From Vulcanimicrobiota bacterium (GTDB lineage: Bacteria; Vulcanimicrobiota; Xenobia; Xenobiales; JADMJV01): a stretch of 64,000 nt of DNA. How positions within the stretch are numbered: the first letter of the stretch is position 1; the number at the start of each line of letters is the position of its first letter. The DNA lies in NCBI GenBank assembly GCA_050250895.1, contig JBFWNU010000007.1:192001-256000 (forward strand). Direction: 5' to 3'. Of this stretch, positions 1 to 64,000 are shown piece after piece. The notes under the pieces were generated by a model. The model worked only from the letters and a program-made list of their open reading frames with translations, had not been told where the DNA came from and ran no database searches. The position numbers were made by a program, and so were the translations under genes.

Positions 1-933
1 AGTCCCCCTGCGCCCCAAGAGGTCAAGAATACTGCCTATCGACCCGCCGTCGACTGGTGGGAGGCCGAAGGCCAGAAATTCGATTCGACCCGGCAACTGC
101 TCGCCCAGGCCAAAATCCCGGCCGACGGGCTCAAAGCCAGCTATCGCTTTCTCGAGCAAGCTCCCCCGACCGAAAAAGAGAGCACCCTCTACACCGGGTT
201 GACCGGCGCTGCCGCCGGGGCGGCCGTAGGTCTGACCGGGGCGGCGCTCCTTGGGGTGGCCGGGGAACTGCTCGGCCTGTTCACCCAGGTGGTCACTCTG
301 GGTCAGGCTGGCAGTTCGGGGCCCTTTCTGACCGGGCAGGGGCTGGCCATTGCGGCCGCCGGCGGCGCACTGGTGGGTGCTGCTGCGGCTTTGATCGGCC
401 ATCGCAAGCCTTTGCCTTCAGCCGAGGAGTTGGCCGGTTCGCAATCCGGCACGATTCGCCGCGAAACGGCTCAGGATGGAACCACCCACACCGTCTTCTA
501 TCGGAGCAACGATCTGACGCGAGGGATCGACCTGGAAGACTACGCCCAGGCAGCCGAGGCCCCCGCCCCCGAATTGCCCAGCGACGACCAGGCTCGCCGG
601 GATTGGGCCACCCACGGGGCACTGGGTCTGGGTAGCGTGGCCGTTCCTCTGCTCGGCCTGGTCTATCCGGCGGCGACCGGTTCGGCCTTGGGCGGCGCCC
701 TCGACAAAGGCAAGCTGCGCGGGCAGTTCCTGGGCGGAGCGCTGGGTCTGGCCGCCACCGTCGGCACCTATGCTGCCGCCAGTCGGTTCGGCTGGATGGG
801 TTACGTCGGGGGAGCACTGGCTTCGGCCGCCGTCGGGGCTGGAGTGGGAGCCGCTTTCGGCCCCAGGATGGAAGCCAACACCGCCGTCAATCCTGACCTG
901 GCCAAGCAGTGGTGGGCCCCGCTACCTGATTAG
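1..933 (+). CDS. Gly/Ala-rich hypothetical membrane protein (5' truncated by window edge)
   Basis: Frame is open from base 1 (SPPAPQEVKNTAYRPAVDWW...) into ORF 199..933. It has several GxxxG-rich hydrophobic segments and its stop overlaps the convergent gene. Confidence 0.7.
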   Translation, partial: SPPAPQEVKNTAYRPAVDWWEAEGQKFDSTRQLLAQAKIPADGLKASYRFLEQAPPTEKESTLYTGLTGAAAGAAVGLTGAALLGVAGELLGLFTQVVTLGQAGSSGPFLTGQGLAIAAAGGALVGAAAALIGHRKPLPSAEELAGSQSGTIRRETAQDGTTHTVFYRSNDLTRGIDLEDYAQAAEAPAPELPSDDQARRDWATHGALGLGSVAVPLLGLVYPAATGSALGGALDKGKLRGQFLGGALGLAATVGTYAAASRFGWMGYVGGALASAAVGAGVGAAFGPRMEANTAVNPDLAKQWWAPLPD

Positions 934-1736
934 TTCATGAGTTGGTCGGCCGTCGTGCGAATGCCCAGAAAGAAGGGGCCGAACTCGGCGTAGACCGCAC
1001 TGACCTCGTCAAAGCGCATCTCGTAGATCAGCTTCTTGAACTGGACGGCGTCCTCAGAAAACAGGTCGACGCCCCAGTCGAAGTCGTCAAACCCCATCGA
1101 GGATGAGATGATCTGGGTGACCTTACCGAAATACTTGCGGCCGGTCTTGCCGTGACCCTTCATCATTTCGCCTCGCTGGGCCGGAGTGAGCATGAACCAG
1201 TTCTTGTGTTCACCCCGAAGTTTGTTCATGGGGTAAAAGCACACATACTTGTCGGCCGGGATCTCCGGGTAGAGACGGGCCCGCTGGGTCTGGCGATCGC
1301 CCTCGAGCAACTGCTCGAGGGCTTGGTCCCATTCCGGGGTGTCTTCTTCGAGCCCCTGTTTCTGAAGCGTCTTGCTGTAGCGCTCGGCGGCGCCATGCAG
1401 CGACAACTCGACCACCGAGACATAAGAATAGGTATCCTGCAGATAGGCCCACAGGTCCAGCTGGGCCAGTTGGCGCTCGACCTCGTTGAGTTCTTCGGGA
1501 GTATGGCGCAGGTGCACCATCATCAAATCGCCCTTGTGGCCCAGGACGCGGTAGTAGGCGGTGGCCTCGTCGCGGTCCCCCCGTCGGCACAGTTCTTCGA
1601 GGACGGGTTGAGCCTGGGCCAGGACCTGCTGGCGAGCGTCGGCCTCGAGCGCGTTCCAGGCGGGCCAGTCGATGGCCAGGAGTTGATGGAGCATGAAGGC
1701 TCCTTCGAGGGTGGATGGGGGACGATTTTCACTCAT
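930..1736 (-). CDS. chdC: Coproheme decarboxylase (ChdC/HemQ, chlorite dismutase-like family)
   Basis: Motifs RARLYP..CFYPMNK.R...NWFML, GHG..GRKY, GFDDFDWGV.LF and EMRFDEVSA.YAEFGPF match the HemQ/YwfI family. Confidence 0.9.
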   Translation of the reverse strand: MSENRPPSTLEGAFMLHQLLAIDWPAWNALEADARQQVLAQAQPVLEELCRRGDRDEATAYYRVLGHKGDLMMVHLRHTPEELNEVERQLAQLDLWAYLQDTYSYVSVVELSLHGAAERYSKTLQKQGLEEDTPEWDQALEQLLEGDRQTQRARLYPEIPADKYVCFYPMNKLRGEHKNWFMLTPAQRGEMMKGHGKTGRKYFGKVTQIISSSMGFDDFDWGVDLFSEDAVQFKKLIYEMRFDEVSAVYAEFGPFFLGIRTTADQLMN

Positions 1737-1842
1737 GCGGCACCCGTTTTACCCCCTTGGGCCGCCTCCCTCTTTTCGAGAACGCAACAAGCCGGCAACA
1801 ATCTGGTTACCGTTTAGAAACGGGAGTTCGATCCGCTATTGC

Positions 1843-1848
1843 TATACT
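1843..1848 (+). promoter_or_regulatory. Putative sigma70 extended -10 element (TGcTATACT)
   Basis: TG-n-TATACT in an AT-rich intergenic stretch about 40 bp upstream of ORF 1888..2172. Confidence 0.45.
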
Positions 1849-1887
1849 TAATGGTAGGAAAGGGCACCCCTGGGTGCTGACGAGAGG

Positions 1888-2172
1888 TTGAGAGAAACCG
1901 TGAATCGATGCGAGATCACGGCCGTACCGGGCAATGCGTTCGGTGGCCGTTCCAGCCGTGAAGAGTCCACCGTCGACTCTAGTTGCTTCAAAGCTCTGTT
2001 CGAGCAAGAGTTGAACAGCAACGCGTCCCCCCCGCCGGTATTCCGCGCCAGTCAGACCGAGTTTGCTGCTCGGGTCAGTCAGGCTCGTGAGCACCTGCAC
2101 GGCAACCTGGCTTTCCACTCGGTCGAGTTCTCCGGGCCAATCTTCCATTTCGGCAGTCCAGTCTACCGCTAG
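1888..2172 (+). CDS. Small hypothetical protein (start may be GTG at 1900)
   Basis: 94-aa ORF filling the intergenic gap, with an upstream -10 element and a downstream terminator. Confidence 0.55.
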   Translation: MRETVNRCEITAVPGNAFGGRSSREESTVDSSCFKALFEQELNSNASPPPVFRASQTEFAARVSQAREHLHGNLAFHSVEFSGPIFHFGSPVYR

Positions 2173-2196
2173 AGCGGCTCTGGAACGTTCGTTTTG

Positions 2197-2226
2197 AAAA
2201 GGCCCTCTGACCAGGGGGGCCTTTTT
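2197..2226 (+). terminator. Rho-independent terminator (possibly bidirectional)
   Basis: AAAAGGCCCTCT-GACC-AGGGGGGCCTTTTT: GC hairpin flanked by A and T tracts. Confidence 0.7.
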
Positions 2227-2275
2227 GCATGGAACCCGAATGGCGGGCAGGAAAGAAGTTCAAGGAGACCTGCCC

Positions 2276-3637
2276 GTGACGGCCACCCACTTTTCAAATC
2301 GACGTCTGGCACTCGCCGACCTACAGCCCGGAATTCCCGCTCTCTTCTTTAGCGGAGTTCCCCAGTCGCGCAACTTCCCGGCCAATCTCTATCCTTTTCG
2401 AGCCAACAGCCACTATCTTTACTTCGGGGCGCCGGCCATTCCCAACGCCTTCATGTTGGTCCTCAATGGCGAAGCGACGCTCTTCGTGGATCTTCCCGAT
2501 GTTGACGAGGCGGTCTGGACGGGCGAGCCTTACCGGGCCGAACAGCTCAAGAGCCAGTACGGGCTCGAGGCGGTCAAACCGCTGGCCGAACTCGAGGCGG
2601 CCCTCGACGAACTGCAGCGCGAAGAGGTTGTCTCGCTCCCCCTGGCCTCGGTGGCATCCAATGCAGCCATCGAGAAGGTATTGGGCCGTACCCCCGACCT
2701 CGACGGCGACTTCGACAGCGACCTGGCCCAGGCGATGGTCGAACTGAGGTTGTGCCACGACCAGGCCGCCATCGACGGTTTACGCCGCGCGGCCGAGGCT
2801 ACCGTCGAGGCCCACCGCACTGTTTATGGCCAGGTTCGCTCCGGGGTGAGCGAGAGCCAGATCCTTTCAGGGCTGATGGCCTCGGTGATCGCCGCCGGTG
2901 GGGGAGTGTCCTTCGAGCCTATCGTGTCGGTCCACGGCGAGGTTCTCCACAATCCCTTCTATACCAACAAGCTTGCCCCCCACGACTTGCTGGTGGTGGA
3001 TTTTGGGGCCGAGTTGGCCAGCGGCTGGGCGGGAGACGTGACCCGCACCTATCCCGTCGATGGCCAGTTCACGCCCGAGCAGAGAGCCGCCTATGAGTTG
3101 GTGTTGGCCGCTCAGGCTAAAGCCATCGAGATGGTGGCGCCCGGCGTGAGCTACCGCGATGTTCACCTGGCCGCCTGCGGGGTGATGGCCGAGGGATTGG
3201 TCGATATGGGTCTGCTCAAAGGTCAACCCGCCGAGCTGGTCGAGCGAGGCGCGCACGCTCTGTTCTTCCCCCACGGAATCGGCCATCTGCTCGGTCTTGA
3301 TGTGCATGACATGGAAGATTTAGGCGATTTGGCCGGCTACGAGTATGGTGACAGTCGTAACCAGCAGTTCGGGCTGTGCTATCTGCGTCTGGCCCGTCCT
3401 CTGCAACCGGGCATGCTCGTTACGGTCGAGCCCGGCTTCTACTGGATTCCCCAGCTGCTCGAGTCGGCCGAGCGGACCGAGCCCTTCAAAGATTGCCTCG
3501 ACATGGACAAGGTGGCTCGCTTTCGCGGGGTGCGAGGCATTCGCATCGAGGACGAGCTACTGGTCACCGAAGAAGGCCACGAGAACCTGACCGCGGCTCT
3601 GGCCAAGGCAGCCGACGAAGTGGCCGCTAAGGCCTGA
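2276..3637 (+). CDS. pepP: Xaa-Pro aminopeptidase (M24B)
   Basis: YPFRANS N-terminal domain motif. Metal ligands VDFG, GDVTRT, HGIGH..GLDVHD, VEPG and RIEDE are present. RBS AAGGAG lies 8 nt before GTG 2276. Confidence 0.9.
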   Translation: MTATHFSNRRLALADLQPGIPALFFSGVPQSRNFPANLYPFRANSHYLYFGAPAIPNAFMLVLNGEATLFVDLPDVDEAVWTGEPYRAEQLKSQYGLEAVKPLAELEAALDELQREEVVSLPLASVASNAAIEKVLGRTPDLDGDFDSDLAQAMVELRLCHDQAAIDGLRRAAEATVEAHRTVYGQVRSGVSESQILSGLMASVIAAGGGVSFEPIVSVHGEVLHNPFYTNKLAPHDLLVVDFGAELASGWAGDVTRTYPVDGQFTPEQRAAYELVLAAQAKAIEMVAPGVSYRDVHLAACGVMAEGLVDMGLLKGQPAELVERGAHALFFPHGIGHLLGLDVHDMEDLGDLAGYEYGDSRNQQFGLCYLRLARPLQPGMLVTVEPGFYWIPQLLESAERTEPFKDCLDMDKVARFRGVRGIRIEDELLVTEEGHENLTAALAKAADEVAAKA

Positions 3638-4349
3638 AGTCCAGCACGTAAACGGTGGTGGCCGGCGGCAATCTGGCCGAATCCAGGCTTAGTTTGCGAG
3701 CCGTCTGGTACTTGGGAAAGTTGCGTAGATACTTTTCGTTGGTTTGCAGGTCAAAAACCAGGGCCGGCGTCTTGTAGTGCATAGGAATGGCCACCCGCGG
3801 GGCGAGCTTGCGGGTCAGGGTGGCAGCTTGATTGCCGTCGAGGGTATAGATGCCTCCCACGGGGACCAGCAAGACATCCACCCGACCGACCTTCTCGAGC
3901 TGCTCGTCGGTGAGCTGATGTCCCAGGTTTCCCACGTGCAGAATGCGTAGCCCTCCGGCCTCGAACAAGAACATCCCGTTCTTGCCTCGCTCCTTGCCGT
4001 GCGAGTCGTCCTGCCAGGCGCCGATGCCTCGAACCTTCACGTCGCCGCATTCGGTGCGCATCTGGGTCCATTCGCCCTCGAGGGTCAGTCCGTGCAGCAC
4101 ACGGGGGCGTCCTTCGGCCATGGCCACATGGCTGTGATCGAATTCGTCGATAGAGATGGTGATCAGGTCGGCCGGCACCCGGGTGGTGGGGTATCCGATC
4201 ATGGGCGGATAGGGATCGGTCAAGACCCTGGTGCCGCCGGGGCTCACAATGAGAAAGCACGAATGGCCCAGCCACTGGATGGTGACGCCTCCGGCCCAGG
4301 CTGGCGTGGCCAGCCACAACAGCACCAGAGCGCTGAGCCAGCCCCTCAT
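3627..4349 (-). CDS. Exported metallo-beta-lactamase-fold protein with degenerate metal ligands
   Basis: Signal peptide (..ATPAWA). Scaffold IQWLGHSCFLI, TDPY, PVGG.YT and IPMHY, but the HxHxDH position reads ISIDEFDH. Confidence 0.8.
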   Translation of the reverse strand: MRGWLSALVLLWLATPAWAGGVTIQWLGHSCFLIVSPGGTRVLTDPYPPMIGYPTTRVPADLITISIDEFDHSHVAMAEGRPRVLHGLTLEGEWTQMRTECGDVKVRGIGAWQDDSHGKERGKNGMFLFEAGGLRILHVGNLGHQLTDEQLEKVGRVDVLLVPVGGIYTLDGNQAATLTRKLAPRVAIPMHYKTPALVFDLQTNEKYLRNFPKYQTARKLSLDSARLPPATTVYVLDFRP

Positions 4350-4753
4350 TGGAAGATCGGGCCGCTGGGCGGCGGGGCTCCCATCAATCCGGCCACGATG
4401 ATCTGGAAATGGTGGACCCAGGATTCGACCGTCGACTCGATCTGGCCCTCAAGCTCTTTGAGGGCTTCCATATCGTTACAGCCTCGGATCTCGATCTTCA
4501 ATTCTTCGATCTTGCCGCTGAGCGCCTCGAATCGATCCCGCACGCTGGGGTCGGGATGCATGGCCACCAGCTCGTCCATCAAGCGCTCCTGGCGTTCGGT
4601 CAGCTCGTCGATACGCTTGCGCAGCTGCTCGGCCTGGATCATATTGACGGCCGCCGTGGCCATCTTGGCGTTGCGCTCGAGGTCTCCGCTTACGTTGGCA
4701 AGTTCTTCGACACGGCGGCGAACCTCTTGCTTTTTGTCGGTTTGGCCTTCGAC
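4346..4753 (-). CDS. Hypothetical helical/coiled-coil protein (start uncertain: ATG 4663 or GTC 4753)
   Basis: The frame stays open and protein-like upstream of ATG 4663 (EGQTDKKQEVRRRVEELANVSGDLERNAK). AAGGAG lies 8 nt before the in-frame GTC. The stop overlaps the next start (ATGA). Confidence 0.7.
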   Translation of the reverse strand, partial: VEGQTDKKQEVRRRVEELANVSGDLERNAKMATAAVNMIQAEQLRKRIDELTERQERLMDELVAMHPDPSVRDRFEALSGKIEELKIEIRGCNDMEALKELEGQIESTVESWVHHFQIIVAGLMGAPPPSGPIFQ

Positions 4754-4864
4754 GGCACCGGCTCCTTAGCTAACTGATGAGACTGGGTTCACTCCCCCAA
4801 GGAGAGGGAAACGACGCGGTATGAGTTTCGAAAGGCGGATTCGCATTCCTCCCGAGGGTTGCGA

Positions 4865-4958
4865 GGCCGGTCTCCCTTCGCCGGCATTATCCGGAGCAGG
4901 TTCTGAGGGTATGTCAAGGACACTCTCAGCCGATGAAATTCAGCTCCCCTGACCGACC
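4865..4958 (-). ncRNA. TPP (THI-box) riboswitch aptamer
   Basis: Minus strand reads GGTCGGTCAGGGGAGC...GGCTGAGAG...ACCCTCAGAACCTGCTCCGGATAATGCCGGCGAAGGGAGACCGGCC. It contains the conserved GCTGAGA, GAACCTG, TAAT and GCG.AGGGA elements, with a P1 stem GGTCGGTC/GACCGGCC. Confidence 0.92.
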
Positions 4959-4983
4959 CTTAGCTTTTTGCGCCCGGGCTTGC

Positions 4984-5628
4984 TCACTCCTCTTGAAGTC
5001 TGGGTTCGGCCTCGGCCACTTTGCGCAGATAGGTCAGCCAGTGGGCGGTCGCGCCATCGTAGTTAGTCTGGGCAGTGCGCGCCTTTTCGAGACGTGCTTC
5101 CACCGCGGCCAGGTCGGACCGGGCCGCCTGGCGCAGCTGGTCGAGGGGGGTGCGTCCCATCGATTCGCGCGGCCACACCAGGTGGCGCAGCACCAGCAGT
5201 CGCTCCTCGTTGCTTTCGGCTTTGGGCGGAAAGGGGGCCGGCTCTTGCAGCTCGATCGGCTGGCCGCCGTAATCGGCCCGGCGCAAGGTCGATTCGGCTT
5301 GCTCGACATAGTCGCTGAGCAGTTTTTGGGCTCGGGTCAACAGGTCGATCCGGTCCACGAAGGCCGCCTGAATGCTCTGCCGCCGTTCCACCAGGGCCAC
5401 CCCGGCGTAGAGTTCGAGGACGATCTGGTCGTCACGACGCCCGAAAGTGTCGGTGATGGCGCCGGCCAATTCGTCGGGAGTGTTGAAGTCGCCCTCGGCC
5501 AGGGCCTTCAGGCGCACGCGCTCGGCCGGCTCGAGCAGCCGCGAGGCGCGGCCGCGATAGAGCAAGAGGTCGGGGTCGATCCGGGCCCAGGCGGCGCAGG
5601 CCGTGACCAGCAGCAGTGTTGCAATCAA
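4984..5628 (-). CDS. Hypothetical exported helical protein
   Basis: ORF 4984..5670. TTG 5628 gives a signal-peptide-like N-terminus (LIATLLLVTACAAWA) and avoids overlap with uvrB. Confidence 0.65.
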   Translation of the reverse strand: MIATLLLVTACAAWARIDPDLLLYRGRASRLLEPAERVRLKALAEGDFNTPDELAGAITDTFGRRDDQIVLELYAGVALVERRQSIQAAFVDRIDLLTRAQKLLSDYVEQAESTLRRADYGGQPIELQEPAPFPPKAESNEERLLVLRHLVWPRESMGRTPLDQLRQAARSDLAAVEARLEKARTAQTNYDGATAHWLTYLRKVAEAEPRLQEE

Positions 5629-5641
5629 GCCTTTGGATTCG

Positions 5642-5647
5642 TAGAAT
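5642..5647 (+). promoter_or_regulatory. -10 element (TAGAAT) of a probable leaderless uvrB transcript
   Basis: TAGAAT-N6-ATG with no Shine-Dalgarno sequence before ATG 5654. Confidence 0.5.
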
Positions 5648-5653
5648 AGCACG

Positions 5654-7783
5654 ATGGCCAATCCATTCAAGCTCGAAGCCCCATTCCCCGCCAGCGGTGA
5701 CCAACCCGAGGCGATCCGTCAATTGGTCGAAAGCGTCAAAGCCGGCAACCGTTTCACCACCTTGCTGGGAGCCACCGGCACGGGTAAGACCTTCACCGTC
5801 GCCGCCATGTTGGCCCAGCTGAATCGGCCCGCCCTGGTATTGGGCCCGAACAAGACCCTGGTGGCCCAGCTGTGCAGCGAGTTTCGTGAGTTCTTTCCCC
5901 ATAACGCGGTCGAGTATTTCGTCTCTTATTACGACTATTATCAACCCGAGGCTTACATCGCCAATTCCGACACCTACATCGAGAAAGACTCGTCGATCAA
6001 CGACGAGATCGACCGGCTGCGTCACTCGGCCACCCACGCCGTACTCGAACGCCGAGACTCGCTGGTGGTGGCCTCGGTCTCTTGCATCTACGGTCTGGGC
6101 TCGCCCGAGGACTATCGCGACACGGTCCTGGTGTTTCGCCCCGGCGAAGAGTTGCCGCGCCAGTTCTTGCTGCACCGGCTCATCGACATGCAGTACACCC
6201 GCAGCAACAATGTCCTCAACCGAGCCAGTTTTCGACTTCAGGGTGAAGTGCTCGAGGTTCATCCGGTGGACGAAGAGCGGATCTACCGCATCGAGTTTTT
6301 TGGCGACGAGGTCGAGTCGATGGCCGTCTTTGACCCGCTCACCGGCGAGTTGCTGGCCGAGCCCAAGCGGATCGTGGTCTATCCGGCCCGCCACTACGTG
6401 ACCCCTCGTCACAAACGCGAGGCGGCCGTGGCCAGCATCGAGGCCGAGTTGCAAGCTCGCCTGAGCGAGTTTCGTGAGCGCGACAAGTTGCTCGAGGCCC
6501 AGCGGCTCGAGATGCGCACCCGCTACGACCTGGAGATGCTTGAAGAGATCGGCTATTGCAACGGCGTCGAGAACTATTCACGCCACCTCACCGGCCGGGC
6601 CCCGGGCGAGCCGCCGTATACTCTGCTCGACTATTTCCCCGACGATTTTCTGATGATCATCGACGAGTCGCACGTGGCCATTCCTCAGTTGCGGGGCATG
6701 CTTCACGGTGACCGCTCGCGAAAAGACAGTCTGGTCGAGCATGGTTTTCGGCTGCCGTCAGCCTATGATAACCGACCCCTGGCTTTTGACGAGTTTCTCA
6801 AAAGGGTTGGCCAGGTGGTCTTCGTCTCGGCCACCCCGGGCGCTTTCGAGCGCGAAGAGTCGACCGTGGTAGTCGAGCAGATTATTCGGCCCACCGGCCT
6901 GGTCGATCCCGAGGTCGAGATTCGGCCCGTCGACGGCCAGATCGATGACCTTTTGCGCGAGATTCGCGAACGCACCCGAGTTCACGAGCGAACCCTGGTC
7001 ACCACCCTGACCAAGAAGATGGCCGAGGACCTGACCGAGTATCTGGGCGGCCTGGGCGTCAAGGTTCGCTACCTGCACTCGGAAGTCGACACCCTCGGCC
7101 GCATTCAGATCCTGCGCGACCTTCGGCTGGGTGAGTTCGACGTGCTGGTGGGCATCAATCTATTGCGCGAGGGATTGGACCTGCCCGAGGTTTCGCTCGT
7201 GGCCATCCTGGATGCCGACCAGGAAGGCTTTTTGCGGTCGGCGACCTCCTTGATTCAGACCATCGGCCGCGCCGCTCGCAACGTGAGCGGCAAGGTGATT
7301 CTTTACGCCGACAAGGTCACCGGCGCCATCTCGGAAGCGGTCGACGAAACCCAACGGCGACGGGAGATCCAGTTGGCTTACAACGCCGAGCACGGGATCA
7401 CCCCGGCCACCGTCCGTAAGAAAGTGAACGATATTCTCGATACCCTCGGCTACGTTCACGAAGAGACCCGCGAGGCTCGGCGCGAGCGCAAGCAAGAGAT
7501 GGAGCTGCCAGAGCTCGAGGCCGCCATCGGGCGACTCGAGTCGGCCATGCTCGATGCCGCCAAGAATCTCGAGTTCGAAACGGCCGCAGCCTTGCGGGAC
7601 GAGCTCTATGGATTGAAAAAGGCCCTCAACAAGAAGATGGAAGGCCTACCGGTGGCGGCTCGCATGGAGTGGACCGAGAGCCCTCGTCAACAGGTCCAAC
7701 GACGGGCCGTCCCGGCTCCTAAGCCGGGGGAGCCGGGACCTCGTGCTCGCTCTTCGCGGGGCCGCTCACGACGGCGACGATAG
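5654..7783 (+). CDS. uvrB: Excinuclease ABC subunit B
   Basis: [21 protein letters not shown] beta-hairpin, [31 protein letters not shown] and a C-terminal UVR domain ([11 protein letters not shown]). Confidence 0.98.
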
Positions 7784-7883
7784 CCTGAGAAACCTTTGTA
7801 GCAAAGCGTTTCAAAAATGGTCAGTTCTGGTGATGTTCTTCCAGAATATTTTTGCTATCCTTTAGAAGATACGGGGCATCCGC

Positions 7884-7921
7884 CAAAGCTTCTCCTCCAC
7901 GGACGAGAGGCTTTTTATTTT
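7884..7921 (+). terminator. Rho-independent terminator-like hairpin
   Basis: AAAGCTTCTC-CTCCACGGAC-GAGAGGCTTT followed by TTATTTT, between convergent uvrB and the response regulator. Confidence 0.65.
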
Positions 7922-7944
7922 GTCCGGCGCGAAATCGGGCGGGC

Positions 7945-8592
7945 TTAGCCCGGCAGAACCAGATTGCGCTCGACAGCGTATCGAACCAGCTGGGCCCGGT
8001 TCGAAAGATCGAGCTTGTTCATGATATTGGCCCGGTGGCGCTCGACGGTGTTGGCGCTGATGCCCAGCTCTTTTCCCACTTCGCGAGCGGTCAGTCCCTG
8101 GGCGGTAAGTTGCAGCACTTCGCGCTCGCGCTTGGACAACGGGCAGTCGATCTCGGCGTCGGGAGGGTGCTCGCCCCGATACTCGTCGACCAGACAGCGG
8201 GCCAGGCTGGGATAAAGATAGACTCCGCCCGAAGAGACCGCTCGCACGGCCGAGACCAGGTCGCCCAGGGCCGCCCCTTTGACCACGTAACCGTTGGCGC
8301 CAGCGTTGAGCAGCTCAAAGAAGTAGCGTTTGTCCTCGTGCATGGTGAGCACCAGGATGGGGAGGGTGGGGTGCGCCTGCCGCAGGATTTTGGTAGCCTC
8401 GAGCCCGCCCAGTTCGGGCATGCTGATGTCCATCATCACCAGGTCGGGTAGCTCCTGGTCGACCAGTTCGATGACTTCTTTGCCGTTGGAGGCCTCGCCC
8501 TGGACCTGGATATCTTCTTCGCTCTCTAGCAAGAGGCGAATTCCGGATCGCACGATGGGATGGTCTTCGGCTATCAACACCCGGATCGACAT
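7945..8592 (-). CDS. NarL/FixJ-family (LuxR HTH) response regulator
   Basis: REC domain (AEDH, phospho-acceptor MDISMP, LTMH, YVVK) plus LSKREREVL..TVERHRANIMNKL HTH. Confidence 0.95.
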   Translation of the reverse strand: MSIRVLIAEDHPIVRSGIRLLLESEEDIQVQGEASNGKEVIELVDQELPDLVMMDISMPELGGLEATKILRQAHPTLPILVLTMHEDKRYFFELLNAGANGYVVKGAALGDLVSAVRAVSSGGVYLYPSLARCLVDEYRGEHPPDAEIDCPLSKREREVLQLTAQGLTAREVGKELGISANTVERHRANIMNKLDLSNRAQLVRYAVERNLVLPG

Positions 8593-8700
8593 CTATCTAG
8601 ATTAGCCCCGAGCAGGCGCTTAACCTCCAAGCCGGCGCGGTTGATGGGATTGGACCAATCGGCATGAGGAGAAGGCGTCCGCCGAAGCGAACTGGCTCTT

Positions 8701-10851
8701 GTGGTTTTGACCGACTTTATCGAACTTCTTCTGGCCCGCAACGGAACGGAACTGTTGTTGGCCCCTGACAAACCCCCGTCGCTGCGCCTGCCGGACGGAC
8801 TTCACTTCACCTCGGACGACCCCGTGGACGAAGGTCTGATCGAACAGTTGGCCGTCGAGGCGCTCGACCCCGAGCGAAGGGCTGACTTCGAGAGGACCGG
8901 CTCGCTCACCATCGGCTACCGTCCCCAGGGCTTTCGCCAGCGGTTTCGGTTGAGTTTTTTCCGGCGTCTTGGGCGCATGGCTCTGGTGATTCGCACCCTC
9001 GAGTCGGGCGCCCGCAGCCTGGGAGAGTTGAATCTCCCTCCCACCGTGGCCCGCCTGACCGATTTCGAGCGGGGGTTGGTGGTGGTCTCGGGCAGTAGCA
9101 GTTCGGGCCGGTCGAACACCCTGGCCGCCCTCGTGCACCAGGTGAACAGCCGCCTGCCTGTGCATGTCGTGACCCTCGAGGACCCGGTCGAGTTTCTCCA
9201 CGAAGAGATGATGGCTACCATCAGTCAGCGCGAAGTGGGCACTGACGTCAGCGACTGGTCCGAAGCGCTGCGTTCGGCCCCCATGAGTAGCCCCGACGTG
9301 ATCGTAGTCGACGAAGTGCGGGATCAAGACGCTATGATGGGAGTCTTGCGTTGGGCTCTGTCGGGGCGGCTGGTGATTTGCACGGTCGAGGGGGCCGACG
9401 TCGTCGATACCATCTCGACCATGCTAGCCTTATGTCCTGCCAATGGCCGGGTCCAGCGGGCCGCCGAACTCGGCTTGTGCCTCAAAGGGATCCTGTGCCA
9501 GAAGTTGGTGCCGGCAGCCGACCAGCGGGGCTGGATCCCGGCCACCGAGCTGCTCATTCCAGACTATTCCATCAGCGGATTGATCCGCGAGCAGCGCATC
9601 GACGAGGTGGGTGAGTTCTTGCGGGGCTGCAATGAACCTGGAATGTTCAGCTTCAACCAGAGCCTGGCCGCTCTTTTCCGCAACGGGTTGATCCGTCGCG
9701 ACATTGCTCTGGCCTATTGCGGCAACGAGCTCGAGTTTCGCGCCGCCATCGGTGAGTCGCGCGCCTCCGAGCCCCGGCGCAACTGGGACTTGATGACCCT
9801 GCTGCAGCTGGCGGTCGAGCACAATGCTTCCGACCTGCACCTTTCCGAGGGGCGCCCCCCGATCTTGCGGATTGGTGGCGAGTTGGAAAAGCTCAACATG
9901 CCTAGATTGCGCTCGCGTGACATCCGGGCCATGCTCTACAGCGTGCTGACCGGGGCCCAGCGCGCCTCTTTCGAAAAAGACCGTGAGCTCGACCTCTCAC
10001 TGGCCATCGATCGCGGCAATCGCTTTCGTGTCAACGCCTTCTATCAGAAGGGATGTGTGGCGGCGGCTTTCCGGACCATCCCTTCGCGCATTCCCGAATC
10101 CTCGGAGTTGGGCATCCCGGACGCCCTGATCCGGTTGGCGCAAAAGCCACACGGTTTGATTTTAGTGGTGGGCCCCACCGGTTCCGGCAAGACGACCACC
10201 CTGGCCTGTCTGGTCGACCTGATCAATCGCACCCGGGCCTGTCACATTATCACGGTCGAGGACCCCATCGAGTATTCTCACGTCAGCCTGGTGGCCACCG
10301 TCGACCAGCGCGAAGTCTATTCTGACACCAACAGCTTCGCCAACGCCCTCAAGTTCGTCTTGCGGCAGGACCCTGACGTCATCATGGTGGGCGAGATGCG
10401 CGATCTAGAGACGATTTCGGCGGTCTTGACCGCGGCCGAGACCGGCCACCTGGTGTTCGCCACTCTGCACACCAACGATGCTTGCCAAACCGTCGACCGC
10501 GTGGTCGATGTCTTTCCGCCTCACCAGCAGCCACAGATCCGCCAACAGTTGGCCGCTTCGCTGCTGGGCGTCGTGTCTCAACGCCTTTTGCCCCGAGCCG
10601 ATGAAAGCGGGCGAGTGGCCGCGTTCGAGCTACTGATTGCGACCTCGGCCATTCGCGCCCTGATTCGCGACGGCAAGACGCACCAGATGCTCAACGTGCT
10701 CTCGACCAACGCCAATCTAGGCATGACGACCCTCGATCGCAGCCTGGCGCGGCTATTTCAAAGTGGACTGGTGGCTTTCGAAGAGGCAGCCCGTTTCGTC
10801 TCGGACCCGGAGATCCTACGCTCTCCCGAGAGCGTCGGGTTGTCGCCTTAG
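8701..10851 (+). CDS. Tandem PilT/PilU-family ATPase (degenerate N-terminal copy, intact C-terminal copy)
   Basis: Two PilT repeats. C-terminal: ASDLH, GPTGSGKTT, TVEDPIE, RQDPD..VGEMRD, TLHT. N-terminal: GSSSSGRSN, DEVRD, and TVEG in place of TLH. Confidence 0.9.
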   Translation: MVLTDFIELLLARNGTELLLAPDKPPSLRLPDGLHFTSDDPVDEGLIEQLAVEALDPERRADFERTGSLTIGYRPQGFRQRFRLSFFRRLGRMALVIRTLESGARSLGELNLPPTVARLTDFERGLVVVSGSSSSGRSNTLAALVHQVNSRLPVHVVTLEDPVEFLHEEMMATISQREVGTDVSDWSEALRSAPMSSPDVIVVDEVRDQDAMMGVLRWALSGRLVICTVEGADVVDTISTMLALCPANGRVQRAAELGLCLKGILCQKLVPAADQRGWIPATELLIPDYSISGLIREQRIDEVGEFLRGCNEPGMFSFNQSLAALFRNGLIRRDIALAYCGNELEFRAAIGESRASEPRRNWDLMTLLQLAVEHNASDLHLSEGRPPILRIGGELEKLNMPRLRSRDIRAMLYSVLTGAQRASFEKDRELDLSLAIDRGNRFRVNAFYQKGCVAAAFRTIPSRIPESSELGIPDALIRLAQKPHGLILVVGPTGSGKTTTLACLVDLINRTRACHIITVEDPIEYSHVSLVATVDQREVYSDTNSFANALKFVLRQDPDVIMVGEMRDLETISAVLTAAETGHLVFATLHTNDACQTVDRVVDVFPPHQQPQIRQQLAASLLGVVSQRLLPRADESGRVAAFELLIATSAIRALIRDGKTHQMLNVLSTNANLGMTTLDRSLARLFQSGLVAFEEAARFVSDPEILRSPESVGLSP

Positions 10852-10897
10852 GGCCTGTCAGGAAGTAACTCGTGCTCTCTGACAGACCTTAGAACGC

Positions 10898-12838
10898 TCA
10901 GAGCCAGCCGAGCAGGGCTTCGTCTTCGCCGTCGGCCGGCGGCAGCGTGCTGGGAGGCTCGGTCGGCGCTGTTGAAGGTGTAGGGGTTGACGCGGACGGG
11001 GGAGCGGCCACGGCCGGGGCGGGAGCCGGAGCGGGAGCTGGCGGCGTCGGAGCTGGCGGAGTCGGTGCGGGAGGCGTCGCTTTGGGAGCCGGAGGTCGTT
11101 GTCCGATGGAGGGTGCGGGCCTGGCTTGAACCGCCGGGAGCTCCATCGACGGATGACTCTCGGGCTCACGACTGGGGCGAGCGGGCTCGGCCGAGGGACT
11201 GCTTCCGGAAGAGCCCGCCTTGCTGAGGTCCTTGAGGCCTTCGAAACGTCCTTCATAAATGAGCGAACGAACCTTGCTGTTGGCCACCAGGATTTCAAAC
11301 TCTGGACGCGCGTCGTCACCGTTGCCGGTCAGCTTTTGACCCGAAACTGCCAACAGAGTTGAACATAGCAGTTCGCGCACCCGGAACTGATCGTCGGGAG
11401 CAAACAGGCCCACCATCTCGCTGATTGCGCTGGCCGGGTCTTCGCTTTGATAGACGGCGATGACGAGGTAGTGGGCAGCGGCGGCCTGGAGGGCCGCCAG
11501 GATTTCGTCCCGATGCTCCATGGCACCCACGGCGATGATGTCGGGGTCCTGGCGGGCTGCGTGTTTGATAGCTTCGCTCAAATTCTCGGTGTCACAACCA
11601 ATCTCTCGCTGGCAGACGAATGAGCGCTTGTCGGCGATGAGGAATTCGATCGGGTTCTCGAGGGCAATGATGTGCAGTTTGCGGTGGGTGTTCACATAGT
11701 CGATGAGCGAGGCCAGGGTGGTGCTTTTGCCCGAAGCCGCGCTGCCGGTGATGATGAACAGGCCTCGCTCTTGCAAGGCCAGGCGCTCCAGGAGTTCGGG
11801 GATATTCAGCTCGGGAGGAGTGGGCACGGCTGTGGGGATCAGACGGAACGTCGCTCCCAGCCCGGTACAGCCCCAGAACGCGCTCATTCGAAAACCCGAG
11901 CCCGAGACCGAGAGAGAGAACTCGACTTCTTGACGCTTGTGCAGCCGACTGCGCTTGTCCCCGGGCAGAGCCTTCAGGACGAGGGCTCGGCAGTCGATCT
12001 CGGAGAGGGGCATCTTCCCGATGGGAATCAGTTCGCCGTTACGCCGTACCATCGGCTTCGAGTTGGGCTTGATGTGCAGGTCGGTGGCGTCATTGGTAAT
12101 CACCACCTCGAGTAGATCTTCGATCTCGTAACCCAGGTTGGTGGGCAGGGCGGCAAGTTCGGCATCGCTGAGACCCTCACCGCTGGGCATCACGATGGCG
12201 GCCGGAGAGGCAGGGGCGGCGACCACGGTGGGGCCGGCCGTTTCCAGGGCAGCAAGGCGCTTCTCGATGGCGCTAAGGTCGGTTTTCTCGGCAGGGCCCT
12301 GCTTTCCGACGCGAGCGACCTGGCTCTCGGTGTCTTCCAGGCGCTGCTTGAGTCGGTCGACCTCGAGCTGAGAGGCCTCGAGTTCTTTGAGTCTGTCGCG
12401 CAGCTCTTTCTCTTGTTTGGCGAGCTTTTCTGCGAATTCTTTCTCCTGGCGGGCCAGCTGCTGACCCAGTTCTTGCTCGAAACGCTCGACCTGACTCTGG
12501 AGCCCGACCAGTTGCTCGGCCTTGGCTTCTAACGAAGAGAAGCGATCTTCGGTGGCATTCTCGAACATGCCCAGGCTCTCTTCGAGGCGAGTGACGTCGC
12601 CGGTGACGGCTTCACCACTCGGGGCGGCCTCGGGACGCTTGAGCCTGAGCGATTCGATTTCGGCCTGGAGCTCTTCGAGACGAGGCGAGAGGTCCGGTCC
12701 GCCGCCGCCACCACCCATCCCGTCACGCAGCGAATGGACCACCATCCAAAGGTCGTTGAGCTGCTCTTCGGTGGACTTTTTGACTTCGGCCCTGACCGCG
12801 CTTAAAAGTCGAGGAGGAATTCCTTCGATTTCTGCCAT
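10898..12838 (-). CDS. PilT-like ATPase domain with long N-terminal coiled coil and Pro-rich C-terminal tail
   Basis: ATDLHIK, GSAASGKST, LENPIEF, QREIG and RQDPD are present. Walker B reads VGAME and the His box is lost. PAPTP repeats form the tail. Confidence 0.85.
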   Translation of the reverse strand: MAEIEGIPPRLLSAVRAEVKKSTEEQLNDLWMVVHSLRDGMGGGGGGPDLSPRLEELQAEIESLRLKRPEAAPSGEAVTGDVTRLEESLGMFENATEDRFSSLEAKAEQLVGLQSQVERFEQELGQQLARQEKEFAEKLAKQEKELRDRLKELEASQLEVDRLKQRLEDTESQVARVGKQGPAEKTDLSAIEKRLAALETAGPTVVAAPASPAAIVMPSGEGLSDAELAALPTNLGYEIEDLLEVVITNDATDLHIKPNSKPMVRRNGELIPIGKMPLSEIDCRALVLKALPGDKRSRLHKRQEVEFSLSVSGSGFRMSAFWGCTGLGATFRLIPTAVPTPPELNIPELLERLALQERGLFIITGSAASGKSTTLASLIDYVNTHRKLHIIALENPIEFLIADKRSFVCQREIGCDTENLSEAIKHAARQDPDIIAVGAMEHRDEILAALQAAAAHYLVIAVYQSEDPASAISEMVGLFAPDDQFRVRELLCSTLLAVSGQKLTGNGDDARPEFEILVANSKVRSLIYEGRFEGLKDLSKAGSSGSSPSAEPARPSREPESHPSMELPAVQARPAPSIGQRPPAPKATPPAPTPPAPTPPAPAPAPAPAVAAPPSASTPTPSTAPTEPPSTLPPADGEDEALLGWL

Positions 12839-12867
12839 CGGCTAAACCTGTCTATCCAAGTTTGATT

Positions 12868-13161
12868 TCAAGCTTCCTCTTCAGGCTCGACTTTTGACGT
12901 TTGCTCTGACCGCTCGAACGCATCTTTGATGGAGCGCAAAAACAAAAGAATGAGGCGCATGGCGCTCCCACTCTTCCTTCTCTCGAGTTGCTCAATTACC
13001 TCCTCGACGGTGACCAACTCAGCCATCGCCTCTTCGTTTCCGTGGCCTGTCACCTGCAGATGGAGCCGCAATCTGTAGGCCTCGCGAAGGGCGTCGCGAT
13101 GGCGGCCAAAGCGCAATTGGGTGTTGACCGAGGCCGCCATTTCACGGAAGTCTTCGGCCAC
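12868..13161 (-). CDS. Small hypothetical protein
   Basis: 97-aa ORF whose start overlaps the upstream stop (TAGTG), in an apparent operon. Confidence 0.65.
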   Translation of the reverse strand: MAEDFREMAASVNTQLRFGRHRDALREAYRLRLHLQVTGHGNEEAMAELVTVEEVIEQLERRKSGSAMRLILLFLRSIKDAFERSEQTSKVEPEEEA

Positions 13162-15020
13162 TAGCTCTCCTCCTTATGGGTAGCCAGCAAGCCGTGCAGT
13201 TCGGTTCGACCAAGCTCCTCGGCCAGGTCCAGAGCGCTGCGTCCGCGGGCGTCTTGCTTGAGTGGGCTGGCGCCGTTAAAGAGCAGGCACTGGGCTACCG
13301 CGAAGTGATCGTGGGTCACGGCCGTGTGGAGCGGGGTATTGCCCTCGTCGTCGACCGTTTCTATCGAGGCTCCACGGGCCATCAGTTCGACCAGCATCGT
13401 GTCCAGGCCAAGCTTCACGGACAGGTGGAGAGGCGTCAGGCCATTGGCGTCGCGCGTCTCTAACTTCACCTTGCGATGCGACAGAACCTCGACCGTGCGC
13501 ACATCGCCCGAGATGACCGCCTGATGCAGGACCGTCGAGCCGGAGGCATCGCTGGCTTCGATGTCGGCCCCGCGCGACAAGAGGGTGGCTAGAATCTTGC
13601 GTCGTCCCCAGCGGGCCGCGAGCAAGGCGGGCAGTTCTTCGGATTCGGGCATCTTGACGCCACGAAACAGCAGGCTCTCGAGAATGCGCTCAAGGTCCCA
13701 GAAGGCGCACCAATGAAAGGCGGTCCAACCTTCGGTGTCGACCAGGCTGCCGACCTCGGGTTCTTCGTCGAGCACGATTTTGGCTTTGCGCTGGTCGCCC
13801 TGGGAAATGGCGTCCCAGAAGGCGCGGCTCTGGTCGTCCCACTCGGGCTTGGCCAGGTGGTCGCCGACGGACTCCACGATCTCGCCCGCCATGGGATGGT
13901 CGGGGCCCCCGAATTGTTTGAGGGCGGCCAGGGCCTTGACGAAGGTCTCTTGATAAGAGGGGCGACCGAGGGCCTTTTCAATGCGGGCCTGGCTGGCCAG
14001 CAATTCGACCAGTTGGGCGTCGCCTGGGACGTTGGTCTGCTCTCTGCGCTTGAGCACGCCGGTGAGCAGAGCCAGCGCGGTATTGGTCTGACCCGCTTCC
14101 TGACAGAACTCGGCCAGTTTTCGACACACGCTGACGGTCTCGGGGTGGGAAGGCCCCAGCCTGGCCTCGAGAGTCGCCATGGCCTTTTCGCCTTCCTCCA
14201 CCGCCTCGCGGAACTTGTCGTTGCGGCCGTAGAGTTGGGCCAAGGTCCAGCGAATTCGCGCTCCCTCGGCGGTGTCGGCGAGTCCCTTCTGAGTGCGCAG
14301 GGCAAGGGCTCGTCGGGCCACCGTGATAGCCTGGTCGGACTCGCGGTTGAGATAGATCTTGGCCATCTGATGGAGGCAGTCGGACTGCTCGACGGCGGTG
14401 TCACCCGAGACTTCTTGATAGATGCCGAGGGCCCGCTTGTAGAGGGTTTCGGCGGCCGCCACGCGGCGGAGTTGGGCATAGAAGTCGGCCAGGTGAAGGA
14501 CCACCGTGGCGGTAGCCGGATGGAACGAACCTAGAGCCATCTCGCAATCTAGCAAGATCTGACTCAGTTCGCCCTCGAGATCTTCTTGATGGGTGGTCGA
14601 CAGTCCCGAGACGCGTTTGAGCACGTTGCGAGAAGCCAACTCGCGACTGAGCGAGCGCTGGGCGCTAAGACCGAGAAACCCGAGCCCGCCGATGCCGCCC
14701 ACCACTGCGCCGCCGGCAGCCCAGGCCGGCTGCGCTCCCAGAGCGGCGAGCGCAACCAGTCCCGTCGCCCCCCCGAGGATCAGGCCGGAAAGGATGGTGA
14801 TGTCCTGGACCTGCTGGCTGCCCTGGCGAAAGACATACTTGGCCACCATTCCGACAGCCACTCCGACTCCAGCCATGATGACGAAGGTGCCGGGCAGCAT
14901 CGCCAGGCCAAGGAAAATGTTGCGGACACAGAGGTTGATGGCGCTGGCGACCGAGGCTGTGATGATCGCGGCCGGGGCGGTGTAGGTAAAAGCCTTGGAA
15001 AGGAAACGGGTGGCGGTCAT
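13161..15020 (-). CDS. Membrane-anchored TPR + ankyrin repeat protein
   Basis: About 4 N-terminal TM helices, kinesin-light-chain-type TPRs (LGSFHPATA, AETLYKRAL, LGPSHPET) and ankyrin repeats (GWTAFHW, GSTVLH, GLTPLH, GNTPLH). Confidence 0.88.
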   Translation of the reverse strand: MTATRFLSKAFTYTAPAAIITASVASAINLCVRNIFLGLAMLPGTFVIMAGVGVAVGMVAKYVFRQGSQQVQDITILSGLILGGATGLVALAALGAQPAWAAGGAVVGGIGGLGFLGLSAQRSLSRELASRNVLKRVSGLSTTHQEDLEGELSQILLDCEMALGSFHPATATVVLHLADFYAQLRRVAAAETLYKRALGIYQEVSGDTAVEQSDCLHQMAKIYLNRESDQAITVARRALALRTQKGLADTAEGARIRWTLAQLYGRNDKFREAVEEGEKAMATLEARLGPSHPETVSVCRKLAEFCQEAGQTNTALALLTGVLKRREQTNVPGDAQLVELLASQARIEKALGRPSYQETFVKALAALKQFGGPDHPMAGEIVESVGDHLAKPEWDDQSRAFWDAISQGDQRKAKIVLDEEPEVGSLVDTEGWTAFHWCAFWDLERILESLLFRGVKMPESEELPALLAARWGRRKILATLLSRGADIEASDASGSTVLHQAVISGDVRTVEVLSHRKVKLETRDANGLTPLHLSVKLGLDTMLVELMARGASIETVDDEGNTPLHTAVTHDHFAVAQCLLFNGASPLKQDARGRSALDLAEELGRTELHGLLATHKEES

Positions 15021-15287
15021 GGTCAAGGCTTAACTAGAAGCCGCGCTCCCCTCTCGCCTTCGCAATCGCTCGCCCCCTGATTAGGATTAGTCGGCCCGGC
15101 GTCGCGACGCCAGCGCCCATCGGATTTGGGCTCAATTTCACCCCCGACCGACCCCCTCCTGCTCGGAGGGGGGATGGTGGGCACCGATCCCGGCGAAGCC
15201 CATATCGATGGTCTCACGAAGCTAACATCGTCGCGGGAAAAATTGCATAAAAGGAAAGTTCGCCGGGGTTGCATTCTTCCCTGCGGA

Positions 15288-16199
15288 TCAGCGCCGGCCG
15301 TGGACGGCGCTGCGCGCTCTGATGGCCAGTTCGGCTTGCTGGCACATCGCGGCCAGCAGGTCGCGTCCCGGTCGAGAACCGAAACGCACCTGGCCTGAGT
15401 TGGTCCTTCGCTGCGCCAGAGCGGATAGAGAGCGCGCGTCGCCGACGCTTCGCAGGGCACTGGCGCCCAGCTGTTCGAGTCCCTGGCAGAGCAGAGTTCG
15501 GTGAGCCGCCTCGGCCAGGTGCTCGCGAGCCTCGTCCGGCAAGCTCTCGACCGCCCGGAGGTCGACTGGGGATAGATTGCAGGCCCGGCTGACTAGGCTT
15601 AGCTCGGGGTGCGCACAGCCCGAAGCCAGCCAGCTCAGTTCGAGTCGTCGCCGGGGCTCGAGTTGCAAGTAGGGGAGCAGCAGCAGCATTCGCTCCGGCG
15701 CCTTGGCTAAGAGATTCTCGGGTTGGTGACCGGCTCGCACGAAGTCCATGAGTAGCTCGGCCTCGGGGCCTGTCGCCCGGCTGGCCATCGGCTCGAGCTG
15801 TTCGACCAGGCCGGGGAAATGAGCTAGGTTAGCCAGCAAGCCCAGCGCCGTGGCATCGCGACTATAGCGAACCAACCAGCGTTGGAGGCGGTTCGGTTTT
15901 ACCGGCTTACCAAAATCGTAGCGCTGGCGATAGTCTTGCCAGATTTCGGACCATTGCACGCCCGGCGCTGGCCAGGCTTGCTCGACCAGGGCCCGCGCCC
16001 AGCCTCGAACGTGCTCATCCCGCAGCGTCAGAGTCTCTAGCAGGTGGTGCGATTCGAGCAGGCGTTCTCCCGAGTTGGTCAGGCATCCGCACTGGCCCAG
16101 AAAAGAAAGAAACGCCGCGGCGGAAGGAGAGGGGAGTTTCTCCGAAAAGAAGGTCGCGGTTGGAGTCCAAGGAGCGGCCGGACATCCCTGACGTTTCAT
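15288..16199 (-). CDS. Hypothetical Leu-rich helical protein
   Basis: 303-aa ORF filling the gap, with a HEAT-like C-terminus (ALRSVGDARSLSAL). Confidence 0.6.
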   Translation of the reverse strand: MKRQGCPAAPWTPTATFFSEKLPSPSAAAFLSFLGQCGCLTNSGERLLESHHLLETLTLRDEHVRGWARALVEQAWPAPGVQWSEIWQDYRQRYDFGKPVKPNRLQRWLVRYSRDATALGLLANLAHFPGLVEQLEPMASRATGPEAELLMDFVRAGHQPENLLAKAPERMLLLLPYLQLEPRRRLELSWLASGCAHPELSLVSRACNLSPVDLRAVESLPDEAREHLAEAAHRTLLCQGLEQLGASALRSVGDARSLSALAQRRTNSGQVRFGSRPGRDLLAAMCQQAELAIRARSAVHGRR

Positions 16200-16246
16200 C
16201 CTCGACTACTTAGCCGAAACCATTGTGGAACCTGTTGTTGCTGTCA

Positions 16247-17209
16247 ATGCAAGAGTTCTCAGATGCCCTGGCCCGCCGTTGCCAGTTGGTGGCCAGGCTA
16301 AACGCCGAAGGCACCGATTGTTTTCGCCTGTTTCACGGCCGGACCGAAGGTTGGCCTGGTCTCACCATCGACAGCTATGGACCGCTGATTCTGGTTCAAA
16401 GCTCGGGCCAGCCCCTCGAAGCGGGGCCGCTGGCTGAGATCCGGAGCCATTTCGAGGGGCGACCGCTGGTGTATCGCCACCGCCATCGGGGCCGGTCTCA
16501 TGAACTCTTTCATAGTCCGGAGGCCCATCGTGAGTTCACCGTGCGGGAACAGGGTCTTCGCTACCTGGTGCGGGGGCAGATGGCGGGCCTTGACCCCGAT
16601 CTCTTTTTGGACCTGCGCGCCATTCGTCGCGTGATGCGCGAGCGGGCGCGAGGACGGACCGTCCTCAACCTTTTCGCCTATACCTGTGGCCTGGGCCTGG
16701 TGGCGACCGCTGGCGGCGCACGCAGTTGCTGGAACGTCGACTTTTCAGGCTCAGCTCTCGAGTTAGGAGCTCGTAACTTCGCCCTCAACGACCTCACCGG
16801 CGAGTTCATCCAAGAGGATTGCTTTCCCGTGTTGTGGCAGCTCGCCGGCCAGCCGGTCAAGGGCAAGGCGGCTCGACGCCGCCCTTTTCGAAAGCTCGAG
16901 CCACGCCATTTTGACGTGGTGATGCTCGACCCTCCGCGCCGGGCGGTGGGCCCCTTCGGGGCCGTCGACCTGATTCGTGACTATCAGTCCCTGTTCAAGC
17001 CCTGCCTGAGAATCTGTTCTCCGGGTGGGGTTATCCTGGCGACCAACAACGTGGCCGCGGTCGACCGCGAGGAGTTCTCGCAAATGCTGAGCCGCTGTGC
17101 CCGCAAGGCCGGTCGGCCGCTTTCCAGTCTGGAGTGGATCCCTCCCGATGAAGACTTTCCCAGTCCCGACGGGCACCATCCCCTGAAAGCGGTGCTCTGC
17201 ACCTTCTAG
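16247..17209 (+). CDS. Class I SAM-dependent methyltransferase (RlmI/RlmK-like rRNA MTase)
   Basis: RLFHG..EG.PGLTIDSYG, LFLDLR, VLNLFAYTCG and FDVVMLDPP. Confidence 0.88.
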   Translation: MQEFSDALARRCQLVARLNAEGTDCFRLFHGRTEGWPGLTIDSYGPLILVQSSGQPLEAGPLAEIRSHFEGRPLVYRHRHRGRSHELFHSPEAHREFTVREQGLRYLVRGQMAGLDPDLFLDLRAIRRVMRERARGRTVLNLFAYTCGLGLVATAGGARSCWNVDFSGSALELGARNFALNDLTGEFIQEDCFPVLWQLAGQPVKGKAARRRPFRKLEPRHFDVVMLDPPRRAVGPFGAVDLIRDYQSLFKPCLRICSPGGVILATNNVAAVDREEFSQMLSRCARKAGRPLSSLEWIPPDEDFPSPDGHHPLKAVLCTF

Positions 17210-17213
17210 AAAG

Positions 17214-17227
17214 AGAACAAATGTTCT
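17214..17227. promoter_or_regulatory. Gram-positive-type SOS box (LexA operator)
   Basis: AGAAC-AAAT-GTTCT, a perfect GAAC-N4-GTTC palindrome in intergenic DNA upstream of a small ORF. Confidence 0.7.
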
Positions 17228-17299
17228 TTCAGGCACGAGGGAGTGAAACGACCCCATGGAAATGATGATAGGTCCAAGTTTCTTTCTGGAGTCAGATCC

Positions 17300-17503
17300 A
17301 TGCCGTCCCCCGAGGAGTTTGAGAGCGCCCGCCGTCGTATCCGTGCCCGCAGCTGGTTGAGGCGGGCCAGGATGGTCCAGGCCAGCGGTGAGTGGTGTCC
17401 CCGCGAGGCCCAGTTGTTGGCCGAAGACTCGCCCGAACTGGCCGAGAACGATTTGCTAATCTATCAGGCCTGGCACGATCAGCAAGGCTTGAGCTTCTAC
17501 TAG
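17300..17503 (+). CDS. Small hypothetical protein (alternative start GTG 17243)
   Basis: GGAG lies 8 nt before ATG 17300. The ORF follows the SOS-like box. Confidence 0.6.
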   Translation: MPSPEEFESARRRIRARSWLRRARMVQASGEWCPREAQLLAEDSPELAENDLLIYQAWHDQQGLSFY

Positions 17504-17536
17504 GGTAAAGTCGATTCGGCCAGAAAGATAGGGTCG

Positions 17537-18466
17537 ATGAGGCTCTCACCCCTGATCATGGACGCCCGTGCGATCCTCCGTCGCCTGACCAAAGAGGGAG
17601 CCATTCTCGTTTTGGTCAAAGAGCGACTCGACGGCGAGATGATCATGCGGGCAGCCAAGGGTCCGGCCGTCGATCTCGAGCCCGGCTCTGCCACTCGGCT
17701 CGTGCTTTCTCGTTGCGAGCAAGAGGCTCAGTCGGTGCTGGTGCTCGATTCGCGGCAAGAACCGAGCTTTGCAGAACTCGAATGCCGCTTTCGCTCCGCT
17801 TTGTGTGTGCCGATTCCTAATCCCGAGGGAGACGTCGTCGGAATCCTCTACGCCGACGACACGGGAGCCGGCATCTTCTCGTATCAAGACCGCTCGAATC
17901 TCGAGGACTACGCCGCCGACATGGGACAGCGCCTGGTGGAAGTGGACTGGGACGAAAAACCTCCGGCCCCCATCCAGCCTCCGGTTCCGGCAGTGGCGCG
18001 CGAGCCTCTGCCGCGTCCCTTGCGGATAGCGGCGTGGCTGTTCGCGGTCGCCTGCCTCTGGATAGTGCTGGCGGGTGCCTGGTTTGGCTTGCGCGGCGAG
18101 AAGGTCGAGTCTAACAACACGCGGCCCCCTGTATCGGCCGAAACCGAAGCGATGACCGTGGCCCGGGGGGTCTTGAGCCTGCTCCAGACCAACGATTTTC
18201 AAGTCTTGCGCCAGCGTTTGACCGATTCGGCCCGTTCACGGACCTCGGCCAGCGACTACACCGCCCGCCTGAAAAAATGGGCCTCGAAACCAGAACGCCG
18301 CGACGACTTGCAGCGACGCGAGTTGCTGCCCAAAGAAAACGGACCAACGACCTGTAAGGTGTTGGTCCGTTCCGATGGTAAGGACGATTGGATCTGGGTT
18401 TTTACCTATAACGGTTTGGCCTGGGAACTCGAGCGGACCGAGGGCGGCCCGCCCCTGACCAACTAG
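17537..18466 (+). CDS. GAF domain - TM - extracytoplasmic domain protein
   Basis: GAF motif RSALCVPI...VVGILYAD...FS..D, then a Pro-rich linker, one TM helix and a small C-terminal domain. Confidence 0.75.
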   Translation: MRLSPLIMDARAILRRLTKEGAILVLVKERLDGEMIMRAAKGPAVDLEPGSATRLVLSRCEQEAQSVLVLDSRQEPSFAELECRFRSALCVPIPNPEGDVVGILYADDTGAGIFSYQDRSNLEDYAADMGQRLVEVDWDEKPPAPIQPPVPAVAREPLPRPLRIAAWLFAVACLWIVLAGAWFGLRGEKVESNNTRPPVSAETEAMTVARGVLSLLQTNDFQVLRQRLTDSARSRTSASDYTARLKKWASKPERRDDLQRRELLPKENGPTTCKVLVRSDGKDDWIWVFTYNGLAWELERTEGGPPLTN

Positions 18467-20385
18467 GCGTGATCCCAGAGCTTTTCGTTGGTGTAGTGGC
18501 GGGCCGTGGCCGCGCCCCACTGCTCGATGCTCGGCATGTTGGGCGTCTGGCCCAGTTCGATTCCGTCGCGAACCTGCTTGTATTCGCTGTAGATGCTGTA
18601 GACATCGCGAATCCAGGGGCTCAGGAAGGTCAACATACCGGCCGTGGCCGCGAAAGGCTTGAGTTCGGGCACGATGTAGCCGAGGTTGGCCACCGCTTTG
18701 GTGCCGGCGCGGGCCAGGTCGAATCCACTGTTGACCACGGCGTCGCTGTCGTGCAGCACGGTGGCGGCGTGATACATCGCCTGTCCGGCCTGGATGGCGT
18801 CGTATCCCGAGCCGGCCACACCCGCATAGACGGCAGCCGTGGGACCGAGGAACAGGAAGCCTGACGGCTCGGCGCCGCGCCAGGCGTTGACGGCATTGAG
18901 CCAGCCGGCGAACGAGGCGAAACCGAGGGCGCCGGTGACTTTGCCTTTGTGCTGGTTGACGTTGGCGTGAATCTTGTCGAGGCTGCCTTCGCTCAGGCCG
19001 ACCTTCTTGAGGGCGTTGTTCGACCAGCTGTCCTTACCAGCCCTGGCCAGGACCTCGTCCCAGGTCGTATCTTTGGCGAAGGTCGTCTTGTCGTAGCCAG
19101 CCTGGTGGTCAAAATCATCGATGCTGGTGCCTTCCGGGCGGAAGAAGCCGTAGTGAGTCGGGGCGAACACCGACATCCCGTTGGCCTCGGCCACATACTT
19201 GCCGCTGGCGGCGTCGCCCACCAGGGCGCCATCGATGGCATCCATGGCCGTTTGGGCGGCAGTTTTTACGGCTTGATCGGTGATCTCTTCATCCTTTAGC
19301 ACCAGCTTGGCGAAGTGGATCGCGTCACGCGAGTTCTGGTAGGCCTGATTGACGGAGGTGCCCTGGAAGTCCTGGGTCTGGTCGAGCAGGTCGTTGAGCT
19401 TGCCCGAGTCGATGTTGGCGTTGAGTAGCGCGCGGCCGAGGCCGTCCCAAGCATCCTTCACGGTGCCCATCTTGTCGAGGTCGATGGCCGAGATGGTGGA
19501 AGAACCGGCGCCGATCGCGCCACCCATCGAGTTCATGAGGGTCCAGTAACGCACCATGGTGAGGGCGTCCTGGCCTTCTTCCTCGTTGGCGTTCTTGAGC
19601 TCGTTGGCCACCTGGGCGATGGGCATGCCGGCCCCCGCCTGAATGCCCTGAGAGCCGACCAGGTATTTGACCTTGTCTTTGAGTTCGTAAGCGATCTCCA
19701 TGGTGTTGGTGGCCGAGCCGTTGAGGGTCAGCACGTCGATCTTCTTGCCGGTCTCGGCCTGGGCGTTGGCAAAAGCCTTACCCAGGTCTTCGACACTCAT
19801 CTTCGAGTCGTGGAGCATGTCGTCCATCATTCCCGAGATGCCCTCGGAGGGACCCATCATCACCACCATGTAGTGCTTGGCGGGATAGTTCTTGACGCCC
19901 CACTTGAGGAATTCTTCCAGCGAGTCGGCCGAACCCATATCCACATCGCCCATGTCTTGCAGCACGGGAGACTCGATCTTCTTGGTGCCGCCCGGCATCC
20001 AGCCGGTCAGCACGTCGCCGATGATGACGCCCGGGGTCAGCTTCTTGCCGTTGTGCTCGATCTTGTAGCGGCGAACGCCGCTCCAGTCCTTGGACCACTT
20101 GTCGAACATCCCCTTGGGCCGGGCCACCTGGGCCACGAAGTCCATTTTGTCGTCGGAGCCGACATACTCGAGCTGGCGCATGTTCGACATGGCCGTGCCG
20201 CTGAGCATGTTGTTGCCGTTGAGATAGAGCAGAACCGTCCACTCCTTCTCTTCGCCATTCTGCTGCCCGATACTGGCCTGATCGGCCGGAGCGGCCGCAG
20301 CCTGCTCGGCTTCGGCCTTTCCTTCGGCGGCAACCCGGGTGGGTGCGCTGGCTACGTTGTTGGCAACAAGACTCTGGATTCTCAT
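18463..20385 (-). CDS. Clostripain (C11)-like protein lacking catalytic His/Cys, with a hydrophobic C-terminal domain
   Basis: KEWTVLLYLNGNN, VDMGS..L..FLKWG..NYPAKHY and EIAYEL..YLVGSQ form the C11 scaffold. The HG and DAC motifs are replaced by MMGPSEG and LNGSA. RBS AGGAGG. Confidence 0.8.
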   Translation of the reverse strand: MRIQSLVANNVASAPTRVAAEGKAEAEQAAAAPADQASIGQQNGEEKEWTVLLYLNGNNMLSGTAMSNMRQLEYVGSDDKMDFVAQVARPKGMFDKWSKDWSGVRRYKIEHNGKKLTPGVIIGDVLTGWMPGGTKKIESPVLQDMGDVDMGSADSLEEFLKWGVKNYPAKHYMVVMMGPSEGISGMMDDMLHDSKMSVEDLGKAFANAQAETGKKIDVLTLNGSATNTMEIAYELKDKVKYLVGSQGIQAGAGMPIAQVANELKNANEEEGQDALTMVRYWTLMNSMGGAIGAGSSTISAIDLDKMGTVKDAWDGLGRALLNANIDSGKLNDLLDQTQDFQGTSVNQAYQNSRDAIHFAKLVLKDEEITDQAVKTAAQTAMDAIDGALVGDAASGKYVAEANGMSVFAPTHYGFFRPEGTSIDDFDHQAGYDKTTFAKDTTWDEVLARAGKDSWSNNALKKVGLSEGSLDKIHANVNQHKGKVTGALGFASFAGWLNAVNAWRGAEPSGFLFLGPTAAVYAGVAGSGYDAIQAGQAMYHAATVLHDSDAVVNSGFDLARAGTKAVANLGYIVPELKPFAATAGMLTFLSPWIRDVYSIYSEYKQVRDGIELGQTPNMPSIEQWGAATARHYTNEKLWDHA

Positions 20386-20581
20386 ATCCGGCCTCCTACA
20401 AAGACTGGAGTCATCATAGGAATGGCCCCTCCAGGCGTGGTTGCCGAGATGTTAACGGCTGCCAATCAGCGCTGACTGGCGCTCTGGTGGTTTGTTAACA
20501 TGCTCGTAGCCACTCGCTCGTACCCTCCCGTGCTAGTTTTTGACCGTGCCCAGGCACGACACACTTGGAGGGATGCAACCC

Positions 20582-21745
20582 ATGACCGTCAACAGTATCG
20601 CCCAGTTCGCTCCTAGAGCCTACACCGCGGCCAGCCGACCTCAAACCGAGGCCGCCCCGACCGCCGCGCTTCCTCAAGAGAAGTATGAAGTAGTGGCTCA
20701 GAGCGTTTCACTGGTGACCCCCATGGAACTCACCGACATGGCCTTCAAACTTCCCAGCCCGGCCACGCGCATCGACGCCGTCAAGGAAGTGCTGACCGTG
20801 CAGGACGCCTGGGATATGGGTATCACTGGCAAGGGCGTGGGCGTGGCCGTCATCGACACCGGCGTCTATCCGCACCCTGACCTGGGCGACCGCCTGGTTG
20901 CTTTCAAGGACTATGTCAATGGGCGCGACGGCGTCGAGAACGCCTATGACGACAACGGCCACGGCAGCCACTGCGCCGGGCTCGTTGGCGGCGACGGCAG
21001 CAAAGCCAACGGCCGCTTCAAAGGCCCGGCGTTCGAATCCGACATCATCGGCATCAAGGTGCTCGACGGGGTGGGCGGCGGCCAGATGTCCAACGTCGTC
21101 AAAGGCATCCAGTGGGCCATCAAGCACAAGGACGAATACAACATTCGCGTCATGAGTCTTTCACTGGGCGCCGGTTCGAACCTCAAGGAAGACGATGACA
21201 TCGTGGCCCAGGCCATCGAGGCCGCCCTGGCCGCCGACATCGTCCCCGTGGTAGCGGCCGGCAACTCGGGTCCGTCGAAGTTCACCATCGGCACGCCGGG
21301 CATCTCCTCGGCGGCCCTCACCGTGGGCGCTTACGACGACAAGAACACGGCCGACCACGCCGACGACACGATGGCCTTCTTCTCGAGCCGAGGACCGACC
21401 ACCCGCGACAAGAACGTCAAGCCCGACATCGCCGCCCCCGGCGTGCAAATGGTCTCGCACCGCTCCCCCGGTTCGTCCATCGACCACGCCAACGTGACCA
21501 AGTTGGGCGCTTACTACGTGCTGCTTTCGGGCACCTCGATGGCCACTCCGGTCACGGCCGGCGTGGTGGCTCAGGTTCGTCAGGCCAACCCTGACCTCAC
21601 TGCGCGCCAGGTGATGGATCTCCTCAAAGAGACCGCCGACCCGATGGCCGACACCAAGGCCATCCTGGCCGGTCACGGCCTGGTCGACCCCGCCGCCGCG
21701 GTGCGCAAAGCTCTGGCTCTCAAAGAGCAAAAGCCCGCCGCCTAG
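20582..21745 (+). CDS. S8 (subtilisin-like) serine peptidase
   Basis: Catalytic triad VIDTG, HGSHCAG and GTSMATP, oxyanion motif AAGN, and KPDIAAPG. RBS GGAGGG before ATG 20582. Confidence 0.93.
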   Translation: MTVNSIAQFAPRAYTAASRPQTEAAPTAALPQEKYEVVAQSVSLVTPMELTDMAFKLPSPATRIDAVKEVLTVQDAWDMGITGKGVGVAVIDTGVYPHPDLGDRLVAFKDYVNGRDGVENAYDDNGHGSHCAGLVGGDGSKANGRFKGPAFESDIIGIKVLDGVGGGQMSNVVKGIQWAIKHKDEYNIRVMSLSLGAGSNLKEDDDIVAQAIEAALAADIVPVVAAGNSGPSKFTIGTPGISSAALTVGAYDDKNTADHADDTMAFFSSRGPTTRDKNVKPDIAAPGVQMVSHRSPGSSIDHANVTKLGAYYVLLSGTSMATPVTAGVVAQVRQANPDLTARQVMDLLKETADPMADTKAILAGHGLVDPAAAVRKALALKEQKPAA

Positions 21746-21764
21746 AGGGCGCCGGATTTCACGA

Positions 21765-21798
21765 GGGAGACCACGAGTGATCGTGGTCTCTTTGCTTT
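21765..21798 (+). terminator. Rho-independent terminator
   Basis: GAGACCACGA-GTGA-TCGTGGTCTC followed by TTTGCTTT, 20 bp after the subtilase stop. Confidence 0.75.
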
Positions 21799-21940
21799 GC
21801 GTCTGGCTTGGGGGCGCTCGAGGTGTTCAACGCCGAGGCGCCGAGACGCAGAGGGGAGCGCGTTCTTGCGATGTTAGGGTTAGGTTCGTGGGACTCGGGC
21901 AGGCCCTGGGCAAGCCAGCTTTTTGCCGGCGGCGGCGAGT

Positions 21941-22022
21941 TGTGCGCCGCACAGTGACGATTTGGGAGTGGACGGCGCAAGTGTGCGCCGCACAGTGGGC
22001 CTGGTGGTGTGTGCGGCGCACA
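21941..22022. repeat. Three copies of the 13-bp palindrome TGTGCG(C/G)CGCACA
   Basis: Copies at 21941, 21982 and 22010. Confidence 0.7.
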
Positions 22023-22064
22023 CTGGGCTGACCCGGCCACGTCGAAACGCCGGTCCTTTCCAGG

Positions 22065-22775
22065 CAAGCCCGCGGTACGGCGCCATCAGGTGCCGAATTC
22101 GGCGCTACCAGGTGCCGTACTCCGCCAGGCCCGGCCAAGCCCGCGGTACGGCGCTACCAGGTGCCGTACTCGGCCCTACCACGTGCCATACTCCGCCCGG
22201 CCCGGCCAAGCCCACGGTACGGCGCCACCTGGTGCCGAATTCGGCGCTACCACGTGCCGTACTCCGCCAGGCTGGCCAAGCTCCCGGTACGGCGCCACCT
22301 GGTGCCGAATTCCGCCCGGCCCGCCAAGCTCCCGGTACGGCGCCACCTGGTGCCGAATTCCGCCCGGCCCGCCAAGCTCCCGGTACGGCGCCACTTGGTG
22401 CCGAATTCCGCCTGGCCCGGCCAAGCCCACGGTACGGCGCCACCTGGTGCCGAATTCGGGGCTACCACGTGCCGTACTCCGCCCGGCCCGGCCAAGCTCC
22501 CGGTACGGCGCCACCTGATGCCGAATTCGGCGCTACCAGGTGCCGTACTCCGCCTGGGCCGGCCAAGCTCCCGGTACGGCGCCACCTGTGCCGAATTCGG
22601 CGCTACCAGGTGCCGAATTCCGCCAGGCTGGCCAAGCTCCCGGTACGGCGCCACCTGGTGCCGAATTCGGCGCTACCAGGTGCCGAATTCCGCCCGGCCC
22701 GCCAGGCTCCCGGTACGGCGCCACCTGGTGCCGAATTCGGCGCCACCTGGTGCCGTACTCCGCCTGGCCCGCCCC
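22065..22775. repeat. Modular tandem array of REP-like palindromes (11 units of 48-71 bp)
   Basis: Units start at 22065, 22136, 22207, 22277, 22325, 22373, 22422, 22493, 22564, 22633 and 22703. Each is CAAGCtcCCGGTA + 1-2 x CGGCGC(C/T)ACC(T/A)GGTGCCG(AATT/TACT) + CCGCCnGGC..GC. Confidence 0.93.
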
Positions 22776-22824
22776 CGTTCGCAGTCGGCGCCGAACAGCC
22801 AGGCACTCCCCACGCCCAGGCTCT

Positions 22825-23760
22825 TCAGCGATCAGCGGCTTCCCCATGCGGCGCCCACCCAGCCGGGGCCACCTCGATGGGATCGCCGGCCTCACGCTCG
22901 CTGCCGGCCCCCAGGACCGACAGGGCCACCAGGGCCAGCCCGACGACCTGGCCGTTGGCCAATCGTTCGCCCAAGAAAAGATACGCGCCGATGGAGGTGG
23001 TGGCTACCGTGGCCAGGTTGAGCACGCTGCCGCGGGCGGCGGTGTTGAGTTTGTAGCCCTCGGTCATCAGGATCTGGGCGATGCAGCCAAAGAGGCCGGC
23101 CAGGGCCAGTAACGGCCAGGCCGCATCAGGGATGCTGGCCAGGCCCCAGGGGGCCGAGCCCAGCGTGGTGACCAGCGAGAACGAGAAGACGATGACGGAG
23201 GTCGAGACCTGACCGCTCAGTCCTCGCACGGCCACATAAGCTGCTCCCGCGCAGAGACCGGCCAACAAACCGGCCACCACGCCGAGCGGGTCAAGAGCTA
23301 CGGGAGCCACGCCGCTGACCAATCCGACTCCGGCGAACCCGCACACAAACGAAGCGAAAAGGCGCCAGCTTCCACCTTCGCCGAGAAAGAGCCAGGCCAG
23401 CAGAGCCGCCCAGATAGGGGAGGTATAGGTCAAGATCACGGCCACGGACAGATCCACCCGGTCGATGGCCAGGAAGTAGAGCACCATAGCCGACCCTCCC
23501 AGCAATCCGCGCAGACCCAGCGTGGTCAGGCGGGGTCGAATGCTGGGCCAATCGCGGCGCAACTCGGGCACCACCCAGGGCAACAGGGCCAGGGCCGGAA
23601 TCAAGCTGCGCCAGAAGACCACCTGACCCAGTTGCACTCCTGGCATTCCCGAGGCTCGCTTGATGAAAAGGGCCATCGTCCCGAAGAAGAACGACGACCA
23701 CAGCAGGGCTGCGCTGGGGTGTGTCAGCAAAGGACTTTTCTTTAGTGGGGGGAACTGCAC
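22825..23760 (-). CDS. EamA/DMT-family transporter (start uncertain)
   Basis: About 10 TM helices with the duplicated EamA signature (YTSPIWAALLAWLFLGE ... AYLFLGE). Confidence 0.88.
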   Translation of the reverse strand: MQFPPLKKSPLLTHPSAALLWSSFFFGTMALFIKRASGMPGVQLGQVVFWRSLIPALALLPWVVPELRRDWPSIRPRLTTLGLRGLLGGSAMVLYFLAIDRVDLSVAVILTYTSPIWAALLAWLFLGEGGSWRLFASFVCGFAGVGLVSGVAPVALDPLGVVAGLLAGLCAGAAYVAVRGLSGQVSTSVIVFSFSLVTTLGSAPWGLASIPDAAWPLLALAGLFGCIAQILMTEGYKLNTAARGSVLNLATVATTSIGAYLFLGERLANGQVVGLALVALSVLGAGSEREAGDPIEVAPAGWAPHGEAADR

Positions 23761-23792
23761 AGCAACTTTTTTATCCAGACAAGGCACTCTCG

Positions 23793-25841
23793 ATGCGGCT
23801 ATTACTTGCTCTCTTCATTTTCGGCGTGGCAGCTTTCTTCTTCTTGAAGAAGGCCCATAAGCTCTACCAATACCTGAAGGCGGCCAAACCCGAGGATCGA
23901 TTCGACAATCCGGGTGAGCGACTCAAGGATGTGCTGGTCTATGCCATCGGTCAAAAGCGACTGCTCAATCGCAAATACGGCGGCCTCTTGCACGTGATGA
24001 TCTTCTGGGGATTCTGCGTTCTCTCCATTGCCAATTTTACCCTGATCGTTCGCGGCTTTGCCGGGCCGGATTTCAATCTGCCCCTGCTGGGCGTCCATGA
24101 GCCGCTGGGTGGCATCTATAACTTCATCAAAGAGATTTTCATCTGTCTGGTGATTTTGGGCGTGTGCATGGCCTTCTTTCGCCGTTTGTTGCTGCAGCCG
24201 GCTTTCCCCGAGCCGTCCATGGACGCCCTGTTCATCCTGTCGATGATCTTTAGTCTGATGGTGGTCGAACTCGTCTGGGGTGGCTGCGAGGTGGCCAAGA
24301 TCCTGGCCGAGAACGTCGGAACCGAAAGCACCATGCGGTACGCGCCGGTGACGACTTTCCTGGGGGCCAGTCTGTACAACGGCCTGGGGCCGGGCAATCC
24401 GCGTCTGGACGGGCTGCAAGAGGTGGCCTGGTGGATCAACTACGCCCTGGTGTTGGGCTTTGGCGCGTATCTGCCTTACTCAAAGCATCTTCACGTCATC
24501 ACTGGCATTCCCAACGTCTACTTCCAGAAGAAGCGTCCTTACGGCGAGCTGCGCAAGCTCGACTTCTCGGACGAGGCGGCCGAGGACTACGGCGCCTCGA
24601 CCCTCAAGGACTTCACCTGGAAGAACTTCTTCGACTGGTATTCGTGCACGGAATGCGGCCGCTGTACCTCGGTCTGTCCGGCCTATGCCAGCGGTAAGCC
24701 GCTGCATCCCAAGAAAATCTCTGAAATGCTGCGGGAAGAACTGGTCGACCATGGGGGCGGTAACCTCTTGGTCAAGTTGGCTGAAAAGACGGCCAGCGAG
24801 AACGGTCAGGCCGAGGGTGAGGAGCCCGAGTTTCGGCACCTGCAAGATAACCTGTCAGCAGTGTCTGAAGAGGCGCTCTTTGCCTGCACCACCTGTCGCG
24901 CCTGCGAGGATGCCTGTCCGGTTTTCATCGAGTATGTCCAAGAGATCGTCGACATGCGACGCTATCTGGTGCAGGCCGAGAATCGGTTTCCTGAAGAGGT
25001 GGCCCGCGCTTTCAAGAACATGGAGAACAACTCCAACCCCTGGGGGATCGGCTTTGCCACCCGAGCCGACTGGGCTCAAGAGTTGGGCGTCAAGGTCATG
25101 GCCGAAGATCCGGGCCCGATCGATGTCCTCTATTGGGTAGGGTGTGCCGGCTCCTTTGACGAGCGCAACAAGAAGGTGTCCGAGGCGATGGTCAAGATCA
25201 TGACCGCCGCCGGGGTCAAGTTCGCCATCCTGGGCCAGGAGGAGGGTTGCACCGGCGACCCGGCTCGCCGGATCGGTAACGAGTATCTCTATCAGATGTT
25301 GGCCGAGCAGAACGTGACCGCCATGAACGGCTACGGTGTCAAAAAGGTGGTGACCACCTGTCCCCATTGCTTCAACACCATCAAGAACGAGTACCCGCAG
25401 TTCGGGGGCGATTATGAGGTGCTTCACCATTCGGAGTTCATCGCTCAGTTACTCACCAAAGGCACCATCAAGGTCAAGAAGCAGGATAGTCTTGACGTTA
25501 CCTACCACGATTCTTGCTATCTCGGGCGCTACAACGAGATCTACGACGAGCCTCGCAAGGCCCTCGAAGCGGTTGGTTTCAAGCTGCAAGAGATGGAACT
25601 CTCGCGCAACCGCGGCCGTTGCTGCGGAGCGGGCGGCGGTCGCATGTGGATGGAAGAGCACGGGACCAAAGTCAACGACATGCGCCTGGATGACGCTCTG
25701 ACCGTCAATCCCAAGATGATCGCCTCGGCGTGTCCGTTCTGTTTGACCATGCTCAGCGATGCCGTCAGCAGCAAGGACATGACCGACCAGTTGGAGACCC
25801 GCGACATCGCCGAAGTTGTGGCCGACGCCCTGGTTTCTTGA
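23793..25841 (+). CDS. Membrane-bound Fe-S oxidoreductase (FadF/HdrD-like: TM domain, 2x4Fe-4S, 2 CCG domains)
   Basis: CTECGRC..VCP, CTTCRAC..ACP, GC.GD/TCPHC, YHDSCYLGR..CCGAGGG..ACPFC and a NarI-like TM N-terminus. Confidence 0.9.
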   Translation: MRLLLALFIFGVAAFFFLKKAHKLYQYLKAAKPEDRFDNPGERLKDVLVYAIGQKRLLNRKYGGLLHVMIFWGFCVLSIANFTLIVRGFAGPDFNLPLLGVHEPLGGIYNFIKEIFICLVILGVCMAFFRRLLLQPAFPEPSMDALFILSMIFSLMVVELVWGGCEVAKILAENVGTESTMRYAPVTTFLGASLYNGLGPGNPRLDGLQEVAWWINYALVLGFGAYLPYSKHLHVITGIPNVYFQKKRPYGELRKLDFSDEAAEDYGASTLKDFTWKNFFDWYSCTECGRCTSVCPAYASGKPLHPKKISEMLREELVDHGGGNLLVKLAEKTASENGQAEGEEPEFRHLQDNLSAVSEEALFACTTCRACEDACPVFIEYVQEIVDMRRYLVQAENRFPEEVARAFKNMENNSNPWGIGFATRADWAQELGVKVMAEDPGPIDVLYWVGCAGSFDERNKKVSEAMVKIMTAAGVKFAILGQEEGCTGDPARRIGNEYLYQMLAEQNVTAMNGYGVKKVVTTCPHCFNTIKNEYPQFGGDYEVLHHSEFIAQLLTKGTIKVKKQDSLDVTYHDSCYLGRYNEIYDEPRKALEAVGFKLQEMELSRNRGRCCGAGGGRMWMEEHGTKVNDMRLDDALTVNPKMIASACPFCLTMLSDAVSSKDMTDQLETRDIAEVVADALVS

Positions 25842-26122
25842 GAATTTCTCTCGAAACTTTCCGCCCCGCGTGAGCTAGTTTCACGCTGATCTCGAGTGCT
25901 GGTAAGCCTTTGCGCACAAGGCTCGAACACACTTTTGGGGGGCGGAGTCGAGGTTTCGGCCGGTTCCCCTGCTGGTATAAGTTACCAGATCGGATGACCC
26001 GAAGGGATAGTGCTGTTGAGCGCAGAATTTGGGTTGCCCGACGCGGGGGGGATTGCGACCGACCAACGGTCTCACAAATATTCGACGGTGTGATTCACCT
26101 TCACACATAGAGCGAGGAGTGC

Positions 26123-28891
26123 TTGGTGACTAGCAAGAACGGCAAAACGACAAAGAAAAAGCTTTTTTTGATCGATGGAAATGGTCTGGCCTACCGAGCG
26201 TTTTACGCGGTTTCGCCCATGCAGACATCTTCGGGTATACCGGTGAACGCTGTGGCCGGCTTCGTCGACATGGTGCTTCGCCTTTTGAAGACCGAAAAGC
26301 CCACCCACGTGGCCGTAGCCTTCGACAAAGGGATCCCTACCGAGCGGCTTGACGCCTATCAGGACTACAACGCCCAGCGCGTCGACATGCCTGAAGATCT
26401 GGCCGTGCAATTGCCGATCATTGAAGACTTCGTGCGCGCCCTGGGCGTGCCGGTGTTCAGGGTGCATGGTCACGAAGCCGACGATTGTCTGGGAACGCTC
26501 GCCCACCGGGCCGCCAAGGAAGACTTCGAGGTCTTGATCCTCTCGGGTGACCTCGGCTTGCTGCAACTGGTCGGTCCCAACACCCGGGTGTTGACCACCC
26601 GGCGAGGCATCTCGGACATGGTCATCTATGACGAGAAGTCGGTCAAGAAGCGCTTCAATCTCAAGCCCCAACAGTTGGCCGACCTGCGCGCGCTGGCCGG
26701 TGATTCCTCGGACAACATCACGGGCGTGCCCGGCATCGGCGAGGTTACCGCCAAGAAGCTCCTGTCGCAGCACGGCAGCCTCGAAGACTTGCTTCGGTCC
26801 CTGCATCAGCTACCGGCCAAATGGCGCAATCCTCTGTCCGAGAACAAGGCTCAGGCTCTCGAGTTCAAAGCCCGTGCCTCGATCCGCACTGACCTCGAGC
26901 TGGATATCGATTGGGACAAGTGCCTCTACAGCGGCGTTCCCGTCGAACGTGTGGGCGAGATCTATCAGCGGATGGAGCTCGACAAAGTCCTCGAAGCTTT
27001 GCCCAAGGCCGGCGAACCTGGGGTCGCTGCCGAAGAGAAGCCCGATACGGTCTATTTAGTGACCGGCAAGAAGGCTCGCACCGAGTTGGCCTCTTTGGCG
27101 AAGTCCAAGGCGCCCCTCTCGATCCTCTTCCTGGGGGCCGGCAAGGAGATGGTCGGCCTGGCGGTAGCCGAAGGCGACGCCAAGGCCGTGATCGTGCCGA
27201 TCGGGAAGGGCGCCAAAGCCGTGCCGCTGACCGAAGCCTTCAAGATTCTCCAGCCTGCTCTGGAAGACCCCAAGCGTCGCAAGAACGTCCACAATCTGCG
27301 TTCGTTCCTGATGCTCGAGGTTTCTCGGGGCCTGGATCCGGGTCGCCACTTCTTCGATGTGGGCGTGGCTTCGCATCTGCTCGACTCGCGCGAGGGTAAT
27401 CCCTGGCTCGATGAGGTGGCTCGTCGCTACGGTCTTGATATTCCCGGCGAAGGCGAGTTGCTGGGCCACGGCAGCGGCTATCGCAAGCTCTCTGAAGTGC
27501 CCCTCGAAGAGCTGTCCGATTGGGCGGGACGGCGTGTGCTGGGTCTGGCTCGGCTGGCCCAGCGCCTCGAGGCTCACCTGGAAGAGAACGATCTGGCCGC
27601 TCAGTATTACACGGTCGAGTTGCCGACGGTAGTCGTCTTCTCCAAGCTCGAGCGCGACGGCGTGCCCCTCGACAAGAAGGGGCTCTCGGCGCTGGGTGAG
27701 GCCATCGATTCCCAACTGGCCGAACTCAAGACTCGCATCTATGAGGCCGCCGGAGGCAATTTCGACTTCGACGACCCTAAAGAGCTGGCCGAGGTGTTGT
27801 TCGATCGCATGGCCCTGGCTGTTTCGGCCCGTCCTAAAAATGGTGCCCTGATCGGTAATGACATCTTGACGCAGATCGCCGACCAAAACCCGATCGGGCT
27901 GATGATTCGCGACCACCGCGAGTTGACCTCACTGCGGGCTTCGTTCCAGCTGGCCCTGACTCGCTTCGAGACGCCTCGCCACGGTTGGTTCCAGCGGAGC
28001 GCCCAGTTCCCGGTCACCAACTCCGAGCGGCTCTTGTGGATGGGTCCGGCTGCCGTAGGCGGGGCGGTTGCCACCTTCAACCGGTTGCTCTCCGAGGTCG
28101 AGGGGTTGCCCAATGTCGAATTGCGTAAGCAGTTGTCATCGATGTTGCTAAAGTGCCTCAAGACCTCCAAGCGCAACCATATGTTGCTGGGCTTTGGTTA
28201 TGACCAGTTTCAGCTACGCTTGGCCGCCCATCTTTCCGGCGAGAGCAGCCTGATCGGTGGCTTCGTCAAGCACGATGATGTCGAGGCGATGCTGGCCAGT
28301 CAGGTTTCCGGCGGCGAACTGCTCAACGGAGACCGTCAGGACCTGGTCGATTCGTTGCTGGGCTCGATTGGTGCCCACCGTCTGGCCCGTCGGACCGGAA
28401 TGAGCCCGGAAGATGCCAGTGCGGCAATTCAGACCTACCTGGCCCGCTTCTATGAGAACTATAAGGGGATGGAAGCGTATTTTCAGGGAGAGCTCAACAA
28501 GGTGAAAAGCCGCGGCTGGGTCTCGAGTATCACCGGACGGCGGCGTAATCTGCCCGAGATGTCGAGCCGCAACTCCGACATTCGCGACACGGCCGAGCGC
28601 ATCGCTCGCAACGCCGCCATTCAGTCCTCGGCGGCCGATATTCTCAAGAAGGTACTGGTCGAAATCGATCGCGAGCTGCAAACCGAAAAGCTAAACGCCT
28701 CGATGGTGATGCAATTGCGGGACTTCGTGATTCTCGAGGTCGCCAAGGAGGATGTCGAGGACGTGGCCGACCGGGTGGAACGCCTGATGCATAAAGCTTT
28801 CGGGCTAGATGTGCCCCTGCAGATCACGATTTGTCAGGGCAAGGCCTGGAGTGACTGCAAGGAACTCAAGCGCGCCGCCCTTCGCCGCTAG
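26123..28891 (+). CDS. polA: DNA polymerase I-like protein: 5'-3' nuclease largely intact, polymerase motifs degenerate
   Basis: IDGNGLAYRAF, AFD, EADD and GDSSDNITGVPGIG are present. The C-terminal family A scaffold is kept (GRRR, AERIARNAAIQSSAADILK), but motif A reads FGYDQFQLR and motif C reads QLRDF. Confidence 0.85.
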   Translation: MVTSKNGKTTKKKLFLIDGNGLAYRAFYAVSPMQTSSGIPVNAVAGFVDMVLRLLKTEKPTHVAVAFDKGIPTERLDAYQDYNAQRVDMPEDLAVQLPIIEDFVRALGVPVFRVHGHEADDCLGTLAHRAAKEDFEVLILSGDLGLLQLVGPNTRVLTTRRGISDMVIYDEKSVKKRFNLKPQQLADLRALAGDSSDNITGVPGIGEVTAKKLLSQHGSLEDLLRSLHQLPAKWRNPLSENKAQALEFKARASIRTDLELDIDWDKCLYSGVPVERVGEIYQRMELDKVLEALPKAGEPGVAAEEKPDTVYLVTGKKARTELASLAKSKAPLSILFLGAGKEMVGLAVAEGDAKAVIVPIGKGAKAVPLTEAFKILQPALEDPKRRKNVHNLRSFLMLEVSRGLDPGRHFFDVGVASHLLDSREGNPWLDEVARRYGLDIPGEGELLGHGSGYRKLSEVPLEELSDWAGRRVLGLARLAQRLEAHLEENDLAAQYYTVELPTVVVFSKLERDGVPLDKKGLSALGEAIDSQLAELKTRIYEAAGGNFDFDDPKELAEVLFDRMALAVSARPKNGALIGNDILTQIADQNPIGLMIRDHRELTSLRASFQLALTRFETPRHGWFQRSAQFPVTNSERLLWMGPAAVGGAVATFNRLLSEVEGLPNVELRKQLSSMLLKCLKTSKRNHMLLGFGYDQFQLRLAAHLSGESSLIGGFVKHDDVEAMLASQVSGGELLNGDRQDLVDSLLGSIGAHRLARRTGMSPEDASAAIQTYLARFYENYKGMEAYFQGELNKVKSRGWVSSITGRRRNLPEMSSRNSDIRDTAERIARNAAIQSSAADILKKVLVEIDRELQTEKLNASMVMQLRDFVILEVAKEDVEDVADRVERLMHKAFGLDVPLQITICQGKAWSDCKELKRAALRR

Positions 28892-28907
28892 CCTTCGCGG
28901 TCTGAAA

Positions 28908-28943
28908 AAATTAGAAACCCCGAGAAATCGGGGTTTCTAATTT
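28908..28943 (+). terminator. Perfect 16-bp inverted repeat (terminator or operator) between polA-like and rpsA
   Basis: AAATTAGAAACCCCGA-GAAA-TCGGGGTTTCTAATTT. Confidence 0.7.
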
Positions 28944-29041
28944 CCGGCTTAGAGGAATATATATGGGACAAGTGGAACCGCTGAACCCGTTCGGGCCATC
29001 CTGCCGATGGCACAAGAGCAACTACTAGGAGAAATACAGAC

Positions 29042-30463
29042 ATGACCAACGCACAACCGACTGAGACGACGTCTTCGGAAACGACGCCTACTGGCGAGAA
29101 TGCCGCCACACCCAAGGCCGAGGAGTCGATGGAGTCTTTAATGGCCAGCCACGAGGCCTATGAGGATTCGTTCAAACAACTCAAGCGGGGCGAGGTCCTC
29201 ACCGGTCGTGTCGTACAAATCAATGAAGACAGCGTGATGGTTGACGTTGGTTACAAGACGGAAGGGATCGTGCCCCTGAATCAGCTGTCTCACCAGCGTG
29301 ACGTGAATCCCCATGAGGTGGTCAGCGTAGGTGACGAGATCACCGTAGTGGTCAAGAAGATCAACGACACCGAGGGCACGGTGGTGCTCTCTAAGAAGCA
29401 GGCTGACCTCGAGTCAGCCTGGCTGCGGGTCAACGACGCTTTCGAGAACGGAGAGGTCATCACGGCGACCTGCACCGAGCAGGTCAAAGGCGGCCTGATT
29501 GTCGACCTGGGACTGCGCGGCTTCGTGCCCGCCTCGCACGTCGACACTCGCCCGGTTCACGACCTGTCTGACTATGTGGGCGAACTGCTCCACCTCAAGG
29601 TGCTCGAGATCGATCGCGGCCGGCGTAAAATCGTTCTTTCGCGCAAGAAAGCTCTGGAAGAAGAGCGTAGCAAGATGAAAGAGCAGACCATGGCCGAACT
29701 CGAAGAGGGCCAGATCGTCAGTGGGCACGTGGCTCGCTTGACCAACTTCGGTGCCTTCATCAATCTCGGCGGGGTTGACGGGCTGGTTCACATCTCCGAG
29801 TTGTCGTGGAAGCGCATCAAGCACCCCAACGAAGTGGTTCGCGTGGGCGAGGCAGTCGAAGTGCGAGTGCTCAGTGTCGACCGCAGCCGCGAACGCATCT
29901 CCTTGTCGCTCAAGCAGGCCCGCCCTGACCCCTGGATGACCATGTCCGAGTCGCTGCGGGTCGGCCAGGTTCTCGATGGCCGCGTAACCAAGCTGGCCAA
30001 GAACTATGCCTTCGTCGAGATTGCCGAGGGAGTGGAAGGGCTGGTGCCTCTCAACGAACTTTCTGACTACAAAGTGGTCAAGCCGTCCGAGGTGCTCAAG
30101 CCCGACCAGCCGGTCAAGGTCAAAGTGATCGACGTCAAGCCCGACCAGCGTCGCATTACCCTGTCGATTCGCCAGGCTAGCGGCGGCAGCGGCGGGCCGG
30201 TCCCGGCGTCGGCTTCCTCCGGCTCTGGCGGTGGGTTCACCATCGGCGACCGGCTTCCGGCCAACCTTAAAGCCATGCTCGGCGTGGAAGGTGAGGCTAA
30301 TCAACAGCCCGAGGCCAAGCCTGAGAAGGCTGAGAAGCCTGAAAAGGCTGAGAAGCCTGAAAAGGCCGCCGAGCCGGCCGAGACCCCCGAAGCCTCAGAG
30401 GCCCCAGAAGCCCCGGCCGAAGCTCCGGTCGAGGCAGAGACGAACCAGGAAGTTAGCAACTGA
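29042..30463 (+). CDS. rpsA: 30S ribosomal protein S1 (4 S1 domains, acidic/KPEKAE low-complexity tail)
   Basis: VDVGYKTEG, VKGGLIVDLGLRGFVPAS, FGAFINLGGVDGLVHISELSW and EGVEGLV. RBS AGGAG. Confidence 0.95.
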   Translation: MTNAQPTETTSSETTPTGENAATPKAEESMESLMASHEAYEDSFKQLKRGEVLTGRVVQINEDSVMVDVGYKTEGIVPLNQLSHQRDVNPHEVVSVGDEITVVVKKINDTEGTVVLSKKQADLESAWLRVNDAFENGEVITATCTEQVKGGLIVDLGLRGFVPASHVDTRPVHDLSDYVGELLHLKVLEIDRGRRKIVLSRKKALEEERSKMKEQTMAELEEGQIVSGHVARLTNFGAFINLGGVDGLVHISELSWKRIKHPNEVVRVGEAVEVRVLSVDRSRERISLSLKQARPDPWMTMSESLRVGQVLDGRVTKLAKNYAFVEIAEGVEGLVPLNELSDYKVVKPSEVLKPDQPVKVKVIDVKPDQRRITLSIRQASGGSGGPVPASASSGSGGGFTIGDRLPANLKAMLGVEGEANQQPEAKPEKAEKPEKAEKPEKAAEPAETPEASEAPEAPAEAPVEAETNQEVSN

Positions 30464-31065
30464 GTCTGGTCCTCGGGCTGACGGGCGGGATCGCGGCGGG
30501 CAAGAGCACGGTCGCGGAGATGCTCGCGGACCTCGGAGCCACCGTCATTGATGCCGATCAGGTGAGCCGCAGGCTGATGCAGCCGGGTTCGCCTGTTTTG
30601 CTTTCCCTGGCCGACGCCTTCGGCCCCGAGACCCTCGATGCGCAAGGCGAACTCAACCGCGCCTGGCTGGGCGAGCGAGTGTTTGGCGACGAAGTTGCCC
30701 TGGCGCGCCTGAACGCCCTGACGCACCCGCCGATCTGGCGGGCCATTAGTGAAGACATCGAGGCTCTGCGCGGGCGTGTGCCGGTCATCGTGTTGATGGC
30801 TCCACTGCTCTACGAGCATCAAGCCGAAGACCGCGTGGACGAGGTCTGGGTGATCGACCTCTCGGCCGAGTCCCAGCTTCAGCGCCTTCAACAACGGAAC
30901 GGCCTCAGTCTCGAGGCCGCTCGCGCCCGGGTGGCCGCCCAGATGCCCATCGCAGAGAAGGCTCGCCGGGCCGATGTGGTCATCGACAATTCCCGCTCAC
31001 TGGAGGCAACCCGCCAACAGGTCGAGAACTGTTGGAATAGCCGGATTCTACCCCGCCTTTCCTGA
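30460..31065 (+). CDS. coaE: Dephospho-CoA kinase (probable CTG start overlapping the rpsA stop)
   Basis: The P-loop GLTGGIAAGKSTV lies upstream of the first ATG (30520). IDAD, LNALTHP and ADVVIDNS are present. Confidence 0.92.
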   Translation: MSLVLGLTGGIAAGKSTVAEMLADLGATVIDADQVSRRLMQPGSPVLLSLADAFGPETLDAQGELNRAWLGERVFGDEVALARLNALTHPPIWRAISEDIEALRGRVPVIVLMAPLLYEHQAEDRVDEVWVIDLSAESQLQRLQQRNGLSLEAARARVAAQMPIAEKARRADVVIDNSRSLEATRQQVENCWNSRILPRLS

Positions 31066-31689
31066 ATGACCATTCGACCGCTCGCAGAAGAAACTCGCCC
31101 CCGTCGCCGACCCTGGCTTACTCCTCGAAGCTCTCCCAACCGTCGGCCACGGCCGACGGTGTCTCGGCGTCGCCTGGTGTGGCTAGCTCTGGGCTTGTTC
31201 GGTTGTCTGATGCTGGTGGGACGCTGGCTGGTCCCGCTAGGTTACCCCACAGCCATTCGGCAGGCCTCGCTCGAGGCCGGTCTCGACCCTTACCTGGTGG
31301 CTTCGGTAGTGTTTCAAGAGAGTCGCGGTCGGGCCCAGGCCCGCTCCCATGTGGGCGCGGTGGGACTGATGCAGCTGATGCCTGAAACGGCCGCCTGGAT
31401 CGGCCATCGCCACGATGTCTCGTGGCAGGCAGAGGAGCTGGCCGACCCCGAGCTGAATCTCCGTCTCGGGACGCTCTATCTACGCTATTTGATGCGTGAG
31501 TTTGCCAATAACGAGACTTCTGCCCTGGCCGCCTATAATGCGGGTCCAGGTGTGGTCTCTGGTTGGCAGGGCGAGGGGTCTCTCGAGCCCGACGAGATCC
31601 GCTATCCCGAGACCAGACACTATGTGCGCCGGATCCAGGCCGTGCGGCGGGTGCTACCGCTGCTGTATCCCGAACTGGCCCTGCGCTAA
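31066..31689 (+). CDS. Lytic transglycosylase (SLT domain) with N-terminal TM anchor
   Basis: QES, GAVGLMQLMP.TA, ALAAYNAGPG and YPETRHYV. Confidence 0.92.
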   Translation: MTIRPLAEETRPRRRPWLTPRSSPNRRPRPTVSRRRLVWLALGLFGCLMLVGRWLVPLGYPTAIRQASLEAGLDPYLVASVVFQESRGRAQARSHVGAVGLMQLMPETAAWIGHRHDVSWQAEELADPELNLRLGTLYLRYLMREFANNETSALAAYNAGPGVVSGWQGEGSLEPDEIRYPETRHYVRRIQAVRRVLPLLYPELALR

Positions 31690-31705
31690 CGCAAGAGGAG
31701 CCAAG

Positions 31706-32041
31706 ATGATGATGACCGACTCTAAAGAGAAGTCCAGCAAACCTATTACGAGTTTCTCGAGCTGCGTCGACGAGGACGTGGTGATTTATGTGGCCGAGGC
31801 CGAGCAGCTGAGTCCGCTGGACCTGCCTATCGACAAGGGGTGTTTGGAGGCCCGCCTGGTGGGGGTTGACCGCAAGGGTATTTGGATTGAGCCCGCCGCC
31901 TGGTTGTCTCGAGGCCTTGATTCTGGCGACCAGATTGGCCATGTCTTCCTGAAGTGGGATAACGTGCTGTCGGTCGTTCGCAAAATCGAAAGCGATCTGT
32001 TTGCAGAGCGAAAGGAGTATCGGGGTCTCCGCCCTCGCTAG
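31706..32041 (+). CDS. Small hypothetical protein, possible Sm/Hfq-like beta fold
   Basis: RBS GAGGAG before ATG. Pattern ARLVGVDRKGIWIE...VFLKWDNVLSV. Confidence 0.7.
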   Translation: MMMTDSKEKSSKPITSFSSCVDEDVVIYVAEAEQLSPLDLPIDKGCLEARLVGVDRKGIWIEPAAWLSRGLDSGDQIGHVFLKWDNVLSVVRKIESDLFAERKEYRGLRPR

Positions 32042-32047
32042 CAGGCC

Positions 32048-32476
32048 GTGACCGACCCGCTGCTGTATTTTCTCAAATTTGGGCTGCTGGGCGGTCTGTA
32101 CTTCTTTCTGTTCTGGTTGCTGCGCTTTCTGGTGCGCGATCTGGGGGGACGCTCGGTACCCTCCGGTCCTTCCAGTCAACTCTGGCTGGAGGTGGTCGAC
32201 GGGCACGCCAGCGTCGAAAACCCCGCCCCGGTCGCCTTGAGCGACACCGTCACCATCGGGCGGGCGCCGGGCTGCCAGGTGCAGGTGCACGACCCTTTCT
32301 GTTCGGCTCGTCACGCCCGCCTGGTGCCTCGCGATGGCGGCGTGGTGCTGGAGGACCTCGATAGCACCAATGGGGTTACCATCGACGGCCAAACGGTCGA
32401 GAGTGGCTCACGCCTCAAGGTCGGTCAGCGATTTAGCATAGGAGAGGTCACCTTCGAGATAAAAAAAAAGCCCTGA
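32048..32476 (+). CDS. Membrane-anchored FHA domain protein (FhaB/FipA-like)
   Basis: N-terminal TM, then TIGR, SARHA and DLDSTNG FHA signature. Confidence 0.92.
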   Translation: MTDPLLYFLKFGLLGGLYFFLFWLLRFLVRDLGGRSVPSGPSSQLWLEVVDGHASVENPAPVALSDTVTIGRAPGCQVQVHDPFCSARHARLVPRDGGVVLEDLDSTNGVTIDGQTVESGSRLKVGQRFSIGEVTFEIKKKP

Positions 32477-33702
32477 GGCCAGCACGCGAGGCTGTCGGCC
32501 TGCTGCTGGCCCAGGCGCTGACGGCCGGCGGCTTGCTGTTGGCCGAATTGGCCCAACCCGACAACGGGTCTGACCCGTGGGCTGCCTTTGGCGGGTTGAC
32601 CGTGCTCTGGTGGTGCGTGTGGGCCATCCGCCGGCGTCTGGCCCGCCGCTCGGACCCGACCTTGCTTCCTCTTTGCTGCGCGCTCTCGGGTCTTGGTTGG
32701 GTAGAGGTCTATCGCCTGGACCCCGATCTTGGCCTACGACAGGCAATGTGGTTGGCGCTGGGTCTGTTGGTGTTCGTGCTGACTCTCTGGTTGGTCCGGG
32801 ATTTTCGGCGACTGGAAGACTTTCGCTACCTCTACTTCTTCGCCGGCATCGGGCTGCAACTGGCCGTGATGATTTTCGGGGTCGAGATCAATGGCGCTCG
32901 ACTCTGGTTTCGCTTCGGCAGCCTGCAGTTTCAACCGGTCGAGGTGGTCAAGATCTTCATGATTTTGTTCTTGGCCGCCTATTTCCGCCGCTTTCGGCAG
33001 TGGATGCACTCAGACCGCCAAGGACGCCTGCCGCGCCGCGCTCTGCTGATGTTGGCCCTGGGTTGGATGGCCGCCCTGGGCGTGCTGGTTTTGCAGAAAG
33101 ACCTGGGAATGGCGCTGCTGTTTATGGGGGTCTTTCTGGCCATGTTCTACGTGGCTACCGGACGAGCCGAACTCGTCGGCGCAGCCGGGGCTCTTTTCGT
33201 GGTCGGGGCCGCAGTTGGCTATCGATTGTTCGGCCACGTGCGAGTGCGCGTTCAGGCCTGGCTCGACCCGTTCGCCCACGCCGAGACCGGAGGATACCAG
33301 ATGTGTCAGGCCCTCTTCAGTTTGAGTTGGGGTGGCCTTTTCGGGACCGGTCTGGGAATGGGCAAGCCGCAAATCGTTCCGGAAGCGGCCACCGACTTCA
33401 TTTTCGTGGCCCTGGCCGAGGAGTTGGGTCTGCTCGGGGCTGTGGCTATCCTGCTGTTTGTGCTGTTGTTGGTGCAGCGAGCCTGCCGCATCGCCATGGC
33501 GTGCCGCGATGAATTCAGCGCCCTGGTCGGCATCGGTCTGGCCACGCTGCTCGCCCTTCAAAGCCTGATTATCGTGGGTGGAACTCTCAAGGTCATTCCC
33601 ATGACCGGCATCACCTTGCCCTTCGTCTCTTACGGAGGCAGTTCGATGCTAGCCAATTTCTTGATCCTGGCCTTATTCGAAAGGCTGGCCGATGGAGATT
33701 AG
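32473..33702 (+). CDS. rodA: SEDS-family glycosyltransferase RodA/FtsW (start ambiguous: CTG 32473, TTG 32533, or frameshift fusion to FHA)
   Basis: NGARLW, FQP.E..K, QKDLG, AWLDPF, TDFIF...EELG and PMTGITLPFVSYGGSS. Confidence 0.9.
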   Translation: MRPAREAVGLLLAQALTAGGLLLAELAQPDNGSDPWAAFGGLTVLWWCVWAIRRRLARRSDPTLLPLCCALSGLGWVEVYRLDPDLGLRQAMWLALGLLVFVLTLWLVRDFRRLEDFRYLYFFAGIGLQLAVMIFGVEINGARLWFRFGSLQFQPVEVVKIFMILFLAAYFRRFRQWMHSDRQGRLPRRALLMLALGWMAALGVLVLQKDLGMALLFMGVFLAMFYVATGRAELVGAAGALFVVGAAVGYRLFGHVRVRVQAWLDPFAHAETGGYQMCQALFSLSWGGLFGTGLGMGKPQIVPEAATDFIFVALAEELGLLGAVAILLFVLLLVQRACRIAMACRDEFSALVGIGLATLLALQSLIIVGGTLKVIPMTGITLPFVSYGGSSMLANFLILALFERLADGD

Positions 33703-35023
33703 GGGCCGCATACGACATTTGTCCCTGGTGATGTTGGCCGCCTTTCTGGTCCCCATCTTCCAGCTCTGGAATTATCAGGTCTATCAAAAGGACTTGTTGG
33801 AGCGACATCCGGCCAACCCCCGACGTTCCGAAGACCTTTCCCTGAGGGGACGCATCCTCGACCGCAACGACCAGGTGTTGGCCGAGACCCGGGGCGACCG
33901 GCGCCACTATCCGCTGGGCCCGGCGGCGGCCGGGTTGGTGGGCTATTATCAGCGCCATCTCGGGAGGGCCGGCCTGGAGTTGGCCCTGGACTCCCAGTTG
34001 CAGGGCCGCTCGCGACCGCGCTCGCTGGCCGAAGCCTTGGAGCTGGCCAGGCGCAAGAGCCGTCATGGTGACGACCTGCGCATCACCCTTGACGCCAGGC
34101 TGCAGCGTCATCTCTATGAGGCGATGGCGGGTCGTCGGGGAGCGGTGGTGGTCCTCGACGTGACCAGTGGCGAGGTGCTGGCGGCCACGACTTTTCCCAG
34201 CTTCGAGCCCGAGGATCTGGCCGAAGATTGGAAGGCGCTCAACCAGGACAAGGATGCTCCGCTCATCGAGCGCGCCTCCCAGGGCCTCTACCCGCCTGGT
34301 TCGACGTTCAAAGTGATGATGGCGGCCGGCTTGCTGGACCGAGAGGGATTTTCTCCCCAGGCGACCTTCGATTGCCGAGGGGCCCTGGTGGTAGACGGCT
34401 TCGAGATTACCGACCATGGCCACGGCCGCGTGGATCTCTCGGAGGCGCTGGTCGAATCGTGCAACCTGTATTTCGCGGAATGGGGGCGAAAGATCGGGTT
34501 GGATGGCATCGCCGGGCTAATGATGCGTTTCCAACTGCTCGACGCCCCCGAGGGCGTGCCCGGTAGCAGCCAGGGCCATCTGCCGCGAGCCAAGCCTGGG
34601 CACGAGCAAGTGGCCGCCGCTCAAGCCGCCATCGGTCAGGCCGACATGCTGGTCACACCCCTGGCGATGGCCCGACTGGTCGCCATGATCGCGCGGGGCG
34701 GCGTCGACATCGAGCCCCACCTCATGGCCGCCGAGACCCGCCCCGAACGTTTGCTTTCAGAGCCGGATGCCGCTCTGATCGCGGGCGCCCTCGAGCAAGT
34801 CGTCTCCCGAGGAACTGCCCGATCCGTGGCGGGGAGTGGTTTGGCCGGCAAGACGGGTACGGCCGAGAACCCTCAGGGAGAACCGCACGCCTGGTTTGTC
34901 GGCTATGCACCGGTCAAAGAGCCCCGGGTGGCCGTGGCCGTCATCCTCGAAAACGGCGGCTACGGAGGCACTGCGGCCGCTCCTCTGGCCGCCGAAGCGG
35001 TACGCTTTGCTCTCGAAAAGTGA
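33692..35023 (+). CDS. Class B penicillin-binding protein (PbpA-like)
   Basis: RGRILDRN, YPPGSTFK (SxxK), SCN (SxN), KTGTAE and HAWF. Confidence 0.92.
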   Translation: MEIRGRIRHLSLVMLAAFLVPIFQLWNYQVYQKDLLERHPANPRRSEDLSLRGRILDRNDQVLAETRGDRRHYPLGPAAAGLVGYYQRHLGRAGLELALDSQLQGRSRPRSLAEALELARRKSRHGDDLRITLDARLQRHLYEAMAGRRGAVVVLDVTSGEVLAATTFPSFEPEDLAEDWKALNQDKDAPLIERASQGLYPPGSTFKVMMAAGLLDREGFSPQATFDCRGALVVDGFEITDHGHGRVDLSEALVESCNLYFAEWGRKIGLDGIAGLMMRFQLLDAPEGVPGSSQGHLPRAKPGHEQVAAAQAAIGQADMLVTPLAMARLVAMIARGGVDIEPHLMAAETRPERLLSEPDAALIAGALEQVVSRGTARSVAGSGLAGKTGTAENPQGEPHAWFVGYAPVKEPRVAVAVILENGGYGGTAAAPLAAEAVRFALEK

Positions 35024-35027
35024 GCGA

Positions 35028-36119
35028 CTAGGGGTGGAAGAAGAAGATCAGGGCGAAGAAGCAGTAGACGGCCAGGAACATGGCGCCTTCGAGCCAGTTT
35101 GACTCACCGTCGATCAGGGCGAAGCCCGCGATCGCCACGCCGGCCCCCAGGAATAGCAGTTCGAAGACGTTGAAGGTCAGCGTCATCGGATTGCCCATGA
35201 TGAACGAGGCGATGACCAGGACGGGGGCGACCATCAGCGCCACTTGCAGGCACGATCCCATGGCGATCTGGAAAGACAGGTCCATCTTGTTTTCTCGGGC
35301 TACCCAGATGGCCACCGAACCTTCGGCCGCATTGCCGACCACCGCCACCACCACCACGCCCACGAACAGCTTGCTGATATGCACGTGGACCAGCAGGGCT
35401 TCGATAGCCTCTACGAAGACGTCGCTGAGGTAGGCCACTGCCACGGTGGCAATCAGCAGAGTCACGATCGCCTGAGCTTTGCTCCACTCGGCCGTCTCGT
35501 GGTGGTTGTCATCAGGCATCAGCAAGAAGCGATGGGTTCGCAGGCTAAAAAGCAGGCTCAGCAGATAGATGAAGAGCAGTGTAATCGCGGCCGCCAGCGA
35601 GGCGTGCTCGGTCAGAGTCACGGCAGCCTCGGGAGTGAGTTCTTTGTCGACCCCGGTCGCGAAGGGAATGAAGCTGGGAACCACCAGGGTGATCAAGGTC
35701 AAGACCAGCATTCCGATGTTGACGCTGGCGCCGGTTTGCGAGAACTTCTGGGTAGAGTGCTTGAGTCCGCCGTAGAGCATCGAGGCTCCGAGCACCAGCA
35801 GCAAGTTGCCCAGAATCGAGCCGGTGATCGACGAGCGGACGATCTCATGCAGCCCTGCCCGCAGGGCAAAAAAGGCGATGATCAATTCGGTCACGTTGCC
35901 AAAGGTGGCGTTCATCAAGCCGCCCCAGACCGGACCCGCATAGATAGCGTATTCTTCGGTCGACTTGCCGATCAGGGTCACCGTGCCCAGAATGGTCGCA
36001 CAGCAACCGATAAAGAGTCCCCAATGACCACCCCATCCGGTAAGGTGCATTACGATGACCAGAGGCAGGCCCAGGCAAAGGGCCGAGGCTTTGGGGAGCG
36101 AGGACAAGAACTTCTTCAT
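35028..36119 (-). CDS. cax: Ca2+/H+ antiporter (CaCA/Cax family)
   Basis: NATFGNVTELI, GSILGNLLLVLG, GNAAE, GS.LQVAL and DGESNWLEG. Confidence 0.92.
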   Translation of the reverse strand: MKKFLSSLPKASALCLGLPLVIVMHLTGWGGHWGLFIGCCATILGTVTLIGKSTEEYAIYAGPVWGGLMNATFGNVTELIIAFFALRAGLHEIVRSSITGSILGNLLLVLGASMLYGGLKHSTQKFSQTGASVNIGMLVLTLITLVVPSFIPFATGVDKELTPEAAVTLTEHASLAAAITLLFIYLLSLLFSLRTHRFLLMPDDNHHETAEWSKAQAIVTLLIATVAVAYLSDVFVEAIEALLVHVHISKLFVGVVVVAVVGNAAEGSVAIWVARENKMDLSFQIAMGSCLQVALMVAPVLVIASFIMGNPMTLTFNVFELLFLGAGVAIAGFALIDGESNWLEGAMFLAVYCFFALIFFFHP

Positions 36120-36213
36120 GGCCTGCGCTCATTCCCTATAAAGGGTTCTCCACCTGCTCAAAGGGCACGATGTGCTGATAGGAGCTCGGGCCCTCGGCGA
36201 GAATGAGGTGGCC

Positions 36214-36807
36214 ATGCTTGTCCGTATCTTGATTGCCGCCATCCTACTGGGGGGGACCTGCTGGGGGGCCGAGGGGACCACCGACTCGAGCCTGTTGAGT
36301 CAGCTCAACGCCGGTCGAAAAGACGAAGAGCGGCTGACACCCGAGTCGGTGTCTTTCGTGCGTCCTGCCGAGTTTCCGAATCTGGTGCTGGTGGGCTTCA
36401 GGCAGGGCAGTTCGAACTTCCTGCTGGGCACCATCTTTGTCGACGGCCGGGCCATGTCGCCCCGCGAGGCCTCGGCACTGGTCCTTTCGGCGGCGGGCTG
36501 GGGCAAGGATGAAGCCACCCGACTTGAATTGGCCAGGCTCTGGGTCGAGAAGGTCATGCTTGCCTATGGCGACCTGCTCGTGTCCGAGCACCCCGGCGGT
36601 CAGTTCGGCAAACGCGGAAATCCTGAATTTTCCCCACCTCATCTGCGGGCCACTCCCGACGGAGGGGTACGTTTCTCGGCCTGGATCGAGGAGCCGCAGG
36701 GCACCCAGGTGGGCCAGACCTATCGGCGCACCCTCTATCTCTTTAGTCCCGAGGGCGAGATGAACCGGGTGAAGATGCTCGAGCGCTTCTATCAGATGGA
36801 GGAGTGA
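36214..36807 (+). CDS. Hypothetical exported protein
   Basis: GAGGTG RBS and signal peptide MLVRILIAAILLGGTCWG. Confidence 0.65.
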   Translation: MLVRILIAAILLGGTCWGAEGTTDSSLLSQLNAGRKDEERLTPESVSFVRPAEFPNLVLVGFRQGSSNFLLGTIFVDGRAMSPREASALVLSAAGWGKDEATRLELARLWVEKVMLAYGDLLVSEHPGGQFGKRGNPEFSPPHLRATPDGGVRFSAWIEEPQGTQVGQTYRRTLYLFSPEGEMNRVKMLERFYQMEE

Positions 36808-37828
36808 GCCTGAGCACCTTGTGGGCAAACGAGGGTAGGGGAGTGTCGGCCAGGCGATGGCGAGGCACCCAGCGGGTCTCGCCCTCGGCTACGCCGTTGG
36901 CCGTCAGTTCGACCTGATAGACCAGGCAGCGAATGCGTCTGAAGGTGATCCCGTGGCGCACCTCGCCGAGCAGCGGGCCTACCCTGACTCGGGCCCAGCT
37001 AGAGAAAAGCTGTTCGAGTTTGACCTCGGCGGCCTCGGGATGGTCGATGTCGACGCTGGGCGGAACCCACATTTTCTCGAACAGCCCTTGCGGGGCTCGC
37101 ACCAGCAAGAGTTCGCCCGCCTGCTCGACCTGAGCGGCCACTCTCAGCACGTCCACGGTTTCTCGCTTCTTCCTGGGCGGCGGGATCGACTCGGCCAGAC
37201 CGAGCCGGCGGGCCAGGCAACCATTCCGCAGCGGACATTGCCGGCATTTGGGCTGGCGGGGGCGACAGACCAGCGCCCCCAATTCCATGACCGCCTGGGT
37301 GAAGTCGCCGGCCCGCTCGGGCGGGATGGCGGTTTGCACCGCCTGGACCAGCCGGCGACGCACGGCTACTCGTGCTGGATCCTCGGTCACGCCGTAGTAG
37401 CGAGCGAAGACCCGAATAGCATTCGTGTCGAGAGCCACGCACGGCTGGCCGAAGGCGATGCTGGCCACGGCAGCCGAGGTGTAGTCACCGATACCGGGAA
37501 GAGCAGCCAAAGCATCTCTACTCGGCGGAAAGCCGCCGCAGGCCACCAGAGCTTGCGCGGTTTCCCACAGACGGCGGGCCCGCGAGTAGTAGCCCAGGCC
37601 CGACCAGGTGGCCAGCACCTCTTCCAGGCTGGCTTGGGCCAGGGACTCGTAGGTGGGAAAACGCTCGGTGAAGCGAACAAAGTGGCCTTTCACGGCCTCG
37701 ACCTGGGTCTGTTGCAGCATGACCTCCGAGACCAGAATGGCGTACGGGTCGGAGGTGTTTCGCCAGGGTAGGTCGCGCCGGTTCTGGGTGTAGAAATCGA
37801 GTAAGGCTGCGACGTTCTGGGGCACCAT
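36743..37828 (-). CDS. mutY: A/G-specific adenine glycosylase
   Basis: RDLPWR, SEVMLQQT, WSGLGYYSRA, LPGIGDYT, an Fe-S motif C-x6-C-x2-C-x5-C and a C-terminal NUDIX-like domain. Confidence 0.93.
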   Translation of the reverse strand: MVPQNVAALLDFYTQNRRDLPWRNTSDPYAILVSEVMLQQTQVEAVKGHFVRFTERFPTYESLAQASLEEVLATWSGLGYYSRARRLWETAQALVACGGFPPSRDALAALPGIGDYTSAAVASIAFGQPCVALDTNAIRVFARYYGVTEDPARVAVRRRLVQAVQTAIPPERAGDFTQAVMELGALVCRPRQPKCRQCPLRNGCLARRLGLAESIPPPRKKRETVDVLRVAAQVEQAGELLLVRAPQGLFEKMWVPPSVDIDHPEAAEVKLEQLFSSWARVRVGPLLGEVRHGITFRRIRCLVYQVELTANGVAEGETRWVPRHRLADTPLPSFAHKVLRLTPPSDRSARASSPGSSRPRD

Positions 37829-37952
37829 GCAATCGCCCCGCTTCGTCCTGCTAGCAACGTGTTCCCCCATCGAAAACCGCCACCTTTCACGAAGGTCCGG
37901 AAAGGTGGCGGGTAGAATATCGGCAAGGACGCGCAAACAAAAGGAGTGCATA

Positions 37953-39065
37953 ATGGATACAACGATGGGTCAAGAAAATGTGCTGGAGGCTGGTGTCCTT
38001 TCAATCGACGACCTCCTACACCTGATGGTGGAGCGTGGCGCCTCCGACCTGCATATCAAGCAGGGTAGCGCACCCATGATTCGTGTCGACGGCGAGTTGA
38101 CCCCGGCGACGTACGAAATCCTCACCGCCGACGCCGTGCGCGCGATGTGCGAAAGTATCCTTACCGACGAGCAAAAGGCGAAGTTCATCGCCGAGAAAGA
38201 GCTCGATCTGGCCTATTCGGTGCCCGGACTCTCCCGTTTCCGCGTAAATATTTACCTGCAGCGCGGCACCTGGGGCAGCGCCCTTCGTGTGATTCCCGCT
38301 CGCCCGCTGAGTCTCGACGAGTTGAAGATGCCCCCGATCATCAAAGATCTGGCTCTTCGTCCGCGTGGTCTGTGCCTGGTGACCGGGCCTACGGGTTCGG
38401 GCAAGTCGACCACCCTGGCCGCCATGGTCAACCATATCAACGAGAACAAGCGCTGCCACATCGTGACCATCGAAGACCCGATCGAGTTCCTGCACAAGGA
38501 CAAGAACTGCGTCATCTCGCAGCGCGAGGTGGGCTTCGACACCCACAGCTTCTACAACGCTCTCAAACACGTGTTGCGTCAAGACCCCGACGTCATCCTC
38601 ATCGGTGAGATGCGTGACCTCGAGACCACGGCCATCGCGATCTCGGCCGCGGAAACCGGCCACATGGTGTTCGCTACCTTGCACACCAACTCGGCGGCCA
38701 CCACGGTCGATCGTATCATCGACATTTTCCCCCCTCACCAACAGGCCCAGATTCGAATGCAGCTGTCGGTGACCCTCGAAGGAATTCTCTGTCAAACCCT
38801 GGTCCCGAAAGCCAAGGGCGGTGGACGCGTCATGGCGATGGAAATCATGCCGGTAATTCCGGCCGTGCGAAACATCATTCGTGAAGGAAAAAGCCACCAG
38901 ATTCCAAACGCCATTATGTCGGGTAGTCAATGGGGCATGCTCAGCATGGACATGGCTCTTCGAAACCTGTATCAGCAGGGGCTGATTACTTACGAAGATG
39001 CCGTGGCCAAGTCGTCTAGCGCCGAAGAGTTCAACCGACTCGTCGGCGGTGGGGGCCCGCAGTAG
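37953..39065 (+). CDS. pilT: Type IV pilus retraction ATPase PilT
   Basis: GASDLH, GPTGSGKSTT, TIEDPIE, RQDPDVILIGEMRD, TLHT and AVRNIIRE. RBS AAGGAG, with TAGAAT upstream. Confidence 0.95.
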   Translation: MDTTMGQENVLEAGVLSIDDLLHLMVERGASDLHIKQGSAPMIRVDGELTPATYEILTADAVRAMCESILTDEQKAKFIAEKELDLAYSVPGLSRFRVNIYLQRGTWGSALRVIPARPLSLDELKMPPIIKDLALRPRGLCLVTGPTGSGKSTTLAAMVNHINENKRCHIVTIEDPIEFLHKDKNCVISQREVGFDTHSFYNALKHVLRQDPDVILIGEMRDLETTAIAISAAETGHMVFATLHTNSAATTVDRIIDIFPPHQQAQIRMQLSVTLEGILCQTLVPKAKGGGRVMAMEIMPVIPAVRNIIREGKSHQIPNAIMSGSQWGMLSMDMALRNLYQQGLITYEDAVAKSSSAEEFNRLVGGGGPQ

Positions 39066-39093
39066 CCGCGATTTCCCGGCTTGACCGTGCAGT

Positions 39094-39111
39094 GACCCGC
39101 TCCGGCGGGTC
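39094..39111 (+). other. Intergenic hairpin between pilT and the pilU-like gene
   Basis: GACCCGC-TCCG-GCGGGTC followed by a T-rich stretch. Confidence 0.5.
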
Positions 39112-39144
39112 CATCTATTTTCAATCAGGAGGCAACCGAGTCGC

Positions 39145-40215
39145 ATGAATGTTGAAGAACTGTTCACAACGATGGTGGAGCAGCGGGCTTCGCATATCCA
39201 CCTGGTCCCGGGCAGTCCCATCATGATGCGTCGCAACAATCGGCTCGAACCCATGGGTGGGCACATTCTCTCCCCAGACGAGACCAGGGTTGCTGCCGAA
39301 GCGATGATGACCGAGGTCCTCCTCGAAGAGTTCTACGAAAACATGGAGACCGACTTCTCGTTCTCGGTCCCCGGCCTTTCACGTTTTCGTATCAACTGTT
39401 TTCGTCAGCGCGGCTCGGTGGCGGTGGTGATTTCGACCAATCCTCCCGCGCCGCCCCGGATGGAAGAGCTAAACCTGCCGGATGTGGTGAAAAAGATCGT
39501 GGCCGAATCGGGTAGCGGCGGCATGATCATGATTACCGGCCCCAAGTCGTCGGGCAAAGCCCACACGCTGGCCGCTCTGGTGAGCAACCTGCTCGAATAC
39601 CAACAGTGTCAAATCGTTTCTATCGAGAATCCCATCGACTTTCTGCACAAGAATCGCCGCGGCGTGATCTGTCAGCGCGAGATCGGTACCGACTGCCTGT
39701 CTTATGAGTCGGCCTTTAAATCGTTGCTTTATCAGGGCGCCGACATCGTGGTGGTGACCGGCGTCGACGAGTTCTTCGTGGTCGACCGCGTCCTCAACAT
39801 GGCCGCTGGTGGCAACCTGGTGCTGTGCACGGCCAACTCGCCCAGTGCCCTGGTTTTGCTCGAGAAGATGGTGGATATGTATCCCCCCCACTTGCATCAA
39901 CAGGCTCGCACTTTGCTGTCGGTGGGTTTGCGGGCTTGCATTTCTCAGACGCTGCTACCGCGCGCCTCGGGTGATGGCTTGATTCCGGCCTTCGAGGTTT
40001 GCCTTGGCACGCCGCAGGTGGCCTCGCTCATCCGCGAGGGAAAATTCTTCCAGATTGGTAGCGTCATGGCGACCTCCGGCCGCGAGGTGGGCATGTCCAG
40101 TCAAGAGATGGCCTTGCGGGCCCTGGTCAAGAAGAACATGGTCACCGAAGAAGAGGCTTATCGTCGCGCCTTGAGCCCCGAGGCTTTCCGCAAGATGATG
40201 TCGCTGCCGTACTAG
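39145..40215 (+). CDS. PilT/PilU-family paralogue with degenerate ATPase motifs
   Basis: [26 protein letters not shown] and QREIG. Walker B reads VVVTGVDE and the His box reads TANS. RBS AGGAGG. Confidence 0.85.
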
Positions 40216-40217
40216 TT

Positions 40218-41495
40218 ATGCTCGATCCAAAACTCGTTCGCAACCAGCCGGAACAACTGGTGGAGGCTTTGCGCCGTCGCCGGATGGACACCGATGTCGT
40301 AGAGACCCTGCGCAAACTCGACGAAGAGCGTCGCGACCTGATTCAGAAGGCCGACGAACTCAAGCAGCAGCGCAATGTCGTTTCCAAGGAACTGGGTGAC
40401 CGCAAGAAGGCCGGCGAAGACATCTCGGAGCAAGCCTCGCGTATGCGCGAGGTCGGCAACGAGATCAAGGCCATCGACGCCCGTCGCACCGAAGCCGAGG
40501 CAGAGTTTACCTCGATTCTCGAGCGTTTGCCGAACCTGCCCGACGCCAGTGTGCCCAGCGGTGAGTCGGCCGACGACAATGTCGAGGTTCGTCGCTGGGG
40601 AGAACCCAAAGTCTTTGATTTTGAGGCCAAGGCCCATTGGGACCTGGGCGAGGAACTGGCTATTCTCGACTTCAAGCAGGCTGCCAAGATTTCCGGCTCC
40701 CGTTTCTGGGTGTTGCGCGGCGCGGGGGCGCGGCTCGAGCGGGCGCTGATCACGTTCATGCTCGATCTTCATACCCGCGAGCACGGCTATACCGAGATTC
40801 TGGCCCCGGCTCTGGTGACCGGTAGCACCCTCTACGGCACCGGGCAACTGCCCAAGTTTGCCGACGAGTTGTTTCACTGCGAGGGCACCGACCTCTATCT
40901 GATCCCGACCTCCGAGGTGTCCATCACCAGCATTCACGGCGGAGACATTCTCGAGAAAGACTCGCTGCCGCTTCATTACACCGGTTTTAGCCCCTGTTTT
41001 CGGGCCGAGGCGGGCGCGGCCGGCAAGGACACCCGGGGACTGGTTCGGGTGCACCAGTTCCACAAAGTGGAGATGATCAAGCTGACGCTCCCCGAGAACT
41101 CTTTTGACGAGCTCGAGGCCATGGTCAGAAATGCCGAAAAGGTGTTGCAGTTGCTAGAGATCCCGCATCGGGTGGTGGCCTTGTGCGACGCCGACATGGG
41201 ATTCGGAGCGGCCAAGACCTACGACATCGAGTTCTGGTCGCCCCCCCAGGATCGTTGGATCGAAATCTCTTCGTGCTCGAACTGCACCGACTTTCAGGCT
41301 CGCCGAGCCGCCATTCGTTACAAGCAGCCGGGCAACCCCACCGAGTTCGTACATACCCTGAACGGTTCGGGGCTGGCGGTCGGACGCACGATGGTGGCCA
41401 TTCTCGAGAATTACCAGCAGGCCGATGGATCGGTGGTGATCCCTGAGGCTCTTCGCCCCTACATGGGAGGTCAGGAAAAGCTGACACGTGGCTAG
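40218..41495 (+). CDS. serS: Serine--tRNA ligase
   Basis: MLD.K, coiled-coil arm, [36 protein letters not shown] and [11 protein letters not shown]. Confidence 0.98.
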
Positions 41496-42642
41496 GTCCC
41501 TGGGTGGACCGGTCGACGTGGCCGTGGTAGGGGCCGGTATCACGGGTCTCGCCACGGCCCTTTTCTTGCGCCGGTCTGGAGCTTCGGTGGCTGTCTTCGA
41601 GGCCGGCCCTGTAGCGATCGCCGGCTCGGCTCGCAACGCTGGAGTGGTGGTCCCGGGTCTCAACGAACATTACCACACCCTGGTAGAAGCTCTAGGTCGT
41701 GAGGTGGCCCGCCAATGGTGGGAATTTTCGGCTGCGGGCATCGCGGCCCTGGACGGATTGGCGCTGGAGGTGCAAGAACCCACCTGGCGCCGCGGGGCGG
41801 CTATGCTGTTGGCCGCCAATTCCGCCGAGTTGGCCGAAATGACCGGTTCCTCTCGCGAGTTGGCCGAGGACGGCTTCGAGTTTCGTCTGATGGGCGCCGG
41901 GGCCGCCAGCAACTATGTGCCGGTAGGGGAGTGTGAAGGGGCCTCGTTTTTCTCCGGCTCGGCCTGCTTCGAGGCGGCCGGCTTCCTGCGCCGCCTGGCT
42001 CAGACGTTTTTGGATGGGGGAGGGTCTCTCTTCGATTCGACCCCTGTGCTCGAAGTCAACGCGGGACAGGCCGTCGAGCTACTCACGCAGGCCGGCACTC
42101 TACAAGCTGAAGTGGTGGTTCTGGCGGCCGGTGCGCATTCGTTGGAACTGGTGGGGCACCGGCAGAGAGAGTTGATCTTTCCGTTGAGGGGCCAGGCCTT
42201 TGTGACCGCCCCGGTGCGCCAGGGCCCGCGCAGTTCGGTGGTGGCGGTCCTGGCGAATCGTGGTCACGAGGTCTATCGCAGCACTAGCAGTCAGGCAGTG
42301 GTAGTGAGCGGTATCAATCCCGGCTCCGGACCAAAAGAGAAGACGGACCAGGCAGAGGTCGATTTGATCTTTCAACAATATCTCGAGGAGGTCGCTGGTC
42401 GCCGGCTGTCCGAGATCGCCCTGGTCGAGGTTGGCCAACGCTGGGCCGAAGTGCACACCTTTTCGGTCGATGGTCTGCCGCTGATCGGGTCCTTGCCCGG
42501 CCAGCACAAAGTCTTCGTGGCGACAGGCTTTAGCAATCGTGCCTGGTCACTGGGAGTGGCCGCCGCCCAGGCTCTGGCCGAACAGCTCGCCGGCCAGAGC
42601 AACCGGCTGCCCCCTGGTTGCTCGCCTCGGCGATTTTTATGA
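41488..42642 (+). CDS. FAD-dependent oxidoreductase (DAO/DadA family)
   Basis: [10 protein letters not shown] Rossmann motif, [14 protein letters not shown] and DGLPLIG..ATGF. Confidence 0.88.
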
Positions 42643-44286
42643 TTCGGCCGGAGTGTTGGCGATGATTTCGCGAACGATGTTCTGGAAGTGGGGGAAGATC
42701 TCGGGATCGAAGTGGCCATCGGCCATCTCTTCCATGATCGAGAGGGCCTTTTCAGGAGTAAATCCTTTGGCCTTCCCGTCGGCGCCGAGGCGATAGACAC
42801 GCGGAGTGGTCAGCGCGCTCCAGACGTCAGCCACGGTCATGATCCGAGCCAGCAGCGGGATATTGGTGCCACTCAGGCCGTCGGGATAGCCCTGGCCGTT
42901 CCACTTTTCGTGATGGGCCCGGACGATGGCCACCAGGTCGTCCATGCCAGGGAGGTCGCGGAAGAAGTCGGCCGAGCGGGCGGCGTGGGTCTTCATCTCG
43001 TCGAATTCGGCGTCGGTGAGCTTGCGGGGAGCGTTGAGAATCGCCTCATCGATGAAGATCTTGCCGACGTCGTGTAGCTCGGAGCCGATCCGCATATACT
43101 CCATCTGCTCGCGGTCGAGGCCCATTCGCTCGGAAATCTTCAGAGCCATGTCGCGCACGTCCATGGAGTGACGGTAGGTATAATTGTCTTTGAGGTCAAG
43201 GGCGATGACCATCATCCGCATGACGTTGAGCTGGGCTTCGGCTCGCAATTCACGGTATTTACGAACGTTCTTTTCGAGAGCGGCTACCACCCGGGGATTG
43301 TACAGTGTCCCCGAACCTGCCTGGATCTTCTCGAGAGCGGCCTGCTCGTTTTGATTGCGATAAGCCGGGGCCCGCTCCATCAAGAAGTCGTCGGCGACTT
43401 TCAAAATCTGGGCCTCGAGGGGCATCAGGCGAAAATCGGTCTTGCCCAGGTGGGCGATGAAGCTGACGAGTTCGTGAAGATTTTGATTTGGCTCGAGAAT
43501 GGTGACGGCGTCTTCGAAGATCTTGCCCATCTTGGCCTGTTCTTCGTCATTGAGTTCGCCGCCCGTGCGCTCGCGAACCACTAACTCGCGGGGCAAAGCG
43601 ACTTTGCCGATCTCGTGCAAGTAACCGGCAAACAGAATCTCTTCAGAAACCATTGGGCACAGCATTTTGCTCATCTCGCGGGCGAGTTGGCCAGTTTCTT
43701 TGCAATGCTCGACTTGCGATTGACCCCCGGCTGCCTCGTTGAGTTTCATCAACAGATCGAGATAGGAGTAGTCGAGCGCCAGCGAGCGGTTGGAGAGGAA
43801 CTTGCCACGGGCTTCCTGAGTGAAGCCGACCGCTTCTAGCAAAGACACTCGCTCTGAGATGAGGCGGTTCATCTTTTCGGCAAGCTCTGGGATGCGGCGC
43901 ATCAGCACGGTGAAGTCGTCGCGCATGAGCACCAGGGTGCTGACCTGGTTGACCGCTTTGACGGTGGCCGAACGAGGTTGATCGATGACCAGCGCCATCT
44001 CGCCAAAGCCTTCACCGGGGCCGAGCTCAGATAGCACCAACTCGGCTTCGGACTCGGGATCCTGGCGAATCACCCGCACATGGCCCGACCGGATAATGTA
44101 AAAACAGTCGCCCATTTCGCCCTCGGATACGATCACTTCGTCTGGCTTGAAGTTTTTGGCGATGAGCTTTTGGGCGATCGACTCGATAACGCTGGGCGTG
44201 AGCGAGTAGAACAGCGAATTCGAAGCAACAAATTCGGGGATGGTCGACTTCGGAGTCAGCGTGCTGTGGTCGGACATGATAGACAT
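42637..44286 (-). CDS. cNMP-binding domain + degenerate HD + intact HD-GYP phosphodiesterase
   Basis: EGEMGDCFY..GFGEMAL..PRSATV. The C-terminal domain has HS, LHDVGK, HHEKWNGQGYP, VAD and R.YR. The middle domain has LHEIGK without HHE/GYP. Confidence 0.9.
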   Translation of the reverse strand: MSIMSDHSTLTPKSTIPEFVASNSLFYSLTPSVIESIAQKLIAKNFKPDEVIVSEGEMGDCFYIIRSGHVRVIRQDPESEAELVLSELGPGEGFGEMALVIDQPRSATVKAVNQVSTLVLMRDDFTVLMRRIPELAEKMNRLISERVSLLEAVGFTQEARGKFLSNRSLALDYSYLDLLMKLNEAAGGQSQVEHCKETGQLAREMSKMLCPMVSEEILFAGYLHEIGKVALPRELVVRERTGGELNDEEQAKMGKIFEDAVTILEPNQNLHELVSFIAHLGKTDFRLMPLEAQILKVADDFLMERAPAYRNQNEQAALEKIQAGSGTLYNPRVVAALEKNVRKYRELRAEAQLNVMRMMVIALDLKDNYTYRHSMDVRDMALKISERMGLDREQMEYMRIGSELHDVGKIFIDEAILNAPRKLTDAEFDEMKTHAARSADFFRDLPGMDDLVAIVRAHHEKWNGQGYPDGLSGTNIPLLARIMTVADVWSALTTPRVYRLGADGKAKGFTPEKALSIMEEMADGHFDPEIFPHFQNIVREIIANTPAES

Positions 44287-44289
44287 CGG

Positions 44290-46317
44290 CTAGGTATTTG
44301 ATCCCTCTCGGTTTATCACCTGTTCAACGAGCGGGTCGAGTTCAATCAGACCCTTCTTCTCCATTTCCCCATGCAGCACCGCGAAAACCTTAAGTGGCTC
44401 TTTTTTGCCCTTCACGAAGATGTCGTCGAGCTCTTCGAAGAGCGCTCCGTCGCCGGCCAGGCGGCGGGTGCTCTCGGTAACCAGCACCGGAGCGTTGTAT
44501 TCCTTGGATTTCCCCTGGACTCGGGCCGCAGCGTTGGTGGGGTCGCCGATGGCCACCAATTGCTTGCGGCGAGTCGTGCCCATAAAGCCAAAAGAGATAG
44601 GGCCAGTGCAGATTCCGATACCGGTTTCGGGAACGTGACGGCCGCTTTCAGCCCACACCTTCCGCATCGCCTCCAGCGTCACGATCATTTCGGCGCCAGC
44701 CAGGCAAGCGGCGGCGGCATGGTTGGGCTGGGACTCGGGCACCAACCCGAAGACCACCATTTGGGCGTCGCCCTGATAGTCGAAGACCAGCCCCCCACGG
44801 CGTTCGAAGATGTGGCCCACCGCTCCGAAGTAGTCGTTGAGCGTGTCCAATACCGTGACAGCGTCGAGCTGCTCGGCGAACGTGGTGTAGCTGCGCAAGT
44901 CACTAAAGAGGATCGTAAGTTCGCGGGCTTCGCCTCCCAGCTTGATTCCCTGAGCCAACAACTTGTCGGGCTCGACCACCGGGCAAACCTGCTGGATGAG
45001 GTCGAGAAATTCTTTGCGGTCGCGCTGAAAGTGGAGCACGGTGGCCACCAGTTGGACGAGAACGACGCCGGTGGCGGGCGCAAAATAAGGCAGCATTGTG
45101 CCGCCGGTCGCCCAGTTGGCGCCGGTATAGGCCACGTAGTTGCCGTAGCTCATGACGCCCAGAGTCAGTGCCGAGAAGGCGGCCCCCGAGCCATGGGAGG
45201 TGCTTCCATCGATCAGTGCCACCAGCAACGGCAGCCCGAGTAAGAGAAAGACCACCCCGCCCACTCCGATACGTCGGATCGGGTTCTTCATAAACAGATT
45301 GAGCAGCAGGTTGGTCTGAACCTCGGGCCCGCTCATCATGCCCAGGATGGTGTGGGTTCGGTCCGTGCCGGCCGTGGCCGAGACCCCGACCAGGGCGATG
45401 AAGTCAGAAGGGAAAGCGTCGTTCTCGGATACTTGGAGCAGGTCCGCCAGGCTGAGCACCGGGATGAGCTTCTTGAGGCTTTGAGCCTGACGGCTGTCGG
45501 TGCCGGCGATGTTGACCAATTCTGAGGTTCCCAGCTGGTCCGGCGACTCGGTCGGGACGTCGGCCGACATCCCCTCGGCGGCATAGTTGACGTTGAGGGA
45601 ATGAAGAGTCAGTTCATACTGTTTTCCGGGAAAGCGGGTATGGACTGGGTCGAGCTTGAGCGATTGCACCACCTGCTCGGGGGTTTGGTCGGTATAGTGG
45701 GCATAGGCCACGGTCATCAAGGAGTAATAGACCTGACCTTCACTCTCGACCCGAACCAGCACGTCGGCCGACTCAGGTGACCAGCTGTTGACAAAGCCAA
45801 GGCGTCCCTCGGCCCGGTTCGGGTCCATCAGTTCGGGTGGGGGCTGATGCTTCTCGAGATGGGTCCCTTCAAAGTCTAGAGCCATGCCGACCACCACTTT
45901 GGGGTCATTGAGGGTTTCGGTCAGGAGTCGATCTTGTTCGGGCTTGCCGCTGGGCTCGAGAAAGAGCAAGTCGAAGGCGATGGTTTTGGCGCCTGCCTGC
46001 TTGAGTTTGCGGGTTACTTCGGTATAGATGCCTCGAGGCAGGGGATAGGTTAGATTCAGCTGCTCCAGGCTGGCGTCGTCGACCAGCACCAACACGATCT
46101 TGTCAGCGAGTTCGGTCGGCACCTTCATGTCCTCTAGCCAGCGGCGGGCCCAGACCTCATAAAGCCGCTGGTCGAGGCGACCGAATACCTGGCCGGCCCG
46201 TTGGTTGACCTCACCCTGGTTGATGGCCAGCAGAATAACCCCCACCACGACAGCAACACCGACCAGGACGAGTCGGTGTTGCTTTTTGAGGCTATTCGTG
46301 AACAGTCGTCGCAGCAA
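44290..46317 (-). CDS. CHASE2 + class III nucleotidyl cyclase
   Basis: IVLVLVDDASL, YPLPR, GAKTIAFDLLF and MSGPEVQ (CHASE2), 3 TM helices, then FSDLRSYT, GDAQM, GIGICTG and IGD.TN.AAR. Confidence 0.9.
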   Translation of the reverse strand: MLRRLFTNSLKKQHRLVLVGVAVVVGVILLAINQGEVNQRAGQVFGRLDQRLYEVWARRWLEDMKVPTELADKIVLVLVDDASLEQLNLTYPLPRGIYTEVTRKLKQAGAKTIAFDLLFLEPSGKPEQDRLLTETLNDPKVVVGMALDFEGTHLEKHQPPPELMDPNRAEGRLGFVNSWSPESADVLVRVESEGQVYYSLMTVAYAHYTDQTPEQVVQSLKLDPVHTRFPGKQYELTLHSLNVNYAAEGMSADVPTESPDQLGTSELVNIAGTDSRQAQSLKKLIPVLSLADLLQVSENDAFPSDFIALVGVSATAGTDRTHTILGMMSGPEVQTNLLLNLFMKNPIRRIGVGGVVFLLLGLPLLVALIDGSTSHGSGAAFSALTLGVMSYGNYVAYTGANWATGGTMLPYFAPATGVVLVQLVATVLHFQRDRKEFLDLIQQVCPVVEPDKLLAQGIKLGGEARELTILFSDLRSYTTFAEQLDAVTVLDTLNDYFGAVGHIFERRGGLVFDYQGDAQMVVFGLVPESQPNHAAAACLAGAEMIVTLEAMRKVWAESGRHVPETGIGICTGPISFGFMGTTRRKQLVAIGDPTNAAARVQGKSKEYNAPVLVTESTRRLAGDGALFEELDDIFVKGKKEPLKVFAVLHGEMEKKGLIELDPLVEQVINREGSNT

Positions 46318-46332
46318 TGCCGCGCCTTCTGT

Positions 46333-47232
46333 TTAGTTGTTCGGGCCGATCGGCAGGGCCCTGGGCGAAGGGGGAGAGTAGGGAGACGAACTTCCACCCG
46401 GGATGTTGATCAGGACCTCGACGGTGCCGGTCTGGCCGCTGCCGTTAGGCAGCAGGATCTGGTCTTGCCCCTGGACCAGGGTCGAGTTGACCTCGTTGTG
46501 AAAGAACACGTAGGTGCCCTTCTCGGTGGTCTTCTCGTCAGGCTCGGGGGTCAACTCGGCCGGGATCAGACCATCGTTAGGAGATGGCATGACGGTGACG
46601 CCAGAGTTGCCGATGATGGCGCGCTCGCCGGGCATCAGGATGGTGGGGGGCGAGTTGCCGGTTTGCACACCCACGGTGCCTTCGAACACCTGGCAGATGG
46701 TCTGGGGACCGCCTTGAGCGAGTCCTTCTTCGAAGCCAGGCAGAACGGCCACGGGACCAAGTTTAGCGGCCGTGTCGTCGGTGAGGCCGGTCGGACTGTA
46801 GAGCACTACGTAGTCGGTGCCGCGAGCAGCCAGTACGGCGTTGGGCGTTTGCACTTCAAAGTTGCGCTCGCCGCGCAAGAAGCGCGACAGGCGGGCCCGG
46901 ATGCCACCCTTCTGGTCAGACATCTTGACCCGCATGCGGCCGGTGCGAACATCGAACTCGGTTAGGGTAATGTCGGTCTCGGGACCCATCGCGATAACCG
47001 CGCCGTCGCTGGTCTTCACCTGACCGATCGAGTCTTTGAGCGTGCGAATACGGTCCTGGCCGTCGCGCAGCAGACGATTCGACCAAACGGTGATCCAGCT
47101 GTCAGAATTGGCAAACTTGGTTTGCACTTGACCCTTCACTTTGATGACCAGTTTCCACTCGTCGGCGGCCTGGCCGGCGGTCGCGAAGACCGTAGCTAAT
47201 AGTAAAGCAGCGCATAGAAAGGTTTTTCGCAC
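46333..47232 (-). CDS. Exported FecR-domain protein
   Basis: Signal peptide, D.IRT, SDG..I.MGPET, FEVQTPNAVLAARGT and VFEG.V.V. Confidence 0.85.
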   Translation of the reverse strand: MRKTFLCAALLLATVFATAGQAADEWKLVIKVKGQVQTKFANSDSWITVWSNRLLRDGQDRIRTLKDSIGQVKTSDGAVIAMGPETDITLTEFDVRTGRMRVKMSDQKGGIRARLSRFLRGERNFEVQTPNAVLAARGTDYVVLYSPTGLTDDTAAKLGPVAVLPGFEEGLAQGGPQTICQVFEGTVGVQTGNSPPTILMPGERAIIGNSGVTVMPSPNDGLIPAELTPEPDEKTTEKGTYVFFHNEVNSTLVQGQDQILLPNGSGQTGTVEVLINIPGGSSSPYSPPSPRALPIGPNN

Positions 47233-47359
47233 TGTCAGACTCCCCTCGCAAGCGGCGTGAAACCGCAGTTTGATCGGTATACGGCAGTTGGCCGGAGTGT
47301 TCCTTTTTGGGAGGGGACAAACGTGGCGCTCCAGCGTTAAGAAAAGAGGCCTGAAATGC

Positions 47360-47383
47360 GGAAAGGACCTTTCGGTCCCTTCC
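47360..47383 (-). terminator. Hairpin terminator after the lexA-like gene
   Basis: Minus strand GGAAGGGACC-GAAA-GGTCCTTTCC. Confidence 0.6.
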
Positions 47384-47397
47384 TTTTCAATATCGCT

Positions 47398-47985
47398 TTA
47401 GCCGTTGGGGAGTTTGCGAATCACTCCGACCACCCGTCCCAATATGCGGGGGTCTCGCTCTCCAGCCGGGGGGCGATTTCCATTCGAGTCTATCCTTTGT
47501 AGGATGACCGATTCTCCGTCGCGACGCAGGACCATATCCCCCTCCGCAATTTCCAGGTTGCGGTTGACGATTACCAGATCGCCAGGAACGATGGCCTCCT
47601 GTCTATATGTTTCTTCGACAGGGAAGAGGAAAGACTCTTTGCTGCCCGCTAGTTCGAGTGGCAAAGAGATGGTTTTTTGGGGAGAATGATTCTCCCCAGC
47701 AGTGGGTGCCCCCACTGGCAGGTCCACAAGACGCGCCCTTGAGCCCTTAGGCCCGTCCAGAAGCTCAATGCTTCTGGGCTTGGACGGGTTTCTGCGTAAG
47801 TACCCTTTGGTCTCGAGACTTCGTAAGTGACTGTGAACAGTTGAACTTGACGAAAGCCCCACCGCTTCGCCGATCTCTCGAATCGAAGGCGGAAAACCTC
47901 TGGCCTCCACGGATTCGCGTATGAACTCCAGGATCTGCTGTTGCCTTCGGCTTAAGCGAGATTTACTCTGAGTAGATCCTGGCAT
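47398..47985 (-). CDS. lexA: LexA-family repressor with a degenerate S24 peptidase domain
   Basis: DNA-binding domain GFPPSIREIGEAVGLSSSSTVHSHL..LE.KGYLRR.P.KPR. The C-domain lacks the GDSM Ser and the TxK Lys. RBS AGGAGG before ATG 47985. Confidence 0.85.
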   Translation of the reverse strand: MPGSTQSKSRLSRRQQQILEFIRESVEARGFPPSIREIGEAVGLSSSSTVHSHLRSLETKGYLRRNPSKPRSIELLDGPKGSRARLVDLPVGAPTAGENHSPQKTISLPLELAGSKESFLFPVEETYRQEAIVPGDLVIVNRNLEIAEGDMVLRRDGESVILQRIDSNGNRPPAGERDPRILGRVVGVIRKLPNG

Positions 47986-48026
47986 TACGCAGTTATCCTC
48001 CTGTGATAATGGGCTGCAGTTCCCGA

Positions 48027-48083
48027 AGTATATCATGGTGACCTGCCGCCACGCAACGAAAAAAATGGGCGAAAATCCGTTCC
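48027..48083 (-). promoter_or_regulatory. Putative lexA promoter (TTGCGT-N18-TATACT) with an adjacent imperfect SOS box
   Basis: Minus-strand -35/-10 pair. CGAAA-ATCC-GTTCC at 48070-48083 has 1 mismatch to GAAC-N4-GTTC. Confidence 0.45.
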
Positions 48084-48213
48084 TTTTTTGGCTTCGACGT
48101 TACCTAAAGAGTGTCTTTTTATACTGATAGTTAGCAGGTAGGGGCGGATCGGTGCGGCCCGGAAAGCCTCCTATAAGGGCATAGTAAGGGGGTTGTGGTA
48201 ACGTATTGGTCGG

Positions 48214-48234
48214 AAAAAAAATACCGTTGGTATT
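48214..48234 (-). terminator. Weak terminator after the sigma factor gene
   Basis: Minus strand AATACC-AAC-GGTATT followed by a T run. Confidence 0.45.
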
Positions 48235-49051
48235 ATCGCGTTTTTTTGCCGCGCTTCTTGCCTGTGCCAGACTCGCGGTGCTGGCTGAGGGCCTCCCGCA
48301 TGGTGTCCAGTGAGCGGGCCTGCAGGCGCGAGACATGCATCTGCGAGATGTTGAGAACCCGGGCAACCTCACTTTGAGAGCGGTTCTCGAAAAAGCGTAG
48401 GTACATCAGCAAGCGCTCCCGGGGCGGTAGGCAAGAGAAGGCTCGATGGAGAGCGAGGCGGTCCTCGACTTGCTCGAGCTGGAAGTCGGAGCGACCCAGA
48501 TAGTCAAGCAGGCTCGAGGTTTTACGGCTATCGTCGGCGTCGAGTTCGCTGTCGATTGACAAAAGGTTGTAGGACTGGCCCAACTCCTGGGCCTCGAGCA
48601 CGTCTTCGGCGGTGACGTCGAGCTTCTTGGCGATCTCGTCGGCGGTAGGCACTCTGCCCAGCGACGAGGTAAGCTCTTCCGTGGTTTTGGCTACCGACGC
48701 ATTGAACTCTTGCAGGCGACGGGGAACCTTGATGGCCCAGCCCTTATCCCGAAAGTGGCGCTTGATTTCCCCAACGATAGTGGGGGTCGCGTAGGTGGTG
48801 AACTCGGTCCCGCGGTCGGGATCGAACCGCTCGATGGCCTTGATCAAGCCAAGGCAGCCCACCTGGATGAGGTCTTCGAGGTTCTCGCCTCGATTGCCAA
48901 ACTTGCCCGCCAGATAGCGAACCAGGTTGAGATGCTGGGTTACCAGTTCGTCTTTGACGGCGGGGTCGCGATGGCGGGAATACTCGGCCAGCAGGCGCCG
49001 GGCACGCTCTCGGTCCCAGCGACCTCCGCTGCTATTCTCAGCCATTGTCAT
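48233..49051 (-). CDS. SigB/SigF-family RNA polymerase sigma factor
   Basis: EDLIQVG..GLIKAIERFDP.RG.EF.TYA.PTI.GEIKRHFRD and SQ.EVA..L.ISQMHVSRL. Confidence 0.93.
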   Translation of the reverse strand: MTMAENSSGGRWDRERARRLLAEYSRHRDPAVKDELVTQHLNLVRYLAGKFGNRGENLEDLIQVGCLGLIKAIERFDPDRGTEFTTYATPTIVGEIKRHFRDKGWAIKVPRRLQEFNASVAKTTEELTSSLGRVPTADEIAKKLDVTAEDVLEAQELGQSYNLLSIDSELDADDSRKTSSLLDYLGRSDFQLEQVEDRLALHRAFSCLPPRERLLMYLRFFENRSQSEVARVLNISQMHVSRLQARSLDTMREALSQHRESGTGKKRGKKTR

Positions 49052-49430
49052 TCCTATGGAAATACTTGACCATGCGGAGGCCGATGGCCGAATCGAGTTC
49101 GCTCACTTCATCCATCAGGGCATGAATGAGGAATAAGCCGATCTCGGACCATTCGGCTTCGCCCGAGGCCTCGGTCACCGTCTCGCAATGGACAGTGACC
49201 ACTAGCGACTCGACGCCAATGGACCAGTCGACACAGATCGGCGATTCAGGACCCGCTCGCTCGAGAAGACGAGCGCAGGCTTCGGTGACCGCCAACTTGA
49301 GGTCGTCTGCCTCTTCGACATTGAGTTCAAGGCGGTGGGCGATGCCTGCGGCCGCCAGCCGCACGACCCCCACATACTCGGGCTGGCTGGGAATAGAAAG
49401 CCGTATTTCCGAAGTTTGAGAGTCGTTCAC
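49038..49430 (-). CDS. RsbW/SpoIIAB-like anti-sigma factor (ATP-binding boxes degenerate)
   Basis: IPSQPEYVGVVRL, DLKLAVTEAC and GLFLIHALMDEV. It lies between the STAS and sigma genes. Confidence 0.85.
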   Translation of the reverse strand: MNDSQTSEIRLSIPSQPEYVGVVRLAAAGIAHRLELNVEEADDLKLAVTEACARLLERAGPESPICVDWSIGVESLVVTVHCETVTEASGEAEWSEIGLFLIHALMDEVSELDSAIGLRMVKYFHRNDNG

Positions 49431-49435
49431 AGAGC

Positions 49436-49789
49436 CTAGCCGGCCGGGGCCAGAACTTTGACGGCCTCTTCTTCGTCTTTGAAGATCTCAAAGATCTTGA
49501 CGAGGCCGGTAATGTTGAAAATCCGCTCGATCTGGCGGTTGGTGCAGATCAGCAGGATCCGACCGCTGTGCTCGCGGACTTTCTTCAGTGCGCCGATCAA
49601 CACGCCCAAGCCGGTGCTGTCGATGTAGCGAACGCCTTCGAGGTTGATCACCAGATGGTAGTGACCTTTCTCGATCAGTTCGTTGATGGTCTCTTTCACC
49701 CGGGGCGAGGTGTAGACGTCGATCTCACCCTGGACCTCAACGGCCTGAGCGTTGCCAGCGATCTCACGGGTGTTCACTTTGATGTCCAA
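49436..49789 (-). CDS. RsbV/SpoIIAA-like anti-anti-sigma factor (STAS)
   Basis: GEIDVYTSP, YIDSTGLGVL (phospho-Ser) and ITGL. RBS GGAGG before TTG. Confidence 0.92.
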   Translation of the reverse strand: MDIKVNTREIAGNAQAVEVQGEIDVYTSPRVKETINELIEKGHYHLVINLEGVRYIDSTGLGVLIGALKKVREHSGRILLICTNRQIERIFNITGLVKIFEIFKDEEEAVKVLAPAG

Positions 49790-49840
49790 AATGTTCCTCC
49801 AGTATGTAGGTAAGCAGGGTGCCTTCAGGCCTTAAATAGG

Positions 49841-49868
49841 AGAAAAAAGGGAGGATCCCTTTCTTCTC
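49841..49868 (-). terminator. Hairpin/terminator between the ytxH-like gene and rsbV
   Basis: AGAAAAAAGGGA-GGA-TCCCTTTCTTCT imperfect inverted repeat. Confidence 0.5.
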
Positions 49869-49894
49869 TTTTGGAGTTAGTGGAGTCTTCCGAC

Positions 49895-50185
49895 TTAGCT
49901 GGATTCAGCCTCGTCGCGTTCCGCCTCTGACTCCGAGTCGGTCGCCACGCGATCGCGCTTCTGGTCATACATGGCCTTCCCGCGCTCGAGCAGTTCTTCG
50001 TAGTCTTCTTTGAGATCCTGAGCGAAGTCGGATGCTCGTTCTTTGTAGTCTTTGGCCTTGTCACGAATCATCTCGCGAGTTTGGTCACCCGACTGTGGGG
50101 CTAGAATAATCGCGACCGATGCGCCGACCAGGCTACCGACCAGGAGACCGAAAAGAAATCCGAGTCCTTCTCTGCGATTGTCCAT
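49895..50185 (-). CDS. YtxH-domain protein
   Basis: FLFGLLVGSLVGASVAIILAPQSG..TRE.I signature. Confidence 0.88.
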   Translation of the reverse strand: MDNRREGLGFLFGLLVGSLVGASVAIILAPQSGDQTREMIRDKAKDYKERASDFAQDLKEDYEELLERGKAMYDQKRDRVATDSESEAERDEAESS

Positions 50186-50296
50186 TTTTGCACCCCCTTT
50201 CATGAGCCTGAACCGGTAAGAGAGTGAAGCAAACGCCCATCTCTAGCGGCCGCTACGGCTTCGACTGCGGTGGGTTGATTCCTTCTCGCCCGCTAC

Positions 50297-51544
50297 CTAC
50301 TCGCCTCGTAGGGCCACGGCTGGATTCAGTCGCGCCGCTGCTCGAGCTGGCCATAGCCCCGAGGCCAGGCTGATTCCCAGGCTAAAGCCAAGTCCCAAGA
50401 GCAGGGCCGGTAGCGAGACGGCAAAGATGGTCTGATCTCCAAGCAAGCCCTGAGGTAGCCAGGAGGTGGCCAGAAGGTTGACCGCCCAGCCCAAAAAGCA
50501 ACCGGCCACCATCCCCACCATTCCACCCGCCAGGCCTAAAGCTGCTGCCCGTCCCAGGTAGATGACCAGGATGTCCGAGCGGGTGGCGCCCAGGGCACGA
50601 TAGAGACCGATGAAGGGTGACTCTTCCCGCACTTGCAGGCTCAATCCTGAGGAGAGCCCCACTCCGGCCACCACCAGGATGGATAGACAGAAGAGCAACA
50701 CCGCCAACCTTGCATAGACCAGAGCCTCGGAAATTTTCTGGGCCGTCTCGAAGCCCGGGGTTTTCAGCCCCAGCTCGTGCACGGCCAACACCACCTCGCC
50801 CATCCGCTCGGGGGGGTCGACCCGCAGAGTCAGCGAGTGAATCTGTGGCTCTTTGGTGGTCCATTCGCGCAGATTCTCCAGGGGCACCGCGGGGCCGCCC
50901 ACCCCGATCTGGTCGCTCACGCCCACGATCACGCAGCGACGCTCCAGGAAAGGTCCGGGGTTGAAGCTGGAGGTCCCGAGCCGGAGCGTGAAGTGCCGTC
51001 CTAACACGGCTTCGGGACTCAAGTTGGGTAACTTGGTGTTGACCGAGATCCCGGCGTTGACGATGTCGAGCACCGCTCGCGGGACCACGGCCGGTACCGC
51101 CTCCTCAGGGCCCACCGGCTCGAACGAGCGCCCCTGGGCAAGTTCGGGGGCGACTTGACCGGGGTCGACGCCTTCTAAGACCAGATCGGTGACCAGGCGC
51201 TGGCCGCCATATTCGGCAAAGAGTTGGCACGGCTCGGGAAAGCGCGCCTGCCGAAAGACCTCGACCACGCCTGGAATGGCTTCCAGCTTGGCGATGGTCT
51301 CGGGGCCCATCTGATTGGACAGGGCCACCGGTCCCATGGTGAAAGCCGACATCTGAACCCGCACCCGGTCGGGCAGGCTGCCCAGCACCCTCTCTCTGAT
51401 CAACACTTCGCTCTGGGCGGCCAGGCCCAGGAGAAGGACGAGGCAGGCCACCCCGAGCGCCAGCCCGGCGGCCAGTGGCCAGGCTCGCCAGGGCGAGGCT
51501 CCCGCTTCACCCAATCCTAGTCTTAGCAGGCGCCACAGCTTCAT
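50297..51544 (-). CDS. ABC transporter permease (MacB/FtsX-type)
   Basis: TM, large extracytoplasmic domain, IGLYRALGAT, then PARAAARLNP..ALR.E. Confidence 0.9.
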   Translation of the reverse strand: MKLWRLLRLGLGEAGASPWRAWPLAAGLALGVACLVLLLGLAAQSEVLIRERVLGSLPDRVRVQMSAFTMGPVALSNQMGPETIAKLEAIPGVVEVFRQARFPEPCQLFAEYGGQRLVTDLVLEGVDPGQVAPELAQGRSFEPVGPEEAVPAVVPRAVLDIVNAGISVNTKLPNLSPEAVLGRHFTLRLGTSSFNPGPFLERRCVIVGVSDQIGVGGPAVPLENLREWTTKEPQIHSLTLRVDPPERMGEVVLAVHELGLKTPGFETAQKISEALVYARLAVLLFCLSILVVAGVGLSSGLSLQVREESPFIGLYRALGATRSDILVIYLGRAAALGLAGGMVGMVAGCFLGWAVNLLATSWLPQGLLGDQTIFAVSLPALLLGLGFSLGISLASGLWPARAAARLNPAVALRGE

Positions 51545-52197
51545 TTGACCCGACCGCCTTCGACCTTGAGCACGCGGGTCGCCCGCTCGGTAATGACACT
51601 ATCATGAGTCGCGCTCACCACCGTCACGCCAGCCTCGGCGGCGCGAGCCAGGGCGTCGGCCACCAACGAGGCGCTCTGCTCGTCGAGGGAGCCGACTGGT
51701 TCATCGGCCAGGATCACCTTGGGCTGATTGACCATGGCTCGGGCCACCGCCACGCGCTGGCGCTGCCCGCCCGAGAGACGTCCTACCGGTCGGTGCTCGA
51801 GTCCGGCCAGGCCGAGTTCTTCGAGCAGTTGGCGACCGCGGCGGATCCCTTCGCTCATGCTTTGCGAGCCGAAATAGAGGGGCACGGTCACGTTTTGCAG
51901 AGCGGTTCGGTTGGGATGCAGATGAAAGCTTTGAAAGATGAAGCCTATCTTCTGATTGCGATAGACGGAAAGCTGATTGTCGTCGAGCGTTCCCAGGTCT
52001 TGCCCGTCGACCTCCAGCGTGCCCGCAGTGGGGGTGTCGAGGCCTCCGATCAGGTTGAGCAAGCTTGTCTTGCCGGCGCCCGAGGGCCCCACCAGAGCCA
52101 CGAATTCGCCGCGCTCGATGCTCAAAGTGATATCCGAGAGGACTTTGACGGTTTCGTGCCCGGGATACTCTAGCCCCACCTGATGGAGTTCAATCAT
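51541..52197 (-). CDS. ABC transporter ATP-binding protein (LolD/MacB-type)
   Basis: GPSGAGKT, IGFIFQSF, LSGGQRQR, ILADEP and THD. Confidence 0.93.
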   Translation of the reverse strand: MIELHQVGLEYPGHETVKVLSDITLSIERGEFVALVGPSGAGKTSLLNLIGGLDTPTAGTLEVDGQDLGTLDDNQLSVYRNQKIGFIFQSFHLHPNRTALQNVTVPLYFGSQSMSEGIRRGRQLLEELGLAGLEHRPVGRLSGGQRQRVAVARAMVNQPKVILADEPVGSLDEQSASLVADALARAAEAGVTVVSATHDSVITERATRVLKVEGGRVK

Positions 52198-53270
52198 CCA
52201 CCGGTCCAGAGATAGAGAAAGCGGGGCGAGTCCTTGGAGAACATCTCCAGCAATTCCGAGCCCGGCGGATTGGAGCGCAGGCTGAGCAGTTCGCTCAGGG
52301 TCGGAGACCGCTTGTAGAGCACGACTTTGGCGTCGGGAGACTTGGCCAGTTCCCGAGCCACTTTGTAGGCATCCTGGCGATAGCCGATGCTATCGACGAG
52401 CTTTTGCTCGAGCGCCTGGGGGCCGGTGAAAACGCGACCATCGGCCAGGTCTTTGACCTGCTCGGGGGTGAGTTTGCCCTGGCGGCCTTCGGCCACCACG
52501 GTGGTGAAGCGGCTCCACATCTCGGTGATCAGGCCCTGCAGCAGTTTGCGCTCGGGGTCGGTCATCGGTCGATAGGGGCTGCCGATGTCTTTGAAGGATT
52601 CTTTGCCCTCGGAATTGAGCGACTTGATGGTGTTGACTTTGACGCCAAGCTTGGTCATTGCGTCATGAAAGTTGTAGAACTGCGAGATGACGCCGATCGA
52701 GCCGGTGATACTGGTCTCGTGAGCCACGATATGGTCGCTGGCCATCGCCACGTAATAGCCGCCCGAGGCAGCCACGTCGCCAAACATACTCACGATCGGC
52801 AACTTCTCTTTTGCCTTGAACAACTTGATCTCGTGAAAAATTCGGTCGCTGGCCGTCACCCCGCCGCCAGGGCTGTCGATATCCAGGATGACCGCTTTGA
52901 TGCTGTCGTCTTCGGCTGCCTTCTTGAGCATGGCGATGACCTTGCTGACACTACCAGGGCCGGTGCCCATGGTTTCCATGATGACGCCATGGATGGGAAT
53001 GACCACAATTTTGTCGGTGGCGTCTTTCTTGCCGTCGATCAGCGTCTCTTCCAGAAGACCGATCTCGCTGGCGCCCACCGAGGCCCCGGCGGCCCCGACC
53101 AATCCGAGGAACAGGAAGAAGTTGAACACCAGGCTGAGCAACAGGGCACAGCCGACGGCCACCAACCAGATGGGGCTGACCTTGCCGCTGGTGGGCTCTG
53201 GTCTGGGTCGGGGCGGGGGAGGAGGCGGCGGGGGAGTCGCCAGGGGGGCTGGGGTTTGCTCTTGATCCAT
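52194..53270 (-). CDS. sppA: Signal peptide peptidase SppA (S49)
   Basis: IDSPGG, AASGGYY, TGSIGV, FKD and ADGRVFTG.QA. Confidence 0.93.
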   Translation of the reverse strand: MDQEQTPAPLATPPPPPPPPRPRPEPTSGKVSPIWLVAVGCALLLSLVFNFFLFLGLVGAAGASVGASEIGLLEETLIDGKKDATDKIVVIPIHGVIMETMGTGPGSVSKVIAMLKKAAEDDSIKAVILDIDSPGGGVTASDRIFHEIKLFKAKEKLPIVSMFGDVAASGGYYVAMASDHIVAHETSITGSIGVISQFYNFHDAMTKLGVKVNTIKSLNSEGKESFKDIGSPYRPMTDPERKLLQGLITEMWSRFTTVVAEGRQGKLTPEQVKDLADGRVFTGPQALEQKLVDSIGYRQDAYKVARELAKSPDAKVVLYKRSPTLSELLSLRSNPPGSELLEMFSKDSPRFLYLWTGG

Positions 53271-54182
53271 TTATCCTCGAAACAGGGCGGTCAGGAAGAA
53301 CAGGAGATTGGCTGGCCGTTCGGCCAATCTCCGCATGAAATAGGGATACCATTCCGTGCCGTAGGGTACATAGACGCGGACGTTATAACCCTCACGCAGT
53401 AGTTCTAACTGCCTTTCCCGGCGGATGCCGTACAGCATCTGAAACTCGAAAGCCTCGGCCGGGATGTTTCTCTCCTTCACATAGTCTAGGGTGGCGGCGA
53501 TCATCGCTTCGTCGTGAGTGGCGATGCCCGGGTACTTACCCTCGTCCAAAAGCAGCTTCATAGCACTGATGAATGAGCGGTTGACCTGCTCGCGCGACTG
53601 GTGGGCGATATCGCCCTTTTCGTTGTAGGCGCCCTTGCACAGTCGCACCTGACCGCCGCAGGCGTTGGCCCGGCGCACATCATCCAGGCAGCGAAATAGA
53701 TAAGACTGAATCACGATGCCGACATTATCGAATTGCGCTCGCGCCTGTTCGAACACCTCCATGGTGCGCTCGGTATACTCCGATCCCTCCATATCGATGC
53801 GCACGAAGATGTTGGCCTGTCTGGCTTGCTCCAGGATCGTGAACAGGTTGGAAAGACACACATCCACACCCAGATCAAGCCCGAGTTGGGTTAGTTTGAG
53901 GCTGACATTGCCGGTCAAATTGGTGGCCACCAGCGCCTCGACGATGCGAGCATAGTCGGCTGCCGCCCGGGCCGCGCCCTCCGGTGAGTCGACATTTTCT
54001 CCCAACAGGTCGAGACTGACCAGCAGGCCCTGACCCCGCAGTTCGCGAGCGGTGGCCAGAGCATCGCTCAAGGTCTCTCCGGCCACAAAGCGACGAGCGA
54101 CCCGCTTGGCCAGCGGAAAAGACACGACAAACCGTTTAAGCAGCGAGCTCGAAGCTAGTTTGAGCAGCAACTGTCTTAGCAT
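53271..54182 (-). CDS. Monofunctional proline dehydrogenase
   Basis: RFVAGE, SLKLTQLG, IDME, RLCKGAY.E, IATHD, EFQMLYGIR and YVPYG..WYPYFMRRLAERPAN. Confidence 0.95.
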   Translation of the reverse strand: MLRQLLLKLASSSLLKRFVVSFPLAKRVARRFVAGETLSDALATARELRGQGLLVSLDLLGENVDSPEGAARAAADYARIVEALVATNLTGNVSLKLTQLGLDLGVDVCLSNLFTILEQARQANIFVRIDMEGSEYTERTMEVFEQARAQFDNVGIVIQSYLFRCLDDVRRANACGGQVRLCKGAYNEKGDIAHQSREQVNRSFISAMKLLLDEGKYPGIATHDEAMIAATLDYVKERNIPAEAFEFQMLYGIRRERQLELLREGYNVRVYVPYGTEWYPYFMRRLAERPANLLFFLTALFRG

Positions 54183-54227
54183 AGGCTACCTTGTTCCCTG
54201 CCCATTAGGGGTCGAAACGGGCCGGCC

Positions 54228-55856
54228 TCAGGCCGGCAGACGCACCCGAAACAGGCTGCCCTTGTCGAGCTGGCTCTCGAGTTCCATCTTTCCGTCGTGT
54301 AACTCGACCAGCCGCCGAGTGATGGTCAGGCCCAGGCCGCTGCCCAGAACTTTGCGGCTATCGTTGGCCTGACCGAAAAGGTCGAACACTTTCTGCTGGT
54401 CGGCGGCAGCGATACCCCGACCGCTGTCTTCGACTTCGATGACGGCCTGGTTGGCCTCACGGCGGGTCCGAACCTCGACCCAGCCCCCGGTGCGATTGTA
54501 TTTGATGGCGTTGGACACGAGATTGGCCAGGATCTGGCGCAAGCGCAAGGGATCGGCGGAGATGGTGATGGACTGGCTAAAGCGTGGGGGCCTGAGTTCG
54601 ACCGACTGGCTCTGGGCCAGTTCCTGGGCCTCTTCGAACACCCGGGTCACCACATCGTTGAGGTCGACCTGGCTGGGATTGAGCTTGAGGGCCTGCAGGC
54701 CGAGGCGGCCGAAATCGTGCAGGTCGTTGGTCAGGTCGGCCATATAGCGAGCACTCTCGGCTACCCGCCCGGCCAGCTCACCGAGCTTGCCTTCGCCCGC
54801 TTTCTTCTGAAGGATCTGGGTGTAGGCCATGATGCCCTGCAGAGCGTTGCGAAGATCGTGGGTGACGACGGCGAGAAATTCGTCTTTGATGCGATTGGCC
54901 TGCTGCAATTGGGCCACCAGCCGGGTCTCGCGTTCGAGGCGGCGCCCGTGCAGGACGGCCGACACGACATGGGCGGCTACCAGTTCCAGCAGCTCGAGAT
55001 CGGCATCGAGATAGCAGTTCACCTGTGGCGACCAGAAGTGCAGGACGCCCAGGCAGGCCGATTGATCGAGCAGGGGAGCCGACAGGCTGGCCCCACTGCC
55101 GTCGTTCCACGATTCGGGCCGGCGCGGATAGCGGGTCATCCGGGCCAGATCGGGAATGCGCAGGCTTTCGCCGTGGGTGGCCACCCAGCCGCTCAAGCTC
55201 TCTTGCAAGGGCACGCCCCCGGTATGGCCTTCCCAAACCTTGCCCTCGACGTGATAGACGTTCTCGAGCAGGGCGTTCGATTCGGGGGTGGGCAAAAGCA
55301 TCAAAGCCGCGCGGGCTACCGGCATCACGGTCGCCATTTGGGCGCACACGACCTCGAGCAGGCGCTGCTGATCCTGGGAGGTCGACGTCTCGCGCACCAC
55401 GCTCAGAAGCACGTCAATGCGAGTGTTGGCCACGTGACGAGCCGAGGCCACGGGCCGGCCGGTCAATTCTGAGTCGAGAAACCGGAGCAGGTTGCCCTGC
55501 GAGACCACCCCCACCAGTCGGTCACCGTCGACCACCGGTAAACTGAAGGCGTTCTCGCGCAGGGCACCCAGAGCCGCCTCGTTCTCGGTGTCGGGGCGCA
55601 GCGGGTCAACCTTCTGGATGAAGTCGATGGCCGGCCGGCGGGCCGCCTGCTGCAGCTTGTCGGGCTCGCCGATCAAGGTATCGAGAATGGTCTTGCCGCT
55701 GAGCACCCCGACCAGACGCCCCCCGTCGACGATGGGAAGGAACTTGACTCCATGCCGGGTCATTCGGTGCAGGGCTTCGCCCAGGCGCAAGTTTGCCCCG
55801 ACAGTCACGGGGTCCGGGGTCATCCAGTCGCGAACGGACACCCCCAGCGCTTCCAC
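54228..55856 (-). CDS. Cytoplasmic histidine kinase: CBS pair - GAF - HisKA - HATPase
   Basis: VRDWMT.DP CBS repeats, a GAF domain, THDLRN, NLVSNAIKY, DSGRG and GSGLGL. Confidence 0.92.
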   Translation of the reverse strand: MEALGVSVRDWMTPDPVTVGANLRLGEALHRMTRHGVKFLPIVDGGRLVGVLSGKTILDTLIGEPDKLQQAARRPAIDFIQKVDPLRPDTENEAALGALRENAFSLPVVDGDRLVGVVSQGNLLRFLDSELTGRPVASARHVANTRIDVLLSVVRETSTSQDQQRLLEVVCAQMATVMPVARAALMLLPTPESNALLENVYHVEGKVWEGHTGGVPLQESLSGWVATHGESLRIPDLARMTRYPRRPESWNDGSGASLSAPLLDQSACLGVLHFWSPQVNCYLDADLELLELVAAHVVSAVLHGRRLERETRLVAQLQQANRIKDEFLAVVTHDLRNALQGIMAYTQILQKKAGEGKLGELAGRVAESARYMADLTNDLHDFGRLGLQALKLNPSQVDLNDVVTRVFEEAQELAQSQSVELRPPRFSQSITISADPLRLRQILANLVSNAIKYNRTGGWVEVRTRREANQAVIEVEDSGRGIAAADQQKVFDLFGQANDSRKVLGSGLGLTITRRLVELHDGKMELESQLDKGSLFRVRLPA

Positions 55857-55936
55857 GCGATCCCTTCATTTCCTCGAAGTTGCCTCCGTCACCCCGAGCG
55901 CCAGGGGTGACGCTGCTCGGCTTAGAACACCAGCAG

Positions 55937-57580
55937 ATGAGAGCCGTCGAGTCGGGACCCTGGAACGAGCACTACGATGCTGGCGTGGATCTGACCCTGG
56001 AGGTTCCCGATCAGTCGCTGGGCCAGAGGTTGTTGGCCACTGCCGAACGCTGGCCCCGCCGGGCAGCCGTGTGGTCACCGCGGGGCTGGCTCTCTTACCA
56101 GCAACTGCTGAGCGAGACCCAGAAGTTTGCGGCCGTACTGGCCGGCCTGGGGGTGCGGGCCGGCGACCGGGTGTTGTTGATGCTACCCAACTCGGCCCAG
56201 TTCGTGGTGGCCTATTACGGGGTGCTCTGGCGGGGGGCCATCGCGGTGGTGGCCAGACTCGACTCTGAGCCCGAAGATCTGCATCGCCAACTGATTGATA
56301 GCGCTCCCAGCGTAGCCGTCATGGGTCGTCCTCTTCCCGAAGGGCTCGATCAGGCCATTCGCCGCAGCGGGCCTGACCACTTGATTCTGGCCTCGGGGCG
56401 GGAATACAACCGCAGCTTGCGGCGCTGGTTTCGTCGCGCGGTGGCCACCGTGCTCTCGCGCCGACGCGGGCGCAAGGTGCTGCGCTGGGGCAGTCTCATG
56501 CGCGAAGCTAGCGATGGATTTCCCTTCGAGCCGGTGCCTCCCGAGGCGCCAGCGGCGGTGCTGTACACCGGCGGCACCACCGGTCCGCCTCGCGGAGTGG
56601 TTCTCTCCCACCGTTCTTTGATGGCCAACTCGATGCAACTGGCCGCTTGGGACCCAAAGATGGGCAAGCGTCACGAGCGGGTCCTGGTGGCCTTGCCCTT
56701 GAGTCACTCCTACGGGTTGTCGGCGGCCCTGGGCCTATCGGTCGAGGTGGGGGGAACCCTTATTTTGACCCAGTCCCAGGACCCCGACGTGGTGCTGGAT
56801 CTGGCCAGCCGCTTCAAACCCACTCTCTTTCCCGGCATCCCGGCCCTCTATGCGGCTTTGCTGCGGCGGCCCAATCTTCGCTCGTATCGCCTGCACTCGA
56901 TTCGCGCGTGCATTAGCGGCGCCGCACCTTTGCCGGTCGAGTTGCAAGAAGGTTTCGAGAAAGTCACCAAAGGCCGGCTGGTGGAAGGCTACGGGCTGAC
57001 CGAGGCGGGACCGGTGACCCACGCCAACCCTATTTATGGCCGCCGTCGGGCGGGGTCGATCGGGTTGCCCCTGCCCGGGACCAGGGCCAAGGTCGTGAGC
57101 CTCGACAGCGGTGAAGAGGTGGGTCCCGGTCGAGTGGGCGAACTCTGGGTGCGCGGGCCTCAGCTGATGAGCGGATATTGGAACGACCCGACCACGACTG
57201 GCGAGGTTCTGATCGATGGCTGGCTGCGCACCGGGGACCTGGCTCAGATGGACAGCGACGGCTACTTCTTCTTGATCAACCGCTTGAGCGAAGTGATCGA
57301 CTTACCCGACCGGCGTGTCTTTCCCCGCGATGTCGAGGAGATTCTCTTCGAGCATCCGGCCGTGATGGACGCGGCCGCCGCCGGGTCACCCTCAGAAGAC
57401 TCTCGAGAAGTGGTGGCCTTTGCGGTGCTGGCTCCCGGACGCAGTGTGAGCGAGCCCGAGTTGCTAGCCTTCTGCCGGCGTCGCTTGCCGGACGGCATGG
57501 CTCCGGCCCGGGTCGTGTTCATGGAACGGCTGCCGCGCAGCTCGTTTGGCAAGCTGTTGCGGCGCCAACTACCGGTCTAG
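55937..57580 (+). CDS. Long-chain fatty acid--CoA ligase-like AMP-binding enzyme
   Basis: YTGGTTG.PRG, SGAAPL, EGYGLTE, RGPQLM.GYW, RTGD and GKLLRR. Start uncertain. Confidence 0.88.
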   Translation: MRAVESGPWNEHYDAGVDLTLEVPDQSLGQRLLATAERWPRRAAVWSPRGWLSYQQLLSETQKFAAVLAGLGVRAGDRVLLMLPNSAQFVVAYYGVLWRGAIAVVARLDSEPEDLHRQLIDSAPSVAVMGRPLPEGLDQAIRRSGPDHLILASGREYNRSLRRWFRRAVATVLSRRRGRKVLRWGSLMREASDGFPFEPVPPEAPAAVLYTGGTTGPPRGVVLSHRSLMANSMQLAAWDPKMGKRHERVLVALPLSHSYGLSAALGLSVEVGGTLILTQSQDPDVVLDLASRFKPTLFPGIPALYAALLRRPNLRSYRLHSIRACISGAAPLPVELQEGFEKVTKGRLVEGYGLTEAGPVTHANPIYGRRRAGSIGLPLPGTRAKVVSLDSGEEVGPGRVGELWVRGPQLMSGYWNDPTTTGEVLIDGWLRTGDLAQMDSDGYFFLINRLSEVIDLPDRRVFPRDVEEILFEHPAVMDAAAAGSPSEDSREVVAFAVLAPGRSVSEPELLAFCRRRLPDGMAPARVVFMERLPRSSFGKLLRRQLPV

Positions 57581-58785
57581 CGCAGGGCCCGGTCGAGGAC
57601 GGAGCGGATCTGCGTGCCCGCATAGTGGAGATAATCTTCGGACAGGGTGGGATGCACCTGGAACATCAGCGACGTCCGGCCCAATTCCTGGGCCACCGGC
57701 AGCGGTTGAGGCGGGCGCAGTTCGGGACCGAAGGCCTTCTCGAGATAGATCTCGCTGCATGAGCCAGAAAAGGTGGGAACCCCCAGCCCGATGATTTCGT
57801 CCTGGATGCGGTCCCGATTCCAGTCCGTCTTGAGATGGGCGGGTTCGACGTAAAGATAGTATTTGTAGTAGCTGTGAACCAGATGGGCCGGCGGAGGGGC
57901 CGGGCGCAGAGCCCCGGCTCCCTCGACATAAGAGTCGAGAATGGCCGCGTTGCGGCGCCGGCTCTCGACCCAGCCGGGCAATTTGCGCAGGATGACGCGC
58001 CCGAGGGCCGACTGCATCTCGGTCATGCGCCAGTTGGTCCCGAAACTCTCATGCACCCAACGAAAGCCGGGAGGGTGCTCGTGGTGATAGACGGCGTCAT
58101 AGCCTTTGCCGTGGTCTTTATAGCTCCAGGCGGTCTTGAACAGCTCGGTGTCGTCGGTGGTGACCAGGCCACCCTCTCCGCCCGTGGTCAGGATCTTGTC
58201 CTGGCAAAACGAGAACGAGCCGAACTGCCCGAAACTGCCCACCGCTCGGCCCCGATAGCTGGCCCCGTGGGCCTGGGCGCAATCTTCGATGAGGTAGAGG
58301 TTTTTGCTCTCGACCAGATCGAGCAGAGCGTCCATCTCGCACGGCCAGCCGGCTAGATGGACACAGATCACGGCCCGCGTTTTCGAACTGAGCACCCGCT
58401 CGATCGACTCGGCCGTGATGTTTCCCGAGTCGCGGTCGACATCGGCCAACACCGGGGTAGCTCCCCGCGCGACCACGGCGCTGGCGGTGGCGATGAAAGT
58501 TCGCGGCGGCACCACCACTTCGTCTCCGGGTCCGATGCCCAGGCAATATAGGGCCAGCTCGAGGCTCACCGTGCCATTGGCCACGGCCACGGCGTGCCGG
58601 CTGCCCACGAAATCGGCGTATTCTTGCTCGAACTTTCGCCCCTCGTCCCCGGTCCAGTAATTGACCTTGCCGGTGGTGAGCACGTGGGTGACGGCCTCGA
58701 TCTCGTCGGGGGCGAAGTAGGGCCATGGCCCCATGATGGGAATCTCGTCTTTGGGAAGCACGGGCACTGGGTGTGGGTCCTGCAT
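57577..58785 (-). CDS. DegT/DnrJ/EryC1/StrS PLP-dependent aminotransferase
   Basis: NGT..L, TFIATA, EDCAQAHGA, SFCQDK..TTGGEGG and G.NWRM.E.Q. Start uncertain (58785 or 58839). Confidence 0.92.
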   Translation of the reverse strand: MQDPHPVPVLPKDEIPIMGPWPYFAPDEIEAVTHVLTTGKVNYWTGDEGRKFEQEYADFVGSRHAVAVANGTVSLELALYCLGIGPGDEVVVPPRTFIATASAVVARGATPVLADVDRDSGNITAESIERVLSSKTRAVICVHLAGWPCEMDALLDLVESKNLYLIEDCAQAHGASYRGRAVGSFGQFGSFSFCQDKILTTGGEGGLVTTDDTELFKTAWSYKDHGKGYDAVYHHEHPPGFRWVHESFGTNWRMTEMQSALGRVILRKLPGWVESRRRNAAILDSYVEGAGALRPAPPPAHLVHSYYKYYLYVEPAHLKTDWNRDRIQDEIIGLGVPTFSGSCSEIYLEKAFGPELRPPQPLPVAQELGRTSLMFQVHPTLSEDYLHYAGTQIRSVLDRALR

Positions 58786-58861
58786 GGCTTGACCTGGCTT
58801 CTGTCGGGCTTGTGTTCTTTCCTGTATAGGTGTGCCCACGAGCTACGCCGAAGGCCGAGCG

Positions 58862-59347
58862 GTGAGAAAGATTTGCCTATTCCTCTTTGTTCTTTGTCTG
58901 GCTGGTTGCACGCCGACCACCACCGAGCCCCCCAAGCCCGTCGGACCTGTTCGCATTGAAGCCGGGATGGGGGTCGAACAGGCCAAACTTGGCCAGACCA
59001 AACAAGAGATCGAGGCCCACCTGGGCGAACCCGACGAGCGCGACGCCAACGAGTTCGCTCCCGGCAACACCTATGCCATCTACTACCAGCACGGCCTCGA
59101 GTTGATCTATACCGACGACAAGCTAGAGACGGTGGCTCTGCACCCCGCCGGCGAAAAGTGGGCCGCCTATGACGGCTCGACCCCCGAAGGGCTCTCGGTC
59201 TACTCTACTCCCGATCAGGTCGAGGCCAAGCTGGGTGAGCCCGCCGAAAAGAGCCCGCGCGGGTTGAACTATGAGTCCAAGGGCATCTGGTTTCGTTTCG
59301 ATGACAAAGGCGCCATTGAATCGATCTTGATCACGGCTCCGCAATAA
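58862..59347 (+). CDS. Lipoprotein with an internal duplicated 'E..LGEP' (SmpA/BLIP-like) repeat
   Basis: Lipobox LAGC. EIEAHLGEP and QVEAKLGEP repeats. Confidence 0.75.
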   Translation: MRKICLFLFVLCLAGCTPTTTEPPKPVGPVRIEAGMGVEQAKLGQTKQEIEAHLGEPDERDANEFAPGNTYAIYYQHGLELIYTDDKLETVALHPAGEKWAAYDGSTPEGLSVYSTPDQVEAKLGEPAEKSPRGLNYESKGIWFRFDDKGAIESILITAPQ

Positions 59348-61331
59348 GGAGACGGCGGGCCCGGCCCAGGGCCATCATGGGGAAGTAGTGGCGGTACATG
59401 TGGTAGCGCAACATGAATCCCCGGCCTAACTCTTTGCCCTGGGGCAGAGTGTTGCCGGCCACCGTGACGTCGGTGCGGGCCCCCAGGCCATAGCCGGGAA
59501 AGCCCGTGCCGGTGAAATAGGGCTCGTCCCAGCTGCCGGCTTTGGTCTGGGTCGAGGTGAGATAGTCGAGGCCCCGCTCGAGACTTTCGCGATACTCCGA
59601 CCCGCCCTGGGCCACCAGCGCCAGCAGGGCCCAGGCGGTCTGCGAGGCGGTGCTGGGACCGACCCCGCGCAGACTGTCATCCATGTAAGAGGCACAGGTC
59701 TCGCCCCAGCCTCCGTCCTCATTCTGATGGGCCACCAGCCAGTCGCAGGCGCGTCGCACATAGTTGGCCTGCATGTTCTCACCCACCGCGGCCAGGGCCG
59801 GCACCACCGCCCCGGTTCCGTAGACATAGTTGACGCCCCAGCGCCCAAACCAGCTGCCGTCCGGCTCTTGTTCGCGGCGAAGATATTCGACGGCGCGGGC
59901 CACCACCGGGTCGGTCAGGTCGCGACCCAGAATACCCAGCGCCTCGACTACGTGAGCCGTGACGTCGACGCTGGGTGGGTCCAGGGTTTCGCCGAAGTCA
60001 CAAAACGGGATCAGCCCCACCCATTGCTTGTCGTTGTCCTTGTCGAAGGCTCCCCAACCGCCATTGGAACACTGCAACCCCAGGGTAAACGCCAGAGCTC
60101 GGGCCAGGGCGGCATCGATGCGGGCTCGGTCGGGATAGGTCTCACGCAGGTGGGCCAGCACCATGAGTCCCACGGCTGTGTCGTCGACATCGGGGTACCA
60201 ATCGTTCTCGTATTCGAAGGCCCAACCGCCGGGAATGGCCGAGGGAGCACACATCTCCCAGTCGCCCCGGGCCAGGATCTGCTCCTCGAGAACCCAGTCC
60301 ACCGAACGCTTGAGCATCTCGGAATTCTCGCAATCAAAGCCGCAGTCCAGCATGGCCAACTCGGTCAGCAAGGTGTCCCAGACGGGCGAAGTGCAGGCTT
60401 GCAGATACGTCCCCTTTTCGGTCTCGAAGGCCCAGGGAGCGTCGAAGCAGCGGATCCCTTTGGCCATCACCGGATGATCGAGGGGATAGCCCTCGGTGTG
60501 CAGGGCCATCAACGAGTAGATCCAGGGGGGCTGGATGCCCGCCCAGCATCCATCGGCCTCCTGATGGCGGATGATCCACTCCAGGCATTGCTTGATAGCC
60601 ACTTCGCGCCCCGGCTGGATAGGAAGATGGCAGTATTTCTCGAGCAACCTGTCGGTGAACAAGAAAAAGCTCGGCAGGCTCAGCCAGGGACCCTTACGAG
60701 GCAATCGGATGTCCTGGCGGTGGCGGCCCCCCGGAAAGAGTTCGTCCATGCGCCGCTCGGGAGCAAGCGGCCGAACCGGCCGGCGGGCCGAGAGGATACA
60801 CAGGGGCACGATGGTGGCTCGGGCCCAGCTGGAAAACTGGTAGATATTAAAGGGAGCCCAGTTGGGGAAGAAAATCAGTTCCGGCGGCAGCGTGGGGGTG
60901 CCCTCCCAGGGCCACTCTCCGATCAGGGCCAGCCACATCTTGGTAAAAACGCGAACCCCGCCCAACCCGCCCCGACCCTCGATGAAGCGGCGGGCTCGTA
61001 CCAACGCCTCGTGGTCGGCGGGATAGCCAGCGGTGCGCAGGGCCGCGTAGCATTCGACGGTGGCGCTCAGGTCGCCGGCGGGAGCCTCGTGATAGACCTC
61101 CCACGAGCCGTCTTCACGCTGCATGTTGAGGATGCAGCGCACCACGCTGTCATATTTCGGGTCGTCGGTGATGCCCAGAAAGTGCATGGCCAGCACCCAC
61201 TCGGCCTCCATGGTCGAGTTGGTCTGCAGAAAGCCGGCCCAGTAGCCCTCTTCGGTCTGATTGGCCTCGAGCCAATCGACGGCTTTGGAAATCGATTTGT
61301 CGAGTTTGCGCGCACCGCTTCGCGTTTTCAT
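59331..61331 (-). CDS. shc: Squalene--hopene cyclase
   Basis: YPDVDDTA (DxDD), SPVWDT, multiple QW repeats (QxxDGxW) and FTGTGFP. Confidence 0.96.
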   Translation of the reverse strand: MKTRSGARKLDKSISKAVDWLEANQTEEGYWAGFLQTNSTMEAEWVLAMHFLGITDDPKYDSVVRCILNMQREDGSWEVYHEAPAGDLSATVECYAALRTAGYPADHEALVRARRFIEGRGGLGGVRVFTKMWLALIGEWPWEGTPTLPPELIFFPNWAPFNIYQFSSWARATIVPLCILSARRPVRPLAPERRMDELFPGGRHRQDIRLPRKGPWLSLPSFFLFTDRLLEKYCHLPIQPGREVAIKQCLEWIIRHQEADGCWAGIQPPWIYSLMALHTEGYPLDHPVMAKGIRCFDAPWAFETEKGTYLQACTSPVWDTLLTELAMLDCGFDCENSEMLKRSVDWVLEEQILARGDWEMCAPSAIPGGWAFEYENDWYPDVDDTAVGLMVLAHLRETYPDRARIDAALARALAFTLGLQCSNGGWGAFDKDNDKQWVGLIPFCDFGETLDPPSVDVTAHVVEALGILGRDLTDPVVARAVEYLRREQEPDGSWFGRWGVNYVYGTGAVVPALAAVGENMQANYVRRACDWLVAHQNEDGGWGETCASYMDDSLRGVGPSTASQTAWALLALVAQGGSEYRESLERGLDYLTSTQTKAGSWDEPYFTGTGFPGYGLGARTDVTVAGNTLPQGKELGRGFMLRYHMYRHYFPMMALGRARRLLIAEP

Positions 61332-61367
61332 CTGCGCCAGTTCTTCTGGCGGGCCGACTTTCCTGGG

Positions 61368-62858
61368 TCAATCCCATGGTCGACCGATCCTCTCGAAGAG
61401 CTCACAGGCGTCTTTCTCGAGGTGCCGGCCAACCCGCGGTCGATCGCCGAACTCCAGGTAGTCCTCGTTCTGGCTGGTGAAGCGCGGCCATTGCGGCAGC
61501 CCGTCCGTATTGGGGTCGCCGGTGGCCGCAAACTGGGTCCAGGCGGCTTGCATCTGCTGGCTGACTCGCTGATCGAGCTGGTCGGTGAAGCCGGGCGGCA
61601 GCGTGCCGAAGACATAGAACACGTCCACGCCGTGAGCCGCGCCCATGCCGTTGCGAACGCCACCGGGCGAGACGCGGGTGAGGTGATAGACGAAGACCGG
61701 GGCGGAACGCTGGGCCAGTCTTTGGGCCACCTGGCGGGCAGAAACGACAAAGGCGGCCACGGTGATCAGACGGTTGAGGGCCGGTTTGACCTCTTCGGGA
61801 GTCTCGGCGGGAAAGGCCTCGAGCACCTGCTCGGCGCCAGGACCGAAGATCTTTCGCACCAGCCACTGATAGCCGGCCGGTCGTTTGATGGGCAGTTGAC
61901 GCAAAAAGAGGGTTCCTTCGTCGGCGTTGGTCCCGAGCATGACGGGAACGTCGGTGGCGGCCAAAGCCTGCTCGGCTGGCTCGGGCAGCACCTTACCATC
62001 GATCACCGGCCAGAGCTTGCTGCCATTGCCAAACATGCCGACCCTGGGCGAAGCAGCGGCCAACAGCTTCTCGGCGGGCATAGCGCGCAATTCCTTGGCG
62101 CTCATCGCGCCGAGCAGGTCGACGCCAAGGCGCTCGGCTTCTTCAAGGCTGGCCAGATGGAGCGGCGTACCGCTTTGCATGATGACCCGGTGAAAGAGCC
62201 CACGAGCGGGGGGCGAGACCAGCAGGCATCCTGTCGAGACACCCCCCGCCGACTCGCCAAAAATGGTGACCCGCTCGGGATCTCCCCCGAAGGCGGCGAT
62301 GTTGCGCTTCACCCAGGCCAGGGCGGCGATCTGGTCCAGTAGACCGTAATTGCCCGAGACCCCTCGCTCGGATTCGGCCGAGAGGGCGGGGTGAGCCAGA
62401 AATCCGAAGGGTCCGAGCCGGTAGTTGAAGGTGACTACCACCACGCCCTGGCGGGCCAGGTCAGACCCGTCCTGGGTGGGCCGCGAGCCGCTGCCGATGG
62501 CAAAGCCGCCTCCGTGAATGAACACCATCACGGGCCGGCGTTCGCCCCTGGCGGCCGTGGTCCACACGTTGAGATAGAGGCAGTCTTCGCTTTGAGGGCC
62601 TTTCTCGGTCGGAATCAGGTTGGTGTCGGGCTGCACGCAGGCGGGGCCGAAGCGCGTGCAGTCACGCACCCCCGACCAGGGGGTTACCGGTTGGGGTGGT
62701 CTAAATCGCAGCTCGCCCACCGGCGGCGCGGCAAAGGGAATGCCGCGATAGTTTTTGACCCCTCGAGCTTCCAGGCCTCGGATCTCGCCGGAGTCGAGAC
62801 GCACCTGGTCGCTCCCGGCGATAGACGTCAAAAGAATGAGCAAGAGTATCCGTTTCAC
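61368..62858 (-). CDS. Exported carboxylesterase (type B / PnbA family)
   Basis: GIPFAAPPVG.LRF, SEDCLYLNVW, HGGGF, GESAG, N.DEG and GAAHG. Signal peptide from GTG 62858. Confidence 0.92.
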   Translation of the reverse strand: MKRILLLILLTSIAGSDQVRLDSGEIRGLEARGVKNYRGIPFAAPPVGELRFRPPQPVTPWSGVRDCTRFGPACVQPDTNLIPTEKGPQSEDCLYLNVWTTAARGERRPVMVFIHGGGFAIGSGSRPTQDGSDLARQGVVVVTFNYRLGPFGFLAHPALSAESERGVSGNYGLLDQIAALAWVKRNIAAFGGDPERVTIFGESAGGVSTGCLLVSPPARGLFHRVIMQSGTPLHLASLEEAERLGVDLLGAMSAKELRAMPAEKLLAAASPRVGMFGNGSKLWPVIDGKVLPEPAEQALAATDVPVMLGTNADEGTLFLRQLPIKRPAGYQWLVRKIFGPGAEQVLEAFPAETPEEVKPALNRLITVAAFVVSARQVAQRLAQRSAPVFVYHLTRVSPGGVRNGMGAAHGVDVFYVFGTLPPGFTDQLDQRVSQQMQAAWTQFAATGDPNTDGLPQWPRFTSQNEDYLEFGDRPRVGRHLEKDACELFERIGRPWD

Positions 62859-62946
62859 CTTGGGAGAATCGGTTCGAGGAGAAAAAGTTGCGGCCTGCGA
62901 TCTAGTCAGAGTAGGGAATAGGTTGGCGTTTGCGAAGTGGGCAACC

Positions 62947-64000
62947 ATGCAAGCACCAGGCACTTCTTCCAATCCTTTGCGAGTGGCCGTGATCGGCTCG
63001 GGCCCGACGGGTTTTTTTACGGCCGAGCACCTGTTCAAAGCGCCCGACCTGCACGTGCAGGTCGACATGTTCGATCGGTTGCCCACGCCCTATGGCCTGG
63101 TGCGCGGAGGGGTGGCTCCCGATCACCAAAAGATCAAGAAGGTCACGGTCGGTTATGACAAGACCGCCGCTCGCGACGAGTTTCGTTTCTACGGCAACGT
63201 CGAGATCGGCCGTCACTTGAGCCTGGCCGAGCTGCGCGAGCATTATCATCAGATCGTCTTTTGCACCGGCGCCCAGACCGACCGGCGCATGGAGATCCCG
63301 GGTGAAGACCTGGAAGGAAGCCGCACGGCTACCGAGTTCGTGGCCTGGTACAACGGCCACCCTGACTATCGTGACTGCCGGTTTGACCTGTCGGTCGAGC
63401 GCGTGGTCGTGGTGGGGGTCGGCAACGTGGCCGTCGATGTGGCTCGCATTCTGTGCCGCACCCCCGAAGAACTGGCGGCTACCGACATCGCCGACTACGC
63501 CCTCGAAGCGCTCAAGAAGAGCCAGGTCAAGGAAGTCGTCATGCTGGGCCGCCGCGGTCCCGCTCAGGCCGCCTTCACCAACCCCGAGGCCAAAGAACTG
63601 GGCGAGCTGGAAGGGGCCGACCTTTTTATCAGCCCGGAAGACGCGATTCCTGATGCCCTCAGCCAGGAGGACCTGGCCGCGAACCCTGACCGCGCCACCG
63701 AGAAGAAGCTGGCCATGCTCAAAGAGTTTTCTGAACAACCGGCCCGCGGTTTGCCCCGCCGGTTGACCCTGCGTTTTCTGGTTTCGCCGGTCGAGCTGGT
63801 GGACGACGGCCAGGGTCGAGTTGGCGGGGTCAAGCTGGTGACGAACGAACTCTATCGTGATCACCGAGGCAACCTTCGCCCCCGCGCCACCGAGAAGTTC
63901 GAGGTTCTGCCGGCCGGTCTGGTGCTGCGTTCGGTCGGCTATCGTGGAGTGGCTCTGCCTGATGTGCCGTTTCACGATGCCTGGGGGGTCATTCCCAATC
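62947..64000 (+). CDS. Ferredoxin--NADP+ reductase, adrenodoxin-reductase/FprA type (3' truncated)
   Basis: Read directly: MQAPGTSSNPLRVAVIGSGPTG..., PTPYGLVRGGVAPDH, EFVAWYNGHP, GVGNVAVDVAR, GRRGPAQAAFT and RSVGY. The frame is open to the window end. Confidence 0.92.
   Translation, partial: MQAPGTSSNPLRVAVIGSGPTGFFTAEHLFKAPDLHVQVDMFDRLPTPYGLVRGGVAPDHQKIKKVTVGYDKTAARDEFRFYGNVEIGRHLSLAELREHYHQIVFCTGAQTDRRMEIPGEDLEGSRTATEFVAWYNGHPDYRDCRFDLSVERVVVVGVGNVAVDVARILCRTPEELAATDIADYALEALKKSQVKEVVMLGRRGPAQAAFTNPEAKELGELEGADLFISPEDAIPDALSQEDLAANPDRATEKKLAMLKEFSEQPARGLPRRLTLRFLVSPVELVDDGQGRVGGVKLVTNELYRDHRGNLRPRATEKFEVLPAGLVLRSVGYRGVALPDVPFHDAWGVIPN

Follow-up and report, generated by a model that had tools for sequence, protein, structure and literature searches.

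In an order of Eremiobacterota (Vulcanimicrobiota) within the class 'Ca. Xenobia', the gene in the position of polA is an orthologue of DNA polymerase I (Pol I) with a degenerate polymerase site, and this degenerate state occurs throughout the order and is maintained by strong purifying selection. From the residues that have been lost, we infer that polymerisation by the two-metal mechanism of family A is no longer open to the protein. A recent survey found Pol I in about 96% of bacterial species and, where it is missing, there is usually a bare flap endonuclease (FEN) instead (PMC12926913). In this order there are whole families in which Pol I survives at full length without the family-A catalytic residues and in which no other family-A polymerase occurs. 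The example treated in most detail lies in the window (the whole stretch of 64,000 nucleotides that was analysed) from the genome G000; in what follows, G, f and g followed by a number are our handles for genomes, families and genera.

The open reading frame and its domains

The features of the gene itself are as follows.

26123..28891, + strand: whole open reading frame, encoding the degenerate Pol I orthologue (922 aa from TTG)
26159..26932, + strand: 5' nuclease (FEN) domain, residues 13-270 (Pfam PF02739 and PF01367)
27020..27667, + strand: vestigial 3'-5' exonuclease-like domain, residues about 300-515 (weak PF22619 match)
27680..28852, + strand: polymerase-like domain (thumb, palm, fingers), residues 520-910 (PF00476, 219 bits; AF2 model; match to Bst)

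The frame is open for 922 codons from the TTG at 26123, with GGAG located 4-8 nt upstream; an alternative GTG start at 26126 would give 921 aa, the form present in our protein collection as P0002. The first-pass annotation had described an intact frame with the full Pol I layout, and the profile searches and structure prediction that it proposed as checks bear this out. All the expected Pfam domains were found (5_3_exonuc_N, 179 bits; 5_3_exonuc, 88 bits; DNA_pol_A, 219 bits), the last of them far above its gathering threshold (PF00476, 218.9 vs 34.3 bits), although the canonical Pol I encoded elsewhere in this genome reaches 509 bits for DNA_pol_A. The NCBIfam polA equivalog cut-offs were missed, with 608.3 vs 720 bits for TIGR00593 and 565.6 vs 600 for NF004397. 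An AF2 model (pLDDT 88.3, pTM 0.88) has the Pol I fold, and Foldseek matched it to Taq, to full-length M. smegmatis Pol1 and to the Bst large fragment (TM 0.80); by Pfam, AF2 and Foldseek together, the Pol I architecture of FEN, 3'-5' exonuclease-like and polymerase domains is complete. When the middle domain is aligned to Klenow, the Exo II Asp is Phe, the Exo III Tyr is Trp and the Exo III Asp is Arg.

The polymerase active site

Motifs were read from a phmmer alignment to Taq Pol I and from a MAFFT table. The remnants of the polymerase motifs lie at the following positions.

28022..28129, + strand: SERLLWMGP...LPNVELRK in place of TGRLSS..PNLQNIPVR, including an 18-residue clade-specific insertion (alignment)
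28184..28243, + strand: motif A remnant LLGFGYDQFQLRLAAHLSGE, with Gly692 at the catalytic Asp and Gln697 at the steric-gate Glu
28331..28375, + strand: motif B (O-helix) remnant DRQDLVDSLLGSIGA, with the dNTP-binding Lys, Phe and Tyr gone and a 3-residue deletion
28709..28738, + strand: motif C remnant MQLRDFVILE, with Asp867 retained, His replaced by Arg and Glu by Phe

It had been claimed, from the letters of this one protein, that motifs A and C and the TGRLSS..PNLQN stretch were altered while structural motifs were retained, and each of these readings holds in both alignments. The canonical LDYSQIELR of motif A has become FGYDQFQLR, and the QVHDE of motif C has become QLRDF, so that of the two catalytic Asp residues that of motif C (Asp867) is present and that of motif A is Gly692. 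Motif B, described as unrecognisable, is without its Lys, Phe and Tyr in either alignment, and the position of its Arg is ambiguous (Asn by phmmer, Arg by MAFFT); the O-helix set for dNTP binding (Arg, Lys and Tyr with Phe) is therefore broken in the 922-aa protein. The corresponding residues of M. smegmatis Pol1 are the metal ligands Asp684 and Asp861 (with Glu862) and the dNTP contacts Arg733, Lys737 and Tyr741 (PMC7102940). Retained are GRRR, AERxARNxxIQxSAAD and the C-terminal G..W, and both Arg residues of the canonical TGRLSS..PNLQNIP stretch are kept at at least 90% in the degenerate group.

How far do these losses exceed chance variation? The comparators were 130 canonical Pol I sequences chosen by the triad of motif A Asp, steric-gate Glu and motif C Asp, so that the presence of the motif A Asp in 130/130 reflects the selection of the set; the motif C His lies outside that triad and is likewise invariant (130/130), which argues that the losses of polymerase motifs are more than chance. 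At the motif A Asp position, the 71 degenerate sequences have, among the residues listed, Ser (25), Arg (13), Gly (12), Glu (9), Thr (3) and Asn (3). Both catalytic Asp residues occur together in no lineage of the order: families f1 and f2 have only that of motif C, in genera g8 and g9 the motif A position is Glu and the motif C position Asn, and genera g5-g7 have neither. The motif C Asp retained in f1 and f2 may allow some residual metal-dependent chemistry there.

Orthology, neighbourhood and selection

The neighbours of the gene in the window are as follows.

23721..25841, + strand: HdrD-like Fe-S protein (CCG and 4Fe-4S domains), the conserved upstream neighbour in f1 and f2 (Pfam, synteny)
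29042..30463, + strand: rpsA, four S1 domains, the conserved downstream neighbour (Pfam, synteny)
30520..31065, + strand: coaE, dephospho-CoA kinase (Pfam, synteny)

The gene order polA-rpsA(-coaE) is common to the degenerate copies and to the canonical Pol I genes of f4, f7, f13 and f19, and it is the degenerate gene that is the positional orthologue of polA throughout the order; the second, canonical polA copies of f1 lie outside this synteny. Degenerate orthologues were found in 40/40 genomes of the order, where they form one clade (SH-aLRT 100) with a branching that mirrors taxonomy. A partial, low-scoring polA was found in G041, a genome that is 62% complete. When the order's clade and a clade from f11, f17 and f18 were held together in an AU test, lnL was 25.75 higher and the arrangement was not rejected (p-AU 0.767); there may have been one inactivation event or two, and long-branch attraction is possible.

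The polymerase-like domain has evolved under constraint (dN/dS 0.03-0.15), much like the canonical copy in the same genomes (omega 0.033-0.131). Omega was 0.033 for G016/G024 (dS 0.29), 0.033 for G022/G020 (dS 0.66), 0.039 for G002/G010 (dS 0.90) and 0.145 for G000/G001, where dS is saturated. Full-length degenerate matches contain no internal stops, the shorter matches (G009, G011, G030, G031, G036) all come from fragmented assemblies, and motifs specific to the degenerate clade are conserved. The idea of a maintained pseudo-polymerase, for which a dN/dS comparison of orthologues had been suggested as a check, is thus supported by the occurrence in all 40 genomes, by the single clade and by omega values that give no sign of neutral decay.

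Some RNA data bear on the region: nine runs contain at most 0.10 of the sampled words, and in one study three RNA-library runs gave contigs that reach no further than 26000-26603 and differ from the window at 6-22 positions each; such libraries may also contain DNA.

Other polymerases in the same genomes

If the polymerase domain is inactive, another enzyme would have to fill gaps, as the first-pass annotation pointed out in proposing a search for a second polA. Two such enzymes are at hand in this genome: a second, canonical polA with DWSQIELR (on C5 of G000) and an archaeal-type PolB with its motifs intact (DxxSLYPS, KxxxNSxYG and DTDG). The PolB gene lies on the minus strand at 5050-7230 of the locus with our handle L066. 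Among named organisms, the canonical Pol I is closest to enzymes of Myxococcota and Acidobacteriota, with 55-60% identity; its identity to the Pol I found in synteny elsewhere in the phylum is 36-40%, and it was apparently acquired horizontally.

In two sister families, f2 and f3 (24 genomes), the degenerate Pol I is the only PolA, and PolB is present in 23/24. More widely, PolB occurs in 27/28 genomes that have only a degenerate PolA, compared with 21/123 genomes that have a canonical PolA (the f20 count takes in the unpublished genome G127). Related genomes have a common history, so the number of independent events behind this association is small. Some lineages with canonical Pol I have PolB too, namely f5, f19, f20 and the f1 genera g1 and g3. 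A search for PolX with PF14792 gave no match in these genomes, and none in the control genomes either.

The 5' nuclease domain and the likely role of the protein

Two positions in the nuclease domain deserve attention.

26366..26380, + strand: YNAQR, with the helical-arch Lys (equivalent of T5 FEN Lys83) replaced by Asn83 (alignment)
26543..26557, + strand: SGDLG, with a Cat2/M2-M3 ligand Asp replaced by Gly145 (alignment)

Alignment agrees with the earlier reading that DG, AFD, EADD and GDSSDN are present and that SGDxD has become SGDLG. The Cat1 (M1) carboxylates are complete (D18, D68, E118, D120, D143), and D18, D68, D120, D121, D143 and D194 are invariant in 71/71 degenerate homologues, among which identity ranges from 35 to 100%. 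Of the three Cat2 aspartates (T5 155, 201 and 204), the first is Gly145 and the others, D194 and D197, are present. Across the degenerate sequences, position 145 is Asp in 46/71, Asp197 is retained in 34/71 (other lineages of the clade being without it), and Glu118 is retained in 56/71, with Gln in the other 15. All eight nuclease carboxylates are present in f2, whereas g5 has the most degenerate orthologue. Within the protein, conservation is highest in the FEN domain (omega 0.012-0.078). This domain misses the cut-off of the Xni/ExoIX model NF007017 (161.3 bits vs 261), and a C-terminal body of 650 residues follows it in the same polypeptide.

The first-pass annotation overlooked a further change: the conserved YKxxR reads YNAQR, so that the helical-arch Lys is absent, its equivalence to Asn83 being taken from the motif and from the spacing of D68 to position 83, which is the same in T5. 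The arch position is Asn in 28/28 sequences of the order and in 68/71 degenerate sequences, vs Lys in 128/130 canonical ones.

The case for a flap nuclease on a dead scaffold is plausible, but weaker than had been assumed, because all of the order has Asn for the arch Lys and this protein has Gly for one Cat2 Asp. Moreover, each of the genomes checked also encodes complete stand-alone FEN homologues (two in G000; further ones in g4, g5 and g8), so the nuclease of the degenerate Pol I may be redundant. Loss of the Pol I FEN domain together with the second FEN is reported to be synthetically lethal (PMC3783174, citing Fukushima 2007). Even so, we consider it fairly probable that the protein binds nicks or flaps and does not polymerise, but has remained a flap endonuclease. 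The Klenow-like body would survive as a module binding a nick or primer-template junction, as suggested by the conservation of the Arg contacts to the primer terminus and of the N/Q minor-groove pair, and would position the N-terminal 5' nuclease. Metal would still be bound at the intact Cat1 site, since the invariance of six carboxylates in all 71 homologues is hard to explain otherwise. Lacking the arch Lys and one Cat2 Asp, the nuclease would probably resemble ExoIX, cleaving flaps but having little activity as an exonuclease. In this genome, gaps would be filled by the acquired Pol I or by PolB, and in families without a canonical Pol I by PolB or Pol III.

Might the 5' nuclease be inactive as well as the polymerase? 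The protein would then be wholly non-catalytic, would only sense nicks, gaps or flaps or serve as a scaffold at them and, by analogy with inactive polymerase homologues elsewhere, might recruit PolB, a solo FEN or ligase, or pass substrates to them. The replacement of the arch Lys in nearly all degenerate sequences, the variable loss of Cat2/M2-M3 ligands at 145 and 197 and the occasional Gln at 118 would all fit such a role, as would the complete solo FENs and the purifying selection over the whole protein; all eight carboxylates are reported to be essential in the 5' exonuclease of M. tuberculosis Pol1 (PMC7102940), and FenA D148N and D208N are nuclease-dead (PMC5934675). However, six carboxylates have stayed invariant while overall identity fell as low as 35%. 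ExoIX still cleaves flaps although its Cat2 aspartates are absent and Gly stands at the T5 Asp155 equivalent, and in T5 FEN Cat1 alone is enough for flap cleavage (PMC3783174). The arch Lys is described in the same account as conserved in all prokaryotic FENs, but its alanine mutants are greatly reduced in activity rather than dead (PMC3783174). On these grounds, a protein without any catalysis seems to us rather unlikely.

It is very improbable that the protein is still a DNA or RNA polymerase with a non-canonical set of catalytic residues, such as Asp867 paired with Asp690 of YDQ. The motif C Asp kept in f1 and f2, the preserved fold and the strong selection on the domain could be read in that way, but Asp690 varies, with Ser at this position within the genus and Asn, Thr, Val or Ala in other genera, which removes the hidden catalytic residue that could have overturned the earlier reading. 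In addition, the O-helix has lost the residues that hold the dNTP and is 3 residues shorter, f3 orthologues are without the motif C Asp too, and the catalytic positions vary freely over the clade. A decaying relic, redundant beside the canonical polA of this genome and drifting to loss, as the lowered HMM scores might suggest, has practically no chance of being the explanation, given the absence of internal stops from full-length matches (the short ones being from fragmented assemblies), the low omega, the conserved clade-specific motifs and the 24 f2 and f3 genomes with no other PolA; a decaying copy was rejected also on the phylum-wide polA-rpsA-coaE position and the presence in 40/40 genomes.

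Comparison with known systems

Canonical Pol I (E. coli, Taq, M. smegmatis Pol1 and the PolA1 group of PMC12926913) is alike in its three-domain architecture and fold, and has the Cat1 nuclease carboxylates and the GRRR and AER..N..Q..AAD motifs in common with the degenerate protein. In other Eremiobacterota it occupies the same rpsA-coaE-adjacent position, and in Taq and M. smegmatis Pol1 the 3'-5' exonuclease domain is likewise vestigial. The degenerate protein differs from it in being without the motif A Asp, the steric-gate Glu, the O-helix Lys, Phe and Tyr and the motif C His and Glu; in having the 18-residue insertion and the 3-residue fingers deletion; in its arch Asn and Cat2 Gly; and in falling below the NCBIfam equivalog cut-offs.

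E. coli ExoIX (Xni) resembles the degenerate Pol I in having Gly at the T5 Asp155 position together with an intact Cat1, but it stands alone, at about 250 aa, with none of the three Cat2 aspartates and with the arch Lys kept, whereas the degenerate Pol I has two of the three, has no arch Lys and is fused to a Klenow-like body. Bacteria with a solo FEN and no Pol I (many Tenericutes and Verrucomicrobia; PMC12926913) would be like f2 and f3, to judge from the motifs of the latter, in having no active family-A polymerase while retaining a 5' nuclease function; here, in contrast, the polymerase body of about 600 residues has not been deleted and is conserved by purifying selection. PolX1 with an inactivated polymerase site and a conserved PHP exonuclease (PMC12926913) likewise keeps its nuclease domain and the overall protein, but it belongs to family X rather than A and its nuclease is a PHP 3'-5' exonuclease rather than a FEN. 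ImuB (Y-family; PMC12926913) and poxvirus F12 (an inactivated PolB; PMC4304020) are polymerase folds without catalytic residues that are kept as scaffolds, though in other polymerase families.

In the literature searched, we found no earlier description of a family-A Pol I orthologue of this kind. The terms Eremiobacter, Vulcanimicrobium, PolA1-like and 'inactive polymerase' are absent from one supplementary text file of PMC12926913, other supplements of which may list active-site states.

Implications

These proteins offer a natural separation-of-function allele for those roles of the Pol I body that go beyond synthesis, such as junction recognition, FEN positioning and partner recruitment. 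With them one can also test how Okazaki gaps are filled in such bacteria, PolB, which is nearly universal in these lineages, being an obvious candidate. More tentatively, and as a possibility that we hold to be less probable than its opposite, lagging-strand gap filling and repair synthesis may have moved from Pol I to archaeal-type PolB in this order, or perhaps in a deeper clade with f11, f17 and f18, with Pol I kept as a factor that processes nicks and flaps and does not polymerise. If so, a division of labour like that of archaea and eukaryotes (PolB plus FEN) would have evolved within Bacteria, with the dead Klenow-like body as a junction-recognition module.

Finally, these proteins appear in public records as 'hypothetical protein', 'DNA polymerase' or 'DNA polymerase I', so that a genome survey based on counts of Pfam matches would credit their organisms with an active Pol I.

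Loss of the polymerase site in a Pol I orthologue

The degenerate polymerase site encoded in the window, a part of contig C7 in a genome of 9.5 Mb, is real. It belongs to the following gene:

26123..28891, + strand, degenerate polA, 922 open codons

In Pfam, the product matches DNA_pol_A at 219 bits and both of the 5'-3' exonuclease domains, at 179 and 88 bits; it falls under the cut-off of both NCBIfam polA equivalog models (608 against 720, and 566 against 600). Motifs were called from two alignments, one made with phmmer against Taq Pol I and the other with MAFFT together with 49 related genes, and both bore out the first-pass annotation's motif readings. The motif A Asp is replaced by Gly692 and the steric-gate Glu by Gln697; the O-helix is three residues shorter and has lost its Lys, Phe and Tyr; motif C reads RDF in place of HDE, with Asp867 retained; and SERLLWMGP..LPNVELR, with an 18-residue insertion, stands where canonical enzymes (those with the triad of motif A Asp, steric-gate Glu and motif C Asp) have TGRLSS..PNLQNIP. 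The 3'-5' exonuclease-like domain is without Exo II and Exo III residues, at positions assigned from the residue roles in Klenow. In M. smegmatis Pol1, the polymerase residues correspond to Asp684 and Asp861 (with Glu862), which bind metal, and to Arg733, Lys737 and Tyr741, which contact the dNTP (PMC7102940); loss of 3'-5' exonuclease residues is reported as common among Pol I orthologues (PMC12926913). The fold itself is preserved: a confident AlphaFold2 model (83-sequence alignment, pLDDT 88.3, pTM 0.88) matches Taq Pol I, full-length M. smegmatis Pol1 and the Bst large fragment, the last with a target-normalised TM of 0.80.

Full-text literature searches, and the available portions of the family-wide surveys PMC12926913 (with one supplement) and PMC10201439, yielded no account of any Pol I orthologue whose polymerase site has been inactivated. 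An analogous case is PolX1, in which the polymerase site is inactive and the PHP nuclease conserved, and some species without Pol I keep a solo FEN, a stand-alone 5' nuclease (both PMC12926913).

Two polA copies and their probable histories

The degenerate copy is present in all 40 genomes of the order (families f1–f3, the window's genome being of f1). An extra, high-scoring copy (460–509 bits) accompanies it in 15 of the 16 f1 genomes, the exception (G014) being 78% complete, and was found in none of the five f2 and 19 f3 genomes; in these 24, several of them 95–98% complete, the degenerate gene was the sole family-A homologue found. A second polA, which the first-pass annotation had proposed searching for, was found in the window's genome on contig C5 (874 aa, 509 bits against Pfam), with DWSQIELR, RxxxKxxxFxxxYG and HDE intact.

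In the canonical Pol I loci of f4, f7, f13, f19 and f11, polA is followed by rpsA (and by coaE where the locus extends), and the degenerate copies have the same order; rpsA was beside none of the eight extra f1 copies examined. In the tree, the degenerate copies of the order group together as a single clade (SH-aLRT 100) that branches by family and genus, and the second f1 copies form a separate clade (SH-aLRT 100), distant from the phylum's syntenic Pol I. The second copy of the window's genome is 55–60% identical to proteins named Pol I of Myxococcota (Enhygromyxa, Nannocystaceae, Sandaracinaceae) and Acidobacteriota, and just 36–40% identical to the syntenic Pol I of Eremiobacterota. The simplest history is that polymerase-site loss in the ancestral polA preceded the radiation of the order, with f1 later gaining an active Pol I horizontally. 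One f1 genome (G002, contig C3, locus L048) has a third, canonical polA that groups with a Pol I of family f15 (SH-aLRT 100). Either another transfer or contamination could account for it; the genome is listed at 2% contamination.

Another part of the phylum (families f11, f17 and f18; loci L055, L056, L057 and L058 of genomes G057, G046, G062 and G052, respectively) has only one Pol I, at the syntenic position, in which the motifs are partly degenerate, the insertion is absent and the arch Lys is kept. In G046, for example, motif A has its Asp and motif B its Arg, Lys and Phe, and motif C has RE for HD. The free tree sets these proteins apart as a separate clade; an AU test did not reject grouping them with that of the order (lnL 25.75 higher, p-AU 0.767). 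Their less advanced degeneration may be the same process at an earlier stage, or may have arisen independently.

Constraint on the degenerate copy

Nei–Gojobori estimates on codon alignments gave, for the polymerase-like domain, omega values of 0.033 (G016/G024, dS 0.29), 0.033 (G022/G020, dS 0.66) and 0.039 (G002/G010, dS 0.90), with up to 0.165 in the remaining unsaturated pairs and 0.145 for G000/G001, where dS was saturated. The canonical copy gave 0.033–0.131 in the same genome pairs, and the most constrained part of the degenerate protein was its 5' nuclease (FEN) domain (0.012–0.078). Together with new conserved clade-specific motifs, including RPKNG and WMGP..VGGAVATFNRLL, this similarity to the canonical copy supports the main inference of the first-pass annotation, a maintained pseudo-polymerase.

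The former catalytic positions vary freely among 71 degenerate homologues: that of motif A holds Ser in 25, Arg in 13, Gly in 12, Glu in nine, Thr in three and Asn in three, and the motif C Asp is retained in 47. The motif C His is invariant in 130 canonical comparators, which were picked by the canonical triad. The Asp of YDQ, put forward in the first-pass annotation as a possible substitute catalytic residue, was rejected as such: another member of the genus has Ser there, and Asn, Thr, Val or Ala occur in other genera.

In f1 and f2, AER..N..Q keeps its N..Q pair, which contacts DNA in canonical enzymes, and the degenerate group keeps the Arg of TGR, a DNA contact in canonical enzymes. Also kept is an Arg that, by alignment, would correspond to M. 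smegmatis Arg660, which contacts primer-terminus phosphates (PMC7102940).

A remodelled 5' nuclease and a possible role

In what we judge the most likely mechanism, and hold to be rather probable on sequence grounds, the Pol I body would be a non-polymerising, junction-binding module carrying a remodelled, ExoIX-like flap endonuclease, and DNA synthesis would have been handed to the acquired Pol I and a family-B polymerase (PolB). Six carboxylates (D18, D68, D120, D121, D143 and D194) are invariant in all 71 degenerate homologues. The arch Lys, that of YKxxR and by motif and spacing the putative equivalent of T5 FEN Lys83, is Asn in 28/28 sequences of the order and in 68/71 degenerate homologues, and is Lys in 128/130 canonical proteins; Lys83 is described as conserved throughout prokaryotic FENs, and its replacement by alanine as greatly reducing activity without abolishing it (PMC3783174). 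In the window's protein, Gly145 replaces the Asp equivalent to T5 Asp155, as in the stand-alone E. coli FEN ExoIX, which has Gly there and still cleaves flaps (same source).

The main rival, a wholly non-catalytic scaffold, draws on several points against a working nuclease, and we regard it as unlikely. The 5' exonuclease of M. tuberculosis Pol1 is reported to need every one of its eight carboxylates (PMC7102940), and FenA D148N and D208N are nuclease-dead (PMC5934675); Glu118 is lost in genus g2 and Asp197 in family f3; and complete stand-alone FEN homologues occur in every genome checked (two in the window's genome; others in genera g4, g5 and g8).

Other DNA polymerases

As to the polymerases that might take over synthesis, DnaE-type Pol III alpha is present in all 40 genomes of the order, Y-family polymerases in 27 (none of the 10 of the small-genome genus g5) and PolB in 33 (f2 5/5, f3 18/19, and genera g1 2/2, g3 8/8 and g2 0/6). 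That of the window's genome lies outside the window:

G000 contig C1, L066:5050-7230, - strand, PolB, 726 aa, closest to archaeal PolB structures

Its polymerase motifs are intact (DxxSLYPS, KxxxNSxYG, DTDG). Exo I and Exo II look degenerate in the order, and the f11 orthologue (G057) has both; orthologues from f2, f3 and f11 share 34–54% identity. Across the phylum, PolB was found in 48 of 151 sampled genomes: 27 of the 28 with degenerate PolA only (f2, f3, f11, f17, f18), and 21 of the 123 with canonical PolA (10 of 16 in f1, plus f5, f19 and f20, the f20 matches being weak, at 25–30 bits, and their count taking in the unpublished genome G127). None of 71 f15 genomes had it. Because the sampled genomes are kin, representing only two or three independent events, the association of PolB with degenerate-only PolA is no more than suggestive.

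Elsewhere on contig C7 of the window's genome (about 362800–365761, outside the window), a 495-aa frame that weakly matches the Y family (IMS) adjoins a second DnaE-type gene (1051 aa), a pairing that recurs in several f1 genomes and looks like an imuB–dnaE2 mutasome cassette.

Neighbouring genes and matches in RNA libraries

Two neighbours of the degenerate polA were identified with Pfam:

23721..25841, + strand, HdrD-like protein with two CCG domains and 4Fe-4S motifs
30520..31065, + strand, coaE

The HdrD-like gene is a conserved upstream neighbour in f1 and f2 (68–83% identity in other genomes). With the first ATG as start, coaE matches its profile only from position 20, and its true start may lie upstream, near the rpsA stop.

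Window positions 26000–26603 are matched at about 96–98% identity by short contigs from RNA libraries of one wastewater study, in which DNA may be present; between the contig of run X4 and the ORF, 14 of the 16 listed differences fall at third codon positions (hand count).

Follow-up and report, generated by a model that had tools for sequence, protein, structure and literature searches.

A conserved A9 tract at the end of a TM-FHA gene is a candidate shift site into a rodA gene lacking a canonical start codon

How is RodA made from a gene that offers no ordinary place to start? The question is raised by a locus in a 64,000-nt stretch of a Vulcanimicrobiota genome (contig JBFWNU010000007.1, positions 192,001 to 256,000; hereafter the window), whose source assembly (G000) spans 9.5 Mb at 63% GC in 17 contigs. 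On the plus strand, an open reading frame at 32048-32476 encodes a 142-aa protein with an N-terminal membrane helix (hydrophobic segment at residues 11-29), a cytoplasmic FHA domain (PF00498, E 4.2e-17 at residues 68-132), which places it in the FHA-domain family, and a C-terminus reading ...EIKKKP; homologue alignments cover the whole length of this TM-FHA protein. Its gene ends as GAG ATA AAA AAA AAG CCC TGA, with the stop TGA at 32474, and meets a second frame, shifted by -1 (32470-33702, plus strand), which encodes a SEDS glycosyltransferase. Both the family profile (FtsW/RodA/SpoVE; PF01098, E 4.7e-75) and a match across the core to the solved RodA of Thermus thermophilus (6BAR, E 8e-38, query residues 76-413) identify this frame as rodA. 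A class B PBP gene (PbpA-like; 33692-35023, plus strand; PF00905, E 4.9e-50, and PF21922) follows, its ATG overlapping the rodA end by 11 nt, and the minus-strand Na/Ca-exchanger gene beyond it (35028-36119) terminates at a distance of 4 nt from the pbp stop. Neither pstP nor a kinase gene lies between or beside the FHA, rodA and pbp genes at the locus.

An earlier note on this DNA had claimed that rodA stands in the -1 frame of the FHA gene, with no intervening stop and no ATG or GTG start with its own RBS, and inspection of the frame confirmed this. It is open from 32437, after a TAG at 32434-32436, to the stop TAG at 33700-33702; its reading would begin at GCC 32470 following a shift and at CTG 32473 upon reinitiation. 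Ahead of TTG 32533, it contains no ATG, GTG or TTG. This TTG and those at 32539 and 32548 (32533-32550, plus strand) are the first canonical starts and fall within the first N-terminal helix or at its end; of these, the gene caller selected 32539, yielding a protein of 387 aa (P0002). That helix is not the canonical first transmembrane helix of SEDS proteins: residue 15 of T. thermophilus RodA has its counterpart in residue 76 of the -1 frame, so that about 75 residues, with a first hydrophobic helix at 20-38, precede the SEDS core. In the only other genome of the genus (G001, an independent assembly of 640 contigs), the rodA frame likewise lacks a canonical start until a TTG located 87 nt past the adenine run of the junction, and RodA is annotated at 316 aa. 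We also observed a feature absent from the earlier note, namely a rodA-frame CTG (32473-32475) that overlaps the FHA stop as CTGA (32473-32476, plus strand), at the position held by ATGA or GTGA in relatives and likewise present in G001.

Just ahead of the stop lies a run of nine adenines (A9; 32461-32469, plus strand) that contains, as had been described, the slippery heptamer A_AAA_AAG in the FHA frame (32464-32470). The junction DNA was read letter by letter in the two genomes of the genus, and in both the 11-nt block T-A9-G is base-identical and held in the same FHA frame (CTA AAA AAA AAG in G001), as is the X_XXY_YYZ heptamer typical of -1 frameshift cassettes. It forms the longest identical block of the junction alignment, in a pair of genes whose FHA proteins are 50% identical. 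Codon use does not favour such a run: across 4364 long ORFs, AAA accounts for 32% of Lys, ATA for 2.1% of Ile and CTA for 3.4% of Leu codons, and KKK is spelled AAAAAAAAG in one of 161 cases and AAAAAAAAA in none (0/161). Runs of at least nine A or T number 24 in the 9.5-Mb genome, and this is the sole one to join two coding frames: one high-GC3 ORF closes shortly past it, while a second runs on in another frame. The run thus has the length of a slippage site (about nine or more) and, judged from two genomes, nucleotide conservation coupled to avoidance elsewhere; its shifted frame is functional in that it encodes RodA, in the same fusion that exists as single genes in other organisms. Together, these comparisons support a run that is more than chance and a putatively functional shift site. 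The dnaX gene of G000 has no A-run of five or more and hence gives no separate hint of slippage in this organism.

Relatives place the junction in context. Among 22 FHA-rodA junctions, ten have a separate start, five overlap as GTGA, three as ATGA and one as TGATG, and one is unclear; the A9 run with CTGA is found in two, both in this genus (g1), implying that this state is derived. In metagenome relatives, P0009 and P0011 are in-frame FHA-RodA fusions of 569 aa with both Pfam domains, whose RodA parts are 61% identical to that of G000 and whose joints read ...VKKKPEHRARL... and ...VKKNLDRRPRL... (KKK and KKN, respectively). With P0129 and P0193—the latter an FHA-RodA-PBP triple fusion—the TM-FHA-RodA architecture proposed for this locus is thus known to occur naturally in single genes. 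All four match the predicted shifted product in domain order and linker length, and P0009 carries KKK at the same aligned position, although these genes require no shift. A RodA tree groups the A9 pair with the fused pair in one clade (UFboot/SH-aLRT 86/90), apart from the genus with GTGA overlaps.

Other FHA homologues also end in KKKP-stop (P0281/P0270, 81% identical; P0272, 47% identical); P0281 stems from an NCBI MAG and P0272 from Logan. Two contigs from public runs of two studies, ~88-90% identical, span the junction without an indel, which speaks to indel absence only. With P0009 as query, neither a search of the class (44 genomes) nor a sample of the phylum (401 genomes) returned an uninterrupted FHA-RodA frame, and in four genomes (G021, G028, G048 and G072) the two genes share a frame but are separated by a stop. 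A genome-contig search with P0277 returned no locus above 62% identity, a metagenome search with the RodA protein just two loci (34% identity), and a search for longer FHA proteins yielded FHA-ABC-transporter proteins only, without recovering P0009. Apparent full-length P0277 matches in Firmicutes and Actinomycetes, considered as fusions, proved to be separate FHA and rodA genes.

The site is conserved at the level of single bases, neither genome of the genus has a canonical start for rodA, and relatives encode the same fusion in one gene. On these grounds we propose, with a probability of roughly 0.5, that the terminal A9 tract of the TM-FHA gene acts as a programmed shift site into rodA. Mostly, the 142-aa TM-FHA protein would be made, with translation ending at TGA 32474, and in a fraction of events reading would pass into the -1 frame. 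By the route we prefer, RNA polymerase would add one A on the A9/T9 tract, as in T. thermophilus dnaX and Shigella mxiE; by the second, the ribosome would slip by -1 on A_AAA_AAG, aided in G000 by a downstream stem-loop. Either would give the same 551-aa protein, comprising the N-terminal membrane helix, the cytoplasmic FHA domain, a short basic linker (KKK-A-L-R-P-A-R) and a RodA core preceded by two additional N-terminal helices. That slippage occurs, at what rate and by which machine, we infer from the DNA; the fusion would then bring a pThr-binding module onto the SEDS-bPBP synthase.

Two known systems of transcriptional slippage invite comparison. As outlined in parts of PMC1088944 and PMC5009743, an A9 run in T. 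thermophilus dnaX gives ~50% slippage, and slippage in Shigella flexneri mxiE puts two overlapping ORFs in one frame and thereby yields a longer, functional product. The present locus resembles the former in its templated sense-strand A9 within a cellular gene and its different-frame products from one gene (PMC1088944, PMC5009743), and both organisms have two lysine tRNAs, with AAG read by its cognate tRNA. However, slippage is predicted here, and the shifted products of T. thermophilus dnaX are shorter (gamma), whereas the shifted FHA-RodA product would be longer and join two proteins. A longer product, and a need for slippage to join two ORFs, are what it would share with mxiE; yet mxiE is one transcription activator split in two ORFs, while FHA and RodA stand alone in relatives and the unshifted TM-FHA product is itself a complete protein.

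The earlier note had read the junction as a three-part cassette of the E. coli dnaX/IS3-family type, composed of an SD-like element, the heptamer and a strong hairpin, and our comparison upheld this in part. The zero-frame A_AAA_AAG is kept within the genus, as in the E. coli systems. The SD-like motif AGGAGAGGT is present at 32440-32448 (plus strand), but these letters encode the I-G-E-V conserved in the FHA domain, and at the same codons G001 reads GGCGAGGTC and genus g4 GGAGACGTG; Gly-Glu-Val coding explains the motif. Nor did the proposed spacing of 12-15 nt to the slip site hold: in both genomes of the genus the GAGG core stops 16 nt short of the heptamer, and here 12 nt short of the A-run; a stimulator of this type is expected about 10 nt upstream. 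The 16S rRNA has a canonical 3' end (CCTCC). The stem-loop (32472-32515, plus strand) has its inner stem (GGCCAGCA at 32477-32484 paired with TGCTGGCC at 32504-32511) 6 nt past the heptamer, as claimed and within the 5-8 nt usual for such cassettes, and is strong in G000, where the 46-nt hairpin alone folds at -32.4 kcal/mol (z -4.22; none of 200 shuffles as good), a significance that varies with the folded window (z -1.73 for 96 nt). In G001, by contrast, it is weak and not significant (-17 kcal/mol, z -1.04, matched by 26 of 200 shuffles). An Rfam search of 31000-34000 returned nothing relevant.

The tRNA complement bears on which machine might slip. In E. coli, which is without tRNA-Lys(CUU), a sole tRNA-Lys(UUU) reading AAG is the basis of high shiftiness. 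ARAGORN, however, detected one tRNA-Lys(CUU) and two tRNA-Lys(UUU) genes in G000, so AAG is not left to tRNA-Lys(UUU) there and ribosomal slippage on this codon should drop. For T. thermophilus dnaX, the presence of tRNA-Lys(CUU) is linked to transcriptional slippage instead of ribosomal frameshifting in the relevant part of the Atkins review (PMC5009743), and by the same token transcriptional slippage would be favoured here. A dnaX-type cassette is therefore only partly supported, and as a set of three parts it is not conserved: the heptamer speaks for it, and the coding nature and distance of the SD-like motif, the weak hairpin of G001 and tRNA-Lys(CUU) speak against it.

Foremost among the alternatives, and unlikely though deserving of weight, is a separate RodA initiated at CTG 32473 by termination-reinitiation at CTGA, as a degenerate form of the ATGA/GTGA coupling of relatives, the A-run being kept as an A-rich unstructured leader or as an antisense terminator. 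Both genomes of the genus have CTGA where 8 of the 22 junctions in relatives carry ATGA or GTGA, and since both keep the CTG exactly on the TGA, weak reinitiation could supply RodA without any shift. The peptide after the CTG (R-P-A-R-E...; K-P-S-A-L... in G001) aligns with N-termini of genus g4 (M-R-A-R-E-L and M-K-R-R-E-L), the operon is tightly packed and overlaps elsewhere (the 11 nt between the pbp ATG and rodA), and at least one other T9 in the genome adjoins an ATG (C1:3138987). Yet the bacteria studied initiate very poorly at CTG, and in a GC3-rich genome a C before TGA is expected by chance in about four of ten cases, making CTGA weak evidence. The two genomes place the A-run in one and the same FHA frame, but at different distances from the CTG (3 versus 9 nt). 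Reinitiation also leaves unexplained why the start decayed in precisely the lineage that acquired a slippery run, and why in-frame fusions occur in the same clade.

It is improbable that the conserved element acts instead as an intrinsic terminator for minus-strand transcription, in which a GC-rich hairpin and U9 would block transcription running in from convergent genes beyond pbp and the frame relations would be incidental. The terminator-like look of hairpin and U9 on the minus strand, which the earlier note did not mention, is present in G000, where the strand reads as hairpin, 2 nt and U9: the minus-strand hairpin (-33.7 kcal/mol) ends 0-3 nt before the T9, the gap varying with the folded window, and G001 also has a hairpin abutting the run. 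Terminator-type hairpins accompany 17 of the 24 genomic T runs of at least nine, versus 772 of 3000 random 50-mers (26%), and given how common this shape is at T runs, the A-run could be conserved for termination. A simple scan found no minus-strand terminator between the Na/Ca-exchanger gene and the junction, nor did it flag the junction itself. However, the junction lies within coding DNA, and the closest end of a convergent gene is 2.5 kb away, a situation shared by no other of the 24 runs. G001 lacks the exchanger gene, its convergent gene being mutY at more than 3 kb, and its minus-strand hairpin is weak (-9.1 kcal/mol, the -17 of the plus strand owing to G-U pairs). Termination would account neither for the missing rodA start nor for the fused relatives.

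That RodA starts at an internal TTG (32533, 32539 or 32548; with a homologous TTG in G001), without the first extra N-terminal helix and with the stretch from A-run to TTG decaying as non-coding DNA, we consider quite improbable. These are the first canonical starts and one of them, 32539, was the choice of the gene caller; TTG 32548 aligns with the TTG of G001; and a protein begun there would have a workable topology, its short tail being periplasmic as in the full form, to judge from the 6BAR alignment. But no SD precedes these TTGs, the rodA frame is open and in register from the A-run through the hydrophobic helix in both genomes despite a net length difference of 12 nt, and the first N-terminal helix is common to all homologues, fusions included.

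Long-read assemblies are prone to homopolymer errors, such tracts are hypermutable during replication, and G000 comprises just 17 contigs. Even so, an artefact (a true A10 that was miscalled from long reads, the gene being a plain fusion) or a phase-variable tract at the DNA level is very improbable: the same unfused length recurs in the 640 contigs of G001 and, with no indel, in the two bridging contigs, FHA proteins of other assemblies end in KKKP-stop (P0281, P0272), and no variant run length was seen. Assembly error in particular is unlikely because several independent assemblies share the unfused layout. The caveat about homopolymer tracts is also raised in the discussion of PMC1088944.

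How does a shift from a TM-FHA gene into rodA compare with known ties between FHA proteins and RodA? The actinobacterial operon runs fhaA-fhaB-pstP-rodA-pbpA-pknA-pknB, and the link of FHA proteins to the RodA-PBP synthase has so far been inferred mainly from this gene neighbourhood. Like the actinobacterial FhaB/FipA cluster, the present locus has a small membrane-anchored FHA gene just upstream of rodA and pbpA, and a RodA with an N-terminal extension before the SEDS core; unlike it, it lacks a pstP or kinase gene, and its genes are linked by a slippery run rather than having separate starts. Phosphorylation and interaction roles of FipA/FhaB are described in part of PMC3989709. Our literature search found nothing related to an FHA-RodA frameshift, and the main text of the GeneTack survey, whose supplements could list such a cluster, names none of FtsW, RodA and FHA.

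Returning to the A9 tract as a programmed shift site, a single clade of this uncultured phylum may display three states: separate genes with ATGA or GTGA overlaps, an A9-recoded fusion made at a set fraction after loss of the RodA start, and hard-wired fusions. We offer this succession tentatively. If true, recoding would stand as a living intermediate on the way from operon neighbours to a fused gene. To our knowledge, few cellular, non-mobile bacterial genes use programmed slippage, and a longer product that joins two otherwise independent proteins in this way is rare, mxiE being the usual example; a cell-wall synthase would now be added to these cellular genes. For annotation, it would mean that gene callers yield an N-terminally cut RodA, of 387 aa in G000 and 316 aa in G001. 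Slippage would serve as a ratio-setting device, apportioning synthesis between free FHA protein and FHA-tethered SEDS synthase, and Ser/Thr phosphorylation would be coupled directly to RodA activity in these bacteria. The fusion would thus provide a direct physical argument for FHA (pThr-binding) modules acting on the RodA-PBP synthase.

The window's genome (G000; 9.5 Mb, 63% GC) carries, on contig C7, a tightly packed plus-strand row that opens with an SLT-domain protein and continues with an ORF without a Pfam family (31496-32041), a TM-FHA gene (32048-32476; PF00498, E 4.2e-17), the SEDS glycosyltransferase gene rodA (FtsW/RodA/SpoVE family; PF01098, E 4.7e-75) and a class B PBP gene (pbp). 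The ORF directly upstream ends 7 nt ahead of the GTG start of the FHA gene, which has no evident SD, and the ATG of pbp (33692) lies within an 11-nt overlap with the end of rodA. The window's ribosomal protein S1 homologue (29042-30463) ends in a C-terminal tail that combines PEKAEK repeats with sequence rich in Pro, Glu and Ala. Another SEDS homologue of the genome, beyond the window (G000:C2:606404-607513), contains one in-frame TGA and may represent a pseudogene, a case of recoding or an error; the genome has a tRNA-SeC.

The FHA gene encodes a 142-aa protein in which a single membrane helix at the N-terminus is followed by an FHA domain; the gene ends GAG ATA AAA AAA AAG CCC TGA. As the earlier note had described, a nine-A run (A9; 32461-69) holds the slippery heptamer A_AAA_AAG (32464-70) in the FHA frame, and rodA lies in the -1 frame without an ATG or GTG start: this frame runs uninterrupted from 32437 up to its TAG (33700-02), and no ATG, GTG or TTG precedes the TTG at 32533. 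A CTG at 32473 overlaps the FHA stop (CTGA). A shift at A9 would join 141 TM-FHA residues to 410 rodA-frame residues, giving a protein of 551 aa.

A RodA-frame search of 41 genomes of the order and class returned a match in every one. Among 30 RodA loci taken for their neighbourhood, 23 had an FHA match upstream and seven had none (L011, cut by a contig end, L018, L023, L025, L027, L028 and L030). We inspected 22 FHA-rodA junctions, the exception being L026, with its weak, distant FHA match. Ten have a separate rodA start, located between a few and about 20 nt downstream (L014-L017, L019-L022, L024, L029), five a GTGA overlap (L003-L007), three an ATGA overlap (L008-L010) and one TGATG (L012), while L013 could not be assigned. 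A9 with CTGA occurs in two: the window and G001, the sole other genome of the genus. The junction DNA of these two genomes was compared base by base: that of G001 is TCG CTA AAA AAA AAG TCT CCA GGC TGA, with T-A9-G identical, in the same frame and preceded by a rare xTA codon; in its rodA frame the first ATG, GTG or TTG is a TTG lying 87 nt beyond the run's first base. The conservation of the heptamer that the earlier note had proposed to look for is present in G001. The FHA proteins of the two genomes are 50% and the RodA proteins 73% identical, and T-A9-G is the longest identical block of the junction nucleotide alignment (11 nt; the second longest has 6 nt).

Runs of at least nine A or T number 13 and 11, respectively, in G000 and about 30 in G001 (34 pattern matches, some overlapping). 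Elsewhere, a T9 at G000:C1:3138987-3138995 (minus-strand reading) abuts the ATG opening a high-GC3 frame of >400 codons and may be a U-rich leader, and contig C4 opens with C13, C12 and C9 runs (G000:C4:8-61), probably an assembly-end artefact. Codon use, counted in 4364 long high-GC3 frames of G000, gave AAA 32% of Lys, ATA 2.1% of Ile and CTA 3.4% of Leu. The KKK tripeptide (n=161) is spelled AAAAAAAAG once and AAAAAAAAA never, against roughly 7% expected from codon frequencies alone. Only one of the 24 long runs in G000, the window's A9, joins two high-GC3 frames, one ending a codon after the run (139 codons, GC3 0.77) and another continuing in a different frame (410 codons, GC3 0.75). Since a hypermutable, disfavoured tract has stayed unchanged base for base over such divergence, the comparison argues for nucleotide-level selection on A9.

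Reinitiation at CTG 32473, yielding a separate RodA, may operate and could coexist with slippage. The CTG on the TGA is kept in both genomes at the relatives' start position, and the residues after it align with the relatives' RodA N-termini; however, a C before TGA is frequent by chance, and reinitiation would leave the conserved A9 without explanation. An internal TTG start is a less likely alternative. In an alignment with T. thermophilus RodA (6BAR), residue 76 of the -1 frame pairs with 6BAR residue 15, so about 75 residues precede the canonical RodA core; this N-terminal extension, common to relatives, contains a clear hydrophobic helix (residues 20-38). The first canonical starts (TTG 32533, 32539 and 32548) fall within or at the end of this first helix; gene calling placed the start at 32539 (P0002, 387 aa), and the annotated G001 RodA (P0006) has only 316 aa. 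Topology would allow a RodA without the first helix, but both genomes preserve the rodA frame, together with the hydrophobic helix, all the way from the run.

An error (a true A10) or phase variation of the tract at the DNA level would be further, very unlikely alternatives. A miscalled A10 is unlikely: two public-run contigs from two studies span the junction at ~88-90% identity (31900-32669 and 32159-32667) without inserted or missing letters, the run being known there by length rather than by letters; G001 is a separate, fragmented assembly with the unfused layout; and two FHA homologues from further assemblies, P0281 and P0272, end at the same stop (KKKP-stop; P0281/P0270 81% and P0272 47% identical).

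As to the mechanism, the dnaX-type cassette of the earlier note survives in its heptamer, the same as that of E. coli dnaX, while its other elements fared less well. The SD-like motif, placed 12-15 nt upstream as a stimulator, is accounted for by the codons of a conserved I-G-E-V, its GAGG core ending 16 nt ahead of the heptamer in both genomes. The downstream stem-loop (32472-32515, plus strand) is strong in G000 when folded alone (-32.4 kcal/mol; z -4.22; 0/200 shuffles as good), its z being only -1.73 in a 96-nt window; the G001 plus-strand hairpin (-17 kcal/mol, z -1.04) is indistinguishable from shuffles. G000 encodes one tRNA-Lys(CUU) besides two tRNA-Lys(UUU). The Atkins et al. review (PMC5009743) explains why A_AAA_AAG is so shifty in E. 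coli by that species having a single lysine tRNA, and describes RNA-polymerase slippage on A9 instead in T. thermophilus, which has two; Baranov et al. (PMC1088944) give ~50% slippage at that A9, report that the longer mxiE product depends on slippage and note that selection against such runs appears at length nine in many genomes. Given an SD-like motif explained by coding, the hairpin's low significance in G001, the tRNA-Lys(CUU) and the T. thermophilus precedent, RNA polymerase slippage on A9 would be the preferred route into the rodA frame. A ribosomal share is possible in G000, where the inner stem begins 6 nt 3' of the heptamer; the product would be the same.

It is improbable that the conserved element is instead an antisense intrinsic terminator, formed on the minus strand by the GC-rich hairpin (32472-32515) followed by U9 (32461-32469): terminator-type hairpins do accompany 17/24 G000 T runs of at least nine (772/3000 random 50-mers), and the convergent minus-strand Na/Ca-exchanger gene (35028-36119; PF01699) leaves no room for terminators (35023-35031) because its stop lies 4 nt from that of pbp (35023), a simple scan finding no nearer minus-strand terminator, but the site is 2.5 kb from the exchanger gene's end, within coding DNA, the exchanger gene is absent from this place in G001, and the hairpin of G001, weak when read on the minus strand (-9.1 kcal/mol), is stronger on the plus strand because of G-U pairs.

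A shift-made FHA-RodA protein would have natural counterparts, and the in-frame fusions proposed for a search were indeed found, compared as proteins. A RodA-frame search of 5.8 billion proteins returned P0009 (JGI) and P0011 (Logan; NCBI/ENA member P0277), each 569 aa with FHA and RodA domains in a single chain and a RodA part 61% identical. Their joints read ...GDTVLRVKKKPEHRARLTFEATLLLGAQ... and ...RVKKNLDRRPRLTYEATLLL..., respectively; their N-terminal part, with its membrane helix, aligns end to end with the window TM-FHA (45% identity), and KKKP in P0009 coincides with the terminal KKKP of the window FHA protein. Further fusions came from a HMMER search of 1.84 billion representatives: P0129 (564 aa, FHA + RodA) and P0193 (1058 aa, FHA + RodA + PBP; an Armatimonadota MAG by source name), a PP2C phosphatase-RodA fusion (P0133) and many RodA-PBP fusions, of which the 870-960-aa RodA + transpeptidase type was confirmed for P0126. 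RodA frames open for 915-987 codons in three genomes of family f4 (G040:C879, G042:C534, G043:C298) suggest RodA-PBP fusions there.

A maximum-likelihood tree built from 19 RodA rows places G000 and G001 in one clade with P0009 and P0011, P0003/P0007 and P0004 (support 86/90; internal order not settled), sister to the related genus g4, which has the GTGA overlap and FHA proteins ending VKRA or VRRT; the placement of P0129 is unsure because of its very long branch. For P0003/P0007 and P0004, the called starts lie within the first N-terminal helix or at it; a junction of this type may be concealed in these relatives, and P0272 might be the FHA partner of one of them.

The actinobacterial operon order is fhaB-rodA-pbpA, a gene context similar to that of the window. 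PMC3989709 treats the biology of FipA/FhaB. We found no paper in which recoding links an FHA gene to rodA, nor a mention of FtsW, RodA or FHA in the main text of the GeneTack survey. In its proposed working, the site comes closest to the T. thermophilus dnaX and Shigella mxiE slippage sites, the complete E. coli dnaX cassette being a poorer match. We put the probability that an FHA-RodA fusion is really made through this site at about 0.5, and on the sequence comparisons it stands as a candidate case of programmed slippage or frameshifting that would yield such a fusion.
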